Below are positions 1 through 64,000 of a DNA stretch of 64,000 nt, in pieces (position 1 is the stretch's first letter; the number at the start of each line of letters is the position of its first letter). Origin of the DNA: an uncultured Trueperaceae bacterium (lineage in GTDB: Bacteria > Deinococcota > Deinococci > Deinococcales > Trueperaceae); assembly GCA_963727505.1 (NCBI GenBank), contig CAVSGP010000002.1:32001-96000 (forward strand), written 5' to 3'. The notes below the pieces were generated by a model. The model was not told the origin of the DNA. It saw only the letters and a list, made by a program, of their open reading frames with translations, and did not search any database. The position numbers and the translations under genes were made by a program.

Positions 1-2306
1 TGCGTCGCCGTCGGCAACGTTGTTCAGTGCCGCGTCGTCGGGCCCCATGCGGAGTCGCGGGCCGCCGCTGAGGGCGTTCAGGTGGGGGTTGCGGTGCAGG
101 TACTCGATGCGCAGCATGCTCGGGACGACGAGGACGTTGCCCTCGACCGCCTCGCGGCTGCGGATGGCGACCTTCGCCGTCGTCCGGCCCTTGGACCGGT
201 GCAGATGCCCGGTGGGACCGAGCTCGGCGGGATCGATCTCGAAGCGTTTGCGGAGCACACGGCGCGCGCTGCGGACGCTGCGACCCTCGAGCCGCTTCCC
301 GAGCGCCTCGCCCAGCGCGCCGACCAGGCCGACGAAGTCCTCACTCTCGCCACCTTCGATCGATGCTGCGTGAACGCCCAGGAAGCGGCCCTCGAGGTTG
401 ACGGTGGTGCCGTCCTTCTCGAACACGCTCTTGGCGGGCAGCACCACGTCGGCGAGCTGCGCCGTCTCGGTGAGGAAGAGGTCGTGGACGACCAGGAAGT
501 CCTTCTGCTCGAGCTGCGCGCGGACGTCCGGGTCCTGCGCCGGGTCGAGGTTGGACAGGATCAGCGCGCGCGCCCCTTCGAGCATGTCGGGGTAGGCGTA
601 GCGCTCGTGGCTGGGGCCGACACCGACGAGCTCGAGCCCGTAGCTGTCGGCCATCGGGCCGAGGATGAGCACTTTGGCCTCGACCGCCTTGGCGAAGGCG
701 GTAGCGGCAGCGGCCGCCTCGCGAGTGGCCAGCACGAAGCCGCCGTAGACGAGGACGGCGTTGCCGGCACCGCGCAGACGCTTCACGAGCGCCTGCGCGT
801 CCTCCAGGCTCATGCCAAGCGCGGCCCGCTGCCCATCGTCGAGCTGGGGGGCGGCTTCGGATTCCTCGGCTTCGTCCGCCTGCTCGAGCTCCGCAACGGC
901 CTGCAGCGCCTGGAACAGGGCGGCCTCGCCGCCGGCGGGGTACTGCAGCGCGCTGCCGGCGTGCTTCATGAGATCGACGCGGTACGGCGCCGCCACCGTG
1001 AGTCTGTCCCGATGCACGACCGGGTGCTCCTTGAGCCGCAGGTCGGCGATGGGCACGCCGTGCGCCATGAGCTCCGGCGGGGTGACGCCCTTGAGCGCGT
1101 CCTTGATGCGCAGGTCGGCGATCGGGACCTCCTCGGTCACGTCGCCGACGACGAAGATGGCGTCGGCGGTGGCAAGGTCGGTCAGGGTGGCGGGGTTCTG
1201 CTGCGGGATCACCGACGCCGCGGGGCGCGGGGCGTGATCGAGCTGCCCGGTGCCGAGAGCTTCGGCCAGGGCCTTCGCCGCGATCCCCTCCTCGAGCGTG
1301 GCGTCGGCACGCAGCGCGATGCCGATGTCCTTGCCGCTGAGGCCAGCGAGTCGGTCGCGGATGGCGGCGGCCGCGTCCTCCCAGGTCACGGCCACGAGCT
1401 CGCCGTTCCGTCGGATCATGGGGGAGCGCACGCGGTCCTCGGAGTTGACGTACTCGTGCCCGAAGCGGGTGCCGTCGTCGATCCAGGTCTTGTTGACGTC
1501 GGGGTGCAGCGCGGCCTTGACGCGCTCGATGCGGCCGGTGCGGCCGTCCACCATGATGGCGCTTCCGGAGGCGTCGTCCATGCCGGTGGAACGGGTGTGC
1601 TGGTACTCCCAGTTGCGGCCGCGGAAGCGGCTCGTGGAGTCGAGCAGCGCACCGACCGGGCAGATGTCGGTGATGTTGCCGGTGAAGTTGCTGGGCAAGC
1701 CGTCCTCGAGCGTACCGATGTAGGTGTGCCCGCCGCGCTCGATGAAATCGAGCACCGAGTCGCCGGGGACCTCCTCGAAGTACCGCACGCAGCGCTTGCA
1801 GTGGATGCAGCGCTCGCGGTCCAGCGTGATCACCTCGGACAGGGGGTGGTGCTTCTCCTGGTGCCGCTTGTCGAAGTCGAAGCGGCTCAAGCCGGTGCCG
1901 TACTCGTAGGAGCGGTCCTGCAGCTCGCAGGCGCCGCCCTTGTCGCAAACCGGGCAGTCGAGCGGGTGGTTGATGAGGGTGAACTCCACCATCCCGTTCT
2001 GGATGTTCTTGACGTCCTCGGAGAGGGTGTCGACGACCATCCCCTCCATCACCTGCGTCGTGCAGGTTGCCATCATGTTGGGGAAGTAGAAGATCTTGGG
2101 CTCGCCGGACTCCTCTTCCAGGATCCAGTTGCCCTCCTTGTCCTTGCGGGGAGCGCCGACGCGAGCCAGGCACATGCGACAGGCCCCGATGGGCGACATG
2201 TACTCCTGGCTGCAGAAGTAGGGGACGTCGTAGCCCGAGGCGAAGATGGCGTCGATGACGCTGGTGCCCTGCGGGAAATCCATCGAGACGTCGTTGATGG
2301 TTACCT

Positions 2307-2310
<4 letters not shown>
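1..2310 (-). CDS. nuoG: NADH-quinone oxidoreductase subunit G (Nqo3), runs off the left edge
   Basis: Translated by hand from ATG at 2310 ([33 protein letters not shown]); Fe-S motifs [37 protein letters not shown] overlap with nuoF. Confidence 0.95.
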
Positions 2311-3658
<1,348 letters not shown>

Positions 3659-3659
<1 letters not shown>

Positions 3660-4270
3660 CAGCCCTCCCCCTCTCCCGTGGATGCACGGCCGGCGGCCGC
3701 GCTCATGAGGAAGTCGGCTTTCTCGGCGCCCTCGTTGTCGCCGCCACGCGCGCGCCACGCTTCCGGCATCTCGCCCTGCTTCAGCGCGTCGATGAGCTGG
3801 TCACAGCGCGCACGGCCGACGCGCTCGTAGTAGACGTCGTTGACCTGCAGTACCGGGCCGGTGCCGCAGGAACCGAGGCACTCGACCTTCTGGACGCTGA
3901 AGCGACCCTCGGCGTCCGTCTCGCCGTTGACGATGCCGAGCTTCTCGACCAGGTAGTCGTAGAGCTGGTCGCTACCGGCGAGCGAGCAGGAGAGCGTGGA
4001 GCAGACCTGCAGATGGTACTTGCCCACCGGCTCGCCGTGGTATTCGGAATAGAAGCTCATCACGCCCTTGACTTCGGTGGGGTGGATGTCCAGGATCTCC
4101 GCGATCTCGGCGATGCGCGCCTCGCTGACGTGGCGCTCTGCGTCCTGGACCTCCCACAGCAGGGGCATGACGGCGCTGCGCTTCCCGACCTCGGGATAGC
4201 GCCCGAGGATCTCGCGTACGAGGTCCTCCTTGTCGGCGAAGAAGGGGGGGATGGTGTCCAGTTCAACCAT
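3659..4270 (-). CDS. nuoE: NADH-quinone oxidoreductase subunit E
   Basis: CSTLSC and ECLGSC 2Fe-2S ligands; operon position. Confidence 0.96.
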
Positions 4271-4336
4271 GTTCGTTCCTCACGGCAGCGCGAGCCTCCG
4301 GCCGCCCCTCGACGGTCCGCACGATGCTGGCGCGCC

Positions 4337-5566
4337 TCACTTGTCCACGTCTCCCAGCACCGGGTCGAGGCTGGCGATGTTCATCACCATGTCCGCGAAC
4401 AGGCCGCCTACGCACATCGGTTCCAGCGACTGCAGGTTGATCAGGCTCGGCACCCGGATCTTGACGCGATAGGGCATCGATCCGCCGTCGCTGACGATGT
4501 AGTAGCCGAGCTCGCCGCGGGCGCTCTCGGTGGCCACGTAGACCTCGCCACGAGGTGCGTGGAAGCCCTCGGTGACCAGCTTGAAGTGGAAGATCACCGC
4601 CTCCATCGAGTTCTCCAGCTCGCTCCGGGGAGGCAGGCTGATGCGGCGGTCGGGGTCCTTGATCGGGCCCGGCTCGAGGCGGTCGAGCGCCTGGCGGACG
4701 ATCTTCAGGCTCTCGCGCATCTCGTCGATCCGGATCCGCAGGCGGCTCAGCAGGTCCCCCTCGGTGTAGGTGGGCACGTTGAAGTCGTAGTCCTCGTAGC
4801 CGCTGTAGGGAACTGTCTTGCGAAGGTCGATGGGCACGCCGCTGGCCCGCAGGCTCGGTCCCGTGAGGCCGTGGTCGATCGCCGTCTCGCGGGACAGGAT
4901 GCCGACACCCCTCGTGCGGTGTAGGAAGATGTCGTTCTTCGCGAACAGCCGCTCGTACTGCTCGATCATCTTCGGGAAGCTGCTCAAGAAGGCGCGCGCG
5001 GCAGGCACGAACTCTTCGGGAACGTCGCGGTAGAGACCGCCGACACGGAAGTAGCCGTAGTTCATCCGCACGCCACAGACCATCTCGAACAGGTCGAGGA
5101 TCTGCTCGCGCTCGCGCATGGTGTAGAAGAACGGCGTCAGCGCGCCCATGTCGAGGAGCCCGGTACCGACGAAGAGCAGGTGGCTGGCGATGCGGTTGAG
5201 CTCCACCAGCGCGACCCGGAGGCGCTGGGCACGCTCGGGAACCTTGGCGTCGAGCAGCTTCTCGACCGACAGCACGTACGCGAGGTCGTGGGTGAACCCC
5301 GTCACGTAGTCCATGCGGTTGGTATAGGTGACGCCCTGCTGGTACGTGCGGTTCTCCATCGTCTTCTCGAAGCCGGTATGGAGATAGCCGATCTGGGGCT
5401 TGAGGGCGACGATCTGCTCGCCGTCCAGGTCGACTACCAGACGCAACACGCCATGCGTGCTGGGGTGCTGCGGGCCGACGTTGAGCCGCATGTACTTGGT
5501 CTCGAACTCGCCGTGCCGCTCCTCGCGGGTCACGGTGGCGGCGTGGCCGAGGTCCTTGACGCTCAC
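4337..5566 (-). CDS. nuoD: NADH-quinone oxidoreductase subunit D
   Basis: [25 protein letters not shown]-terminal DPVLGDVDK. Confidence 0.97.
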
Positions 5567-6201
5567 GGCTTTCCACTCTCCTTGCCGTGCATGCCGGCGC
5601 CCTGGCCGGGCTCCTGCTCGCTGCGCGTCCCCTTGGCGGCGCCGCCCTTCCAGCCCGTCAGGCCGGAGTCAGCACCGACCAGGCCGGCGCGGAAGGCGGC
5701 CGGGTCGAGGAACCGGCCCTCGTTGAAGAGCGTCGGCGTCTCGCCCAGCGGGAAATCCTTGCGGTGCGGGTGGCCGTCGAAATCCTCGGGCAACAGCAGC
5801 CGGCGCAAGTCGGGGTGCCCTTCGAACGCCACACCGAACATGTCGTAGACCTCGCGTTCCATGAACATCGCGGCCTTGAACAGGTGGGTGATGGTCGGCA
5901 GGCTCTCGCCCTCGTCGACGTCGACGCGCAGGAACACGCGCTCGGTGCCTTCGAGGTTGCGCAGGTTGTAGGCCACCGTGAAGCGCTTTCCCTGGTGACC
6001 GGGGTAGGTGAGGTAGTCGATCCCGAAAACATCGGCGATCATCTCGAAACCGCCGTCCTTGGCGATCCGGACGGCGTCGACGATGCTCTCCCTGGGTATG
6101 GTCACGCTGACCATACCCAGGGACTCACGGAGGACGCCACCGAGGGGATCGAGCTTCGCCACGACGGCTTGGGTGGCGGCCGCGAGATCGAGCTGGCTCA
6201 C
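5563..6201 (-). CDS. nuoC: NADH-quinone oxidoreductase subunit C
   Basis: [32 protein letters not shown] start overlaps nuoB stop. Confidence 0.95.
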
Positions 6202-6734
6202 CGCGACCACCCCTCGACCATCGGGAGCTGCACCCCGTGCTCGTCGAAGGCCTCGCCCCGCACCTTCTTCTGGAGCTGCATCACCGCGAAGACCAGTGCC
6301 TCCGGTCGTGGCGGGCAGCCGGGCACGAAGATGTCGACGGGTACCACCGAGTCGACGTTCTGCACGATGGCGTAGTTGTTGAACATGCCGCCCGAGGACG
6401 CGCACGCCCCCATCGAGATCACCCACTTGGGATCGGGCATCTGTTCATACACGCGCCGCATGATGGGCGCCATCTTCTTCGACAGCCGCCCGGCCACGAT
6501 CATCACGTCGGCCTGACGCGGGCTGGCTCGGAAGACCTCCGAACCGAAGCGCGCCATGTCGTTGCGGGCGTTGGTCGACTGCATCATCTCGATGGCACAG
6601 CAAGCCAGTCCGAAGGTGGCGGGCCACAGACTGTTGCTGCGGCCCCACGCCACCAGCTTCTCCAGCGACGAGAAGAGGATGCCCTCGTTCTCGAGCTCCT
6701 GGACGTCCTTTTCGAATAGATCTCTTAGGCCCAT
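6198..6734 (-). CDS. nuoB: NADH-quinone oxidoreductase subunit B
   Basis: [30 protein letters not shown]; Thermus Nqo6-like N-terminus; alternative start at 6740. Confidence 0.97.
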
Positions 6735-6736
6735 GC

Positions 6737-7084
6737 TCACTTCCAGAACAGGACACCCTTGCGGAGGATGTACAGGTATCCGACCGCCAGGATGATCACG
6801 AACAGGATGGCCTGCACGTACAGGAACGTGGGCGCCTCCCGGAACTTGACCGCCAGCGGGTAGAAGAACGCGGTCTCCAGGTCGAAGATGATGAAGAGCA
6901 TGGCGACCATGTAGAAGTGCACCGGAAAGCGCTCACGCGCGCTGCCCGAAGCCGGGACCCCCGACTCGTAGGCGGCGAGCTTGGTCTTCGTCCCCTTCTT
7001 GGGGCCGAGCAGCGCACTCGCACCGATCGCGGCCGCGGCGATGAAGCCGGCCGCGATGAACATCATGAGAACGTCTAGGTACAA
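6737..7084 (-). CDS. nuoA: NADH-quinone oxidoreductase subunit A
   Basis: Three hydrophobic segments, YESG, FIIFDLE; AAGGAG RBS before a TTG start. Confidence 0.95.
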
Positions 7085-7148
7085 GGTTCTCCTTCACTCC
7101 CTTCGACGAGCGGGAAAGACCCTCTCCGACGTGTGAAACCCGGCTTCC

Positions 7149-7166
7149 ATGTGCCCAGTTTCACAA
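7149..7166 (-). promoter_or_regulatory. Putative Rex operator upstream of nuoA
   Basis: Minus strand TTGTGAA-ACTG-GGCACAT versus Rex consensus TTGTGAA-N4-TTCACAA; just downstream of an extended -10 (TGG-TAGACT, 7183-7191). Confidence 0.7.
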
Positions 7167-7600
7167 CCTTTCAACATCGGCAAGTCTACCAAAGGACGGA
7201 ACCCGCCAACAAGGGAAGAACGACCGACAACACGCCCCTGGGGGAGGGGGGTTGGTCGGCGCGAAGGCACACCCGGTCGACAGGCGGATCTCCTCACGCC
7301 TCCCATTGTGCTCCTTTACCGCACGCCACCTGCAACCCGGACCACGACATCCGCCTTTCGTGCGTCGCCGGCGAACGAAAGACGATCGGGCCGGCCCCCT
7401 GCCCGTGGGTGGTACTGGCAGGGTGGTGCTGGCAGGAGCACCTCACGCGCGCCTCCGCAACCCCTTCGCAACCCCTTTGCAGCCGGTTCCACGCGCCCCG
7501 AGGATCGCCGCTCGACGCCCCCCGGCCGGCACCCCGAAGCGCCTCCGGCAGGACCCCGAGAACCCCCTTGGGAACGCCAACTTTCGCGTTCCGGCGGGCC

Positions 7601-7629
7601 TTGACATCCCCTGGGGGCGTCCATATACT
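7601..7629 (+). promoter_or_regulatory. Sigma70 promoter of the tRNA-Lys/tRNA-Glu operon
   Basis: TTGACA-17 nt-TATACT, 12 nt before tRNA-Lys. Confidence 0.9.
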
Positions 7630-7641
7630 ACTGAGGCTGTT

Positions 7642-7717
7642 GGGTCGTTAGCTCAGTTGGTAGAGCAGCTGACTTTTAATCAGCGGGTCATAGGTTCGAG
7701 TCCTATACGACCCACCA
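7642..7717 (+). tRNA. tRNA-Lys (TTT)
   Basis: Cloverleaf, anticodon arm GCTGA-CT TTT AA-TCAGC, GGTTCGAGTCC T-arm, CCA end. Confidence 0.97.
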
Positions 7718-7727
7718 CAAGATGATT

Positions 7728-7803
7728 GGCCCCTTCGACTAGCGGTTCAGGTCACCACCCTTTCAAGGTGGCGGCACGGGTTCGAATCCCGTAGGGGTCA
7801 CCA
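7728..7803 (+). tRNA. tRNA-Glu (TTC)
   Basis: Anticodon arm CCACC-CT TTC AA-GGTGG, GGTTCGAATCC, CCA end. Confidence 0.97.
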
Positions 7804-7808
7804 GAAAC

Positions 7809-7832
7809 GGAGGCGCGATGAGCGCCTCCTTT
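7809..7832 (+). terminator. Intrinsic terminator after the tRNAs
   Basis: GGAGGCGC-GATGA-GCGCCTCC hairpin followed by TTT. Confidence 0.75.
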
Positions 7833-7840
7833 CTACTTGG

Positions 7841-8506
7841 CTACCCGTCGGCGCCGTCCCGACCAAGGCCCGCCAGGTAGCGTGGAACGGCCACGCTCTC
7901 CGGCACGCTGGTAGCGGCGATGGGCGTCCCCGGCTCCAGCCTTAGCGGCACCCATCCAGCCCACACGTCCGTTCCCTCCACCGCGGCATCGTCCCCGGGC
8001 GGGCCGGAGCGGACCTTCGCCGACGCCTCGTCCATCGAGAGGGCAAGCACCGTCGTCGCCTCGAGCTCTCGTTGATCGGGCGGCCGCACGTCCGCCCAGC
8101 GGCCGGGCATCACGTGCTCGGTGAAGGCTCGCAGGGCGGCCATCTTCTCGTCTTCCTCTTCGACAAGGCGCGCCCGTCCGAAGACCATCACCGAGCGGTA
8201 GTTCACCGAGTGCTCGAAGGCCGAGCGCGCCAGCACCAGGCCGTCGAGTAGGGTCACGGTCAGGCACACGTCGCAGCCACCGGCGAGCGACCGCATCATG
8301 CGGCTGACGGGTGAGCCGTGGAGGTACACGGCGTCCAGAATCCGCGCATGGAGCGTCGGGACGACGACCGGCGCGCCGTCGTGGACGAAGCCGACGTGGC
8401 ACACGAGCCCCTCGTCGAGGATCGCGTCGATGGTCTCGCGGTCGAAGGTACCCCGCTCGGGGTGGCGCCCCAGCTTGGTGCGCGCGCTTGGCGCTGCCTG
8501 TGGCAT
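7841..8506 (-). CDS. Pyridoxamine 5'-phosphate oxidase-like flavin-binding protein
   Basis: CHVGF, YLHGS, DGLVLARSAFEHSVNYRSV; leaderless start 6 nt after TATCAT. Confidence 0.85.
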   Translation of the reverse strand: MPQAAPSARTKLGRHPERGTFDRETIDAILDEGLVCHVGFVHDGAPVVVPTLHARILDAVYLHGSPVSRMMRSLAGGCDVCLTVTLLDGLVLARSAFEHSVNYRSVMVFGRARLVEEEDEKMAALRAFTEHVMPGRWADVRPPDQRELEATTVLALSMDEASAKVRSGPPGDDAAVEGTDVWAGWVPLRLEPGTPIAATSVPESVAVPRYLAGLGRDGADG

Positions 8507-8692
8507 GGCGCCATGATAGCGGCGACCGCCCGTGAACTTCCCCACTCGCCGCACGCCCGTCACCGCTCCCGCCTTCCCGAGACACGCGCGAGCAACCCGC
8601 TCCTGGACGGCATGCTCGAGGCGAGAGCACACCGGTTGGCGGCACCGACGCGTAAGCGTTCCGTCAGCCGCGCCCCGCTAGCGTGCTGCACG

Positions 8693-8947
8693 ATGAACGA
8701 CGCGATCCCCTTCACCATCCGCACGAAGTTGACGAACGCAATGGGGGATGTGGAAGACCTGGCCACGGCCAAGGGTCTCGCGCAGGTGTTCGCGATGGAG
8801 CTCTTCTCGCTCCGTAAGACGGTCGAGGAAGCCACGGATCTGGGCGACCTGGAGATGGCCGACAAGGCCCTCGGGGACGCCCGCGTCCTCTGGGGGCTGC
8901 TGCGTGGCACGCCCGGGCGCTACTGGGAGGTGGGCGCCCTGTCCTGA
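8693..8947 (+). CDS. Small hypothetical protein (84 aa)
   Basis: Genome-like codon usage, helical composition, -10-like TAGCGT just upstream. Confidence 0.6.
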   Translation: MNDAIPFTIRTKLTNAMGDVEDLATAKGLAQVFAMELFSLRKTVEEATDLGDLEMADKALGDARVLWGLLRGTPGRYWEVGALS

Positions 8948-9134
8948 CCTCGCCCCTCCCCCGCGCGCTGCATCCAGCGGCGCACGCCCTCTGCCGTACC
9001 CGGACCCCGCTTCCGTGTCGGCTGCGGAGGACGGACCCGCCGGGAATCGATTAGCGTGGAGCACCATGCCCCACACGGCTCGGCGGCACCGTCTCCACCG
9101 ACGGGCGCGCCTCGCCGGGGGCGGAGGAGGGAAC

Positions 9135-9860
9135 ATGTCCAGACTGGCCATCGCGCTGTCCGCCGCGCTCCTGGGGAGCGGGGTGGCAGGTGCCCAGGAC
9201 GCGCTGAGGTTCCAGACCTCGCTGGGGGAGCTCGTCATCACCCCGCTCGGTCACGGCTCGCTCCGCTTCGACGTCGCCGGCATGGTGATCCACGTCGACC
9301 CCTACGGCCAGGTCGCCGACTACGCCTCGCAGCCCAAGGCCGACTGGATCTGGATCACCCACGACCATGCCGACCACTACGACGAGGCGGCGATCGTCGC
9401 GGTGCGCAAGCCCGACACCCGTTTCCTGCTCGATCCTGCCAGCGCCGAACGGCTCGGCGAGGAGGCTACCGTGCTCCGGAACGGGGACACCGCCCAGGTC
9501 GGCGCCATCGCCGTGAAGGCGGTGCCCGCCTACAACATCCGCCAGAAGCGCACCAACGGCCAGCCCTATCACCCCAAGGGCGCCGGCAACGGCTATCTGG
9601 CGAGCTTCGGTGACTTCGTGGTGCACATCGGGGCCGACACCGAGTGCGTTCCTGAGATGCACGATCTCGGGCGGGTCGACGTCTCCTTCCTCCCCATCAA
9701 CCTGCCCTACACCATGACCCCGCAGGATGCCGCCGAGTGCTTCCGCGTCATCCGCCCCAAGGTGGCCGTTCCCTACCATCAGGGGGACTACGACCCGCAG
9801 ATCGTGGCCGACGCGCTGCGCGGCAGCGGTATCGACGTGCGCGTGCTGCCGCTCCATTGA
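9135..9860 (+). CDS. Secreted MBL-fold metallo-hydrolase
   Basis: Signal peptide, THDHADH motif, HVDPY, GGAGGAGG RBS. Confidence 0.88.
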   Translation: MSRLAIALSAALLGSGVAGAQDALRFQTSLGELVITPLGHGSLRFDVAGMVIHVDPYGQVADYASQPKADWIWITHDHADHYDEAAIVAVRKPDTRFLLDPASAERLGEEATVLRNGDTAQVGAIAVKAVPAYNIRQKRTNGQPYHPKGAGNGYLASFGDFVVHIGADTECVPEMHDLGRVDVSFLPINLPYTMTPQDAAECFRVIRPKVAVPYHQGDYDPQIVADALRGSGIDVRVLPLH

Positions 9861-11428
9861 CCGAGGAGGGGGCCGCTCGCAGCCCCGCTCGTGATGCGGG
9901 ATCGACGGCCGGGCTCGCGCCCGCCACCCGCCGCTGGGTGCTGGTGGCGGCGACGCTGGGCTCGAGCATGGTCTTCCTCGACAACTCGACGGTCAACGTG
10001 GCGCTCCCTGCGCTGCAGCGCTCGCTCGGTGCGTCGGTCGTCGACGTGCAATGGGTCATCAACGCCTACACGCTGTTCCTCGCCTCGCTGCTACTCATCG
10101 GCGGCGCCCTCGGTGACCTGCTGGGCCGACGCCGGGTGTTCGCGGTCGGGGTCGGCGTGTTCACGCTCGCGTCGATCGCCTGCGGCTTCGCTGCCAACAC
10201 CGAGATGCTCATCGTCAGCCGCGCCGCACAAGGGGTGGGCGGCGCCCTCCTCACGCCGGGCAGCCTGGCCCTCATCAACGGCGCCTATCCACGCGATCAG
10301 CGCGGCCCAGCGATCGGGCTGTGGTCGGGCTTCTCCGCCGTGGCGTCGGCCACCGGCCCGGTACTGGGCGGATACCTCATCGATACGCTGTCGTGGCGCG
10401 GGGTGTTCTTCCTCAACGTGCCGCTGGCCCTGGCGGTGCTGGCCGTGACCTGGTGGCGCATCCCGGCCACGCCCGGCGAGGCGGGGCCGCGGCGGCTCGA
10501 CGTGGCGGGCGCCCTCGCAGCGGTACTCGGCCTCGGGGGCGTGGTGTACGCGCTGATCGAGTCCTCCAACCGCAGCTTCGCGGCGCCGTCGGTGCTGGTG
10601 GCGCTCTTCGGCGGGCTGGCGGTGCTGGGGCTGTTCCTGGTGCTGGAGCGGCGCGCGCGGCGGCCCATGGTGCCGCTCGAACTGTTCCGGTCGCGTGCCT
10701 TCGCGGGCGCGAACGTGCTCACGCTCTTCCTCTACGCGGCGCTGTCCGGCCTGCTGTTCTTCCTGCCGATGAACCTGATCGAGGTGCAGGGCTACTCCGC
10801 TACGGCCGCCGGTGCCGCGCTGCTCCCCTTCGTGCTGTCCATGTTCCTGCTTTCGCGCTGGTCGGGAGGTCTGGTGGCACGGGTGGGCGCGCGCCTACCG
10901 CTGGTGGTGGGTCCGCTGGTGGTGGCCGTCAGTTTCCTGCTCTATGCCCGTACGGGCGCGACCGGCTCCTATTGGAGCGCGGTCTTCCCCGCCGTGCTGA
11001 CGCAGGGCCTGGGTATGGCGCTGTGCGTGGCGCCGCTCACCACGACCGTGATGGCCTCGGTCAGCGACGCTCGCTCCGCCACCGCTTCGGGCATCAACAA
11101 CGCGGCGTCACGGGTGGCGGGCTTGCTGGCGATCGGCGCGTTCGGCGCGCTCATGGTGGGGCTGTTCAGCGCGCACCTGGAGACCCGGTTGCCGGCGCTC
11201 GACCTGCCGCCGGCGGTGGTGCGGGCGGTACGCGCCCGCCACACCGACCTGGCCGCCCTCACCCCGCCGGATTCCCTCACCTCGCAACAGGCGCAGCGAC
11301 TACGCACAGCGGTCGACGACGCCTTCGTGTACGGCTTCCGGATCGTGATGCTGGCCTTCGCCGGGCTGGCGGTAGCAGCCTCGGGAGTGGCGTACGGCAC
11401 GCTCCGCGAGGACACCTCCCGAGACTAG
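9857..11428 (+). CDS. MFS transporter, DHA2/EmrB type
   Basis: LDNSTVNVALP, GDLLGRRR, WRGVFFLNVP; many TM segments; start approximate. Confidence 0.9.
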   Translation: MTEEGAARSPARDAGSTAGLAPATRRWVLVAATLGSSMVFLDNSTVNVALPALQRSLGASVVDVQWVINAYTLFLASLLLIGGALGDLLGRRRVFAVGVGVFTLASIACGFAANTEMLIVSRAAQGVGGALLTPGSLALINGAYPRDQRGPAIGLWSGFSAVASATGPVLGGYLIDTLSWRGVFFLNVPLALAVLAVTWWRIPATPGEAGPRRLDVAGALAAVLGLGGVVYALIESSNRSFAAPSVLVALFGGLAVLGLFLVLERRARRPMVPLELFRSRAFAGANVLTLFLYAALSGLLFFLPMNLIEVQGYSATAAGAALLPFVLSMFLLSRWSGGLVARVGARLPLVVGPLVVAVSFLLYARTGATGSYWSAVFPAVLTQGLGMALCVAPLTTTVMASVSDARSATASGINNAASRVAGLLAIGAFGALMVGLFSAHLETRLPALDLPPAVVRAVRARHTDLAALTPPDSLTSQQAQRLRTAVDDAFVYGFRIVMLAFAGLAVAASGVAYGTLREDTSRD

Positions 11429-12555
11429 CGGGCCCCGCCGATCGCCTCTACGATCGTCCCTGCGATCACCTCCGCCTCGCGGGCGATGCGCGAAAGCGTG
11501 CCGCCGGCCGTAACGACGAAGCCACAGAAGTGAAGTCCCGGCGCTTCCGGCAAGGCGAGCGGAAGGCGGTCGGGCAGATCACCGAAGCCCTCGAGCAGGT
11601 CCGGGTAGCCGACCCGGTAACCGGTCGCCAGCACCACTACGTCGACGGGAAGCTCCGTACCGTCCGCGAAGACCACCCGTTCGCCGTCGAAGCGCTCGAG
11701 TGCGGGGCGCACCGCGATCCGGCCGGCGCGCACGTGCCCGACGGTGCCGGCATCGATCAGCGGGATGCGCGCGCGCTCGCGCACCTGACGGGTGGGGCTG
11801 AACGGCGCGAACGGAAGCCCGTAGCGCGTCATGTCGCCGTAGCGCAAGCGCCGGACCGCGCGCCCGATGACGTCGGCGAGGGGTGCGGGCAGCCGCTCCA
11901 GGCGCGTCGCCACCTCCTCGACGGGCCTTCCCAGCATGCGCTTGGGCACCACGTTCACGGGACTGCGCACCGACAGCGCCACGCGAGCGCCGTGCTCTAC
12001 GAGATCGACTGCGATCTCACCACCGGAATTCCCGAAACCGACCACCAGCGCGCGCCGCCGGTGGAAGGGTGCGCCGTTGCGGTACTCGGAGCTGTGCAGT
12101 ACGGTCCCCGGGAACCGCTCGAGCCCCGGCCAATTGGGGCGGTAGGGGCGTTCGTTGAGCCCCGTGGCGATCACCAGGTGCTCTGCGAGGATCGTGCCGC
12201 GCTCGGTCTGCACATGCCATGCGCCGTCCTCACGAAAGGCGCGCTGTGCGGGCTCGCCCCATCGCGGCCGGAGGTCGAACGTCGCCGCGTAGTCCTCGAG
12301 GTAGGCAACCACCTCGTCGCGAGAGGGATAGTCGGGTGCTTCCTCCGGCCACGGCCTGCCGGGCAACCCCGAGTTGCGCTTGTGGGTGTGGAGGTGCAGG
12401 CGATCGTAGTGCCGTCGCCACGACGCCGCCGGGCGCGACTCGCGCTCGAGCAGCACGAAGCCCACGCCGCGGGCACGCAGGCACGCGGCGACCGCCAGCC
12501 CCGCCGGTCCCGCGCCCACGATGACCGCTCCGCAGCGGTCCCATCGTCGTTCCAT
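11425..12555 (-). CDS. Class B flavin monooxygenase (FMO/YUCCA-like)
   Basis: GAGPAG, YDRLHLHT, HSSEYRNG, GFGNSG, ATGY. Confidence 0.88.
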   Translation of the reverse strand: MERRWDRCGAVIVGAGPAGLAVAACLRARGVGFVLLERESRPAASWRRHYDRLHLHTHKRNSGLPGRPWPEEAPDYPSRDEVVAYLEDYAATFDLRPRWGEPAQRAFREDGAWHVQTERGTILAEHLVIATGLNERPYRPNWPGLERFPGTVLHSSEYRNGAPFHRRRALVVGFGNSGGEIAVDLVEHGARVALSVRSPVNVVPKRMLGRPVEEVATRLERLPAPLADVIGRAVRRLRYGDMTRYGLPFAPFSPTRQVRERARIPLIDAGTVGHVRAGRIAVRPALERFDGERVVFADGTELPVDVVVLATGYRVGYPDLLEGFGDLPDRLPLALPEAPGLHFCGFVVTAGGTLSRIAREAEVIAGTIVEAIGGAR

Positions 12556-12709
12556 GACCGTGCTCCTCCAGCGTTCGTGGGGGCATTCTAGGGCATGCGC
12601 CAGCGGACTCGCGCGCCCTGATTGTGAGCAAGCGGTCCTCGGCCCCGCGCGCAGCTCCTGGCTCATGGCATAATGCCCACGGTCGGGCGACTTGCGCCCA
12701 GACCTCCAC

Positions 12710-12784
12710 GGGCGATTAGCTCAGCGGAAGAGCGGCCGCCTTACAAGCGGTAGGTCGGCGGTTCGAACCCGTCATCGCCCACCA
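12710..12784 (+). tRNA. tRNA-Val (TAC)
   Basis: Anticodon arm CCGC-CT TAC AA-GCGG, GGTTCGAACCC, CCA end. Confidence 0.96.
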
Positions 12785-12822
12785 CTCTTGTTCTTGACCC
12801 GGTTGACGCGGCGGCGTCGCCG

Positions 12823-13893
12823 TCAAGCCGCACTCGGGTCGTTCGCCCCCTCCGTGACGAGGATCAGCAGCCGGCTGTCGGGACCGAGCTCGAGCTCGGC
12901 GGCCTTCGCATGGTCGGCGAGCGCCGCCATGGCGCCTGCCAGCCCCGCCGCCCCGGAGGGTGTGCTCTGCGGTCCTCCCGTCTCGGCGAGCAGCCGGGGT
13001 GCTTCCAGCAGCGTGTCCTCGCCGACGCTCAGAGCGCGAACGCCGTGTCGCATCAGAACGTCCAGGGCCGGAGCGCTGGCCTTGCCGCAGGACAGCATCG
13101 ACGCCGACGTCTCGAGGTCGCCGGTGAGCTGGACGGGATGGCCGGCTTCGAGCGCGGCGCGGACGCACGATGCTCCCGACGGCTCGACGACCACCAGCAC
13201 CGCAGGGGGCGCCAGCCAGCTCCCGAGCGTCTCCACGACGGCGGCGGCGAGGCCCCCGACGCCCGCCTGCACGAAGACATGCGTGGGCGGGAGGCTACCC
13301 GCGGCGTCCGCCTGACGCCGGATCTCAGCCGCCATCACGCCGTACCCCGCCATCACGTCGTGCACGACGGGGTCGGCCAGATCGTCCGTCGTGTCGGCCA
13401 CCAGCAGTCCACTCCCCGCGCGCGCCGCCTCTGCTGCGGCGGCCACCGCATCGTCGTAGGTGCCCGCGACCCAGACGATCTCGGCGCCCAGCGCTTCGAT
13501 GCGCTCGGCGCGCGCCGCAGGCACGCTCTCGTGGAGGAACACCTTGGCGGCCGTGCCGGCGAGCTTCGCTGCCAGGGCGACGGCCAGACCGTGGTTGCCG
13601 TCGCTGGCGCACAGGAGTGAGGGCAGGTCGTGAACGCCGTGCGAGACGACCGCCTCGATGTCCTCACCGGCCGTGCGGGCGAGCGCTCGCAGGCCGGCGT
13701 AGGTGCCCCCGAGCGACTTGAAGCTGCCGAGTGTGCGACCTCCCTCGTCCTTGACGAGCACCTGTGCGACGCCCAGCCGCGCCGCCAGACGCGGCAGGTC
13801 AACGAGCGGCGTGGGCCCGTAGGCCGGCGCCAGGAGCCGCAGCTCCGTCGCGATGTGGTCGGTGATCGCGGTGGAACGGTCGGCGGAGGTCAC
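12823..13893 (-). CDS. Diaminopropionate ammonia-lyase family PLP enzyme
   Basis: KDEGGRTLGSFKSLGG, ASDGNHG, QAGVGG. Confidence 0.85.
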   Translation of the reverse strand: MTSADRSTAITDHIATELRLLAPAYGPTPLVDLPRLAARLGVAQVLVKDEGGRTLGSFKSLGGTYAGLRALARTAGEDIEAVVSHGVHDLPSLLCASDGNHGLAVALAAKLAGTAAKVFLHESVPAARAERIEALGAEIVWVAGTYDDAVAAAAEAARAGSGLLVADTTDDLADPVVHDVMAGYGVMAAEIRRQADAAGSLPPTHVFVQAGVGGLAAAVVETLGSWLAPPAVLVVVEPSGASCVRAALEAGHPVQLTGDLETSASMLSCGKASAPALDVLMRHGVRALSVGEDTLLEAPRLLAETGGPQSTPSGAAGLAGAMAALADHAKAAELELGPDSRLLILVTEGANDPSAA

Positions 13894-13926
13894 ACCGCAA
13901 TCCTACTCGCCCGTCGGCAGGCCGGT

Positions 13927-15150
13927 TCAGATGCCGAGGACGTCGCCGACCGTGCGTACCGGCATCCCCGAGGCATGGATGTGCTCGACGATCGCCTGGA
14001 AGTCGCGGATGGCGTAATCGGTGTTCACCGTGTCGGACGGCACCACGTGGTGGAACGTCAGGATGCACCACTGCTTGCCGGCCCGCGCGCGGTCGATGCG
14101 ATCGATGAGGTCACGGGGCGGGCGGGCGTCGACCATGCTCCAAGCCCTCAGTTTGAGGGGGTTGGGCGGCGTGGCCACCTCGGTGCTGGACTGGATGATG
14201 GTGCGGGCGGCACGCCAGTAGCGGCGCACCGTCTGTAGGACCGCGTCGTCGAAGGCGCCACCCGGATAGGCGCAGTGGTTGGCACCGCGGAAGCCCTCGC
14301 TGCGCAGCCACTGCTGCAGGCGCTCGATGTCCTCCGTCAACGCCTCGGGACTGATCCGGGTCCAACGCGCGTCGTGCACGGCCAGCCGATCGCTGTGGCC
14401 GGCCACCTCCCAGCCGGAGAAGTCCTCGAGCCTGTGGAGTTGCTCCAGGGTCAGCCTTCGCGGGGTGCCGATGAGGTCGCGGATCACGTAGGCGGTCGCC
14501 GGGTAGCCGTAGGCATCGAGGATGGGGCGCGCGTTGTCGTAGGTATCCGCCCATCCGTCGTCGAACGACAGGCTGACGACCCCGTCGGGCCAGGCAACGG
14601 GCTCGGGGTAGGTGGCCACGCCGTTGACGTGGAGGGTGGTGTCGCCCCCCACGGGAGCGTCGACGCGGATGCGCAGGGCCTCGATGGCCTCGCGTCGTGG
14701 GGCGCCGACGGCGTTGGCGTCACCGAAGCCGAGGTCCACGACCACCCAACCCTCTCCCGCCTGCAGGTACTGGTTCGGAGGCGACGGACTGGTCTCCACC
14801 GGCCACTTGTAATAGTTCGCGAAGCCCGCGTCCCCGGCGTAAAGGGTGATGTCCCCGAGTCCGCTGAGGTCGCCCTCGACGCGGAGCCACAGCCGCACGA
14901 TGCGACCGCTCAGGTCGATGCTCGGGCCGCTGCGTTCGATCCAGGCCGGGAGACCTCCGCTCGGCTGCGTGAACCACGCGCTCTGCGAGCCGAGCACGTA
15001 GTCGCTGCCATCGTCGAGGTCGCTCGCCGAGGCGTTCGCGACGGTCCAGCCGTGGCCCGCCTGGAAGCGCGTGATCATCGTGAGGTCGTGGGCACGAGGC
15101 GCGTGTGGGACGGCGGACGTCCGCTCGATGACGCTGGCGAACTGGCGCAT
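13927..15150 (-). CDS. Polysaccharide deacetylase (CE4/NodB) with an N-terminal beta-rich domain
   Basis: LSFDDG, GHS..H, AYPGG, LTFHH in the C-terminal half. Confidence 0.85.
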   Translation of the reverse strand: MRQFASVIERTSAVPHAPRAHDLTMITRFQAGHGWTVANASASDLDDGSDYVLGSQSAWFTQPSGGLPAWIERSGPSIDLSGRIVRLWLRVEGDLSGLGDITLYAGDAGFANYYKWPVETSPSPPNQYLQAGEGWVVVDLGFGDANAVGAPRREAIEALRIRVDAPVGGDTTLHVNGVATYPEPVAWPDGVVSLSFDDGWADTYDNARPILDAYGYPATAYVIRDLIGTPRRLTLEQLHRLEDFSGWEVAGHSDRLAVHDARWTRISPEALTEDIERLQQWLRSEGFRGANHCAYPGGAFDDAVLQTVRRYWRAARTIIQSSTEVATPPNPLKLRAWSMVDARPPRDLIDRIDRARAGKQWCILTFHHVVPSDTVNTDYAIRDFQAIVEHIHASGMPVRTVGDVLGI

Positions 15151-15632
15151 CACTCGCTCCAGGTCTGTACGACCGCGCTGGCACCGTTGCCGATGACGCT
15201 CAGGCTGTCGACGTCGTAGCGTTCGGCGAAGCCCGCACCGATGATCTCGCCGGTGGTCGCCGTGGCGTCACCCCCGTCGCTCCTCACCCGGATCTCGCCC
15301 CGCTCGACCTGCACCCAGATTCCTGCCCGGGACGGTGCGCGCCGAACGATCTGCGGCGTGCGCGGGTCGAGCGTGCGCTGCGCGTAACCTGCCGCGGCGC
15401 TCCGGCCGGCCATCCGCACGTTGCCGGGATCGTCCTCCCGGAACGCAGGCAGGGCGCGTCCGTCCGGCCCGTACAGCACGACGGGCTGAGCCGCACCGGC
15501 CTGCCCGCCACCCGAGCCCACCTCCGCCCCGGCCGCGCGGGCGGTCCCGGCGCCGAGCACGACCCCCAGAAGACCGACCCCGAGCGACTGCACGAGCTTC
15601 CGGCGGCCCGCTCCCCAATCGCTATCGTCCAT
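15150..15632 (-). CDS. Hypothetical protein with a twin-arginine signal
   Basis: GRRKLV + hydrophobic stretch + ARA; stop overlaps the deacetylase start; leaderless start 7 nt after TACCAT. Confidence 0.75.
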   Translation of the reverse strand: MDDSDWGAGRRKLVQSLGVGLLGVVLGAGTARAAGAEVGSGGGQAGAAQPVVLYGPDGRALPAFREDDPGNVRMAGRSAAAGYAQRTLDPRTPQIVRRAPSRAGIWVQVERGEIRVRSDGGDATATTGEIIGAGFAERYDVDSLSVIGNGASAVVQTWSE

Positions 15633-15729
15633 GCCGGCCATGGTAGCCCGTCGTCTCGACGGCTCTTCCCTCCTGCGCTCGTGCCCTGGATCCCGGCGGG
15701 GCGTTCGCGTCACCGGGCGCGCCCGTCGT

Positions 15730-16926
15730 TCAACCCGCCGACACCGCCTCGATCGCCGTCAGGAACGCCTCGACCCCTACCTCCAGCGCTCCCTCGTCGA
15801 TCGCGAAGCGCGGGTGGTGGTGCGGGTAGGCCACCTCGACGCCCTCGGGCTTGGCCCCCACGAAGAAGAAGGTGCCCGGTTTGGCCGCGAGGTAGGCGGA
15901 GAAGTCCTCGCCGCCCATGATGCGTGGCGGCGTGACCACGCGTTCGGCACCGAACGTGGCCTCGAACGCGCCGCGCAGCTTCTCGGTGACGGCCTCGTCG
16001 TTCACCAGCGCGCGGTAGCCCTCGTGGTACGCGAAGGCGTAGTCGGCGCCGTGGGCCTCGCTCAGGCCCTTGACGACGCGCTCCATCAGGGCCGGCATGC
16101 GCGCGCGCAGCTCCGCGTCGAAGCTCCGCACGGTTCCCCCCAGCTCGGCGCGCTCGGGGATGACGTTGTCCGCGCTGCCGGCATGGAAGCGGGTGACCGA
16201 CACGACCAGCGGTTCGATCGGATCGACCACGCGCGACACCAGATGCTGCAGGTTGCTCACGATCTGCGCGCCGATGGCGACGGGATCGACCGCGGTGTCG
16301 GGCATCGCGGCGTGACCGCCCTTGCCGATCACCGTGATGTCGAAGGTGTCGGGAGCGGCCATGCCGGGCCCGGCCCGCAGGAGCAGCGCTCCGCTCTCGA
16401 ATGGCGCCATCAGGTGCAATCCCAGCACCGTGTCCACGTCGTCGATCACGCCCTCGTCGACGAGCTGCTGGGCGCCTCCCGGGAACAGCTCCTCGGCGTG
16501 CTGGAACACGAAGCGCAACTCCCCCTTGACCTGGTCGCGCCGATCGCTGAGGATGCGAGCCACCCCCAGCAGGATGGCGGTGTGCCCGTCGTGCCCGCAG
16601 GCGTGCATCACGCCGGGGCTCTGCGAGGCGAAGGGCACGCCGCTCTCCTCTTCGATGGGCAGCGCGTCCATGTCCGCACGAACCGCCACGCGCGGGCCGG
16701 GCAAGCCGCCGCGCAGCGTCGCCACCACGCTGGTGGGCGTGGGCCGCGTGACCTCGAACCCGCCGAACCCCTCGAGCGTGCGCTGCACGTAGTCCGCGGT
16801 CTCGTGCTCCTCGAAGGAGAGCTCGGGGTGGCTGTGCAGGTGACGGCGCCAGCTCACCACCTCACCGGCGACCTCAGCAGCCAATGCGTGCCAGTCGGTG
16901 GATACGTCGGGAGCGGGTTGTGTCAT
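15730..16926 (-). CDS. M20D family amidohydrolase
   Basis: RADMDALP, MHACGHDGH, FQHAEE, GGEDF, HHPRF. Confidence 0.93.
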   Translation of the reverse strand: MTQPAPDVSTDWHALAAEVAGEVVSWRRHLHSHPELSFEEHETADYVQRTLEGFGGFEVTRPTPTSVVATLRGGLPGPRVAVRADMDALPIEEESGVPFASQSPGVMHACGHDGHTAILLGVARILSDRRDQVKGELRFVFQHAEELFPGGAQQLVDEGVIDDVDTVLGLHLMAPFESGALLLRAGPGMAAPDTFDITVIGKGGHAAMPDTAVDPVAIGAQIVSNLQHLVSRVVDPIEPLVVSVTRFHAGSADNVIPERAELGGTVRSFDAELRARMPALMERVVKGLSEAHGADYAFAYHEGYRALVNDEAVTEKLRGAFEATFGAERVVTPPRIMGGEDFSAYLAAKPGTFFFVGAKPEGVEVAYPHHHPRFAIDEGALEVGVEAFLTAIEAVSAG

Positions 16927-17087
16927 GACGTCCTCCCTGAGGGTGGGGCACGACCACGTGCCCATCCGGCGGGCAGCTCGTCGTCCGCCTGGAACTCGGG
17001 CAAATCTACCACCCGTCGCGCGGCTGGAATCTCCGGTCGCGCGAGCCCCGTACCCAGGGCCCAGAACGCAAAGTGGCGGAGGGCGCG

Positions 17088-17876
17088 CTACAGGCAGCGC
17101 ACCATGCCGCCGTCGACCAGGATCGAGCTGCCGGTCATGTACGAGGCCGCGTCGCTGACCAGGAACGCCGCCACCTTACCGAACTCGCTGGTGTCGCCCA
17201 GCCGCCCCAGCGGGATGGCCTTCACCGAGGCCTCGCGCACCGCGTCCACCGACGCGCCTTCGCGCTTCGCGCGCGCCTCGTCGAGTTGCACGATGCGCGG
17301 CGTCAGCACCCGCCCCGGCGACAGCGTGTTGACGCGGATGCCGTCCGAAGCGAGTTCCAGCGACAACGTCTTCACCAGCGCCTCCACCGCCGGGCGCAGC
17401 ACGTTGCTGAGCGTCAGGTTGGCGATCGGCGCCTTCACGCTCGAGCTCGCCAGCGCCAGCACCGCCCCGCCCTGCGACCGCTTGAGATGCGGCAGCGCCG
17501 CACGCACGCTACGGACCACGCTCATCAACGTGAGGTCCACGGCGCGGGCCCAGGCGTCGTCGTCCAGCGCCTCGAAGGTGCCGGGCGGCGGCCCGCCGGC
17601 GTTGGTCACCAGGATGTCCAACCCGCCCAGCGCGCTCGCAGCCTCCCCGACTAGCCGCTCGACCTGCGGGCCGTCGCTGACGTCCGCCTGCAGGCCCAGC
17701 ACATGGCCACCGGTGGCTTCGGCCACTTCCCGCGCGGCTTCCTCGGCGCGCGCGGCGTCCCGCCCGCACAGCGCCACCTTCGCGCCCTCGGCCGCGAGCA
17801 CGCGGGCGGTTCCCAACCCCAGCCCCGACGTGCCAGCCAGTACGAGCGCCTTGCGTCCTTCGAGTCCCAGATCCAT
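17088..17876 (-). CDS. SDR oxidoreductase
   Basis: AGTSGLG, NAGGPP, DGG; LSNVLR in place of YxxxK. Confidence 0.9.
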   Translation of the reverse strand: MDLGLEGRKALVLAGTSGLGLGTARVLAAEGAKVALCGRDAARAEEAAREVAEATGGHVLGLQADVSDGPQVERLVGEAASALGGLDILVTNAGGPPPGTFEALDDDAWARAVDLTLMSVVRSVRAALPHLKRSQGGAVLALASSSVKAPIANLTLSNVLRPAVEALVKTLSLELASDGIRVNTLSPGRVLTPRIVQLDEARAKREGASVDAVREASVKAIPLGRLGDTSEFGKVAAFLVSDAASYMTGSSILVDGGMVRCL

Positions 17877-17919
17877 GGTCATCCTCCGTCGTTCTTGGAT
17901 TGCGTCGCCGTCGTTGCCT

Positions 17920-19170
17920 CTACAGCTCCCCGTCGAGCCGCTGCAGCGCGTCCAGCATGACCGCCGCGCCGGCGGCGATGTCGCTCGTGGCGGCCCGCTC
18001 GTCGGGATGGTGGCTCAACCCTTCCTCACAGGGTACGAAGAGCATCGCCACCGGGCAGGCGTGGGCCAGCTGCATGGCGTCATGGCCGGCCCCGCTCGAC
18101 AGGCGCCGGTAGCCGAGCCCACGACCGTCGCAGGCGGCCTCGAGGGCCGCGACAAGACGAGGGTCGCTCTGCACCGCACGCGCCGTGCTGGTGACGACGG
18201 CCTCCAACTCGAGCCCCAACGCCTGGGTGCGGGTCCGTGCTCGATCCCGCGTCTCGGCGAGGAAGGCCTCCACCTCAGCAACGTCGAGCGAGCGCGCCTC
18301 GAGCACCAGCCGTACCTCGCCGGGCACCACGTTGGCACCGTTCGGCAGGACCTCCAAGCGCCCCACGGTGGCAACGAAGCCGTCGTGCGCGGCGTGCTCC
18401 CGGGCGCGCTCCCACACATCTTGCACCAACGCCGTGGCGCCGACCAGCGCGTCGCGCCGCAGCGCCATCGGCGTGGTGCCGGCGTGCCCCGCCTTGCCCC
18501 GCACCGTGACGTCCATCCGCTGGATCGCCACGATGCCCTCCACCACGCCGATCGAGACTCCCTCGCGCTCGAGCGCCGGCCCCTGCTCGATATGCAGCTC
18601 CAGGAAAGCAGCCAGCCGCCCGGCATCGGGCAGCGGCGCGCCCAACGCCGCCGGATCGCCGCCCATGCGGGCCAGCGCGGCGGCGAGCGTCTCGCCAGCG
18701 GGATCGCTGCCGGCCAGCATGGCGGGGGTCAGGGTCCCCACCAGCGCGCTGCTCCCCACACAGGACGCACCGTAATCGCTCGGCTCCTCGGAGAGGAAGT
18801 CGTAGACGGCCAGCGGATGATCGAGCTCGACCCCCTGCTCGTGCAGCACCTGCGCGGCCTCCAGCGCGGCGAGCACGCCGGCGACGCCGTCGTAGCGGCC
18901 GCCACCCGCCACCGTGTCGATGTGCGAGCCCGCCGCCAGGGCCTTGGCGCCGGCGCGGCGGCCGGCGCGCCGCCCCACCAGGTTGCCGGCAGCGTCGACC
19001 GAGGGCTCGAGCCCGGCTTCGCGGACCTCCTCGGCGAGCCATGCGCGGGCGCGCAGGTAGAGGTCGGTGAATGCGCGGCGGGTGTAGGGCCGGTCGGGTT
19101 CGGTGAACGCCGCCAGACGCTCGATACGACGGCGGATGCGGGCCTCGTCGATGGCGAGCGGCTTGCTCAC
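17920..19170 (-). CDS. Zn-dependent hydrolase, allantoate amidohydrolase/N-carbamoylase family
   Basis: GSHIDTV, GRYDG, ELHIEQGP, HAGTTPM, GAGHDA. Confidence 0.93.
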   Translation of the reverse strand: MSKPLAIDEARIRRRIERLAAFTEPDRPYTRRAFTDLYLRARAWLAEEVREAGLEPSVDAAGNLVGRRAGRRAGAKALAAGSHIDTVAGGGRYDGVAGVLAALEAAQVLHEQGVELDHPLAVYDFLSEEPSDYGASCVGSSALVGTLTPAMLAGSDPAGETLAAALARMGGDPAALGAPLPDAGRLAAFLELHIEQGPALEREGVSIGVVEGIVAIQRMDVTVRGKAGHAGTTPMALRRDALVGATALVQDVWERAREHAAHDGFVATVGRLEVLPNGANVVPGEVRLVLEARSLDVAEVEAFLAETRDRARTRTQALGLELEAVVTSTARAVQSDPRLVAALEAACDGRGLGYRRLSSGAGHDAMQLAHACPVAMLFVPCEEGLSHHPDERAATSDIAAGAAVMLDALQRLDGEL

Positions 19171-20072
19171 GCCGGCTCGTGCAAGCCTGGCTCGAGCCGC
19201 AGTCCGACGCGCGCGACGATGCTCTCGAGTTCCTCGCGGCTGACGTCGTCCAGCGCCATGCCCGGCGGGCGGATGAAGCTGCTGGTGAACACCCCGCGCT
19301 TGCGGTAGACGTGCTTGCGGAACGCCAGCCCGATCTTGGGCTGGAACTCGTAACGGATCAGCGGCATGTAGTGGTCGAAGGTCCTGGCCGCGCCCGGCGC
19401 GTCGCCATCCACGAACTGCCGGTAGATCTTCACCAGCACCTCGGGGAACGCAAAGCCGGTCATGATGCCCACCGCGCCACGCTGCAGCTCCTCCAGGAAG
19501 TACTCGCCGCCGAGACCGCCGAACACCCCGATGCGCCCCTCCGTCAGCTCCCGGATGCGCGTCAGCTTGGTCAACACCGGCGGATCCTCCAGCTTGATGT
19601 AGGGCGCGAAGCCGTCGTTGGCCAGGCGCGCCACCAGCTCCGGCGACAGCGTGATCCCGAACGACGCCGGGTAGTCATGCACGATCACCGGCACCTCGAT
19701 CGCCTGCGCCACGGCCCGGTAGTGCTCGTACAGCGCCGCGTCCGACTGCGGCGCGATGGGCGCCACGAACACCGCGGCGGCGCCGAGCTGCTGCGCGGTC
19801 CGCGCCTGCTCCACCGCCCCCGCCGTGCCCAACGCGCGCACCCCCACCCACACCGGGATCTTGCCCGCGGCGCGCGCCACCACCGTCTCGACCACGGTGC
19901 GCCGTTCGGCTTCCGCCAGCTTGTGCGCCTCACCCAGGAACCCCAGGATCGCCACGCCATCCACCCCGGCCTCGAGCTGGAAGTCGATGAGCCGTTCCAG
20001 GCTCGCCACGTCGAGCTCGCCGCCATCCGTGAACGGCGTCGGCAAGATGGGATTCACACCATGCAGGTCCAT
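19167..20072 (-). CDS. DHDPS/NAL-family aldolase or dehydratase
   Basis: PTPF, GFLGE, YIKLED (Schiff-base Lys). Confidence 0.88.
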   Translation of the reverse strand: MDLHGVNPILPTPFTDGGELDVASLERLIDFQLEAGVDGVAILGFLGEAHKLAEAERRTVVETVVARAAGKIPVWVGVRALGTAGAVEQARTAQQLGAAAVFVAPIAPQSDAALYEHYRAVAQAIEVPVIVHDYPASFGITLSPELVARLANDGFAPYIKLEDPPVLTKLTRIRELTEGRIGVFGGLGGEYFLEELQRGAVGIMTGFAFPEVLVKIYRQFVDGDAPGAARTFDHYMPLIRYEFQPKIGLAFRKHVYRKRGVFTSSFIRPPGMALDDVSREELESIVARVGLRLEPGLHEPA

Positions 20073-20114
20073 CGAGTCCTCCTTCGGGGTCCGGCCGCGC
20101 GGCGCCGGCGTCCG

Positions 20115-20867
20115 TCAACTCACGCCGACCATCCCGCGGCGCGGGATGGTCGGGAGCTTCGCCGCAGCCTCCATCGTCGCATGAACGAGGAAGCTCTCGC
20201 GGCCGCCGGTGCGCGCCAGCGGTCCCAGCAGGCTCAACGCACCCTCGAGGCCGCCGTCGTGGTCCAGGACCGGGACGCCCACGGCCCACACGCCGCGGTC
20301 GACCTCCTCGCGGCTGACGGCGTAGCCGCATTCGCGGATGTGCGGGAGCTCGTCCAGCAGCGTCGCCTGCTCGGCCGGGCTCAACCCCTCCGGGCCCTCC
20401 ATCAGCGCCACCAGGACGTCGGCGGGTAGGTAGGGCAGCATCGCTTTGGCCGGAGCTCCGCGCAGCATCGGCTTGGTCATCCCCTTGGAAAGCGCGTAGC
20501 GCAACGGCTGGCGGCTCTCGATGATGTCGACGCAGACTGCCTCGTGATCGAGTGGGACCAGCAGCGCGACGGTCTCGCCGGTCGCCGCAGCCAGCTCGCG
20601 CATGACCGGCTGGCAGAGGGCCCACTCGTCGAGGGCCCGGCGGAAGCCGAGCTCCAACTGCACGCAGCGGGGGCCGAGCCCGAGCCTGCCCTCGGGAAGG
20701 TCCCATAGCAGGCCGGCGTCGCGCAGGGCGGCGACGTAGCGGTAGACCGTGCTGACGGGCGCGCCGAATCCGTTCGCCAGCTCCTGGACGGTGCACGGGC
20801 CGTGCCGAGCGAGCCAGACGAGATAGCCGACGCCACGCTCGATGGTCTGCAATTGCTGGGAACCCAC
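20115..20867 (-). CDS. IclR family transcriptional regulator
   Basis: N-terminal HTH (PVSTVYRY), GAPAKAML, GYAVSREE. Confidence 0.9.
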   Translation of the reverse strand: MGSQQLQTIERGVGYLVWLARHGPCTVQELANGFGAPVSTVYRYVAALRDAGLLWDLPEGRLGLGPRCVQLELGFRRALDEWALCQPVMRELAAATGETVALLVPLDHEAVCVDIIESRQPLRYALSKGMTKPMLRGAPAKAMLPYLPADVLVALMEGPEGLSPAEQATLLDELPHIRECGYAVSREEVDRGVWAVGVPVLDHDGGLEGALSLLGPLARTGGRESFLVHATMEAAAKLPTIPRRGMVGVS

Positions 20868-21040
20868 GACATGTCCTCCGGCCGACCGGTCCCCTCCTGA
20901 CCGGCGGCGCTACACAGGTCCCGCGACGGGACGCAACGAGCTCACACGACTCCTGTCGAAGTGTAGCTCAGGGCACGGCCCACGGCCAGCGCGAAACGCC
21001 GCGCCGCGACACCACCGTGGTCCGCGCCGCGCCGGCACGT

Positions 21041-22351
21041 TCAGGTCACGGGGGATCGCGCGTCGTCGTAGGCGCGATGCGCGCCCTCCTCGACGATCGC
21101 CACCAGCCGCTCCACGGCGTCCCAAACGTCGACGAAGCGCGTATAGAGCGGCGCCAGGCCGAAGCGGATGGTGTCGGGCTCGCGGAAGTCGGGTACCACG
21201 CCGGCATCGATGAGGGCGCGGTTGATGCGGTAGCCGTCGGGGTGGCGCAGGCTCACGTGCGAGCCGCGCCGGTCCGGGTCGCGCGGCGTCCCCAGCGTGA
21301 ACCCGAGCGGCGCCAGCCGGGCGTCGAACAGCTCCACCAGCAGCCGCGTCAGCGCCACGGACTTGGTGCGCACCGCGTCCAGGCCGGCCTCTTCGAGCGG
21401 CTCCAAGCCCGCCTCGATCGCCAGCATCGAGAGCACCGGCGGGGTGCCGACCAGGAAGCGGCCGACACCTTCGGCGGGCTCGTACGCGAGATCGAACCCG
21501 AACGGCGCCCGACGCCCGAACCAGCCCTCGACCGGCGAGCGCAGGCGCTCCTGGAGATCGCGCCGCACGTACAGGAAGGCGGGAGCACCGGGCCCGCCGT
21601 TCAGATACTTGTAGGTGCACCCCACCGCCAGCTCCGCGCCCCAGGTGTCGAGCTCGATCGGCACGACACCCACCGCGTGGCTCAGGTCCCATAGCACCCA
21701 CGCGCCGACCGCGCGTGCCCGTGCTGCCAGGGCATCGGCGTCGTGAAGGTAGCCGCTCTTGAAGGTCACGTGCGAAAGCACCACCAGCGCGGTCGTCTCG
21801 TCGATGGCCGCCGTCAGCGCCTCGATGTCCGGAGTCACGCCGTGCGCGCCCGCCGGCACCACCTTCAGGGCGGCGCGCTCGTGGGCGCCACGCACGACGC
21901 TCTGCAGGGTGTAGAGGTCCGAAGGGAAGTTCATCGCGTCCGACACGAGCGTGGGCCGCTCGGGTCGAGCGGCGAGCGCCGCGCCCGCCAACTTGAAGAG
22001 ATTGACGGTGGTGCTGTCGCTCACCACGACCTGGCCAGGCCCGGCGCCGATCAGCGGCGCCAGGCGCTCGCCGATGCGGCGGGGCGCGTCGACCCAGCCG
22101 CGCCCCCAGCTCGCGATGAGGTGTTGGCCCCAGTCCTCCTCCACCGCAGCCGCCAGGCGCTCGCGCGTGCGCCTCGGCAGGCGGCCGAGGGAGTTGCCGT
22201 CGAGGTAGATGCGGGGGGCGTCGTCGAAGACGAACGCCTCGCGGTAGCGCGCGAGGGCGTCCTCGCGGTCGAGTTGCTCGGCGAGGCCGCGTGAGAGCGC
22301 GGCGTTGCCCTGCGCGCTGCCGTAGCGTGGAGCGGTGTCCATGTCCGTCAT
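21041..22351 (-). CDS. kynU: Kynureninase
   Basis: YLDGNSLG, WDLSHAVG, GCTYKYLNGGPG. Confidence 0.93.
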   Translation of the reverse strand: MTDMDTAPRYGSAQGNAALSRGLAEQLDREDALARYREAFVFDDAPRIYLDGNSLGRLPRRTRERLAAAVEEDWGQHLIASWGRGWVDAPRRIGERLAPLIGAGPGQVVVSDSTTVNLFKLAGAALAARPERPTLVSDAMNFPSDLYTLQSVVRGAHERAALKVVPAGAHGVTPDIEALTAAIDETTALVVLSHVTFKSGYLHDADALAARARAVGAWVLWDLSHAVGVVPIELDTWGAELAVGCTYKYLNGGPGAPAFLYVRRDLQERLRSPVEGWFGRRAPFGFDLAYEPAEGVGRFLVGTPPVLSMLAIEAGLEPLEEAGLDAVRTKSVALTRLLVELFDARLAPLGFTLGTPRDPDRRGSHVSLRHPDGYRINRALIDAGVVPDFREPDTIRFGLAPLYTRFVDVWDAVERLVAIVEEGAHRAYDDARSPVT

Positions 22352-22485
22352 CGTACGCGTGCCGGGCGGCGCGCCTTCGGGACCCGCTTCGGCCCGTGCA
22401 TCTCATGCATCCCACCTGCACATCTCGTCAACACGGCGGCCGTAGCATCGGGGTGGAGTTCGCCCGCCGCAGTCGGGTGAGAATC

Positions 22486-23172
22486 ATGACCAAGACGGTC
22501 CTCATCGTCGACGACAAGCTCAGCCTCACGCGCCTGCTGCAGGAATACCTGGGCAAGCAGGGCTACCGGACCGTGGTGGCCGACAACGGCCGCAACGCCC
22601 TCTTCACGGCGCGTCACGCCAAGCCGGACATCATCCTGCTCGACGTGATGATGCCCGAGATGGACGGGCTGGAGTTCATCCGCACCTACCGCCGCGAGTC
22701 CGATACCCCGATCATCCTCCTCACGGCGCGGGTCGAGGAGGCCGACAAGGTCGCCGGGCTGGAGCTCGGCGCGGACGACTACGTCACCAAGCCGTTCGGG
22801 ATGGCCGAGCTCAACGCGCGCATACGCGCCGTGTTGAGGCGCTACGAACAGCGCGAGCGCGACGACGAGCGCCTTCGGGTGGGCGCGGTCGAGCTCGACC
22901 GCAGCCGCCACACCGTGCGCGTCGACGGGCAGTTCGTCGACCTGACGCCCTCGGAGTTCGACCTGCTCGCCACCATGATGACGGCCCCGGGCAGGGTGTT
23001 CAGCCGCAACGACCTGATCGAGCACCTGCCGGGCGAGAGCCCGGAACGGGTGGAGCGCACCATCGACGCCCACGTCCGCAACCTGCGCAAGAAGCTGGAG
23101 CGCGACCCCCGGCACCCGCGGTATGTGGAGACCGTGTTCGGCGTCGGCTACCGCTTCCGGCCCGAGGCCTAG
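22486..23172 (+). CDS. OmpR-family response regulator
   Basis: IVDD, LLDVMMP, GADDYVTKPF, winged helix ETVFGVGY. Confidence 0.95.
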   Translation: MTKTVLIVDDKLSLTRLLQEYLGKQGYRTVVADNGRNALFTARHAKPDIILLDVMMPEMDGLEFIRTYRRESDTPIILLTARVEEADKVAGLELGADDYVTKPFGMAELNARIRAVLRRYEQRERDDERLRVGAVELDRSRHTVRVDGQFVDLTPSEFDLLATMMTAPGRVFSRNDLIEHLPGESPERVERTIDAHVRNLRKKLERDPRHPRYVETVFGVGYRFRPEA

Positions 23173-23175
23173 CGC

Positions 23176-24717
23176 GTGCGGTCGATCCGCACCAAGCTGA
23201 CGCTCATCATCGTTGCCACCAGCGTGCTCGCCGTTGCGCTGGTCGGGGTCAGCGCCCGCTGGATCACGCACCGCCAGTTCAACACCTTCCGGCTCGAGCA
23301 GACGCGCAGTGCCTTCATCGACGCCGCCACCACCTACTACCGGGACCACGGGAGCTGGGCGGGAGCGGAGACCGCGCTACAGCAGGAGATCTACCGCATC
23401 CTGGGCGTGCCCGGCAGCGACCATCCGCGCCCCGACGCCGGAACGCCCGACGGCACTTCGCCCGATCCCACGCCCGTTCCTGGCGCGGCCGCTTCCGCGG
23501 CACCCGCTCCCAACGCGCCCACCGCGGCACCCGTGCGGCCGGGTACAGCGCCCACCCTCGGCGTCGACGGCGCGGCCAACGACCGCTTCGAGCGACGTAA
23601 CCCGTTCGCGCTCGCAAATCCGGCGGGAGTGGCCGTCATCGGCAACCACCGCTGGAACCAGGGTGCGACCATCCCCGGACGGGTACTCGCCCGCGGTACG
23701 CCAGTGATGCTCGACGGCACGCGCATCGGCACGGTGACCTACGAAGCACCGCCGGAGTTGCGGACGCTGGAGCGCATCTACCTCCGCCGCACCGGTCAGG
23801 CGATCTTCTACGCCGCCATCGCCGCCGCGGCGCTCGCCCTGCTGATCGGCGTGCTCGCCACCCGGTTGCTGACCCGCCCTATCCGCGACCTCACCGGCGC
23901 CATCGGCAAGATGCGGGGAGGGGCGCTGGAGCAGTCGGTACCGATCCGCTCGCAGGACGAGTTCGGCGAGATGGCGCGGGCGTTCAACGACATGAGCGCC
24001 GACGTGGCTCGGGGCCAGCGCCTGCGCGAGCAGATGACGGCCGATATCGCCCACGACCTGCGCACCCCACTCTCGGTGTTGACGGGCTACCTGGAAGGCA
24101 TCCGCGAGGGCGTGCTCGACGCCGACGACGCCACCGTCGATACCATGTACGGCGAGGCCGTGCAGCTCCAGCACCTGGTGGAGGACCTTCGTACGCTGTC
24201 GATGGCGGACGCCGGCCGGCTCCGCCTGCAACGCGAGACGGTGAGTGCCGCTGAGTTGCTGCAGGGGGCGCGGCAAGCCTTCCTGCCGCTGGCCGAGCAG
24301 GCGGGCGTCGTGCTCGAAATCCAGGTCGCGCAGCCGGCGCCGCAGCTCGAGGTCGATCCCAGCCGCATGCGTCAGGTCCTCGCCAACCTCATCGGCAACG
24401 CCCTCGAGCACACCTCGGCCGGCGGCAGCGTGCAACTCGGCGCTCGGCTGGAGGGCGGCGAGGCGGTGTTGAGCGTGACCGACGACGGCGTGGGCATCCC
24501 CGCCGAAGCCCTGCCCCACATCTTCGAGCGCTTCTACCGGGTGGACGCCTCCCGGTCGGAGGGCGGTACCGGCTCCGGCCTCGGCCTGCCGATCGCGCGC
24601 TCCCTGGTGGAAGCCCACGGCGGCACCATCGCCGCCGAGAGCGAGCCGGGCCGGGGCAGCACCATCACCGTGCGACTGCCGGCAGCGTCCTCCGCGGGAT
24701 GGTCCGCGACCTCCTAG
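23176..24717 (+). CDS. BaeS-like sensor histidine kinase
   Basis: Two TM, HAMP, AHDLRTP, NLIGNA, DDGVGI, GSGLGL. Confidence 0.95.
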   Translation: MRSIRTKLTLIIVATSVLAVALVGVSARWITHRQFNTFRLEQTRSAFIDAATTYYRDHGSWAGAETALQQEIYRILGVPGSDHPRPDAGTPDGTSPDPTPVPGAAASAAPAPNAPTAAPVRPGTAPTLGVDGAANDRFERRNPFALANPAGVAVIGNHRWNQGATIPGRVLARGTPVMLDGTRIGTVTYEAPPELRTLERIYLRRTGQAIFYAAIAAAALALLIGVLATRLLTRPIRDLTGAIGKMRGGALEQSVPIRSQDEFGEMARAFNDMSADVARGQRLREQMTADIAHDLRTPLSVLTGYLEGIREGVLDADDATVDTMYGEAVQLQHLVEDLRTLSMADAGRLRLQRETVSAAELLQGARQAFLPLAEQAGVVLEIQVAQPAPQLEVDPSRMRQVLANLIGNALEHTSAGGSVQLGARLEGGEAVLSVTDDGVGIPAEALPHIFERFYRVDASRSEGGTGSGLGLPIARSLVEAHGGTIAAESEPGRGSTITVRLPAASSAGWSATS

Positions 24718-24759
24718 GCTGCTGTCGGGAGGCGCACGGTAGGCGCCCGCGCCGGTCCG

Positions 24760-25542
24760 TCAGCGGATGACGCGGCGCTGCATGCGCCACACCGCGAACG
24801 CCCCCAGCACCGTGCCCACCACCAGCAGATAGGCGACGTCGAAGCCGAGCCCCTGCCACTGACCGTTGACGATGCCGCGTACCAGCCGCACCGCCCGGTA
24901 CAGCGGGGTCGCCTGCGCCACCCACACCAGTGCGGCGGGGAAGCGGTCCTGCACCGGGAAGAAGATGCCGGAGAAGAGGAACGACGGCGTGATGAACAGC
25001 GTGAAGAAGTAGGAGAAGACATCGATGATATGGATCACCGAGGTGAAGGCCAGGCCGATGGCGCTGAAGCAGTAGCCAACCAGCGCGATGGCGGGCAGGG
25101 CCAGCAGCAGTCGCCAGGTCAGCGGCGTGTCGAAGAACAGGGTGATGAGCAGGAAGATCCCGCCGTAGATGAGCGAACGCGTCACCGCCCACCACCACTC
25201 GCCCACCGCCACGTCCTCCATGTTGACGCGGGTGGTGACCATGGCGTCGTAGAGCTTGCCGAAGTGCAGCTTGACGAACACGTTGTAGGTGGTCTCGAAG
25301 GCGGCGCCGTTCATGGCCGAGGCCGCCACCAGGCCCGGCGCGATGTAGGTCAGGTAGTCCTGGCCGAACTGCCCGCCACTGCTGACGTAATACCCGAGGC
25401 CGACGCCGAGCCCCAGCAGATAGAACAGCGGCTCGAAGAAGTTGGGCAGCAGCCCGTAGTACCAGCGGTCGCGGTACACCCACAGGTTGCGCTGCCAGAC
25501 GCGCGCCGCGCTCCGGAGATCGATCACCCGGTTCCCTCTCAT
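24760..25542 (-). CDS. ABC-2 permease, NodJ-like
   Basis: EPLFYLLGLGVG, YIAPGL, FSGIFFP. Confidence 0.88.
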   Translation of the reverse strand: MRGNRVIDLRSAARVWQRNLWVYRDRWYYGLLPNFFEPLFYLLGLGVGLGYYVSSGGQFGQDYLTYIAPGLVAASAMNGAAFETTYNVFVKLHFGKLYDAMVTTRVNMEDVAVGEWWWAVTRSLIYGGIFLLITLFFDTPLTWRLLLALPAIALVGYCFSAIGLAFTSVIHIIDVFSYFFTLFITPSFLFSGIFFPVQDRFPAALVWVAQATPLYRAVRLVRGIVNGQWQGLGFDVAYLLVVGTVLGAFAVWRMQRRVIR

Positions 25543-25546
25543 GCCC

Positions 25547-26479
25547 TCACTCCCTGAGCGCCCGTCCGGTGAGCTTGAGGAACACGTCCTCGAGGTTGGC
25601 GGGCCGCACGAAGGCGCGCTCGAGCCGCCAGCCCTGGTCGCGCAGGCTCCCCAGCGCCGCGTCGGCGTCGCCGACGAACACGCTCACCCGGTCGCCGCTA
25701 CGGACCGCCTCGAGCCCCAGCCGTGCAGCGGCGTCCTCGAGCCGCTGGCCCTCCCCCGCTTCGGCGCGCGCCTCGACGACCAGCGGCGGCAGATGGTCGC
25801 GGATCAAGGCGTGCGGTGCTCCCTCCGCGATGATGGCGCCGTGGTCCATGACCACGAGCCGGTCGCAGAGTCGCTCGGCCTCGTCCATGTAGTGGGTGCT
25901 CATCATCAGCGTCTTGCCCTGCGAACGCAGCTCTTCGAGCTTGTTCCAGAGGTTGAGCCGCACCTGCGGATCGAGGCCGGTGGTGGGCTCGTCGAGCACC
26001 ACGATCTCGGGATCGTTCATCAAGCCACGCGCCAGCGTCAGGCGGCGCTTCATGCCACCCGAGAGCTCGTCGACCATGACATTGCGCTTCTCGTTCAGAT
26101 CGGCGAAGGCGAGCAGATCCTCGGCCCGTCGCCTGGCACGGGCTCCGGCGATGCCGTTGAAGCGAGCGTAGATCAGCAGGTTGTCCATGACGCGAAGCTC
26201 GGTGTCGAGGTTGTCCATCTGCGGCACCACACCGAGGCGCTGCTTGATGCTGCGGGCGCGCTCGCCCGCAGGCATTCCCAGCACCCGCAACGTTCCGGAG
26301 CTGCTGGGCGTGACCTGGTAGATCATCCGCATCAACGTGGACTTGCCGGCACCGTTGGGGCCCAGCATGCCGAAGAACTCGCCTCGGCGGACCTCGAAGC
26401 TCACGCCGTCGACGGCGTGAACCTCTCCGTACCGCTTCACCAAGGATTCGACGGCGACCACGGGCTCGGATGACGGCAT
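25547..26479 (-). CDS. ABC ATPase, NodI-like
   Basis: GPNGAGKS, LSGGM, LDEPTTGLDP, STHYMDEA. Confidence 0.92.
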   Translation of the reverse strand: MPSSEPVVAVESLVKRYGEVHAVDGVSFEVRRGEFFGMLGPNGAGKSTLMRMIYQVTPSSSGTLRVLGMPAGERARSIKQRLGVVPQMDNLDTELRVMDNLLIYARFNGIAGARARRRAEDLLAFADLNEKRNVMVDELSGGMKRRLTLARGLMNDPEIVVLDEPTTGLDPQVRLNLWNKLEELRSQGKTLMMSTHYMDEAERLCDRLVVMDHGAIIAEGAPHALIRDHLPPLVVEARAEAGEGQRLEDAAARLGLEAVRSGDRVSVFVGDADAALGSLRDQGWRLERAFVRPANLEDVFLKLTGRALRE

Positions 26480-26639
26480 GTTCCTCCAGGGGCGCACGGG
26501 GGCAACCCGCAACATTCTAACGACCGCGGGCGGGCCGCCTTCTTGACACGCATGCCGACCTCGCCCATGCTGAGGTGATCGACGAACCGGAACGTCCACT
26601 CCTGCACCGTGGTAGCCGGACCCCGCGCACCTCGGGAGG

Positions 26640-29600
26640 GTGACGGTGTCGCAGTCTCGACTGCGTATCGAACTGCTGGGCCACGTACGCGTCCTGGACG
26701 GTGACGAGCCGCTCGCCGCCCTGGTCTCGGCGCGCCGCCGTGCGCTGCTGGCCTACCTCGTCCTCCACCGCCATGAGGTCGTGGACCGGGAACGACTTGC
26801 GTACCTGTTCTGGCCCGACTCCGAGGACGGCCAGGCCCGGACCAACCTGCGGCGGGAGCTCCACCACCTGCGAAGCGAGCTGCCCGCCGACGCGGTGCTC
26901 GATCTCGGCGGCTCCGTGCTGGGCTGGCGCGCCGACGCGCCCGTCACCACCGATGTGGAGGAGTTCGAGGGCGCCCTGACCGACGCGGAGCGCCTCCGGG
27001 CCCGTGGCGACCACCGACGCGAGCGCAGCGCGCTGGCGCGCGCAGCCGAGCTGTACCGTGGCGACCTCGTCCCGTCGTGCTACGAGGACTGGCTCGAGCC
27101 CCACAGGGAGCGCCTGCGTGGGGCGCTGACCGGCGCGCTCGATCGCCTGACCGAGCTCTGCGAGGCCGGCGGTGATCCCCGCACAGCCGTGCTCCACGCT
27201 GAACGGCGCATCCGGCTGGACCCGCTCGACGAGACGGCCTATCGACGGCTCATGGCGTTGCACCAGCGCGAGGGCAACCGGGCAGCGGCCATCCATGCCT
27301 TCCACCGCTGTGCTGGCGCCCTGCAGCGCGAGCTCGACGTCGCGCCGAGCGCCACCACACGCGAGGCGTACGAGTCCTTGCTGGTGCCGGAGGGGGGACC
27401 GGCGGAAGGGGTCGCTTCGCGGGAGACGCGCGGGGCCACGTCCCTGGTGGGTCGCGCCGGGGCGGTCGCGGCGCTGGTGGAAGCCTGGGAGCGTACGCGG
27501 GTGGAGGGGCCGGCGGTGCTGGTGGTGCTCGGCGAGGCCGGCATCGGCAAGACGCGGCTGGTGGAGGAGTTCGTTCGGACGGCCGTGCCACCGGATGCGG
27601 CCTTGGTCCGGAGTCGGGCGTACGCGGCCGAGAGTCGTCTCAGCTACGGGCTTGCTGTCGAGTGGCTGCGCAGCCCGGCGGTGGCCGAGCGCGTGGCCGA
27701 TCTCCCGGACGCGTGGCGCGCGGAGATCGCCCGCCTGGCCCCCGACCTCGATCCGGCCACCGACGTGGCGCTGGAGCCGCCCGACACCGTTCCCGCCTCC
27801 TGGCAGCGTCGGCGCCTGCTCGAGGCCGTGGCCCGGGCGGTGCTGACGGTCCCGGCTCCTCGCCTGTTACTGGTCGACGACCTGCATTGGGCGGACGCAG
27901 ACTCGCTCGAGGCCCTCCATGTGCTCACGAGGCTCGATCCCGGCGCCGCACTGCTGGTGGTGGCCACGGTGCGTACGGAGGAGCTCCCCGGCAACGCCCC
28001 GTTGGAGCGGCTGCTGCTCGCACTTCGCGCGGAGGGCCGCCTCCGCGACGTGGAGCTCGACCGCCTCGGCCGCGCGGACACCGAGCTGCTGGCGCGCCAG
28101 GTGGCGGACGTCGATCTCGACGAAGCGTCGCTCGGCCGGCTCCATCGGATCAGCGAGGGGATCCCCCTCTTCATCGTCGAGACGCTCCGCGCGGCCCCGT
28201 CTGGGACGCAAACGGACGGTGACGCGACGCTGCCGCCACGCGTGCGCGCGGTGCTGACGATACGCCTCCAGCAACTCAGCGCCGACGCCCGGGGCCTCGC
28301 GGAGCTCGGAGCCACCATCGGACGCGCGTTCCACTTCGACACCCTCCTGCAGGCATCGGACCTGCCCGAAGAATCGCTCGTGCGGGCACTCGACGAGCTC
28401 TGGCGGCGGCGCATCGTGCTGGAGGAAGCTGCCGACGCCTACGACTTCAGCCACGACGCGCTCCGCGCGGCCGCGTACGACGCCATCGACCCGGCCCGCC
28501 GCCGTCTCCTCCACCGAAGGGTGGCGCGCGCGCTCGAACGGCTCCACGCCGGCGACACGGGTCCGGTGAGCGGCCGCCTGGCCCAGCATTTCGAGTCCGG
28601 TGGCGAGACGGTCCGCGCCGTCGATGCGTATCGTCAGGCCGCCCGCGAGGCGACGGCGGTGTTCTCCCATGAGGAGGCCCTGCGCCTGCTCGAGCGCGCA
28701 CTCGAGCTGCTCAACGCCATGGCGCCGTCGCAGGAGCGCGATCGTCGCGAGCTGGAGCTGCAGCTGGCGAGGATCATCCCGGCCCGCTCGCTCAGCGGCT
28801 ACGCCGCACCGGTGATGGCAGCGGCGGCCGAGCGGGCGGCGGAGCTGGCCGAGCGGCTGCAGGATGCCGGCTCGCTGTACCACGCGCTCCGCAGCTTGCA
28901 GACGACGCGCTTCGTGAGCGCTCAGCTCACCCGCGCGCTCGAGCTATCGGAGCGCCTTCAAGCGCTCGCGCGCGACGTCCCCGACCGCCAGGCCGAAGGG
29001 GACCACGCGATGGCCGGCTCGCTGCTCACGGTCGGGGACCTCGAGGGCGCCGTCGAGCACTTCGAGCGCGCGGAGCGGGGCAACGACCCCACCATCGATC
29101 GCGCCACCATCTCCGTCTTCGGCGCGGACCTCGCCGTCTTCACGGCGGCATGGCAGGCGCACGCGCTATGGATGGTGGGCTTCGCCGACCGGGCCGGCGT
29201 GTCCTCCACGCGCGCGGTCCGGCTCGCCGAGTCGCTCGCGCACCCCTACAGCCGTGCGCTGGCGCACGCCTACGCGGCGCTCTTCCACCACCTCCGGCGT
29301 GACCGGCGCGCCTGTGGGACGCACGCTCGCGCGGCCACCGAGATCTGCGAACGGCACGGCTTCGCCTACTACGTGCACTGGGGCCGGCTGCTCGGCGCCT
29401 GGGCCGACGCGGCCCTTCCGGCCGCGGAACGTATCCAGAGCATTCGCGTTGCGCTCGAGGGGCTCGAGGGCGAAGGGGCCGCTGTCCGGCTCCCGATCTA
29501 CCTGAGTGTTCTCGGCCTGACCCAGGCCCGCGCGGGTCGGCAGGACGACGCGCGCCGTACGCTCGCCCGCGCGCGATCGTGCGCCGATGAGACCGGCGAG

Positions 29601-29882
29601 CTCTGGTGGACGCCGGAGATCATCCGGTTGCAGGCGCTCCTCGCCGAGCGTGCCGAGGAGCGCCTGACCTGCCTGCGGCGCGCGCTCGAGCACGCCTCGA
29701 GACTCAAGGCGCGACCCCTGGCCGCTCGAGCTGCGACCAGCCTGGCGATCGAGCTGCGTTCGCGCGGCCGCCGGGACGAAGCGCGCGCGACCCTCGCCCG
29801 TGTCCTCGAGACATCACCATCCGACGCCGGCGGCCGCGACTGGCGGCGTGCGGAGCGGTGCCTCGAGCGCCTCGCGCGGTAG
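26640..29882 (+). CDS. SARP/BTAD-AAA ATPase-TPR transcriptional regulator
   Basis: N-terminal wHTH and BTAD (LYRGDL, DPLDE), GEAGIGKT, DDLHWAD, helical repeats. Confidence 0.88.
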   Translation: MTVSQSRLRIELLGHVRVLDGDEPLAALVSARRRALLAYLVLHRHEVVDRERLAYLFWPDSEDGQARTNLRRELHHLRSELPADAVLDLGGSVLGWRADAPVTTDVEEFEGALTDAERLRARGDHRRERSALARAAELYRGDLVPSCYEDWLEPHRERLRGALTGALDRLTELCEAGGDPRTAVLHAERRIRLDPLDETAYRRLMALHQREGNRAAAIHAFHRCAGALQRELDVAPSATTREAYESLLVPEGGPAEGVASRETRGATSLVGRAGAVAALVEAWERTRVEGPAVLVVLGEAGIGKTRLVEEFVRTAVPPDAALVRSRAYAAESRLSYGLAVEWLRSPAVAERVADLPDAWRAEIARLAPDLDPATDVALEPPDTVPASWQRRRLLEAVARAVLTVPAPRLLLVDDLHWADADSLEALHVLTRLDPGAALLVVATVRTEELPGNAPLERLLLALRAEGRLRDVELDRLGRADTELLARQVADVDLDEASLGRLHRISEGIPLFIVETLRAAPSGTQTDGDATLPPRVRAVLTIRLQQLSADARGLAELGATIGRAFHFDTLLQASDLPEESLVRALDELWRRRIVLEEAADAYDFSHDALRAAAYDAIDPARRRLLHRRVARALERLHAGDTGPVSGRLAQHFESGGETVRAVDAYRQAAREATAVFSHEEALRLLERALELLNAMAPSQERDRRELELQLARIIPARSLSGYAAPVMAAAAERAAELAERLQDAGSLYHALRSLQTTRFVSAQLTRALELSERLQALARDVPDRQAEGDHAMAGSLLTVGDLEGAVEHFERAERGNDPTIDRATISVFGADLAVFTAAWQAHALWMVGFADRAGVSSTRAVRLAESLAHPYSRALAHAYAALFHHLRRDRRACGTHARAATEICERHGFAYYVHWGRLLGAWADAALPAAERIQSIRVALEGLEGEGAAVRLPIYLSVLGLTQARAGRQDDARRTLARARSCADETGELWWTPEIIRLQALLAERAEERLTCLRRALEHASRLKARPLAARAATSLAIELRSRGRRDEARATLARVLETSPSDAGGRDWRRAERCLERLAR

Positions 29883-30012
29883 CGCTCGCGCGCCCACCCC
29901 GCATCGGCACGGGAGGAACGCTCCGCGAACGGCGCGCGTCCTAGCCTCGGGCCACCCGAACCGGCAACGGCCGGGCGTGTCGGCGCCTGCAGGCGCCGTG
30001 AAGGAGGAGACC

Positions 30013-31440
30013 ATGAAGGAACGGATCGGATCCACCGCGGACGATGCGATGCCGGCGCCCCCCCTTCCCGGAGGCTTCGTTGAGGCGCTACGGGCCGGCC
30101 TCCGAGGCCAGGTGCTGACGCCCTCCGACCCCGGATACGAGAAGGTCCGGCCCGTCTACAACGCGATGATCCAGCGCCGTCCTGGCGCCATCGCGCAGGT
30201 GGCCGACGCCGCCGACGTGATGGCCTGCGTCGACGCTGCACGCGCGTACGGCGTTCCGCTCGCGGTTCGCGGCGGAGGTCACAACGCCGCCGGTCTGGGA
30301 TCGGTCGACGGCGGGCTGGTCGTCGACCTCGGACGCCTCAAGGGCATCCGGGTCGATCCACGCGCCCGCACCGTCCGCGTCGAAGGCGGCTGCGTCTGGG
30401 GCGACGTCGACCACGCCACCCACCCCTTCGGGCTCGCCGTGCCCTGCGGCTTCATCGCCAGTACGGGTGTCGGCGGCCTCACCCTCGGCGGCGGAAGCGG
30501 TTACCTCACGCGCTCCGCCGGCCTCACCATCGACAACCTTCTCAGCGCCGACGTGGTCCTCGCCGATGGACGCTTCGTCACCGCGAGCACCGACGAGCAT
30601 CCCGACCTGTTCTGGGCCCTCAAGGGCGGAGGCGGCAACTTCGGCATCGTCACCAGCTTCCTGTTCCGCGCGCACCCCGTCAAGAACGTCATCGGCGGAC
30701 CCACCATGTGGGCCCTGGACAAGGCGGAGGACGCGCTCCGCGGATTCCAGGAGCTGATCGAAACCGCGCCGGAGGAGCTGGGCGGCTTCTTCGCCTTCAC
30801 CACCGTCCCGCCCGTGCCCCCCTTCCCCGAGGAGCTCCACGGGCGCACCGTCGCCGCCGTCGTGTGGTGCTACAACGGCAACCAGGAAGGCTTCGACGAC
30901 CTCGTCGGACCCTTCGTCGAAGAGGTGGAACCGCTGCTGCACGGCCCTCACGAGCTCCCCTTCCCCGCCCTGCAATCCTTCTTCGACCCTCTCTATCCTG
31001 CCGGCCTGCAGTGGTACTGGCGCGCCGATTTCCTGCCGCAGCTCTCGGACGAAGCGATCGCCGAGCACGCCCGCTTGGGCGCCACCCTCCCCACCCCGCA
31101 GTCCACCATGCACCTGTACCCCTTGAACGGCGCGGCGGCACGTGTGAGCGCCGACGCAACCGCCTACCGCCACCGCGACGCTCTTTGGTCGCAGGTCATC
31201 GTCGGCGTCGACCCAGATCCCGGGATGGCCGGAGCGCTGCGCGACTGGACGGTCGGCTACTACGATGCCCTGCACCCCTACTCCACCGGCGCGGCGTACG
31301 TGAACTTCATGATGGACGAAGGCCACGACCGCATCCAGGCGAGCTACGGCGAGAACTACGAACGCCTGACCACGGTCAAGCGCCGCTACGACCCGGACAA
31401 CCTGTTCCAGGTGAATCAGAACATCCCGCCGGCCGCGTGA
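30013..31440 (+). CDS. FAD-linked oxidase, BBE/VAO family
   Basis: RGGGH, GGGGNFG, AYVNF, KRRYDPDNLF; AAGGAGG RBS. Confidence 0.93.
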   Translation: MKERIGSTADDAMPAPPLPGGFVEALRAGLRGQVLTPSDPGYEKVRPVYNAMIQRRPGAIAQVADAADVMACVDAARAYGVPLAVRGGGHNAAGLGSVDGGLVVDLGRLKGIRVDPRARTVRVEGGCVWGDVDHATHPFGLAVPCGFIASTGVGGLTLGGGSGYLTRSAGLTIDNLLSADVVLADGRFVTASTDEHPDLFWALKGGGGNFGIVTSFLFRAHPVKNVIGGPTMWALDKAEDALRGFQELIETAPEELGGFFAFTTVPPVPPFPEELHGRTVAAVVWCYNGNQEGFDDLVGPFVEEVEPLLHGPHELPFPALQSFFDPLYPAGLQWYWRADFLPQLSDEAIAEHARLGATLPTPQSTMHLYPLNGAAARVSADATAYRHRDALWSQVIVGVDPDPGMAGALRDWTVGYYDALHPYSTGAAYVNFMMDEGHDRIQASYGENYERLTTVKRRYDPDNLFQVNQNIPPAA

Positions 31441-31498
31441 GTCGCGGGTGCCGCTGCGCTGTCGGCAGCGCTGCGCCCGGCCGTGAGAACCAGGAAAG

Positions 31499-31525
31499 GG
31501 GGCCCGCCGGAGATCGGCGGGCCCC
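31499..31525 (-). terminator. Hairpin terminator between convergent genes
   Basis: GGGGCCCGCCG-GAGAT-CGGCGGGCCCC; short T run follows on the minus strand. Confidence 0.65.
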
Positions 31526-31562
31526 ACCTACGCCCGGAGGCGAGGGCGTCGTAGGGGAGGGG

Positions 31563-32174
31563 TCAGGAGAACTCGTGCCCGAGGTTCTGCATCACCGCGA
31601 GCGCGAATGCCATGACCCGCCTGGTATCGGGGTCGTTGGCCGAACGCAGCGCCCCGAAGATGCCCCCGACCGGGGGGACCTTCACGTCGGGGTATTGCGC
31701 CTGCCCCGCCTTGAGGGCGCGGGCGGCGCGCTCCAGCGCGTCCAGCACGAAGGGATCGAGGATGAGTTCGCCCAGCACGCTGACCTTGCGCACCAGACCG
31801 GCGACCATCTCGTCGGTCATGCCTGCCTGGACCAGGTTGAGCGCGCCCGTCAGGCCGCGCAGTCCCTCCAGCGTGGCAGGATCGGTGACGGAATCGAGCG
31901 TCGCCAGCACCTCGGGGCTCTTGACCCGCTCGAGCAGCTCCAGCACGCCGGGATCCAGGATGACCTCGGCCAGACCGGCGACCTTCGACACGAGTCCCTT
32001 GAGCATGTCGTCGGTCATGCCCGACAGCATCAGCGAGAGGGGGCCGCTGAGCTCGCCGAAGGGGCCGGCCTCCAGCGCGTCGAGACGCCGTTCGAGGCCC
32101 TCCATCTTGCCGAGGATCAGGTCGAGCTTCTCGGACAGCCCGGCGTCGGCGGAAAGGGTGGTTTCGTTCGCCAT
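31563..32174 (-). CDS. DUF1641-like protein
   Basis: C-terminal PPVGGIFGALRSANDPDTRRVMAF resembles DUF1641; GAGG RBS; follows SQR. Confidence 0.75.
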   Translation of the reverse strand: MANETTLSADAGLSEKLDLILGKMEGLERRLDALEAGPFGELSGPLSLMLSGMTDDMLKGLVSKVAGLAEVILDPGVLELLERVKSPEVLATLDSVTDPATLEGLRGLTGALNLVQAGMTDEMVAGLVRKVSVLGELILDPFVLDALERAARALKAGQAQYPDVKVPPVGGIFGALRSANDPDTRRVMAFALAVMQNLGHEFS

Positions 32175-32185
32175 GGCCGCCTCCT

Positions 32186-33325
32186 CTACAGCGCGCCCTT
32201 GGCTGTGAGCCAGTAGGCGTTGTTGTAGGCGAGCTTGGCCCAATGGATCATCTTGGTCGGGGGCTGCACCTGGGGAGGCCGGGCGTAGTTGAACTCGATG
32301 AAGGTGGCGCTGTCCAGGCCCGCCTCGATGAAGCAGATGGTCTTGCCGTCGTAGCGGGCGACGGGGCCGGAGCCATGCACGCGGGCCGCGACGTTCTTGG
32401 CCAGCGTGGCGGACTGGTAGTGGGCCACGGAGCCGGCCTTCGAGACCGGCAGGCCGGTGGTGTCGCCCAGGGCCCAGATGCCCTCCTGGCCCTTGACGGC
32501 GAGCGTGGCGCGATCGGTGGGCACCCAGCCCGCCTCGGTCAACCCGGATTCTTCCAGGTAGGCGGCGCTGCGGTGCTCGGGGATGGCGATCAGGATGTCG
32601 AACTCCAGCTCGGTGCCTTCCATGCTCTTGAGCACCTTGGCCTCGGGATCGACCGACTCGGCGTTGAAGAACGTCTCGATGCGGACGTCGCGCTTCTGCA
32701 GCTCGGGCGTCGCCCACTCTGCCAAGGAAGCGATGGAGTGGCTGCGGTTGATCGGGTAGGTGTAGGCCAGTTCCACCTTGTCGCGGCGGCCGCGGCTCTC
32801 GAGCCACTGATCGAGCATGAACGTGATCTCGAGGGGCGCTACCGGGCACATGTGCGGGATACCGACCACCGACACCACGATGCGGCCCTGCTCGAGGGCC
32901 TCGAGCTTGTCGTGCAGACGCTGCGCGCCCTGCTCGTCGTAGAACCAGTCGCCGGCCTCGGCGAGGCCCGGCGTGGCGGCCGGGTCGATCTGCGTGCCCG
33001 AGGCGATGACGAGCTGGTCGAAGGGGTGGCTGCCGCCGCCCTCGACCATCACCTGGCGCTGTTCGGTATCGACCTTGGTGACGCGCTCGATCCTGACGTC
33101 GACGTACGGGCTGACGAGCCCGCGCACGGGACGGCGGATGTGCTCGGGCGACTCAAGGCCGAACGCCAGATAGAGGAAGCCGGGCTTGTAGACCTGATCC
33201 GGCTTGTCCGTGATGAGCGTGACCTGGACCTCGCCGCGGCGCAGTTCCTCTGCAAGATGCTCGGCGAGGTGGTTGGCCGTGATGGTGCCGCCGGGCCCCC
33301 CTCCGATGATGACGATCCGGTGCAT
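32186..33325 (-). CDS. sqr: Sulfide:quinone oxidoreductase-like FAD protein (short, type III-like)
   Basis: GGGPGG, HMCPVAPLE, WALGD, SKAGS, TICFIE. Confidence 0.8.
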   Translation of the reverse strand: MHRIVIIGGGPGGTITANHLAEHLAEELRRGEVQVTLITDKPDQVYKPGFLYLAFGLESPEHIRRPVRGLVSPYVDVRIERVTKVDTEQRQVMVEGGGSHPFDQLVIASGTQIDPAATPGLAEAGDWFYDEQGAQRLHDKLEALEQGRIVVSVVGIPHMCPVAPLEITFMLDQWLESRGRRDKVELAYTYPINRSHSIASLAEWATPELQKRDVRIETFFNAESVDPEAKVLKSMEGTELEFDILIAIPEHRSAAYLEESGLTEAGWVPTDRATLAVKGQEGIWALGDTTGLPVSKAGSVAHYQSATLAKNVAARVHGSGPVARYDGKTICFIEAGLDSATFIEFNYARPPQVQPPTKMIHWAKLAYNNAYWLTAKGAL

Positions 33326-33404
33326 GATTGCCTCCTGGGAGCGTCGCGGATCGGGCCGCCGCGAGCGGCGGCCGGGTCCGGAACGATTCCGCGCTTATGC
33401 AGCG

Positions 33405-33644
33405 CTACTTGGTCTTGCGTACGACGAAGCGGTGGTATTCGCCGTGATCTTCGTTGGCCACCAGCTCGTAGCCGATCTTGTCGACCCAGTCGGGGATGTC
33501 CTTGTTGGAGCCGGGATCGGACGAGAGCACGGCGACGTTGTCGCCGACCGTGGACGCCTTGATGCCGCGGATCAACTCCATGAGCGGGCCGGGGCAGGCG
33601 CTTCCGCGCGCGTCGATCTCCTGCTTGACAGCGGTATCAGCCAT
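33405..33644 (-). CDS. tusA: TusA-family sulfur carrier
   Basis: DARGSACPGP motif, 79 aa. Confidence 0.9.
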   Translation of the reverse strand: MADTAVKQEIDARGSACPGPLMELIRGIKASTVGDNVAVLSSDPGSNKDIPDWVDKIGYELVANEDHGEYHRFVVRKTK

Positions 33645-33681
33645 GATGTGCTTTCCTCTCCTCGAATGCGAGTCCGTGGAC

Positions 33682-34101
33682 TCAGAAGACCAGGACCTCG
33701 GCGCCGTCGCACATGGAGATGAACCCGGCAACGCCCTTCTCGCCGTCGACGATGTCTTCGAGGTCTTCCATCTTCATGCCGAACATGTCCTGCGTCATGC
33801 TGCACGAGTAGACCTTGATGTCGCCCAGTTCCTTGGCGGTCTCCAGGGTCTTCATCCAGGGGTTGATGCCCATGGCCTGCATGCGTTCCTGCATCATGGG
33901 GCCGAACTCCTGGTACTCCGCCGGCAACCGCTGCTGGGACGGGTCCTGCCAGGCGCCCTTCTTGAAGGCCATCAGGCCCCAGAAGGTCACGAACAGGGTG
34001 ACCTCCTTGCCCATGGCAACGGCGCCGGACACGATCGTGGCCATCGCCAGCAGTTTGTCGACCGTGCCGCTCATGACGATGATGTTGAGCTTGTCCTTCA
34101 T
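33682..34101 (-). CDS. DsrE/DsrF-like (DsrE2) sulfur-transfer protein
   Basis: SGTVDK, FVTFWGL, YSCSMT, GVAGF. Confidence 0.88.
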   Translation of the reverse strand: MKDKLNIIVMSGTVDKLLAMATIVSGAVAMGKEVTLFVTFWGLMAFKKGAWQDPSQQRLPAEYQEFGPMMQERMQAMGINPWMKTLETAKELGDIKVYSCSMTQDMFGMKMEDLEDIVDGEKGVAGFISMCDGAEVLVF

Positions 34102-34165
34102 GGTTCCTCGCCTCCACCCGTCCCCGTGGATATGGTCGGGGACCGGGACGTTTCCTTCGTGCCTG

Positions 34166-34201
34166 ACAATATCCCCAGGGGGTTTGTGAACCAATGGACA
34201 A
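34166..34201 (-). promoter_or_regulatory. Sulfur-operon promoter overlapped by a Rex-like box
   Basis: Minus strand TTGGTT-17 nt-TATTGT; plus strand TTGTGAA-CCAA-TGGACAA at 34184-34201. Confidence 0.6.
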
Positions 34202-34259
34202 ATGCCCTGGAAGCCGTGAAGCCCCGTCCCCGGCGCGCCTATCGCGTACACTCGACGGC

Positions 34260-35303
34260 ATGATTCCCGTGTTCGACGGTCACAACGACACCCTGCTCAT
34301 GCACCTGGAGCACCCCGACCGCGACTTCTTCGAGCGGCACGACGACGGTCACGTCGATTACCCGCGCGCGCAGGAGGGCGGGTTCGCGGGCGGCTTCTTC
34401 GCGATGTTCCCGCCGACGCTGCCCGGGAGCGAGCCCTTCATGAACCGGCGTGAGACCGCCGCCGGCGGCTTCGTGACACCCCCCGCCCCGCCCGTGGACG
34501 AGCTCCATGCCGTGCATGCGGCGAACCGGATGTTCGCCATCCTCTACCGGCTGGCTGCGGGCGGCCGCATGCGCCTGGTGACCACCGCCGAGGAGCTGCA
34601 GCGCAGCATCGAGGGGGGCGTACTGGCCGCCATCGCGCATTTCGAAGGGGCCGAGGCCATCGACAGCGAGCTGGCCGCACTCGACATCTACTACCGCGCC
34701 GGGCTGCGCTCGCTGGGCATCGTCTGGAGCCGCGCCAACGCCTTCGGCCACGGCGTGCCCTTCAGCTTCCCCAGCAGCCCCGATACCGGCCCCGGCCTGA
34801 CCGCCCTGGGGCGACGGCTGGTGGAGCGCTGCAACGAGCTGGGCATCATGATCGACCTCTCGCACATCACCGAGCGCGGCTTCTGGGACGTCGCCGAGCT
34901 GAGTCGGGCTCCCCTGGTCGCCACCCACTCGAACGCGCACGCCGTATGCCCCAGTCCCCGCAACCTCACCGACGCGCAGCTCGAAGCGGTAGCCGCCTCG
35001 GACGGCATGGTCGGGCTCAACTTCGCGGTCGGCTTCCTCGATCCCGACGGCGGACACGACACCGACATCGGTCTCGACGTGATGGTGCGACACATCGACC
35101 ACCTGGTGGACAAGCTCGGCGTCACCCGCGTGGGCCTGGGATCGGACTTCGACGGGGCCCGCATCCCTGCCGAGGTAGGCGATGTCGCCGGCGTCCAGCG
35201 CCTGCTCGAGGCGCTCTCCGAGCACGGCTACGACGACGATGCGCTGCGCAAGATCGCCTACCAGAACTGGCTGCGCGTGCTTCGCAGCACCTGGAAGGGT
35301 TGA
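34260..35303 (+). CDS. Membrane dipeptidase family (M19)
   Basis: DGHND, HFEG, IDLSH, THSNA, LGSDFDG. Confidence 0.92.
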   Translation: MIPVFDGHNDTLLMHLEHPDRDFFERHDDGHVDYPRAQEGGFAGGFFAMFPPTLPGSEPFMNRRETAAGGFVTPPAPPVDELHAVHAANRMFAILYRLAAGGRMRLVTTAEELQRSIEGGVLAAIAHFEGAEAIDSELAALDIYYRAGLRSLGIVWSRANAFGHGVPFSFPSSPDTGPGLTALGRRLVERCNELGIMIDLSHITERGFWDVAELSRAPLVATHSNAHAVCPSPRNLTDAQLEAVAASDGMVGLNFAVGFLDPDGGHDTDIGLDVMVRHIDHLVDKLGVTRVGLGSDFDGARIPAEVGDVAGVQRLLEALSEHGYDDDALRKIAYQNWLRVLRSTWKG

Positions 35304-35327
35304 CGCGGGGGCCGTGACGGGATCGGC

Positions 35328-35792
35328 ATGACGCTGGAGGCGGCCCGGGCGTTGGCTACGGGCCTGATGGCACACCACGGCCTGCGGGACTGGAGCTTCG
35401 CGTTCGACCGGGCCCGCAAGCGGCTCGGGTCCTGCCAGCCCTCGCGGCGGCGCATCACCCTGTCGGCAACGCTGACGCGCCTCAACGACGAGGACGTCGT
35501 GCGCGACACCATCTTGCACGAGATCGCCCACGCTCTGACGCCGGGTGACGGCCACGGTGCACGCTGGCGCGCCACCTGCCGCCGACTCGGGGCCAGACCC
35601 CAACGGCTCGTGCCCTCACACGAGGTCGTGCTGCCACCAGCACCCCACGCGCTGGTCTGCGACCGCTGCGGCGGTCGCTACCCGCGTTATCGCCGGAGCC
35701 GGCTGCGCTATGCCTGCGGACGCTGCCGGGCGGAAGCCGGCGTCGAGTCACCGCTACGCTGGACGAGCACTCGGGCCCCCGAAGGCCGCTAG
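35328..35792 (+). CDS. SprT-like zinc metalloprotease
   Basis: HEIAH, HGARW, CxxC...CxxC zinc ribbon. Confidence 0.85.
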
Positions 35793-38242
35793 CCGAACTC
35801 GCCCACCTTCAGCGCGGAGAGTCGGGAGGGAACGTCCTCGGCCGGCATCGGTCGCGCCAGGTAGAAACCCTGCACAGCATCGCAGCCCACACGCCTTAGG
35901 GCCTCGAGCTGCTGCGGCGTCTCCACCCCCTCCGCGACCACACTGGCGCCCAGACTGCGCCCCAGCGAGACGACGGCAGCCAGGATGCCCTCGTCGGCCG
36001 CCGACGCCGCCGTGCCCAGGCGGCGCACGAAGCTGCGGTCGAGCTTGATGGCATCGAACGGCAGGTCCCGAAGGTAGGCCAGCGAGGCGTATCCGGTGCC
36101 GAAGTCGTCGAGGGTCACCCGCGCGCCCAGCGCGCGGAGCTCCTCGAGCACCTCGGCGCCGCGGCGGGCATCCAGCATGGCTGCGGTCTCGGTGATCTCG
36201 AACTCGAAGCGCTGGGGCGGCACACCGCACGACCGCAGGACCTCACGCACCTCGTCGACCAGCACGGTGGAGCGCAGCTGCACCGGCGACAGGTTGACCG
36301 CCACCCGCTCCACGTCGACCCCCAGGTCGATCCAGGTACGGAGCTGGGCGCACGCCTGCCGCAACACCTGCAGGCCCAGCTCACGGATCATGCCGGTCTC
36401 CTCCGCCAGGGGGATGAAGGCGTCCGGCGCCAGCAACCCCCGCACGGGGTGGCGCCAGCGCGCCAGCGCCTCCACCCCTAGCGCGCGCCCCGTCGCGAGC
36501 CCCACCATCGGCTGGTAGTGGAGCACGAGCTGGTCCGAGCCGAGCGCCATCCTCAGCTCGCTCTCCAGCGCGAACCGTTCACGCGCGCGCACGTCCATCG
36601 CCGGCGTGAAGAAGGCGAAGGCGGCGCCGCCCTGGGAGCGGGCGCGCGCCAGCGCCAGCGAGGCGTGCTTGAGCAGGTCGGCTGGCCGCTCGGCGTGGTC
36701 GGGAAAGACCGCGATGCCCAGGCGCGGGCGCAGTGACACGGCGCGCCCCGCCACCTCCACCGGTTCCTCGAGCGCACCCAGAAGACGCGCTGCCACCTCA
36801 GCAGCGTCGACCGCCTGCGACAGCGGCCCGGTCACCACCGCGAACTCGTCACGCGTCAGGCGCGCGACCGCCCCCTCGTCGTCCAACGCCACCGCCAGTC
36901 GGCGCCCCGCCAGCCGCAGCAGCTCGTCGCCGGCCTCGGCCCCGAGGCCGTCCTGGAGGAGCTGGAATCCCTGCAGGTCGAGCACCAGCACGGCCGAGCG
37001 GCGGCCGTCCACGCGGCGGGCCGCGAGCGCGGCGACCAGACGGTCCACGAAACCGGCACGGTTGAGTAGGTCGGTGAGCGCGTCATGGTTGGTGAGGTAC
37101 TCGAGCTGGGCCGACATCATGCGCCGCTCGGTGATGTCGTCCGACACCTTCAGGTACTGCTGAACGCGGCCGCCCTCGTCGGTGACCGCCGTGATCTGCG
37201 CGCGTTCCCAGGTGCTGCCGCCCGCCCTGGTGCGGTTGACGAAATCGCCCCTCCACACGCCGTCACGCCGCACCACCTCGGCGATGTCACGGAGTTTGGG
37301 GTTGTCGGCGCCGGGCGCGGCGAACTCCCCGACGTTGCGGCCGACCACCTCCTCCTTGCCGAAGCCGGTGACCTCGCTGAAGCGACGGTTGGCGTAGCGG
37401 ATGCGCCCCTCGGCGTCGGTCAGGAGGACGGTGCTTGAGCCCTGCTCGACCGCCTGCCGAAGCTCGCGCAGCTCGTCCACCTGACGCTTCTGCTGCGTCA
37501 CGTCCCGCACCTGGACCTTCAGGTAGACCTCGCCGCCGATGTCGAGGCGCGACAGATGCACCTCGGAATCGAACGCCGTGCCGTCGGGGCGCAGATGGAC
37601 CCACCCGAAGTGCTGCTCCTCGCCCGCCAGAGCGGCCTGCATCCGCACCTCCGACGCAGCGCGCGACTCCTGTCCGTCCGGCTGATAGGGGGGCGACAGC
37701 TCGTAAGGGTGACGCCCCAGGAAGCGCTCGCGCGTTAGGCCGAACACGTCGGCGGTGCGGCTGTTGCACTCCACGAACCGGTTCCTCTGCATGAGCCCGA
37801 TCGCGTCGTAGGCGTTCTCGAACAGCGCCCGGAACTTCTCCTCGGCCCTGAGCAGGCTGGAGAAGGCGCTCCGGTCACCGGTCACGTCGGCTACCAGCAC
37901 CAGGCGCGCCGGCGCCCCGCGCAAGCGCACGGCGAAGACGCTCACCACCGCGTCGAAGACAGTCCCGTCCTTACGCAGGTGGCGGAAGGTGCCCGGCACC
38001 ACGTACGGAGGCTCGCGCCCGGCGCGGGCGGTGAGCATCCGTTCCGCTTCCTCCGCGGGCCGGATGTCGAGCAGGGTCAACGACGTGAACTCGTCCTCGG
38101 GGTAACCGTAATGGGTCACGGCCGCCGCGTTGACGGCCAGGATCCTCAGGGTGTCCGGCTCGTAGACCAACATCGGTTGGGGATGCGAGCGGAAGAACGC
38201 GGTGGCACCGCTTCCCTTCTCCGCCCCTGCCCAGTCCACCAT
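35789..38242 (-). CDS. PAS-PAS-PAS-GGDEF(degenerate)-EAL protein
   Basis: Three PAS-like blocks, [30 protein letters not shown]. Confidence 0.92.
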
Positions 38243-38370
38243 CGCTCGCCGCCTCGCTCGCGCCTTCGCGTTCCCAGCTCGCGTCGGCTCCCCCGGCCCA
38301 CGACGGTCCCATGCGCGCAGCAGTTCGGGGTGATTCTATCCGACGCAACGGGCACCCGGAGGGGCGCCGC

Positions 38371-39519
38371 TCACCCCCTGCGAAGGGTCTCCGGCACCCG
38401 GTAGGCGAAGACCAGCGCGGCGCCCACCCCCACGACAGCGATGGCCACGGCCGCCATCCCGAGATCCAGGGCCTCGGCCACAACACCGACCAGCAGCGGC
38501 CCGCCGCTCGATCCCGCATCCCCCACCAGGCGCCACACGCCCAGGAACTCGCCCAGCGCCTCGCGCGGCGCCAGGTCCGAGCCCAGCGTCATCATGGTGC
38601 CCGCGCTGAGGCCGTTGCCGAATCCGAGCCCCACGGCGACGGCCAGCAGCGCCATGAACCCGTGCGTCAGGGGCACCAGCGCCAGCCCCACGGACTGGAG
38701 CAGGAAGCTGGGGACGATGGCGAACTTCCTGCCCCGGCGGTCCATCAACCACCCCGCCGGATAGAACAGCGTCAGGTCGGCGAAGGCTGAGGCGGAGAGG
38801 ATGAGTCCGACCGCGCCGACGTCGAGCCCCAACACCTGGCTGGCATACAGCGGCAACAGCACCTTGCGCCCGGCCCGCAGGGTCTGCGCCATGAGCTGTG
38901 CCAGCCCTGCGGTCGACAGCACCGCAGCGAAGCGACCTACGGTGGCGAGGCGCGGCGCTGCTCCGGGGGGCGGCAGTTGCGGGGAGGTGGTGGGTACGAA
39001 GCGCGCCACGCCGAGCAGTGCCGCCGCAACCACCGCCGCGTAGAGCACGAAGGGCGCCCGCAGGCCCAACGCCGCCGCCAGCAGGCCGCCGACCGCCGGA
39101 CCCACGAAAGCGCCCGCACGGCTGACGCCACCGAAGGCCGAGATCGCCCGCCCACGCCTACCGTCACGGGTGGACTCCGTGAGGAAGGCGTGGCGCGAGA
39201 GGTTGAACAGCGCCAGCCCGAAGCCCGACAGCAGCCGCAGGCCGATGACCAGCACTACGCTGTGCGCGAGGACCAGCAAGAGCACGGACACCGCGACCAG
39301 CGCCAAGCCACCGAGCATGACGGTCTTTTCGCTGAAGCGTCCCACGAGCACCCCGGCGGGAATATCGGCGAGCAGCGTACCGATGGCCTCGGCTCCCAGC
39401 ACCACCCCCACCACGCCCAGCGAGGCGTGCAGGCTGCTGGCGAACAGCGGCAGCGTTGGGACGAGCAGGCCGTTGCAGAACGACAACAGAAGCGCGGGCA
39501 GGTAGACGGCGGTGATCAC
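38371..39519 (-). CDS. MFS transporter
   Basis: About 12 hydrophobic segments, MDRRGRK motif; start uncertain (alternative TTG at 39555). Confidence 0.85.
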   Translation of the reverse strand: MITAVYLPALLLSFCNGLLVPTLPLFASSLHASLGVVGVVLGAEAIGTLLADIPAGVLVGRFSEKTVMLGGLALVAVSVLLLVLAHSVVLVIGLRLLSGFGLALFNLSRHAFLTESTRDGRRGRAISAFGGVSRAGAFVGPAVGGLLAAALGLRAPFVLYAAVVAAALLGVARFVPTTSPQLPPPGAAPRLATVGRFAAVLSTAGLAQLMAQTLRAGRKVLLPLYASQVLGLDVGAVGLILSASAFADLTLFYPAGWLMDRRGRKFAIVPSFLLQSVGLALVPLTHGFMALLAVAVGLGFGNGLSAGTMMTLGSDLAPREALGEFLGVWRLVGDAGSSGGPLLVGVVAEALDLGMAAVAIAVVGVGAALVFAYRVPETLRRG

Positions 39520-39696
39520 GTCGATCCGGATGCGCCGCGCGACGTGACCCTGCAACGCGACGACGGAGAAGAGTCTACCCCCGCGGCGGAGGCACGCCGC
39601 CCCTCGTCGCGCGATGGGACGGACACGGGATCGCTCGGGCGACACCCGTATGCTGGGCCCGGGCGCCGGGCCGGCGCCCGGGGGAGGAGGAACCCG

Positions 39697-41721
39697 GTGG
39701 ACCGCCCCACGGGGCTGCTGCCACGTCTCCTGGCGCCGCTGCTTCCTGGACACCGCTCCGGCGAGACCATCGCCTTGATCCTGACGGCCATCGTGGTGGG
39801 CTTGCTCACCGGCCTGGCAGCGGTCGGGTTCGACCTGCTGGTGCGCGCCGCCGGCAAGGCCCTGGTCGACCTTCCCGCCCTGCTCGGCGTTGTGCCCGGC
39901 GCCATCGCGACGGTGCTCGTCCCCACCCTCGGCGGGCTGCTGGTCGCCCCGATCGTCGTCCGCTGGGCACCCGACACACGCGGCTCCGGCATCCCGGCCG
40001 TGATGTATGCCGTGTCCAACCTGGGGGGGCGCGTGTCGCGGGCGCTGGCGTTCTGGCGACCACTGGCCACCACGGTGTCGATCGCCAGCGGAGCTTCGCT
40101 CGGCAGCGAAGGCCCGGTGGTGCAGATGGGCGCCTCGCTGGCCTCGATCCTCGCCGGCCCGCTGGGGCTCAACGCCGAACGGCGCCGCACCCTGGTGGCG
40201 GTAGCCGCCGCGGGCGGCATCGCGGCCACCTTCAACGTCCCCATCGCGGGCGTGCTCTTCGCGGTCGAGGTCATCCTGGGCGAGTTCCAGGCTCGGAACT
40301 TCGCTTCCATCGTGATCGGTGCGGTCAGCGCCACCGCGGTGTCGCGCACCCTCCTGGGCGACGCGCCCGGCTTCGCGGTGCCGAACTTCCAGCTCGGCTC
40401 GGCGGTCGAGTTGCCGTTGTACTTCGCGCTCGGCATCCTCACCGCCGCCGCGGCGGTCGGCTTCAACCAGGCGCTGGTGTCCTCGGAGAACCTCATCAAC
40501 GGGTTGCGCCTGCCCCCGATGCTACGGCCGGCCTTCGGGGGACTGGTGGTCGGGCTGCTGGCCGTCGCCTTCCCCGAGGTGCTGGGGCGCGGGTACGACG
40601 AGATCGGACGTGTCCTGCAAGGGAGCGCGGGCCCGGCGCTGCTCCTGCTCGGGCTGGCGTTCGCGAAGACCGCAGCCACCGGCGCGTCCTTCGGCTCCTG
40701 GGGGTCGGGGGGCGTGTTCGCGCCGGTGCTGTTCGTAGGCGCGGCGCTGGGCTCGGCCTTCGGTCAGGCCAGCGAGCAGGTGTTCCCGTCGCTGGTGCAT
40801 CACTACGGCGCGTTCGCGCTGGTGGGTATGGCGGGCCTGCTCTCGGGGGTGACGCGCGCGCCGATGAGCAGCATCGTGATGGTGTTCGAGATGTCGGGCA
40901 GTTACGCGCTGATCTTGCCGCTGTTGCTGGCGGCCGTGATCTCCACGCTCACGGCCGACCTGTTCCGGCAGGAGTCGATCTACGAGCGCATCCTCTCGCG
41001 GCACGGCCGCTCGCTGTTCCGCCTGCGCGAGATCGACCTGCTACAGACGGTACAGGTCCGGGAGGTCATGGATCCCGATGTGCCGGCACTCTTCGACGAC
41101 CAGACGATGGCCGAAATGGCCGAGCAGACCGCGCGCAGCCACCACCACGGCTTCCTGCTCCGGCGCCGCAACGATCTCGAGCATCTGGTCGGCATCGTCA
41201 CCCTGACCGACCTGGAACGGGCGCGCCAGCAGGGCACGCCGGCCACGACGCCGCTGTCGCAGATCGGTACCCTCGAGGTCGCCACTGCCCTCGCCGACGA
41301 GTCGGCCAGCGAGGTGCTCGAGCGGATGGCCGAGCTGACCATCGCGCGCATGCCGGTGGTCGACCGCCACGACGCGCGCAAGCCGATCGGCTTCGTACGG
41401 CAGGCCGATCTGGCGAAGGCCTACTACCTGGCGCTGGAGCGCGAGCGCCTGCACGAGGAGACGAGCGAGGCCCTGCGACTGCGCGACCTCACCGGCCAGG
41501 AGATCGTGGAGGTGCGGGTACCGAAGGGCTCGCCGCTCGCGGGCCGCCGCCTCGGGGACGCCGACCTGCCGCGCGCCAGCATCGTCGTAGCGGTGCGGCG
41601 TCACGGACGCACCCTGTTCCCGCACGGCGATACCGTACTCGAGGCCGGCGACATGGTCGTGGCCAGCGTCGCCCACGGCCACGCGGGCAGCTTCCGGGAA
41701 CGCTTCCTGGCGCGGCCTTAG
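39697..41721 (+). CDS. ClC chloride channel/antiporter with CBS pair and TrkA-C domain
   Basis: GSGIP, GSEGP, GGVFAP, then CBS and RCK_C-like segments; GGAGGAGG RBS. Confidence 0.92.
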   Translation: MDRPTGLLPRLLAPLLPGHRSGETIALILTAIVVGLLTGLAAVGFDLLVRAAGKALVDLPALLGVVPGAIATVLVPTLGGLLVAPIVVRWAPDTRGSGIPAVMYAVSNLGGRVSRALAFWRPLATTVSIASGASLGSEGPVVQMGASLASILAGPLGLNAERRRTLVAVAAAGGIAATFNVPIAGVLFAVEVILGEFQARNFASIVIGAVSATAVSRTLLGDAPGFAVPNFQLGSAVELPLYFALGILTAAAAVGFNQALVSSENLINGLRLPPMLRPAFGGLVVGLLAVAFPEVLGRGYDEIGRVLQGSAGPALLLLGLAFAKTAATGASFGSWGSGGVFAPVLFVGAALGSAFGQASEQVFPSLVHHYGAFALVGMAGLLSGVTRAPMSSIVMVFEMSGSYALILPLLLAAVISTLTADLFRQESIYERILSRHGRSLFRLREIDLLQTVQVREVMDPDVPALFDDQTMAEMAEQTARSHHHGFLLRRRNDLEHLVGIVTLTDLERARQQGTPATTPLSQIGTLEVATALADESASEVLERMAELTIARMPVVDRHDARKPIGFVRQADLAKAYYLALERERLHEETSEALRLRDLTGQEIVEVRVPKGSPLAGRRLGDADLPRASIVVAVRRHGRTLFPHGDTVLEAGDMVVASVAHGHAGSFRERFLARP

Positions 41722-41796
41722 CCGCTTGCGCGGCAAAGTGATGGGCGCCGCCCCGTCGGCGGCGCCCAACCCCGGAGAGGAGTCCTGAAGCAGCCT

Positions 41797-42090
41797 TCAG
41801 GCCTGCATCGGCCCTTCGGCGCCCGCAGGCAACTGATGCATGATGCGCCGGCTCTCGATGCGAGACGAGTGCCCGCCCCAGCGCACGACGTCCTTGAAGG
41901 ACAGCAGCAGCATGGTGACGACCGCGGTCTGCATCCACGCGTCCTCGCTGTCGCGGATCCGGAGGCGCAGGTGTCCGGCGGCCGCGTCGTACTGCACCTC
42001 GCAGGTCGCCGCTTGCAGGCGGCGCACGAGCTGGCGCAGCCGCTCGGCCGAGCCACCTTCGTGAATCGCAGCCAGGTATTCGTAGTGCAT
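41797..42090 (-). CDS. Hypothetical protein (97 aa)
   Basis: GGAGG RBS before MHYEYLAAI; genome-like codon usage. Confidence 0.55.
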   Translation of the reverse strand: MHYEYLAAIHEGGSAERLRQLVRRLQAATCEVQYDAAAGHLRLRIRDSEDAWMQTAVVTMLLLSFKDVVRWGGHSSRIESRRIMHQLPAGAEGPMQA

Positions 42091-42227
42091 CCCAGACCTC
42101 CGAGACCGATCACGACGTGCATCGACGACCGTCCGACGCATAGCGGGCTTGCGCCCAGCCTAGGTTCGGCGGCTCGGGAGGGGCCAGGGCCAATTGTCCT
42201 TTCGCGGTCGGGCTCGAGCTCGGTCCG

Positions 42228-43388
42228 TCAGGCGGCCTTCGCTCCAGGTGCCCGCTCGCTCGGGACCGGACGCGAACGGTGGAGTCGGAGTGCACGCTCG
42301 TAGAACCCCACCAGGGCGCGCGTACTGCTCTCCCACGACCACAGCTGGCTCTCGCGCCGGCCCTGCTCGGCGATGCGCCGGCGGCGGCCGGGATCGTCCA
42401 GCAACGCCTGTAGCGCGGTGGCCAGCGCGACGCCGTCGCCCGGCTCGACCAGCACACCGTTGTCGTCGTCGCGGACGATGTGCGGGATGCCGCCTGCGCG
42501 GGCTGCGACCACGCAGACGCCGCCGGCCATGGCCTCGATGGCGGCGAACCCGAGCGTCTCGGAGTCGGACGGGAACGCGAACAGATCCCCGCTGGCGTAG
42601 GCCGCGGCCAGCTCGTCCCCTTCCAGGAAGCCGGTGAAGACCGTGCCGCTATCGGCCAGCTCGCGCTTCAGCCAGCCCAACGCCGGCCCCTCCCCCACCA
42701 CTGCGAAGCGGACATCGGGAAGGCGCCGCACGGCCTCGGCCAGCACGTCGACCCGCTTCTCGAACGACACCCGACCGGCGTACACCACCAGGGGCCGGTC
42801 CGGCCGGCCGCCGGTGAGTCGCTCCCGCATCGCCGCCGTGGCCTTGGCTGGATGGAAACGCTCGCTGTCTACCGCCTTGGGCCACAGGCGCACCCGCCGG
42901 ATGTGCAGCTCGCGGGCGAGCTCCACCATCTGCGGGCTGGTACACAGGGTCACGTCCGCGAGGTTGTGGATCTCGCGGTCCACGATCTCCAGCGGCCGCT
43001 CCAGCCACCCCAGGCCGAGGCGCCTGACCACCTTGGGATCGGTGTGGAAGCTGGCGACCAGCGGGAGCCCTCGGCGGCGCGCCCACAGCGCGCCCCAGCT
43101 CCCGAACACCACGGGGTTGACGACGTGCACCACGTCCGGCTGGAAAGCGCCGGCCGCCGCGGCGAGCCGCGCCGAAGGAAGCGCGACGGTGAGCTCGGGG
43201 TACCAGGGGAACGGGAGTCCGGGCGCCGCCACCACGCGGAAGCGGCCGTAGCGCGCGGGAGCCGCCGGCGGCGCAAGGATCAGCGCCTCGTGGCCCAACG
43301 CCTGGAGCGCATCCAGGGTGTGGACGAGGCGCGTGACCACGCCGTCGACCTTGGGCAGGAACGTCTCTGTGACTATCGCGATTCGCAC
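42228..43388 (-). CDS. GT4 glycosyltransferase (MgtA/SqdX-like)
   Basis: RIAIVTETFLPKVDGV, GRVSFEK, ETLGFAAIEAMA. Confidence 0.9.
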   Translation of the reverse strand: MRIAIVTETFLPKVDGVVTRLVHTLDALQALGHEALILAPPAAPARYGRFRVVAAPGLPFPWYPELTVALPSARLAAAAGAFQPDVVHVVNPVVFGSWGALWARRRGLPLVASFHTDPKVVRRLGLGWLERPLEIVDREIHNLADVTLCTSPQMVELARELHIRRVRLWPKAVDSERFHPAKATAAMRERLTGGRPDRPLVVYAGRVSFEKRVDVLAEAVRRLPDVRFAVVGEGPALGWLKRELADSGTVFTGFLEGDELAAAYASGDLFAFPSDSETLGFAAIEAMAGGVCVVAARAGGIPHIVRDDDNGVLVEPGDGVALATALQALLDDPGRRRRIAEQGRRESQLWSWESSTRALVGFYERALRLHRSRPVPSERAPGAKAA

Positions 43389-43428
43389 GACTCGGTTCCC
43401 ATGCCTGTCATAGAATTCTAACGTAGCC

Positions 43429-44295
43429 GTGGCCGAATCTGTTCCAGCCGCCGTCCTCGTGACCGGTGCCTCCTCCGGCATCGGACGGGCGGCCGCGTTG
43501 GCGCTTGCCCGGGAGGGGTACCGCGTCTATGCCGGCGTGCGCCGCGAAGAGGACGGCGCGTTCCTGGCGCGCGCCGCCGACGGCACCCTCACGCCGCTCT
43601 ACCTCGATGTCACCGACCCGGATATGGTGCTCGACGCCGCTCGCAGGCTCGACGATGAGCTCGGCGCCGACGGGCTCTTCGGCCTCGTCAACAACGCCGG
43701 CATGGTGGTGGCCGCGCCGTTGGAGTTCGTCCCACTCGAGGACGTACGCGAGCAGTTCGAGGTCAACGTCACCGGCGCCCTGGCGGTGACGCAGGCCGTC
43801 ATCCCGCTGTTGCGTCGAGCCGGCGGCCACATCGTGAACATAGGATCGGTGTCGGGCTCCATCTCGACGCCGTTCACCGGGCCCTACAACGCCTCCAAGT
43901 TCGCATTGCGCGCGATGAGCGACGCGCTCCGCCTGGAGCTGGCCCCGTGGGGCATCAGCGTGTCGATCATCGAGCCCGGGACGGTCCACACGCCGCTGTG
44001 GAAGCGATCGCTGGGCCGCTTCCAGGTGCTCGAGCAACGCCTTCCCGCCCGCGCCACGGCGCTCTACGGCCCGGTCTTCACCAAGATGCAGCAGTTCATC
44101 GAGGGGGCCCGCGGCTTGCCGCCGGAGAGGGTGGCAGCGGTGATCGTCTCGGCCTTGCGCTCCCGGCGCCCGCGGCCCTACTACCCGGTCGGCCACGACG
44201 CGCGACTGCGGCTCGCGCTCGTGCGCTTGCCGACCCGGTTGCGCGACTTCCTCATCGCCACGCAACTCCCCAAGTACCCGGCGCGCGATCCCTAG
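43429..44295 (+). CDS. SDR oxidoreductase (retinol/sterol dehydrogenase-like)
   Basis: TGASSGIG, NNAG, YNASK, IEPG. Confidence 0.92.
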   Translation: MAESVPAAVLVTGASSGIGRAAALALAREGYRVYAGVRREEDGAFLARAADGTLTPLYLDVTDPDMVLDAARRLDDELGADGLFGLVNNAGMVVAAPLEFVPLEDVREQFEVNVTGALAVTQAVIPLLRRAGGHIVNIGSVSGSISTPFTGPYNASKFALRAMSDALRLELAPWGISVSIIEPGTVHTPLWKRSLGRFQVLEQRLPARATALYGPVFTKMQQFIEGARGLPPERVAAVIVSALRSRRPRPYYPVGHDARLRLALVRLPTRLRDFLIATQLPKYPARDP

Positions 44296-44405
44296 GCGAC
44301 GCCTTCGCGAAGCGGGGCCCGGCGCTCGACGCACCGGACCCCGCGGTCTGCCTGGACTCGAGCGGGCGAACCGGCGCTTGCCGCGCAGGCCGCCGCGCGA
44401 GCAGC

Positions 44406-45437
44406 TCAGTTGTATCCGCTCATCAGCGCTTCGAGCTGCTCCTTCGACGGCCGCAGCAGGTCATCGGAGAGCGACGACAGCGCCTGACCGTTGAGGCCGC
44501 TCACTTCGGCCAGCGAGGGACGGCTCTGGTCGTAGTAGATCAGACCGGTGATGAACTCGTGGCTGTCTTCGGCCTGCTGCAGGCGCTGCAACGCCGCCGC
44601 CCGGTTGGTCGGATCGTAGTTGGCCTCGAGGTTGTGCAGCTTGATCTTCGAACCATCGTGGAGCTGCACCGTGGTGGACTCACCCGGCTCCTGCGCGTCG
44701 ATGATGATCTCCTCGTCCGCGGGGAAGAAACCGATGTCCTGGAGCGCGTGCTCGTTCTCGCGCCCGTAGGTGTAGCTCTTGGGCGATTCGTCCTCGTTGT
44801 TGAACGCCACGCACGGGCTGATGATGTCGAGCACCGCCGTGCCGCGGTGGCTGAGGGCGGCCTTGAGGAGCTCGCGCACCTGCTTGGCATCGCCGGCGAA
44901 GCTGCGTGCCACGAAGCCGGCGCCCGCCACCAGAGCCTCCATGCACAGGTCGATGGCAGGGAAGTCGTTGTGGCCGGCGTACTTCAGGTCCTGGCCGTAG
45001 TCGGCGGTGGCGGAGAACTGCCCCTTGGTGAGGCCGTACACGCCGTTGTTCTCGACGACGTAGACCATACGCACGTTGCGGCGCACCAGGTGTTTGAACT
45101 GCCCCATGCCGATGCTGCCGGTGTCGCCGTCGCCGCTGACACCCAGGCCGCGCACGGTGTGGTTGGCCGTGAGCGCACCGGTCGCCAGCGAGGGCATGCG
45201 GCCGTGCAGGCCGTTGAAGCCGTGCGACTGGCCCAGGAAGTAGGTGGGCGACTTGCTCGAGCAGCCGATGCCCGAGAGCTTGATGACCTCGTGCGGCTTC
45301 AGGTTCAGCTCGTACGCCACCTGGATGACCTGGTTGGCGATCGAGTTGTGGCCGCAGCCCTTGCACAAGGTCGAGTGCGCACCGGCGTAATCCGCCTTCG
45401 ACATCCCCAGCAGGTTGACCTTCATGGTCCGTTCCAT
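44406..45437 (-). CDS. 2-oxoacid:ferredoxin oxidoreductase beta subunit
   Basis: CKGCGH, GIGCS, GDGD, NNGVYGLTKGQ, SPC. Confidence 0.93.
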   Translation of the reverse strand: MERTMKVNLLGMSKADYAGAHSTLCKGCGHNSIANQVIQVAYELNLKPHEVIKLSGIGCSSKSPTYFLGQSHGFNGLHGRMPSLATGALTANHTVRGLGVSGDGDTGSIGMGQFKHLVRRNVRMVYVVENNGVYGLTKGQFSATADYGQDLKYAGHNDFPAIDLCMEALVAGAGFVARSFAGDAKQVRELLKAALSHRGTAVLDIISPCVAFNNEDESPKSYTYGRENEHALQDIGFFPADEEIIIDAQEPGESTTVQLHDGSKIKLHNLEANYDPTNRAAALQRLQQAEDSHEFITGLIYYDQSRPSLAEVSGLNGQALSSLSDDLLRPSKEQLEALMSGYN

Positions 45438-45441
45438 GACC

Positions 45442-47274
45442 TCAGCTCCGTCCTTCCGCGAGCTTCGCGAGCACCTGCTCGCGTACCCATGCTGCTGTCC
45501 AGGGCATGCCGTCCAGGAAGGCGACGGACTCGAGCCTGGTGGCGCAATCGTGGCACTCGGCCTTGAGGATCTCGAAGAGCTGCCCGTCGCGGTTCATCTC
45601 CATGACCACGACGAGGTCGTGACCCTGGATGAACGAGCGCACCTCCTCGCCGATCGGCAGCGCCTTGAGGCGCAGGAAATCGCTGGGGACGTCCTCGGCG
45701 GCGAGCTGGTCGCGCGCCTCTTCGATCGCGTAGCGGGTCGTACCGAACGCCAGGATACCGAGCTTCGCGCCCTGCATCTCGTCGAGCACCGGCTTGGGAA
45801 CCAGCGTACGGGCGGTGTCGAATTTACGCACCAGCCTGTCCATGTTGTCGGTCCAGTCCTCCGGCCGCTCGCTGTACAGGGCGCTGTCGTTGTGGCCGGT
45901 GCCGCGCGCGAAGTAGGCCGACATGGCGTTGGTGTTGCCCGGCAGCGTCCGGAAGGGAATGCCGTCGCCGTCGACGTCACGGTAGCGGGCGAAGCCGCGC
46001 TCCTCGACCTCCTCGGCGCTGAGCACCTTGCCGCGCTGGATCGGGGTGTCCGGGTAGGCGAAAGGCTCGCCCATCCAGTTGTTCATCCCCAGGTCGAGGT
46101 CGGACAGCACGAAGATCGGCGTCTGCAGGGTATCGGCCAGATCGTGTGCCTTGTAGCCCAGCTCGAAGGCCTCCTCGATGCTCGAGGGAAGCAGGACCGG
46201 ATGCCGGGTATCGCCGTGCCCGAGCCGATAGGCGAAACCAAGGTCGCCCTGGCTGGTGCGCGTCGGAAGGCCCGTGCTGGGCCCGACGCGCTGCACGTCC
46301 CAGATCACCGCTGGCACCTCGGCGAAGTAGCCCAGGCCCACATACTCCGCCATCAGCGAGATGCCGGGCCCGGAGGTCGCCGTGACCGCACGCGCCCCGG
46401 CCCAGCCCGCGCCGATCACCATGCCGATGGCGGCGAGCTCGTCCTCCGCCTGCACCACCGCGTAGGTGGGAGAGCCGTCGGGCGCCGTGCGCAGTCGGGG
46501 CGCATGCTCCCGGAAGGAATCGATGAAGCTGGTCGAGGGAGTGATGGGATACCAGGCGGCCACGCTGGCGCCGCCGAAGAGCGAGCCGATCGCCCCGGCC
46601 TCGTTGCCGTTCATGAGGATCAGGCCGTCCGTAGCATGCATCGGCTCGACCTTGTACGGGTCGATCTTGGTGAGGTTGGCCTCGGCCCACCCGTAGCTGT
46701 CGCGGACGACGGCCATGTTGCTGTCGACCAGTTTCTGGCGGCGCCCGAAGTGGAACGACAGGGACTCTTCGACCGTCTCGAGAGAGACGCCGAGCAGCCA
46801 GGCCACGACGCCGACGTAGGTCATGTTGGCGACGTAGTCGCGCAGCTTTCCCTTGAGCGGGTTGCCCTTGAGCAACTCCTTGACCGGGACACCGTAGTAC
46901 ACCAGATCCTGCCGTGTGGTGTCGGCGTGCAGGTCGTCGTTGAAGACGCAGACGCCGCCGGCGGGGAGGTTGGCCACGTCCTCGGCCACAGTGGCGGCGT
47001 TGAAGGCCACCAGGATCTCGGCGGGCCGGCGCGCGATGTACCCCTTGTGGCTGACGCGGATGTTGTACCAGGTTGGCAGGCCCTGGATGTTGGACGGGAA
47101 GATGTTCTTGCCGTGGACCGGGATGCCCATCTTGAAGAAGCTGCGTAGCAACGTCAGATTGGCGGTCTGGCTGCCGGTCCCGTTCGCGGTCGCGACCGCG
47201 ATGGAGAAGTCGTTGACGACCGCCTCGACACTCTGGTCGGGTGCGGGCCTGGTAAGCGGTTCAGTGACACCCAT
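45442..47274 (-). CDS. 2-oxoacid:ferredoxin oxidoreductase alpha subunit
   Basis: GNEA, YPITP, QAEDE, TSGPG, RVGPSTG, EMN. Confidence 0.93.
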   Translation of the reverse strand: MGVTEPLTRPAPDQSVEAVVNDFSIAVATANGTGSQTANLTLLRSFFKMGIPVHGKNIFPSNIQGLPTWYNIRVSHKGYIARRPAEILVAFNAATVAEDVANLPAGGVCVFNDDLHADTTRQDLVYYGVPVKELLKGNPLKGKLRDYVANMTYVGVVAWLLGVSLETVEESLSFHFGRRQKLVDSNMAVVRDSYGWAEANLTKIDPYKVEPMHATDGLILMNGNEAGAIGSLFGGASVAAWYPITPSTSFIDSFREHAPRLRTAPDGSPTYAVVQAEDELAAIGMVIGAGWAGARAVTATSGPGISLMAEYVGLGYFAEVPAVIWDVQRVGPSTGLPTRTSQGDLGFAYRLGHGDTRHPVLLPSSIEEAFELGYKAHDLADTLQTPIFVLSDLDLGMNNWMGEPFAYPDTPIQRGKVLSAEEVEERGFARYRDVDGDGIPFRTLPGNTNAMSAYFARGTGHNDSALYSERPEDWTDNMDRLVRKFDTARTLVPKPVLDEMQGAKLGILAFGTTRYAIEEARDQLAAEDVPSDFLRLKALPIGEEVRSFIQGHDLVVVMEMNRDGQLFEILKAECHDCATRLESVAFLDGMPWTAAWVREQVLAKLAEGRS

Positions 47275-47473
47275 GCTCTACCAACTCCTACGTCCGACCC
47301 CAGCCGACCCGGGATCGATCACGTACCCGAGCCGACTGGGGCCTAAACGGTGGTTCCACCACTTCATAGTAATCCCGGCGCGTCGTCGCGCCCGCCAGCG
47401 TAGCTTCACGTGGACACAGCCTCTACCTCATCGCGGTTGGGAGGTCGTACGCTCGCCTCCACGAGCACGATAG

Positions 47474-47495
47474 CGCCCACCCCGAGGGGTGGGCG
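47474..47495. terminator. GC hairpin downstream of recA
   Basis: CGCCCACCC-CGAG-GGGTGGGCG; no clear U tract. Confidence 0.45.
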
Positions 47496-47566
47496 TGGGA
47501 CATCTGTCACGTTGGGACACGAGCCCCTGGCAGGGGGCGCGGAGGGCGAGGCCGAGGTTCGGGCGC

Positions 47567-48658
47567 TCAGGCCTCCAGCGCGGCGTCCTTGGCCGGATCG
47601 TCGGAGCCACCGTCATCGGTGCCGAGCTCCTCGACATCGTAGGCGGCGCTGCGATGCACCTGCTTGCCGAGCTGCAGCTCGCTCATGACGCGTTCTCGGA
47701 TGGCTTGCAAGACGTCCGGGTTCTGGCTCAGGAACTCCACCGTCTTCTCCTTACCCTGCCCCAACCGCGTCTCCCCGAACGAGTACCACGACCCCGACTT
47801 CTGCACCACCTCCACATCACTCGCCACATTCACCAGATCCCCCACCGCATCGATCCCCCGACCGAACATGATCTCCACCTCCGCCTCCCGGAACGGCGGC
47901 GCCACCTTGTTCTTCGTCACCTTCACCCGCACGCGGTTCCCCACCTTCTCCGCGCCCACCTTCACATCCCCCTTACGCCGCACCTCCATACGCACACTCG
48001 AATAGAACTTCAACGCCCGCCCCCCCGGCGTCACCTCCGGATTGCCGTACAACACCCCGATCTTCTCCCGCACCTGATTGATGAAGATCGCCGTCGCCTT
48101 ACTCTTCGACAACACCGCCGTCAACTTCCGCAACGCCTGCGACATCAACCGCGCCTGCAACCCCACATGCGCGTCCCCCATCTCCCCCTCCAACTCGGCG
48201 CGCGGCGTCAACGCCGCCACACTATCGATCACCACCACATCCACCGCGCCCGAACGCACCAACAACTCCGTGATCTCCAGCGCCTGCTCCCCCGAATCCG
48301 GCTGACTCACCAACAACTGCTCGATATCCACCCCCAACGCCCGCGCATACGACGGATCCAACGCATGCTCCGCATCCACGAACGCCGCCACACCCCCCAC
48401 CGCCTGCGCCTGCGCCACCACATGCAACGCCAACGTCGTCTTCCCCCCCGCCTCCGGACCATAGATCTCCACCACCCGACCCCGAGGCACACCCCCCACC
48501 CCCAACGCCACATCCACCGACAACGACCCCGTCGAAATCACACCCGCCGCCAACGACCGCACCTGCTCCTCACCCAACCGCATCACCGCGCCCTTCCCAA
48601 ACTGGCGCTCGATGGTGCTCAGGGCGAGGTTGAGAGCCTTCTCCCGTTCCTTGTCCAT
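47567..48658 (-). CDS. recA: Recombinase A
   Basis: [48 protein letters not shown]. Confidence 0.98.
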
Positions 48659-48847
48659 GGTGTTGCTCCCTCCGTGCCTGGGGCCCGTGGGCGCAACGTA
48701 CACGCCCGTCTTCGGAATACCTTAAATACTAAGGGGCCGGAGGGGTCGTTGGCAAGGGGCGGGCACCGAGAACTCCTCGGCACCCGCCCCGTTCCTGCGG
48801 CCGGACCCGCCCTGCGGCGGGAGCAGCGCGCGACGCTAGCGCCGGCG

Positions 48848-49861
48848 CTACGCCGCCAGCACCTGCCGCACCGCTTCGAGCACGCGGCGCGCGTCGGGGC
48901 GGTAGTGGTGCTCGATGGCGCTGAAGGGCGGATAGGGCGCGTCCCAGCCCGCAACTCGCAGCACCGGGGCCTGCAACGACCAGATGGCGTCCTCGGCGAT
49001 GCGCGCTGCCACCTCGGCACCGAACCCGCCGATCTTCCGGGCCTCGTACACGACCACCGCACGACCCGTCTTCTCGACCGAGGCCAGCACGGTCTCGGCG
49101 TCGAAGGGCGTGAGCGTCTCCAGGTCGATCACCTCGAGCTCGACGCCCTCGCGGGCGGCGACCTCCGCGGCCTTGAGGCACACCTCCACCATGCCGCCGT
49201 AGGCGATGAGCGTCACGGCGCTCCCCTCCCGCACGACGCGCGCCTTGCCGAGCTCGACCCGGTAGTGCCCGTGAGGCACCTCGGCCTTCACCGAGCGGTA
49301 GAGCTTGATGGACTCCAGGAAGAACACGGGGTCCGGGTCCTCGATGGCGGCGAGCAGCAGCCCTTTGGCCCGCTCGGGGCTCGACGGGATGACCACCTTC
49401 ACGCCCGGCACGTGCGCCAGGATCGCCTCCGGGGAGTCGGCGTGCTGTTCCGGCGTGTGCACGCCTCCTCCGTAGGGCGCCCGGATCACCATCGGTACGG
49501 TGTAGCGGCCGCGCGTGCGGTGCCGGTAGCGGCCCAGGTGGGACAGGATGTGGTCGAGGGCGGGGTACATGAAACCGGCGAACTGGATCTCGGCGACCGG
49601 CCGCATGCCGGCCAGGGCCAGGCCGATGCCGTACCCGACGATGCCCGCCTCGGACAGCGGGGTGTCGAACACGCGCTCCTCGCCGTAGCTGTCGCGGAGC
49701 CCGTCGCTCACCCGGAAGACGCCGCCCATGCCGACGTCCTCCCCGAACAGCAGCACCCGCGGGTCGCGCTCGAGCGCGATGTCGAGCGCGTCGTGGATGG
49801 CCTGCACCATGGTCATGCTGCGCACGCTGGCCTCCACCTTGCTCCCGGCGGCCTCAACCAT
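48848..49861 (-). CDS. 2-oxoacid dehydrogenase E1 beta subunit
   Basis: [25 protein letters not shown]. Confidence 0.93.
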
Positions 49862-50882
49862 GGCGGAGCACCTCCCAGGCCATCCGCGCGTCGGGCGTCA
49901 TGCTCTCGAACACCTGCTCCACGATCTCCTGCGGCTCGGGCTCGGGCGCTGCGTCGGCTTCGCGCACCGCTGCCTGCCACTCCTCGGTCAGCTCGGCCAC
50001 CATGGCCCGTTCGCGTTCGTCGTCCCAGACCTCCATCGCACTCAACGCCGTCCGCAGCCGGGCGACCGGGTCGCGCGCCTCCCAGGCGGCGGTGCTCTCG
50101 GCGCTGCGGTAGCGGTTGGGGTCATCGCTGGAGGTGTGCGGGCCCATGCGGTAGGTCACGGCTTCGATGAGGGTCGGCCCCTCGCCGTCACGGGCGCGCT
50201 GCACCGCCTCGCGGGCGGCGTGCCACACGGCGGTGAGGTCGTTGCCGTCGACCACCACCCCGGGGATGCCGTAGCCGGCGGCACGGTCGGCGATGCGCGG
50301 GTTGCGCATCTGCTTGGAGGTGGGAACGCTGATGGCCCAGCCGTTGTTCTCCACCAGCAGCACCACCGGCGCCGAGAACACGGCGGCGAAGTTGAGCGCC
50401 TCGTGGAAGTCCCCCTCGCTGGTGCCGCCGTCCCCGACGGTGGTGAGCGCCACCCAGTCCTCGCCCTGATGACGGCCCGCCGACGCCACGCCGACGGCGT
50501 GCAGGAGCTGGGTGGCGATGGGGATGTAGAAGGGGAGCACGCGCAGATCGTCGGGGTAGCGCCAGCCGGCCGGCGTGGCGCGCCAGTACAGGATGGCCTG
50601 ACTCATCGCCAGCCCGTGCGTCAACGCAGCACCGGTATCACGGTAGCTCGGCACCAGCCAATCGTCGGCTGCGAGCGCAAGAGCCGCTCCGACCTGGGCG
50701 GCCTCCTGGCCACGGTAGGGGGGATAGACGCCGAGTCTGCCCTGGCGTTGCAGGGTCATGGCCCGCTCGTCGAAGAAGCGGGCACGGACCATGGCGCGGT
50801 AGCCGCGGACCAGCTCGTCCACCGAGAACGGTAGTCGGTCCGCTCTGCCGCCGTCCTCCGCGATGAAGCGCAACGGTTCCAT
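49854..50882 (-). CDS. 2-oxoacid dehydrogenase E1 alpha subunit
   Basis: [12 protein letters not shown]...ENN TPP motif, [12 protein letters not shown]. Confidence 0.93.
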
Positions 50883-51020
50883 GTCATCTCCTGATGCCGC
50901 CGTGCGGAGCCGATCCTCCACAGGGGGGGTGGGTCTCGCCGGTAGGCTAACCCAGGACCGCCGCGCGCTGCGCCTCCGGGAGTGCAGGCCGCCAGGGTAT
51001 GGCGTTCGGTTCACGATCGC

Positions 51021-51050
51021 TTGTCGAACGAACGATCGTTCGCCTATACT
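51021..51050 (+). promoter_or_regulatory. paa promoter with PaaR operator
   Basis: TTGTCG-18 nt-TATACT; palindrome CGAACGATCGTTCG (51029-51042) fits the Thermus PaaR consensus CNAACGNNCGTTNG as I recall it. Confidence 0.85.
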
Positions 51051-51056
51051 CCGCGG

Positions 51057-51644
51057 GTGACCCGACGGCAAGAGATCCTCGACACCGCCGGCGACCTCTT
51101 CCAGCGCAACGGCTACCACGCGACCAGCATGCGCGAGATCGCCCGGAACGTGCAACTCCAGGGCAGCAGCCTGTACGCCCACATCCAGTCCAAGGAGGAG
51201 TTGCTCCGGAGCATCGTCCACGAGGCCGCCGACACCTTCCTCGACGCCGCGCGCGAGGTGGACGCGTCCCTCCCCCCGCCCGAGCGCCTGCGCGGCCTGG
51301 TGCACGCCCACCTCGGCGTCATCCGAGACCGTCTGCCGCACGCCACCGTGTTCTTCCACGAGTGGGCGCACCTCCCGTCCGGGCTGCAACGCGAGCTGGT
51401 GGAGCGCCGTGACGCCTACCAGGCGATCTTCCGCGACACCGTGGACGCCGGCGTTCGCGACGGGAGCTTCACCGTGGAAGACCCCCCGCTCGCCACCCTC
51501 TTCGTGCTGTCCTCGTTGAACTGGACCTACCAGTGGCTCGACCCGGCCGGACGGCTGTCGCTCGACATGCTCGCCGAGCGCTACGCGTCGCTGCTTCTGG
51601 GCGCTCTCGGCGCCGTCGCCCGGGACGGAAGGGAGCAACCGTGA
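51057..51644 (+). CDS. paaR: TetR-family repressor of the paa operon
   Basis: [14 protein letters not shown]...[10 protein letters not shown]; first gene of the paa operon; leaderless GTG. Confidence 0.85.
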
Positions 51645-52594
51645 GCCGACCCGCCGCCAGCCTCGACGAGCGGGAGCGCCTCGAGGCGTTCGAAGCCCGC
51701 ATCGCGCGCGGTGAGAAGATCGAGCCCGGCGACTGGATGCCCGAGGCGTACCGCAAGCAGCTGATACGCATGATCAGCCAGCACGCCCACAGCGAGGTGG
51801 TGGGGATGCTGCCCGAGGGCTTCTGGATCACGAGGGCGCCGAGCCTCAGGCGCAAGCTCATCCTCATCGCCAAGGTGCAGGACGAGGCCGGCCACGGGCA
51901 GTACCTCTACCACGCCGCCGAGACCCTCGGCGCCGGCCGCGACGAGCTGATCGACGCCCTTCTGGCCGGGCGCGCCAAGTACTCCAGCGTCTTCAACTAT
52001 CCCACCCTCACCTGGGCCGACGTCGGCATGATCGGCTGGCTGGTCGACGGCGCCGCCATCAAGAACCAGCTCATGCTGGCGCAGTGCTCCTACGGCCCCT
52101 ACTCCCGGGCCATGGTGCGCATCTGCGCCGAGGAGACCTTCCACCACAAGCAGGGCAAGGAGATGGTCATGACCTACGCCCAGGGCAGCGCCCACCAACG
52201 CGCCATGGCGCAGGACGCGCTGGACCGCTGGTGGTGGCCGTCGCTCATGATGCTGGGTCCGCACGACAGCGCGTCGCCCAACACACCGCAGCTGGTGAGC
52301 TGGGGCATCAAGACCAAGACCAACGACGAGGTACGTCAGGAGTTCCTCGACGAGCACGCTCCCGAGCTGATGGAGGCGGGGCTCACCATCCCCGATCCGG
52401 CGCTGCGCTTCGACGAGGCGAGCGCCCACTGGGTCCACGGGCCGATCGACTGGGACGAGTTCTGGAGCGTCGTGAAGGGACACGGGCCGCTGAACGCCGA
52501 GCGCCTTGCCGCCCGCCGGCAGGCCCACGAGGATGGCGCCTGGGTGCGCGAGGCGATGGCGGCCTACGCCTCCCGCGCGCGGGAGGCAGCGTAG
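51641..52594 (+). CDS. paaA: Phenylacetyl-CoA epoxidase subunit A
   Basis: [29 protein letters not shown]. Confidence 0.96.
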
Positions 52595-53149
52595 ATGGCC
52601 GGTGCGTCCCCCGGTGGCGACCAGGGCCCGCGCTGGGAGGTCTTCAAGCAGGACGCGGCCGGCAAGCCTCACCAGGCGGTCGGCTCGGTCCACGCCGCCG
52701 ATCCCGAGCACGCGCTGCTGATGGCCCGCAGCGTCTACGCGCGCCGGCCCGCGGCGGTGAGCCTGTGGGTGACGCCTGCCGACACCGTCTTCGCCGTGAC
52801 CGCGGAGGAGCTGGACGCCGCTTCACCCTGGGCGATCGAGGCGGGCGGCTCGAGCCGCCGCTTCCTGGTGTTCCGCAAATCGAGCCACCGCCGCGCCATG
52901 ACCTTCGTCGATCACGTCGGCGCGGTGGATGCGCCGGGGCCGCGCGCGGCCATCGCCGCGGCGACCCGCGCCTTCCCCGATCCGCCGGCCCTGACCTGGT
53001 GGGTCGTGCCGGCCGACGACGTGGTCGCCAGCCCCGAGGACGAAGCGGGCGCCTGGTTCGACCCCGCGCGCGACAAGACCTACAAGCAGCAATCGGCCTA
53101 CGGGCTGCTAGCGCCCGGCAAGCGCAAGCGCACCGGGGGCGGCTCGTGA
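52595..53149 (+). CDS. paaB: Phenylacetyl-CoA epoxidase subunit B (two PaaB-like halves)
   Basis: [25 protein letters not shown]. Confidence 0.85.
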
Positions 53150-53922
53150 GCGGCCCGCACGACCTCGATCCCGGCCTGCGCGAGGCACTCATCGCGCGCT
53201 TGACGGCCATGGCCGACGACGAGTTGATCCTCGGCCACCGCGACTCGGAGTGGACCGGCCACGCGCCGCTGCTCGAGGAGGACATCGCCCTGGCGAACAT
53301 CGCGCAGGACGAGATCGGGCATGCGCTCCTGTGGCTGGACGCGCGGACCGGACTCGACGGCAGCGACCCCGACGAGCTGGCCTTTTTCCGCGAAGCCGGC
53401 GACTACCGCAACGTCCGCCTGGTCGAGTTGCCCAGGGGCGATTGGGCCTTCACGCTGCTGCGCCAGTACCTGTTCGACGCCTTCGAGACGGAGCTGCTCG
53501 AGCGCCTGGCGCGCTCGAGCTACGCGCCGCTGGCCGAGGTCGCCGCCAAGGCCGCCAAGGAGGAGATCTTCCACCTGCGCCACAGCGGCCTGTGGCTGGA
53601 GCGGCTGGCGCGCGGCACCGAAGAGTCACGCCGCCGCCTGGAGGCCGCTTTGGAGCAGCTCTGGCCCTACCTGCCGCAGCTCTGGCAACCCCTGCCGGGC
53701 GACGCCGCGCTGGCGGACGCGGACATCGTCCCCGATCCGACCGAGCTCGAGGAGGCGGCCCGCGGGCGCATCCTGGCCGCGCTGGCACGCGTGGGGGTGG
53801 AGCCGCCACCCGAGGTCGCACCGAACCCGGGTGGCCGCGAGCGCCACGGCGAGACGCTGGTCACCCTGCTGATCGACATGCAGTCGGTCGCCCGCGCCGA
53901 TCCGGGCGTCGACGCCTGGTAG
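53146..53922 (+). CDS. paaC: Phenylacetyl-CoA epoxidase subunit C
   Basis: [37 protein letters not shown]. Confidence 0.94.
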
Positions 53923-53932
53923 CGGCGCCCAC

Positions 53933-53974
53933 GCGCCCAGGCACCCGCGCCCAGGCACCCGCGCCCAGGCACCC
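53933..53974. repeat. 14-bp tandem repeat x3
   Basis: (GCGCCCAGGCACCC)3 followed by a degenerate copy, between paaC and paaD. Confidence 0.9.
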
Positions 53975-54007
53975 GCGAGCCCGGGCACCGAAGGAGGAGG
54001 AACCTGC

Positions 54008-54523
54008 ATGGTCACGGCCTCTGAGTCCCTCGAAACGGGCGCTTCCCTGACGCCCGAGGCGGTGTGGGCCGCGTTGCAGGACGTGAAGGACCCCGAGATC
54101 CCCGTGGTGTCGGTGATCGAGCTCGGCATGGTGCGCGCCGTGGAGGTGACGGGCGGGCACGTGCGGGTCGACATCACCCCGACCTTCGCGGGCTGTCCCG
54201 CCTTCCATGCCATCCGCGAGGCCGTGAGCGACCGCGTGCGGGCGCTCGGCGCCACCGAGGTCGAGGTACGGCGGCGGCTCGCGCCAGCCTGGAGCTCGGA
54301 TGACATGAGCGACGCCGCGCGCACCAAGCTCCGCGCCTTCGGCATCGCACCGCCGCGCGCTCACGGCGGCCTTGTGCTGCCCGAACTCGAGGCGCCGGTC
54401 GCCTGCCCGCGCTGCAGCAGCTTCGATACCGAGCTCCGGGGTGCCTTCGGCAGCGCGCTGTGCCGGGAGATCTACACCTGCCGCTCCTGCCAGGAGACCT
54501 TCGAGCGCTTCAAGCCGCTGTGA
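54008..54523 (+). CDS. paaD: Phenylacetyl-CoA epoxidase subunit D
   Basis: DPEIPVVSV, PTFAGCPA, CPRC...CRSC, FERFKPL. Confidence 0.93.
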   Translation: MVTASESLETGASLTPEAVWAALQDVKDPEIPVVSVIELGMVRAVEVTGGHVRVDITPTFAGCPAFHAIREAVSDRVRALGATEVEVRRRLAPAWSSDDMSDAARTKLRAFGIAPPRAHGGLVLPELEAPVACPRCSSFDTELRGAFGSALCREIYTCRSCQETFERFKPL

Positions 54524-54542
54524 CGCCCGGTCGCGGCCCCGC

Positions 54543-55409
54543 TCACCGCAACAGCGCCACGATGACCACGGTGAAGCCGGCCGAGGTCACCGCGGCCAGG
54601 CGCATGGCGGTGCGGTAGTTGGCGGCCACCTGCGCTTCGTCGAAGCGCGCAGCCCAGGCGAGCATCCAGCCTCCGACCGCGACGAAGAACAGCGCCACCG
54701 CCACCACCCAGCCTGCCCCTGTACGGCGCGCCAGCTCTCCCAGCATCACGGCGCCGCCGGCGCCGAGCGCTGCCACCGCCAGGCGCAGCGCGCGCCGCGG
54801 GCCGAGCAGCACCGGCAGCGTGCGGTCGCCGCGGCGGCGGTCCTCCAGCGTCTGGTAGCTCTGCGTGACCACGTACAGGCCGATCACCACCAGCGCCGTG
54901 CTGAGCATGCCGATGGCGCCGGTCGTGTACGCCAGCCCCCGAGCCGGCGCCACCGCCAGCCACCCCAGGGCGAAGCCCAGCGCGCCCTGGCCGAGCGCGA
55001 TGGCCGCCAGGGCGCCCGCTGGGTTCGCCTTCAGGCGCACCGACGGATGCGAGTAGGCGGCGAACACCAGGAACAGCAGCACCCACGCCAACGTGAAACC
55101 GCGCCCCACCAGCAGCGCCAGCGGCAACCCGAGCACCTGCACGGCCAGCGAGAACGGCAGCAGGCCGGGGCTCACCCCGGGAGGCGCCAGCATGCCCCCC
55201 ACCGGACCCTCGTCCCGGTCGTAGTAGGAGTTGAAGGCGGTCGTGCCGCCGTAGAGGAAGAGGTGGATGGAGAGGTAGCCCAGCCACACCCGTCCGTCCA
55301 GGAGGCGGCCCCCACCCAACAGGACGCCCCACAGATAGATGGGGCTCAGGAGAAGGTTGAAGTGCAACCGGAGGTGGCGAACGAAGGGATGCGTCCACGG
55401 GGCGCTCAC
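54543..55409 (-). CDS. UbiA-family prenyltransferase
   Basis: NSYYDRDEG, YSHP..RLK, EDRRRGDRTL; multiple TM; GTGA overlap with upstream gene. Confidence 0.85.
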   Translation of the reverse strand: MSAPWTHPFVRHLRLHFNLLLSPIYLWGVLLGGGRLLDGRVWLGYLSIHLFLYGGTTAFNSYYDRDEGPVGGMLAPPGVSPGLLPFSLAVQVLGLPLALLVGRGFTLAWVLLFLVFAAYSHPSVRLKANPAGALAAIALGQGALGFALGWLAVAPARGLAYTTGAIGMLSTALVVIGLYVVTQSYQTLEDRRRGDRTLPVLLGPRRALRLAVAALGAGGAVMLGELARRTGAGWVVAVALFFVAVGGWMLAWAARFDEAQVAANYRTAMRLAAVTSAGFTVVIVALLR

Positions 55410-56653
55410 GGGGCGGCACCCGAGGCCAGGACGGTGTCGAGGTCCGGATCGAGGCCCGGATCGAGGCCCGTGTCGAGGCCGCGCATCGTGAAGCGCCGTG
55501 CGAACGCCCCCGCCAGCGGAGTGTGGAGCCCCGTCCACACCGCCGCCGCGCGCAGGCTCGGCGTCGGCGACGCCCGGCCGACCCGGAGGTTGAACGCCGC
55601 CCGGCGCGCGGCCACCCGCGCGGCCGGCAGTCGCGCCGCCTGGTAACCCGCCAGCGCCCGATGCAACCGCTCGACCGGTATCTGCGCCAGGTCCCGGCCC
55701 GCGCGGGCGGCCAGCACGCGGGCGGCCAGAACACCGGCGTCGAGCCACCCGAGGTTCATCCCCTGCCCGCCGAACGGCGGCAGCACGTGCGCGGCGTCCC
55801 CCGCCAGCGCCACCCGGCCGGCCACCAGGCGGCGCACCAGCAACGTGCGCACTCCGAAGTCGCTCACCATGCTGCAGCGGCGCGCGTCCAGCCTCTCCCC
55901 CACGCGCTCCAGCACCCGATCGGCCAACCAGGTCACCGCGCGCCGACGCGTCGCGGCCCGCGGCTCCGGGGCGGGCTCGCCACCGGGCGAGACCGCCGCC
56001 ACCCAGCGCCGCAGCCCGCCCGGGAGGGGGAACGACTCCACCACCCCGCCGGCGGTGAGGTAGATGGCGGCGTCAGACCCCAGCCGCGTGTCGTCCGGGA
56101 AGTCGCCCATCACGAAGCGGTCGGGGTAGCGGTGCTCTTCGAAGGGAAGCCCGAGCCAGCCGCGCACAGCGCTGTCATGCCCGTCGCAACCGACCACCAG
56201 GGCGGACTCGAGGGCGCCACCGTCGGCGAACCGCAGGTGCGCACTCCCCTCGGCACGCTCGAGCGCCACCACCTCCACCCCCCTACACAGCTGCCCGCTC
56301 GGGAGGGAGGTCAGGCGTCTCTCCAGCAGGCGCTCGACCTCGGCCTGCGGCAGGGTCAGCACGAAGCGGTACGGGGGCGGGCAGCTTCGGAACGACAGCG
56401 TGCCCAGGCGGGTACGGCCGGCGTAGGCGTGCCCCCGCTCGACGCGCACCCCGTGCGCTACGAATGTCTCTGCCAGGCCGAGACGAGCGGCGACCTCCAG
56501 CGCCGGTGGGTGCACGCCGATGGAGCGCGAGTGGGTGGACCGGTGCCCTCGGCGCTCCAGCACCGCCACACGCACGCCCGCATCGGCCAGCAGGCAGCCG
56601 AGCAGCAGCCCGACCGGACCGCCTCCGACCACGGCGACCTCGACGCGACTCAC
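55406..56653 (-). CDS. FAD-dependent aromatic monooxygenase (UbiH/PhzS-like)
   Basis: GGGPVG, GCDG, GDAAH..PFGGQGMNLG. Confidence 0.9.
   Translation of the reverse strand: MSRVEVAVVGGGPVGLLLGCLLADAGVRVAVLERRGHRSTHSRSIGVHPPALEVAARLGLAETFVAHGVRVERGHAYAGRTRLGTLSFRSCPPPYRFVLTLPQAEVERLLERRLTSLPSGQLCRGVEVVALERAEGSAHLRFADGGALESALVVGCDGHDSAVRGWLGLPFEEHRYPDRFVMGDFPDDTRLGSDAAIYLTAGGVVESFPLPGGLRRWVAAVSPGGEPAPEPRAATRRRAVTWLADRVLERVGERLDARRCSMVSDFGVRTLLVRRLVAGRVALAGDAAHVLPPFGGQGMNLGWLDAGVLAARVLAARAGRDLAQIPVERLHRALAGYQAARLPAARVAARRAAFNLRVGRASPTPSLRAAAVWTGLHTPLAGAFARRFTMRGLDTGLDPGLDPDLDTVLASGAAP
55434..55481. repeat. 12-bp coding tandem repeat x4
   Basis: Encodes GLDT-GLDP-GLDP-DLDT at the monooxygenase C-terminus. 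Confidence 0.8.
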
Positions 56654-57354
56654 CCCCGCACCTGCACTCCGCGCCGCTCGTGCACCAGCAGCGCACGGAA
56701 CGGCGGCATGCGCTCCACCCGCCAGCCGTCGGGCGCCAGGGCGCGTAGCTCGTCCGGCCGGTAGGCGCGGCGGATCGAGCGCAGGCCGTCGGGCACGATG
56801 AACGATCCGCGGAACAGCGGCCGTAGCGACGCGAACGCCAGCAGCGCCAGCGCGTTGCGCCGGAGGTCGTTGTGCAGCGCCGCGACGCGGGCCAGGCTCG
56901 CCGTGGCGGCGAGGAAGCCGGGCACCTCCCCCTCGCTGAGGTGGTGCAAGACGTGGTTGGAGATCACGAAGTCGTAGCGCTCCCCGTCGGCGAGTAGGTC
57001 CTCCACGGCGGCCTGGCGGTAGCGCACTTGCTGGTTCGACCCGTGCGCCCGGGCGAACGCCAACGCGCGGGCGTCGGGGTCGACGGCAGTGATCGCCAAT
57101 GGGATTCCGGCGGCCGCCGACCAGGCAGCGAGGTTGCGCGCGACGTCGCCGCCGCCGCAACCGACGTCGAGCAGCGTCGCGCCGGGCCACGCGCGGGGCT
57201 CGAGCCAGCGCTCGAACACGCCGCGCCAGCCCGCCAACCAGCGGTTGATCAGTTCGAACTGGGCGTAGGTAGCGTTCAACCGCTCGCTGTCGCAGCCCGG
57301 ATCGTCCATGGCCTCACGCAGGGCCGTGGCGCGGCTCCGGAGCAACGGGCTCAT
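56650..57354 (-). CDS. SAM-dependent methyltransferase
   Basis: EAMDDP, LDVGCGGG, SNHVLHH, DGLRSIRR. Confidence 0.9.
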   Translation of the reverse strand: MSPLLRSRATALREAMDDPGCDSERLNATYAQFELINRWLAGWRGVFERWLEPRAWPGATLLDVGCGGGDVARNLAAWSAAAGIPLAITAVDPDARALAFARAHGSNQQVRYRQAAVEDLLADGERYDFVISNHVLHHLSEGEVPGFLAATASLARVAALHNDLRRNALALLAFASLRPLFRGSFIVPDGLRSIRRAYRPDELRALAPDGWRVERMPPFRALLVHERRGVQVRG

Positions 57355-58448
57355 GCCGCGCTCAACACCCCCGCGTCGACCGTCAGCCCGGGGCCGAACG
57401 CCATGGCGACCACCGGCTCGCCGGGCTCGAGCCCGTCCTCCAGGATCCTCTGCAGCACGAACAACACGGTGGCGCTCGACATGTTGCCGTAGCGCGCCAG
57501 CACCGCGCGCGAGGCGTCCAGCGCCGTCGGCGGCAGGGCCAGCCCGCTCTCCACGCGGTCGAGGATGGCGCGCCCGCCCGGGTGCACCGCCCACCGCTGC
57601 ACGTCCTCTCGGCGCACGCCGGCCGCCCGCAGAAGCGGTTCCACCGCCTCCTGCGCGCGCGCCCCCACGATCCTGGGCACGTAGCTGGAGAGCACCATCT
57701 CGAACCCGGTGTCGCCGATGGTCCAGGCCATCGCGTCGGCGCCTTCGGGCGCGACGCCAGACGAGAAGCGCTCCAGGCGCAAGCCCCCCGTCTCCGGCCG
57801 CCGCGCGCTCACCACCGTGGCGGCGCCACCGTCGGCGAACACCGAGCCCGCCACGAGCGCGTCGAGCTCACAGCTCGGCTGCAAGTGGAGCGAGCACAGC
57901 TCCACCGCCGCCACCAGCACCACCGCGTCGGGGTCGGCGCGGCAGAAGGCCTCGGCCATGCGCAGCGCCGGGAAGGCGGCGTAGCAGCCCATGAAGCCCA
58001 GGTGGTAGCGCTCCGTGGAGGGCGCCAGCCCCAGCTCGCGCACCACGGCGAGGTCCGGCCCCGGCGCCACGAACCCCGTGCAGGACACGGTGATGACGTG
58101 GGTAACGTCCGCAGCATCGAACCCGTCGGCGCGCTCGAGGGCGCGGCGCGCCACCCGCGGGAAGAGCGTCATCGCTTCGCGCGCGTACACGGCGTTGCGC
58201 TCGGCCGTGCCGGGACTCCGGAAGGCGCCGCTGTCGGCATCGAGGTAGAAGCCGCGCGCGCCGTCCGGAGCGAAGTCGCCCACCACGCTGTGACGGGTGT
58301 CGATGCCGGAGTGCTGGTAGATGCGATGGAGCATGCGATCGGTGCGGCGATCGCCCCCCACCCACGCCTTCATCACGTCGCAGGCGACGGTCTGGTCGTA
58401 GGCCGTCTCGGGCACGGCCGATGCCACGCCGTGCAGGTATGCGGACAT
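57351..58448 (-). CDS. Type III polyketide synthase
   Basis: Catalytic triad motifs MGCY, HPGG, GNMSS; FADG; AFGPG. Confidence 0.94.
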   Translation of the reverse strand: MSAYLHGVASAVPETAYDQTVACDVMKAWVGGDRRTDRMLHRIYQHSGIDTRHSVVGDFAPDGARGFYLDADSGAFRSPGTAERNAVYAREAMTLFPRVARRALERADGFDAADVTHVITVSCTGFVAPGPDLAVVRELGLAPSTERYHLGFMGCYAAFPALRMAEAFCRADPDAVVLVAAVELCSLHLQPSCELDALVAGSVFADGGAATVVSARRPETGGLRLERFSSGVAPEGADAMAWTIGDTGFEMVLSSYVPRIVGARAQEAVEPLLRAAGVRREDVQRWAVHPGGRAILDRVESGLALPPTALDASRAVLARYGNMSSATVLFVLQRILEDGLEPGEPVVAMAFGPGLTVDAGVLSAA

Positions 58449-58552
58449 GCGTCATTATGACGGCCGTCGCGCCGGACGACGGTAGGCCGGCACCCAGCCC
58501 GGCGGGCGGCGCGCTTTCAGACCTTTCATGTGGGCCCTGACAAGATGGCTGC

Positions 58553-59695
58553 ATGTTCCAGACGTTCTCCCTCCCACATGCGGCCCGCCGGCGGGCCGTC
58601 CTGCTGCTCGCCGCGGCCGTGCTGTCGCTCACGGCCACCGGTACCGCACTGGCGCAGGACACCGGTTCCACTCCCTTCGTCGACAAGCAGGGGCTCGACC
58701 TGGCGGAGAAGCGCGTCATCGACGTCTACAAGCGCGTGGCCCCATCGGTGGTCAACATCACCACCCAGGTGCTGCAGCCGAGCTTCTTCTACGGCTCTGT
58801 GCCCGCTCAGGGCGCCGGATCGGGGTTCGTCATCGACACCGACGGGCACATCCTGACCAACTACCACGTCATCGAGAACGCCCAGCGCATCAACGTCGCG
58901 TTCGGTAACGGCACCTCGCTGCAGGCCAAGCTGGTCGGCAGCGACGCCCGTAACGACGTGGCGGTGCTCAAGGTCGACGCCCCCAAGAACCTGCTCAAGC
59001 CCGTCACCTTCGGCGACTCCGACCACCTCCAGGTGGGTCAGCGCACCATCGCCATCGGCAATCCCTTCGGCGAGTTCGGCCGCACGCTCACCACCGGCGT
59101 GGTCAGCGCGTTGAACCGCTCGATCCAGGGGCCGTCGGGCCTGCCCATCACCGGCATCATCCAGACGGACGCCGCCATCAACAAGGGCAACTCGGGGGGC
59201 CCGCTGCTCGACAGCGCCGGGCGCGTCATCGGCATCACCAGCGCCATCTTCAGCCCGTCGGGCACCAACGCCGGCGTGGGCTTCGCGTTGCCCATCGCGA
59301 CGGTCAAGCGGGTGCTGCCGTCGCTGCTCAAGAACGGCTCCTACCCCCACCCCTACCTGGGCGTGAAGTACGCCCATACCCTCACGCCCGACCTGGCGCG
59401 AGCGCTGGGGCTGAAAACCGACCACGGCCTGCTGCTGGTGCAACTCGTGAGCGGCAGTCCCCTCGACCAGGCCGGCCTGCTGGGCGCGCAGCAACAGCAG
59501 GTGGTCGGGAACCGGCTGTTCTACGTCGGCGGCGACGTGCTGGTGAAGATCGACGACCACACCGTGCAGGACCTAGGCGACCTCAAGTCCTACCTCGAGG
59601 ACCACTACCGGGTGGGCGACACGGTGACGGTGACCTACGTGCGTGGCGGCAACCAGCAGCAGGCGACGCTCACGCTGGCCCGCGAGCCACACTAG
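58553..59695 (+). CDS. HtrA/DegP-family serine protease with PDZ domain
   Basis: Signal peptide, LTNYHV, DVAVLK, INKGNSGGP. Confidence 0.93.
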   Translation: MFQTFSLPHAARRRAVLLLAAAVLSLTATGTALAQDTGSTPFVDKQGLDLAEKRVIDVYKRVAPSVVNITTQVLQPSFFYGSVPAQGAGSGFVIDTDGHILTNYHVIENAQRINVAFGNGTSLQAKLVGSDARNDVAVLKVDAPKNLLKPVTFGDSDHLQVGQRTIAIGNPFGEFGRTLTTGVVSALNRSIQGPSGLPITGIIQTDAAINKGNSGGPLLDSAGRVIGITSAIFSPSGTNAGVGFALPIATVKRVLPSLLKNGSYPHPYLGVKYAHTLTPDLARALGLKTDHGLLLVQLVSGSPLDQAGLLGAQQQQVVGNRLFYVGGDVLVKIDDHTVQDLGDLKSYLEDHYRVGDTVTVTYVRGGNQQQATLTLAREPH

Positions 59696-59774
59696 CGGCG
59701 ACCGTGAGCCCGCGCAACGGTGCGGGGCGCTGACTGCGCCCCGCACCGCACGGCTTCCTGCTTTCGGCGTCGTG

Positions 59775-61520
59775 CTAGAGGGGATAACCGTCCGCCGCGA
59801 GCACCGCCTGGGCCGCGTCGCGCCGTAGCGCGATGAGGTCGACACCGTGCTCGGCCAGGTAGGCGGACGCGCGGCCCTGCGCCTGCGCTCCGCCCGGGAT
59901 GCGGCGCAGCGCCTCGGCGGCCAAGGGACGCGCGCGATCGACGGCGGCCAGCGCGTACAGCCGCGCCAGCAATTCGGCGCGACCGCCGGCCTCCTGTCCC
60001 TGCAGCCGTTCGGCACGGAGCAGGGCCGAGTCGGCCAGGTAGACCAGACCCACCATGTCCGCGACGTGGCCCATCAGCTCCTGCTCGTGCTCGAGCTTCT
60101 GGGCGTAGGCCATCGCACCCATGCCGGCCACCAGCAGTGTGGCGCGCTTGAGGTTCTCGACAGCCGTCACCGCGTCAGCCAGCGCCTCCGGCGCGTCGAC
60201 CTCCGTCACGGGCTCGCCCTGCAGCGCGGCCTGCGCGGGCCCCATCAGGTCGACGGAGCCGCGCATGGCACGCTTGAGGAGCTGCTCGACGGTCAGCAGG
60301 CGGTTGATCTCGTTGGTGCCCTCGAAGATGCGGTTGATGCGGCTGTTACGGTACGCGAGCTCGATCGGGTAGTCGGCCGAGAACCCGTAGCCGCCGTAGA
60401 TCTGCAGCGCCTCATCCACCACCATGTCCAGGATCTCGCTGCCGAACACCTTGATGAGCGAGTACTCCACGACGTACTCGTTGAGCGCACGCGACTGCGC
60501 GGGGCCCTCGGGTACGCCTTCGAGCACGGCGTCCATCTCCCCCACGAGGCGGTAGACGGCGCTCTCCAACGCGAACGCCTCGGCCGCCATGCGGCCGAGC
60601 TTGTCCTGGATGAGGCCGAAGCTCGCGATCGGAACGCCGAACTGCTGGCGCTCCTGGGCGTAACCGCTGGCCAGCCCGATGAGCTGTTTGACGCCGCCCA
60701 CCGCGCCCACGGCCAGCTTGTAGCGACCGATGTTGAGCGTTCCCAGCGCGATGTGGGCACCCTTGCCGACCTCACCGAGGAGGTTCGCCGCGGGCACTCG
60801 CACGTTCTCCAGGATCACCTGGCGCGTCGAGGAGCCCTTGATGCCCATCTTCTTCTCTTCGGCGCCGAAGCTGAGTCCGGGGCTGTCGCGCTCGACCAGG
60901 AAGGCGCTGAACTTGTCGCCGTCGATCTGCGCGAAGACGGTGAACAGGTCGGCGAAGCCGGCGTTGGAGATCCACATCTTGGTGCCGTTGAGGACGTAGG
61001 CGTCACCGTCGAGCACCGCCCGCGTCTTGGCGGCCAGCGAGTCCGAGCCGCTGCCGGGCTCCGTGAGGCAGTAGGCGGCGATCCACTCGCCGCTGGCGAG
61101 CTTCGGTAGGTAACGCTGCTTCTGCTCGTCGGAACCGAAGTACACCAGCGGTAGCGTGCCGATGCCGCTGTGGGCGTTGTAGGTGACGTTGAACGATCCC
61201 GAGCGCGCCAGCGCCTCGGTCACGACCGCCGAGGCCGCCTTGCTGGCGCCCAGACCGCCGTAGGCCTCGGGGATCTCCACGGCCAGCAGGCCCTGCTCCC
61301 CGGCCTTGCTCATGGCCTTGCGGCTGAGATCGTAGGAGAGGTGCTCGAGTTCGTCGAAGACGGGGTCGATCTCCCGCTCCACGAAGGTGCGGGCCGTGGC
61401 GCGCATGAGCTTGAGCTCGTCGTCGAGAGCCTCGGGGATGAGGACGTTCTCGGCGGGCGTGCGTTCGATCAGGAATGCGGAGCCGGTGGCGGCGCGAACT
61501 CGTTCGTCGGACACGGACAT
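59775..61520 (-). CDS. Acyl-CoA dehydrogenase (FadE/VLCAD type)
   Basis: CLTEPGSGSD, KMGIKGSST, GGYGF, IFEGTNEI. Confidence 0.94.
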   Translation of the reverse strand: MSVSDERVRAATGSAFLIERTPAENVLIPEALDDELKLMRATARTFVEREIDPVFDELEHLSYDLSRKAMSKAGEQGLLAVEIPEAYGGLGASKAASAVVTEALARSGSFNVTYNAHSGIGTLPLVYFGSDEQKQRYLPKLASGEWIAAYCLTEPGSGSDSLAAKTRAVLDGDAYVLNGTKMWISNAGFADLFTVFAQIDGDKFSAFLVERDSPGLSFGAEEKKMGIKGSSTRQVILENVRVPAANLLGEVGKGAHIALGTLNIGRYKLAVGAVGGVKQLIGLASGYAQERQQFGVPIASFGLIQDKLGRMAAEAFALESAVYRLVGEMDAVLEGVPEGPAQSRALNEYVVEYSLIKVFGSEILDMVVDEALQIYGGYGFSADYPIELAYRNSRINRIFEGTNEINRLLTVEQLLKRAMRGSVDLMGPAQAALQGEPVTEVDAPEALADAVTAVENLKRATLLVAGMGAMAYAQKLEHEQELMGHVADMVGLVYLADSALLRAERLQGQEAGGRAELLARLYALAAVDRARPLAAEALRRIPGGAQAQGRASAYLAEHGVDLIALRRDAAQAVLAADGYPL

Positions 61521-61617
61521 GCGGGGCCTCCTCGCGGGCCCGTTCCAGGGCCCGGGCGGCGCTGGAGCGCGCGAACGCGTCCCCGGCGGCTTCGATGTCC
61601 GGAGTATAGCCACCCCC

Positions 61618-61632
61618 TTGTACTCGGTACAA
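61618..61632. promoter_or_regulatory. Putative FadR (TetR-type) operator
   Basis: Palindrome TTGTACTCGGTACAA fits the Thermus FadR consensus TTRNACYNRGTNYAA as I recall it; upstream of the acyl-CoA dehydrogenase. Confidence 0.75.
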
Positions 61633-61678
61633 GTTTGTGATGCCGCCCGAGTACACGCCGCTGGACGACGTCCCATCC

Positions 61679-62440
61679 CTAGAACAGGGCCTTGACCACC
61701 CCTCCGTCCACCACCAGCGTCTGCCCGGTCACGTAGCCCGCCTGTTGCGACGCGAGGTAGGTCACCGCCGCCGCGATCTCGGCGGGCTCCGCCAGGCGCT
61801 TGGCCGGGATGCGCTCGACCAGCGCCTGTTTGGCCTGCTCGTTCTCGAACAGATCGTCGAGGCGGGCGGTGGCGGTGTAACCGGGTGCAACGTTGTTGAC
61901 CGTGACGCCATCCGCGGCGATCTCCTCCGAAAGCGTCTTCGCGAACGCGGTCACGCCCGAGCGCAGGGCGTTGGACAGGGCGAGCGTCAAGAGGGGCTGC
62001 TTGACCAGGAAGGAGGTGATGTTCACGATCCTCCCCCAGCGCTCGCGCCGCATGGCCGGCAACACTTCACGCGTCAGGCGCACCGAGGACATCAGGGTGA
62101 GCTCCACCGCGGCGGCCCACGCCTCCTCGTCGAGCTGCGTGGGCACCCCGGCGGGTGGTCCGCCGGCGTTGGCAACGAGCACCGACGGGTCCCCCAGACG
62201 ACGGCGGGTCTCGGCGGCGATCCGCTCGACCTCCGCCAGCCGGCTGACGTCCCCCTCGATCATCACCGCCTCGCCGCCGGCCTGCTCGATGCCGGCCACC
62301 GCGCGCTCGAGCGCGGCGCCGTCGCGGGCCACCAGCGCTACGCGCGCCCCCTCGGCGGCCAGGGCCTGTGCCACAGCGAAGCCGATCCCCTTCGAAGCAC
62401 CCGTCACCAACGCGATCTTGCCGTTCAGTCCGAGATCCAT
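61679..62440 (-). CDS. SDR oxidoreductase
   Basis: TGASKGIG, NAGGPP, LSNALR; same subfamily as 17088-17876. Confidence 0.9.
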   Translation of the reverse strand: MDLGLNGKIALVTGASKGIGFAVAQALAAEGARVALVARDGAALERAVAGIEQAGGEAVMIEGDVSRLAEVERIAAETRRRLGDPSVLVANAGGPPAGVPTQLDEEAWAAAVELTLMSSVRLTREVLPAMRRERWGRIVNITSFLVKQPLLTLALSNALRSGVTAFAKTLSEEIAADGVTVNNVAPGYTATARLDDLFENEQAKQALVERIPAKRLAEPAEIAAAVTYLASQQAGYVTGQTLVVDGGVVKALF

Positions 62441-62493
62441 GCGGCATTGTAAGCGGCCCCACCCCGGTACCGCGGCGGCCGCCAAGCCCCGTT

Positions 62494-62549
62494 GGACACG
62501 GCCTGCAGCACACGGCCTGAAGGACACGACCCGCAGCACACGACCCGCC
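62494..62549. repeat. 14-bp degenerate tandem repeat x4
   Basis: GGACACGGCCTGCA / GCACACGGCCTGAA / GGACACGACCCGCA / GCACACGACCCGCC. Confidence 0.8.
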
Positions 62550-62577
62550 GGGCATGGTCCCGGCCGCGCGGCCGACT

Positions 62578-63591
62578 TCAGCGCGGTCGCAGGTCCAGCC
62601 CGCGCAGCGCTGCCAGATCGGCCACGCCTGCGCCGTGCATGGCGACGCGCAACTCGAACAGCAGGCGCTCGAGCACCGCCTCCACCGCCTCGGCCGACTC
62701 CGTGGCGGGCTCCAGCAACGGCCGCGCCACGGCGGCTGCGGAGGCGCCCAGTGCCAGGGCCTTCGCCACGTCGACGCCGCTGCGCACCCCGCCCGAGGCG
62801 ATCAAGGGGGTGCCGGGCACAGCCTGCGACACCTCGATCAGCGCGTCCACCGTAGGGATGCCCCACTCCACCAGGTCGGGGTGTCGCACCTCGCCATGGT
62901 GCGCCAGGTCCTCGACCTTGGCCCAGGACGTGCCTCCGGCGCCCGACACGTCGAACGCGGCGAACCCCACGTCGCGAACGGCGCCGGCGACGGCGCCGGA
63001 GAGACCGTGCCCGACCTCCTTGAGGATCACAGGACGCCCGACCTCCGGCACCACCTCGCCCAGACGCCGGACCAGACCCCGGAAATCGCGGTCGCCGCCC
63101 GCCTGCAGCGCCTCCTGCAGGGGATTGGTGTGGAGCGCCAGGGCGTCGGCACCGACCAGGTCGATCGCCTCGCGCAGCTTCTCGGAGCCGTAGCCGCGGT
63201 TGAGCTGCGCCACCCCGATGTTGCCGACCAGCAGGATGTCGGGCGCGTAGCGGCGCACCTGGAAGCCCGGCCGCGCGGCCGGGTCCTCCAGCATGACCCG
63301 CTGCGAGCCGAGCATCAGCCCCAGGCCGAGCCGCTGCGCGGCGATCGCGAGGTTGCGGTTGATGAGGCTGGAGAGCGCGGCCCCGCCCGTCATCGCGCCT
63401 ACCAACAGCGGCGCCGACAGCTCGCGGCCCAGGAAGGCAGTGCGCGTGTCGATCGCGTCCAGGTGCGTCTCGGGCAGGGCGCGGTAGGGCAGGTCGTAGC
63501 GCTCGAAGCCGGTGGTCCGGGTCCCATACTCGACGTCGCGCTCCAAACAGACCTCGATATGCTTGAGCTTGCGGCGGGTGAGGTCGGACAT
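62578..63591 (-). CDS. fni: Type 2 isopentenyl-diphosphate delta-isomerase
   Basis: RKLKHI, AMTGG, GSQR, NPLQE, KEVGHG, GGTSW. Confidence 0.95.
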   Translation of the reverse strand: MSDLTRRKLKHIEVCLERDVEYGTRTTGFERYDLPYRALPETHLDAIDTRTAFLGRELSAPLLVGAMTGGAALSSLINRNLAIAAQRLGLGLMLGSQRVMLEDPAARPGFQVRRYAPDILLVGNIGVAQLNRGYGSEKLREAIDLVGADALALHTNPLQEALQAGGDRDFRGLVRRLGEVVPEVGRPVILKEVGHGLSGAVAGAVRDVGFAAFDVSGAGGTSWAKVEDLAHHGEVRHPDLVEWGIPTVDALIEVSQAVPGTPLIASGGVRSGVDVAKALALGASAAAVARPLLEPATESAEAVEAVLERLLFELRVAMHGAGVADLAALRGLDLRPR

Positions 63592-63637
63592 CTCGTGCCC
63601 ACTCTACGGTGGCGCCTGCGGCAGCGGGGTCCGGGGC

Positions 63638-63689
63638 CCCGTACGAACATCCCGTACGAACACCCCGCACGAGCACCCCGCACGAGCGC
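63638..63689. repeat. 13-bp degenerate tandem repeat x4
   Basis: CCCGTACGAACAT / CCCGTACGAACAC / CCCGCACGAGCAC / CCCGCACGAGCGC. Confidence 0.85.
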
Positions 63690-63739
63690 AACGGCAACCC
63701 TCGCCGCGGAAACCACCTTCGAGCGTGTATAGTCCGGCA

Positions 63740-64000
63740 ATGCACTCCGTTCGCAACATCGCCCTGGCGCTGCTGGGGCCCGTGCTGCTGTCCCTCGCGG
63801 GCTGCGGGCTCCTCCAGACTTCGAATGATCTCACGGTGTCGCCGGCCAGCGTGACCCTCGACAGCTCTACGTCCCAGACCGTCGTCACGCTCAGCAACAC
63901 CAGCAACACCTCGACCTCCTGGACCACGACGTCGTCGGACGCTCACGTGTCCGTCAGCCCGGCCCTGGGCACCATCGCCGGCGGGAACAGCGCGGCGGTG
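63740..64000 (+). CDS. Lipoprotein with Ser/Thr-rich Ig/BACON-like domain, runs off the right edge
   Basis: MHSVRNIALALLGPVLLSLAGC lipobox, then VSPASVTL...VSVSPALG; leaderless start after TATAGT. Confidence 0.75.
   Translation, partial: MHSVRNIALALLGPVLLSLAGCGLLQTSNDLTVSPASVTLDSSTSQTVVTLSNTSNTSTSWTTTSSDAHVSVSPALGTIAGGNSAAV

Follow-up and report, generated by a model that had tools for sequence, protein, structure and literature searches.

Duplicated regions with strong strand skew were described in 2021 under the name 'genetic repeat of intense nucleotide skew' (GRINS), being defined as duplicated regions of >500 bp with >80% identity and mean absolute GC and TA skews >0.15, and their mechanism was stated to be unknown (PMC8256042). 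They were reported across phyla, including in genes of replication, recombination and repair, were associated with gene conversion, and shift the encoded amino acids towards Gly and Val at the expense of Pro, Thr, His and Gln (PMC8256042). Another related system is that of the duplicated tuf genes, which undergo concerted evolution in six phyla, including Deinococcus-Thermus and Actinobacteria (PMC6053082), and of which those of Salmonella have shown that the type of mismatch decides what is converted (PMC5485169). Neither a strand skew nor a codon dialect is described in the accessible parts of these two tuf papers; in those of the concerted-evolution survey, recA occurs 0 times and is not among the 19 bacterial genes (PMC6053082). 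Two recA genes in one genome, with a presumed division of labour, are known from Myxococcus xanthus (PMC7029660). The mismatch endonuclease NucS (EndoMS) cleaves G/T, G/G and T/T mispairs and spares C/A (PMC6159521), and in vivo such mispairs are removed from the incoming strand in patches of ~6 nt, whilst A-C, C-C, A-A and T-C are left (PMC11551744).

The locus described here lies in a 64,000-nucleotide stretch of DNA from an uncultured Trueperaceae bacterium (the window; its genome is designated G000), in which a recA gene, copy A, is flanked by genes for a 2-oxoacid:ferredoxin oxidoreductase and pyruvate dehydrogenase E1 (Table 1). A GGAGGG motif is situated 8 nt upstream of the ATG, and the open frame reaches back to a GTG at 48703. 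An earlier inspection of the letters alone (the sequence-only reading) had taken the encoded protein to be intact, and full-length matches to the Pfam profiles PF00154 (447.4 bits) and RecA_C PF21096 (74.2 bits) agree with this.

Table 1. Features of recA copy A, in window coordinates
Feature	Position	Strand	Basis and remarks
recA copy A CDS	47567..48658	-	363 aa, ATG at 48658; ORF list, sequence, Pfam
Conversion tract, 943 bp, codons 16-329	47671..48613	-	blastn of both loci, genome self-blastn, branch points in independent runs
G/T-ending dialect (GRINS-type skew), codons 19-308	47735..48604	-	Change-point fit, codon table
Tract 3' end, normal codons, codons 309-329	47671..47734	-	Identity outlasts dialect here by 21 codons
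N-terminal 15 codons, copy-specific, normal codons	48614..48658	-	Comparison of copies, codon table
Acidic C-terminal tail, copy-specific, normal codons	47567..47670	-	ORF list, comparison of copies, codon table

The same reading had reported that the core of recA is written in a G/T-ending codon dialect, and this was borne out by the third positions of its 289 codons (window 48600-47735), which comprise A0, C27, G223 and T39. The minus strand reads exactly as had been quoted, both for a 21-codon stretch with a single C-ending codon (1/21) and for the first codons in the normal dialect, whilst a recount of plus-strand 48481-48540 returned the same 32 C, 17 A, 8 G and 3 T. The dialect had been placed at 47735..48600, within a few bases of the boundaries given by a two-change-point fit (Table 1), and the normal codon usage noted for the termini and flanking genes was likewise recovered, with third positions of C9 G8 in the first 19 codons of copy A and C29 G18 in the last 56, and with 50-55% C and 36-44% G in four neighbouring genes. 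The fraction of third positions occupied by G or T is 0.91 inside the dialect vs 0.50 outside it (copy A). The coding strand of the core is enriched in the keto bases G+T and the template strand in the amino bases A+C, most strongly at third positions (262/289 G+T vs 193/289 at first and 149/289 at second positions).

GC skew of the plus strand in 200-nt windows ranges from -0.43 to -0.58 over 47700-48599 and stays within +/-0.2 in the flanks. The genome-wide standard deviation is 0.084 (65,142 windows of 300 nt), and only five merged tracts in the genome peak above |0.45|, namely both recA copies, both tuf copies and one SQD1-like gene. A repeat-protein gene elsewhere in G000 (C9:11316-12707) displays a mild skew of opposite sign, an observation that counts against the reading favoured below.

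A second recA, near-identical over this interval and with distinct termini, had been predicted, and is present on contig C9 beside a cinA-like gene (copy B; G000:C9:351390-352388(-); PF00154 448.9 bits and PF21096 74.0 bits, full-length Pfam matches). The stretch shared by both copies measures 943 bp at 100% identity, with 0 mismatches and 0 gaps (blastn; C2:79671-80613 vs C9:351401-352343), whilst their N- and C-termini are unrelated and the C-terminal tail of copy B is different and shorter. Across codons 20-308, identity between copies is 100.0% within each of the five two-copy genomes examined vs 69-96% between genomes, hence the recA copies evolve in concert: recurrent gene conversion keeps the cores identical whilst the termini remain copy-specific. 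Matches in genus g1 include two (G003:C8 and G004:C19) that extend through the specific C-terminal tail of copy A (query 1-357 and 1-363) and another (G003:C3) that matches copy A only at query 2-333, as copy B does; the duplication predates the species compared in this genus, the loci being orthologous. Four further genomes, of which two are single-contig, have the same architecture. Between genera, DNA identity of the tract falls to 84% with the dialect still retained, indicating that the dialect is inherited and maintained.

An assembly chimera, which had been raised as an alternative, was refuted by independent data. In two runs of a second study, contigs continue across 47671 without a single difference, and loose contig ends, seen at 47671 in 2 runs and at 48613 in 4, encode the flanks of copy B; both junction types are therefore present in independent metagenome contigs, with branch points at exactly 47671 and 48613. 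Summed contig depth, which does not equate to copy number, was 2-3 times higher inside the tract in runs X1 and X2. The edges of the dialect follow those of the identity tract: its onset lies 2-13 codons past the onset of identity and its end at codon 308 in all four of the genomes compared (4/4), and identity continues for 17-28 codons beyond the 3' end of the dialect in G003, G019 and G020. Given these edges, and the normal codons of the recA termini and of fusA and rpsJ (see below), the skew is tied to the tract rather than to the gene or the transcript.

Homogenisation by gene conversion, which the sequence-only reading had proposed as the explanation of the dialect, is thus supported as a process in 5/5 genomes, but leaves the dialect itself unexplained. 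Conversion alone does not produce it, since genome G012 carries two recA copies that are 100% identical over 972 bp and written in normal codons (third positions C132 G134). The dialect is also not a general property of repeats in the assembly, as a 711-bp Crp-like pair (99.86% identity) and a 554-bp pair (95.7%) are in normal codons. Further 'repeats' of 4.8 kb and 1.27 kb, each situated where contigs end, probably represent overlaps in the assembly.

When skews were measured in 150-nt windows with a step of 30, mean |GC skew| and |TA skew| were 0.49 and 0.18 for the recA tract, and 0.51 and 0.23 for tuf. Among 656 background segments of 943 nt, |GC skew| had a median of 0.080 and a maximum of 0.342; the TA skew of the recA tract is barely above the 0.15 threshold and inside the background range. 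With a length of 943 bp, 100% identity and both mean skews >0.15, the converted recA core is by definition a GRINS. It shares with those described the G+T vs C+A axis, correlated GC and TA skews (r = 0.30 in recA and 0.57-0.62 in tuf), a maximum at third positions and, in EF-Tu, the shift towards Gly/Val and away from Pro/Thr/His/Gln (PMC8256042). Unlike the original GRINS, which were found in polyketide synthase modules and transposases and flip sign abruptly, the present elements involve core housekeeping genes, each in two dispersed copies, and their skew keeps a single sign over the whole tract, is conserved between genera and is offset differently from the identity tract at the 5' and 3' sides (PMC8256042). 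Nowhere does the main text of that paper contain the terms recA, elongation factor, Deinococcus, mismatch or NucS (PMC8256042). The likeness to tufA/tufB lies in dispersed paralogues that are near-identical over the coding region with unrelated flanks, and in conversion that passes a mismatch repair filter dependent on the type of mispair (PMC5485169, PMC6053082), whereas the recA tract is internal to the gene, so that two RecA proteins keep different termini. The two recA genes of M. xanthus are, in contrast, described as having diverged in function, and the abstract mentions no converted core or codon skew (PMC7029660).

Both tuf copies of G000 carry the same G/T dialect and form the second such element in this genome. 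Their sequences contain one and two frameshifts respectively, which indicates that repeats are poorly polished in the assembly. Genes co-transcribed with tuf are normal, with G/T third-position fractions of 0.48 in fusA (700 codons) and 0.42 in rpsJ. The C-ending codons abandoned in the dialect are those used in tuf of relatives, with third-position C of 72% in genus g18. The dialect was also found elsewhere in the clade and in further phyla, a scan with a 13-codon motif having retrieved at least 119 stretches; this motif selects for the dialect and hence establishes presence in other phyla, not frequency. EF-Tu of the extreme genomes contains 52-58 Val (vs 40-49), 110-116 residues of the set GVWCF (vs 94-101) and 82-96 of the set PTHQNK (vs 100-110), with rho = 0.77 (n = 35) without phylogenetic correction. 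Such a shift in amino acid composition points to a pressure-like force.

Duplication matters for the skew. Single-copy recA is normal in the NucS-only genomes G023 and G024, and seven two-copy genomes of an actinobacterial order score 0.68-0.84, compared with 0.43-0.48 in four single-hit genomes, in which T/(T+C), taken at two-fold sites, is 0-0.02. Counting against a duplication-based reading are G225 (0.96) and G228 (0.84), each with one tuf match on a contig that continues through the gene, and G123, a single-contig genome with one tuf and a score of 0.72. In many of the relatives, recA or tuf sits where a contig ends or is missing.

The mismatch repair genes of G000 were examined by profile searches of the genome, which is 97.4% complete. 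An intact NucS is encoded at G000:C6 with both domains in one ORF (NucS_N 65 bits, NucS_C 85 bits), whilst MutS1 was not found (best MutS match 117 bits against a cut-off of 641.7, covering positions 525-806 only) and MutL had no match. Possession of NucS without detectable MutS1/MutL resembles the situation in Actinobacteria, and the mismatch discrimination of NucS shares the keto/amino axis of the skew, although the enzyme has been described as a corrector of replication errors (PMC6159521, PMC11551744); the role in conversion considered below is our own suggestion. Its specificity was established in C. glutamicum and M. smegmatis and is carried over to the NucS of this organism by analogy. 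The literature search returned no paper connecting NucS with GRINS.

Extreme skew was found mostly in genomes with NucS and without MutS/MutL. A tuf G/T fraction of at least 0.95 occurs in 11 of 77 order-level genomes, all of which (11/11) are NucS-only; none of the 19 MutL-only genomes of family f1 exceeds 0.65, and three genomes with neither system score 0.26-0.27. Among 31 published genomes of a second phylum, the top two (0.96 and 0.92) are NucS-only. The NucS-only extremes combine G/(G+C), scored at four-fold sites, of 0.95-0.99 with T/(T+C) of 0.75-0.97, and GC-rich MutL+ intermediates have G/(G+C) of 0.85-0.95 and T/(T+C) of 0.32-0.57. MutS ignores C.C mispairs (the 'C.C blind spot'), a property applied post hoc to these data. 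The dialects of NucS and MutS genomes do not separate cleanly in kind and differ only in degree, as T/(T+C) is up to 0.78 in the MutL+ genomes L149 and L200.

Nor is the NucS-only genotype required for the skew, or enough to produce it. NucS-only genomes include G042, G014 and G011, which reach 0.64-0.68, and the two-copy genomes of the actinobacterial order (5/5 of those tested), which reach only 0.68-0.84, whilst MutL+ genomes without a NucS match attain 0.90 (L149, two copies 16 kb apart), 0.87 (L171) and 0.86. Two identical copies occur without skew in many MutL+ genomes, namely in family f2 (0.28-0.50) and in G012 (0.43). Few independent lineages underlie the association, since 13 of the 16 NucS-only f1 genomes fall in one clade of an EF-Tu tree (support 88, not starred). 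This tree is weakly supported, with 13 of its 74 branches starred, and may be biased by composition; it was used solely to gauge the fewness of contrasts.

The best reading of these observations, and one that we consider narrowly probable, is that gene conversion is biased with a strand polarity and that repair selective for the type of mismatch acts as its filter, with the skew arising as a by-product of conversion rather than through codon optimisation. Heteroduplex between copies would form with one polarity favoured, most of the donor information entering on the template-sense strand; we infer this polarity solely from the asymmetry of the tract ends, and conversion would probably start from the 3' end of the tract. 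NucS, the only mismatch repair system found, would correct G.T, G.G and T.T, whilst A.C, C.C and A.A would escape. If correction proceeds in the presumed direction, an incoming template-sense G or T would be erased and an incoming A or C kept. Many such rounds would leave the template strand with A+C and the coding strand with G+T, overriding codon preference and even shifting amino acids.

Replication-linked polarity was rejected as a source of the skew, since the recA copies are oppositely oriented in G000 (judged by contig skew) and G020 (by dnaA position) and such a bias would drive co-directional and head-on copies apart; both tuf copies are co-directional with replication. Transcription-associated mutagenesis alone was rejected on the normal codons of fusA and rpsJ. 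A wider form of strand-specific mutagenesis, in which the coding strand is single-stranded in recombination intermediates or R-loops and undergoes C to U (T) and A to hypoxanthine (G) changes with no repair bias, is unlikely, even though the keto/amino axis on which the skew lies is the classical signature of deamination, the CTG-to-TTG, GAC-to-GAT and CAC-to-CAT changes are all transitions, and the 35 runs of three or more G per kb of coding strand, vs 1.1 on the template strand, would favour R-loops. Deamination yields transitions only, yet C at four-fold sites has been replaced mainly by G (in the extreme f1 genomes these sites have G/(G+C) of 0.95-0.99 with A+T of just 13-37%), and in MutL+ lineages G-for-C exceeds T-for-C, the opposite of what deamination predicts. 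It also fails to account for fusA and rpsJ, co-transcribed yet unaffected, and for G012 and family f2, which convert without skew. Deamination of the lagging strand was mentioned by the GRINS authors, who also offered the hypothesis of a polymerase with keto/enol or amino/imino tautomer bias (PMC8256042). Skewed errors written by such a polymerase during conversion would arise in converted DNA only and affect every codon position, but this origin seems slightly less likely still, as it explains neither why lineages with equally identical copies range from no skew to extreme skew nor why the extremes are concentrated in NucS-only genomes, and it needs a fixed strand polarity, as the conversion-and-repair reading does.

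Selection on the nucleic acid, favouring a C-poor, G/U-rich mRNA or a G-poor template in recA and tuf, is given an equally low likelihood. Such a composition might weaken mRNA folding, evade Rho, a factor loading onto C-rich RNA, or an RNase dependent on C, or stimulate, through a G-rich non-template strand, the recombination by which the copies stay alike; both genes matter under stress, and the tract mRNA is predicted to be less stable (-25 to -45 vs -41 to -62 kcal/mol per 120 nt in the flanks). The sequence-only reading had put forward selection for a G-poor template or a special mRNA structure; a G-poor template or weakly folded mRNA is a real physical consequence, but leaves unexplained why the dialect stops with the conversion tract. 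Its boundary tracks the identity tract and not the transcript or CDS, with exemption of the first 15-19 codons of recA, those most relevant to translation initiation, and of the last 55, and the dialect drops the C-ending codons of the relatives' tuf and alters the amino acids of EF-Tu. Other highly expressed genes were not outliers in the genome-wide skew scan, no canonical G-quadruplex motif ((G3+N1-7)x4) occurs in recA or tuf, and the single-copy recA orthologues of G023 and G024 lack the dialect. Finally, it is scarcely credible that the tract is an assembly chimera or collapsed repeat, or that the recA core was imported recently from a donor of different codon usage, the frameshifts in the tuf copies notwithstanding, because the tract occurs in independent runs of two studies with its 3' junction crossed without differences, is found with the same architecture in other genomes, and keeps its dialect across genera; we know of no donor genome with such overall codon usage.

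Few marker genes are as conserved or as widely used as recA and tuf. With ~90-99% of silent sites rewritten and EF-Tu composition shifted, phylogenies, codon-usage statistics and dN/dS tests are distorted, and the duplicated cores break short-read assemblies. The clade offers a natural comparison for the mechanism of GRINS, having recA and tuf duplicated or single, and sister lineages with NucS or MutS/MutL. It is possible, if on balance doubtful, that GRINS in general are the footprint of strand-asymmetric biased gene conversion in which, wherever paralogues exchange strands with one polarity favoured, blind spots of repair decide the surviving bases. Were this so, one strand of the repeats would be driven to near-pure G+T in NucS-only genomes, the effect in MutS/MutL genomes would be milder, chiefly G for C, and genomes with neither system would show none, whilst sign flips within GRINS would mark recombination start sites. 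The mechanism missing since 2021 would thereby be supplied, as a new kind of biased gene conversion whose axis is keto/amino instead of GC/AT. For the organism itself, the tract is a way of keeping two RecA isoforms with different regulatory termini and one shared catalytic core.

The third positions of the 289 codons flagged in the recA gene of the window (copy A) comprised 0 A, 27 C, 223 G and 39 T, such that codons ended almost exclusively in G or T, a pattern referred to here as the dialect. The first 19 and last 56 codons displayed normal codon use, and four same-strand neighbouring genes had 50-55% C and 36-44% G at third positions, as the sequence-only reading had described. The codons quoted in that reading matched the minus strand exactly, its count of 32 C, 17 A, 8 G and 3 T for 48481-48540 was reproduced from the sequence, and the RecA protein was, as claimed, intact by full-length profile matches. 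Plus-strand GC skew ranged from -0.43 to -0.58 over window 47700-48599 and was approximately zero outside. In a scan of the whole assembly of this genome, G000 (3.26 Mb, 15 contigs, 70% G+C), the standard deviation of skew was 0.084 (65,142 windows of 300 nt) and peaks above |0.45| were found in five tracts only, bearing out the claim that the skew is anomalous relative to the rest of the genome. Runs of three or more G occurred at 35 per kb on the coding strand of the recA tract vs 1.1 on the template strand; no canonical G-quadruplex motif was found in the tract, and its predicted mRNA folding was weaker than that of the flanks. Directly upstream of copy A in this G+C-rich genome lies an A+T-rich island (ttagtatttaaggtattccgaagac), which may be a promoter or operator.

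Features of the window and of the remainder of genome G000 (C3, C5, C9 and C10 are its contigs)
Feature	Location	Strand	Remarks
recA copy A CDS	window 47567-48658	-	full-length RecA: PF00154 447 bits, RecA_C 74 bits
Tract identical in copies A and B	window 47671-48613		codons 16-329; 943 bp, 100% identity
A+T-rich island	window 48700-48750
recA copy B	C9:351390-352388		adjoins a cinA-like gene; whole-genome search
tuf, first copy	C9:397945-399162		outside window; frame lost near 'EVEIVG'
tuf, second copy	C9:647858-649076		outside window; frame lost near 'EVEIVG'
SQD1-like epimerase gene	C9:387101-388400	-	C-rich third positions
Lipoprotein-like repeat-protein gene	C9:11316-12707	-	internal tandem repeats
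Crp/Fnr-like regulator pair	C5:221088-221798 and C9:357711-358421		711 bp; normal codons

The second recA that had been predicted, with an identical core and distinct termini, was found on contig C9 (copy B). Copies A and B were unrelated on both sides of the identical tract, including the N-terminal 15 codons and the acidic C-terminal tails. Comparison with recA contigs from four public metagenome runs of two studies ruled out an assembly artefact, including the chimera that had been raised as an alternative. Junction-crossing contigs from independent runs (X3 record 17 and X5 record 23) spanned 47300-48253 with 0 differences, whilst all four runs had a loose end at 48613, and runs X1 and X2 had another at 47671, with continuations that translated to the copy B flanks (KKALDTAISQ and RGGRAPGVGT). 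The pieces that bridge the 5' junction overlapped the tract by 30 letters, one below the matching criterion. Approximately 5 kb from copy B is one member of a Crp/Fnr-like gene pair (99.86% identity) that appears to have duplicated recently and shows no skew.

Both tuf (EF-Tu) genes of G000 were also among the extreme-skew tracts; the copies were 99.7% identical over 1,219 bp, and third positions in the intact N-terminal part comprised 0 A, 3 C, 167 G and 88 T. One frameshift in the first copy and two in the second are most likely unpolished indels in repeats of the assembly, because a cell cannot have both EF-Tu genes broken. Transcription level or operon membership might be invoked for the tuf dialect, but these were ruled out since fusA, directly upstream, and rpsJ, downstream, were ordinary, with G/T fractions at third positions of 0.48 (over 700 codons) and 0.42, respectively. 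The opposite extreme was seen in an SQD1-like epimerase gene (C 315, A 46, G 50 and T 5 of 416 third positions), for which no second copy was found in G000. Elsewhere in this genome, contigs C3 and C10 align collinearly over approximately 44 kb of C3, with 85-94% identity; they may represent a pair of related replicons or prophages, or else strain variation within a single bin.

The recA tract, with tuf, belongs to a published class without an explained mechanism, the 'genetic repeat of intense nucleotide skew' (GRINS), defined in the available text of the describing paper as duplicated sequence of >500 bp with >80% identity and mean |GC| and |TA| skews >0.15 (PMC8256042). The recA tract (943 bp, 100%) had mean |GC| and |TA| skews of 0.49 and 0.18, and both tuf genes 0.51 and 0.23. 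According to the same text, the two skews are correlated and strongest at third positions, Gly, Val, Cys and Trp are enriched and Pro, Thr, His and Gln depleted (PMC8256042). The same amino acid shift was evident in EF-Tu, where extreme-dialect genomes differed from MutL-only relatives in Val (52-58 vs 40-49), in G/V/W/C/F totals (110-116 vs 94-101) and in P/T/H/Q/N/K totals (82-96 vs 100-110); composition correlated with dialect across 35 genomes of family f1 (rho = 0.77, uncorrected for phylogeny). The internal repeats of the lipoprotein-like repeat-protein gene are ~135 bp long and 88-93% identical. Its skew is formally above the GRINS thresholds, although mild and of opposite sign (coding strand C 314 of 464; plus-strand GC ~+0.2, TA ~+0.26), in agreement with the two signs reported (PMC8256042). 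The GRINS authors, who regarded the mechanism as unknown, suggested tautomer-driven polymerase errors, and the available main text contains no occurrence of recA, elongation factor, mismatch or NucS (PMC8256042). No link between GRINS and NucS or mismatch repair was found in the literature searched, which lay mostly outside subscription journals.

Among 41 related genomes, 36 had a recA match and five (G000, G003, G012, G019 and G020) had two full-length copies, sharing 943-991 bp at 99.0-100% identity. Codons 20-308 were 100.0% identical within every two-copy genome vs 69-96% between genomes, supporting the proposed gene conversion. The recA loci of genus g1 are orthologous between species, as the specific tail of copy A was matched in G003 and G004; together with the within-genome identity, this indicates an old duplication whose identity has been maintained. 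The recA of G003, G019 and G020 carried the dialect (C 33-56, G 221-242, T 50-73), and the single-copy genes of G023 and G024 had ordinary codons. The conversion model thus stood for the homogenised core but failed as the full cause of the dialect, since the copies of G012, identical over 972 bp, used ordinary codons (C 132, G 134); conversion by itself is insufficient.

The skew axis in recA and tuf opposes G+T to A+C. Pure deamination can only turn C into T, and G outweighs T at four-fold sites, which argues against it as the source. Change-point fits in four dialect genomes placed the start of the recA dialect 2-13 codons after the start of identity and its end at codon 308 in all four, with identity continuing for a further 17-28 codons. 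The tuf genes of G112 and G148 showed a 5' lag of 1-3 codons and a 3' lag of 6-21 codons. These unequal lags imply that the process is oriented with respect to the gene. Replication was ruled out as the source of this orientation: both tuf copies are co-directional with it, but the two recA copies are opposed, one co-directional and one head-on, in G000 (contig-scale skew) and in G020 (dnaA at 2.79 Mb).

A mismatch filter acting during conversion would offer a coherent and testable explanation, supported in part by the comparison of genomes but with clear exceptions. In the available texts, NucS/EndoMS cleaves G/T, G/G and T/T but not C/A (PMC6159521); in Mycobacterium smegmatis NucS strips such mispairs from the incoming strand in patches of ~6 nt, whilst A-C, C-C, A-A and T-C become permanent (PMC11551744); and in Salmonella tuf the conversion outcome is set by mismatch type, with MutS reducing conversion 200-1000-fold (PMC5485169). 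If the template-sense strand carried most of the donor information, filtering by NucS would let A and C persist there and remove G and T, yielding the observed dialect. Were the process to start near the 3' end, both strands would be copied there, so that no heteroduplex would form, which could account for the return to normal codons in the 3' portion of the tract.

G000 encodes an intact NucS with both domains, and neither MutS1 above the cut-off nor any MutL was found in it. In family f1, NucS was present in 38 of 61 genomes plus G000 and MutL in 23 of 61, the exceptions to complementarity being G176 (both) and G123 (neither); this near-perfect complementarity between NucS and MutS1/MutL means that a whole mismatch-repair system was exchanged within this one family, which lies outside the Actinobacteria. 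Neither system was found in genus g18 of family f3. The tuf gene was scored in 77 genomes of the order by G/T index (fraction of third positions G or T), which was 0.64-0.99 in 16 NucS-only f1 genomes (11 at ≥0.95), 0.36-0.65 in 19 MutL-only f1 genomes, 0.28-0.50 in family f2 (MutL+, with or without NucS), 0.26-0.27 in three genomes with neither system and 0.47-0.83 in family f4 (MutL only). The limits on this comparison are serious, in that 13 of the 16 f1 genomes with NucS only group together on the EF-Tu tree, in a clade with weak support, and hence represent few independent events.

With one genome per species, the EF-Tu P-loop motif was found in dialect codons in at least 119 stretches from many phyla; four genomes flagged as unpublished (G210, G221, G241 and G249) were left out of all claims. 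Among the matches listed, the highest whole-gene tuf indices outside Trueperaceae-like loci were those of two Nitriliruptoraceae (0.96, 0.92) and L149 (0.90), with Gemmatimonadota at 0.78-0.86, some Gammaproteobacteria up to 0.87, and Thermodesulfobacteriota, Aminicenantes and Thermomicrobium at 0.76-0.85. NucS was present in three of 31 published genomes tested (the two Nitriliruptoraceae and L187, index 0.84); MutL was present in 26 and not found in five. In the order around G225, NucS was found in 5/5 genomes tested and MutL in 0/5; seven genomes had two tuf copies (97.4-100% identity, index 0.68-0.84) whereas four small genomes had a single match inside a longer contig (0.43-0.48, T/(T+C) 0-0.02), so duplication matters. 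G225 and G228 carry the dialect with one tuf match in contigs running through the gene. A NucS-only genotype therefore goes with extreme dialect, yet is neither necessary nor sufficient.

The dialect also occurred in two flavours. NucS-only extremes approached saturation, with G/(G+C) of 0.95-0.99 at four-fold and T/(T+C) of 0.75-0.97 at two-fold sites, whilst GC-rich MutL+ intermediates had 0.85-0.95 and only 0.32-0.57, and unskewed GC-rich relatives had T/(T+C) of 0.01-0.09. MutS is not known to recognise the C.C mismatch, and the flavours fit recognition by MutS of G.T and A.C but not C.C, a rule applied after the data were seen and broken by the MutL+ genomes L149 and L200 (T/(T+C) 0.78), L202 (0.82) and L171 (0.91).

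Five relatives (G005, G013, G014, G017 and G022), three of them 94-97% complete, yielded no recA match at E ≤ 1e-30, and tuf was likewise missing from many relatives. Many fragmented relatives had a recA cut off where its contig ended, the behaviour expected of a collapsed repeat. Short-read bins probably lose recA and tuf where the duplicated cores are identical, and completeness estimates based on marker genes would then be affected.
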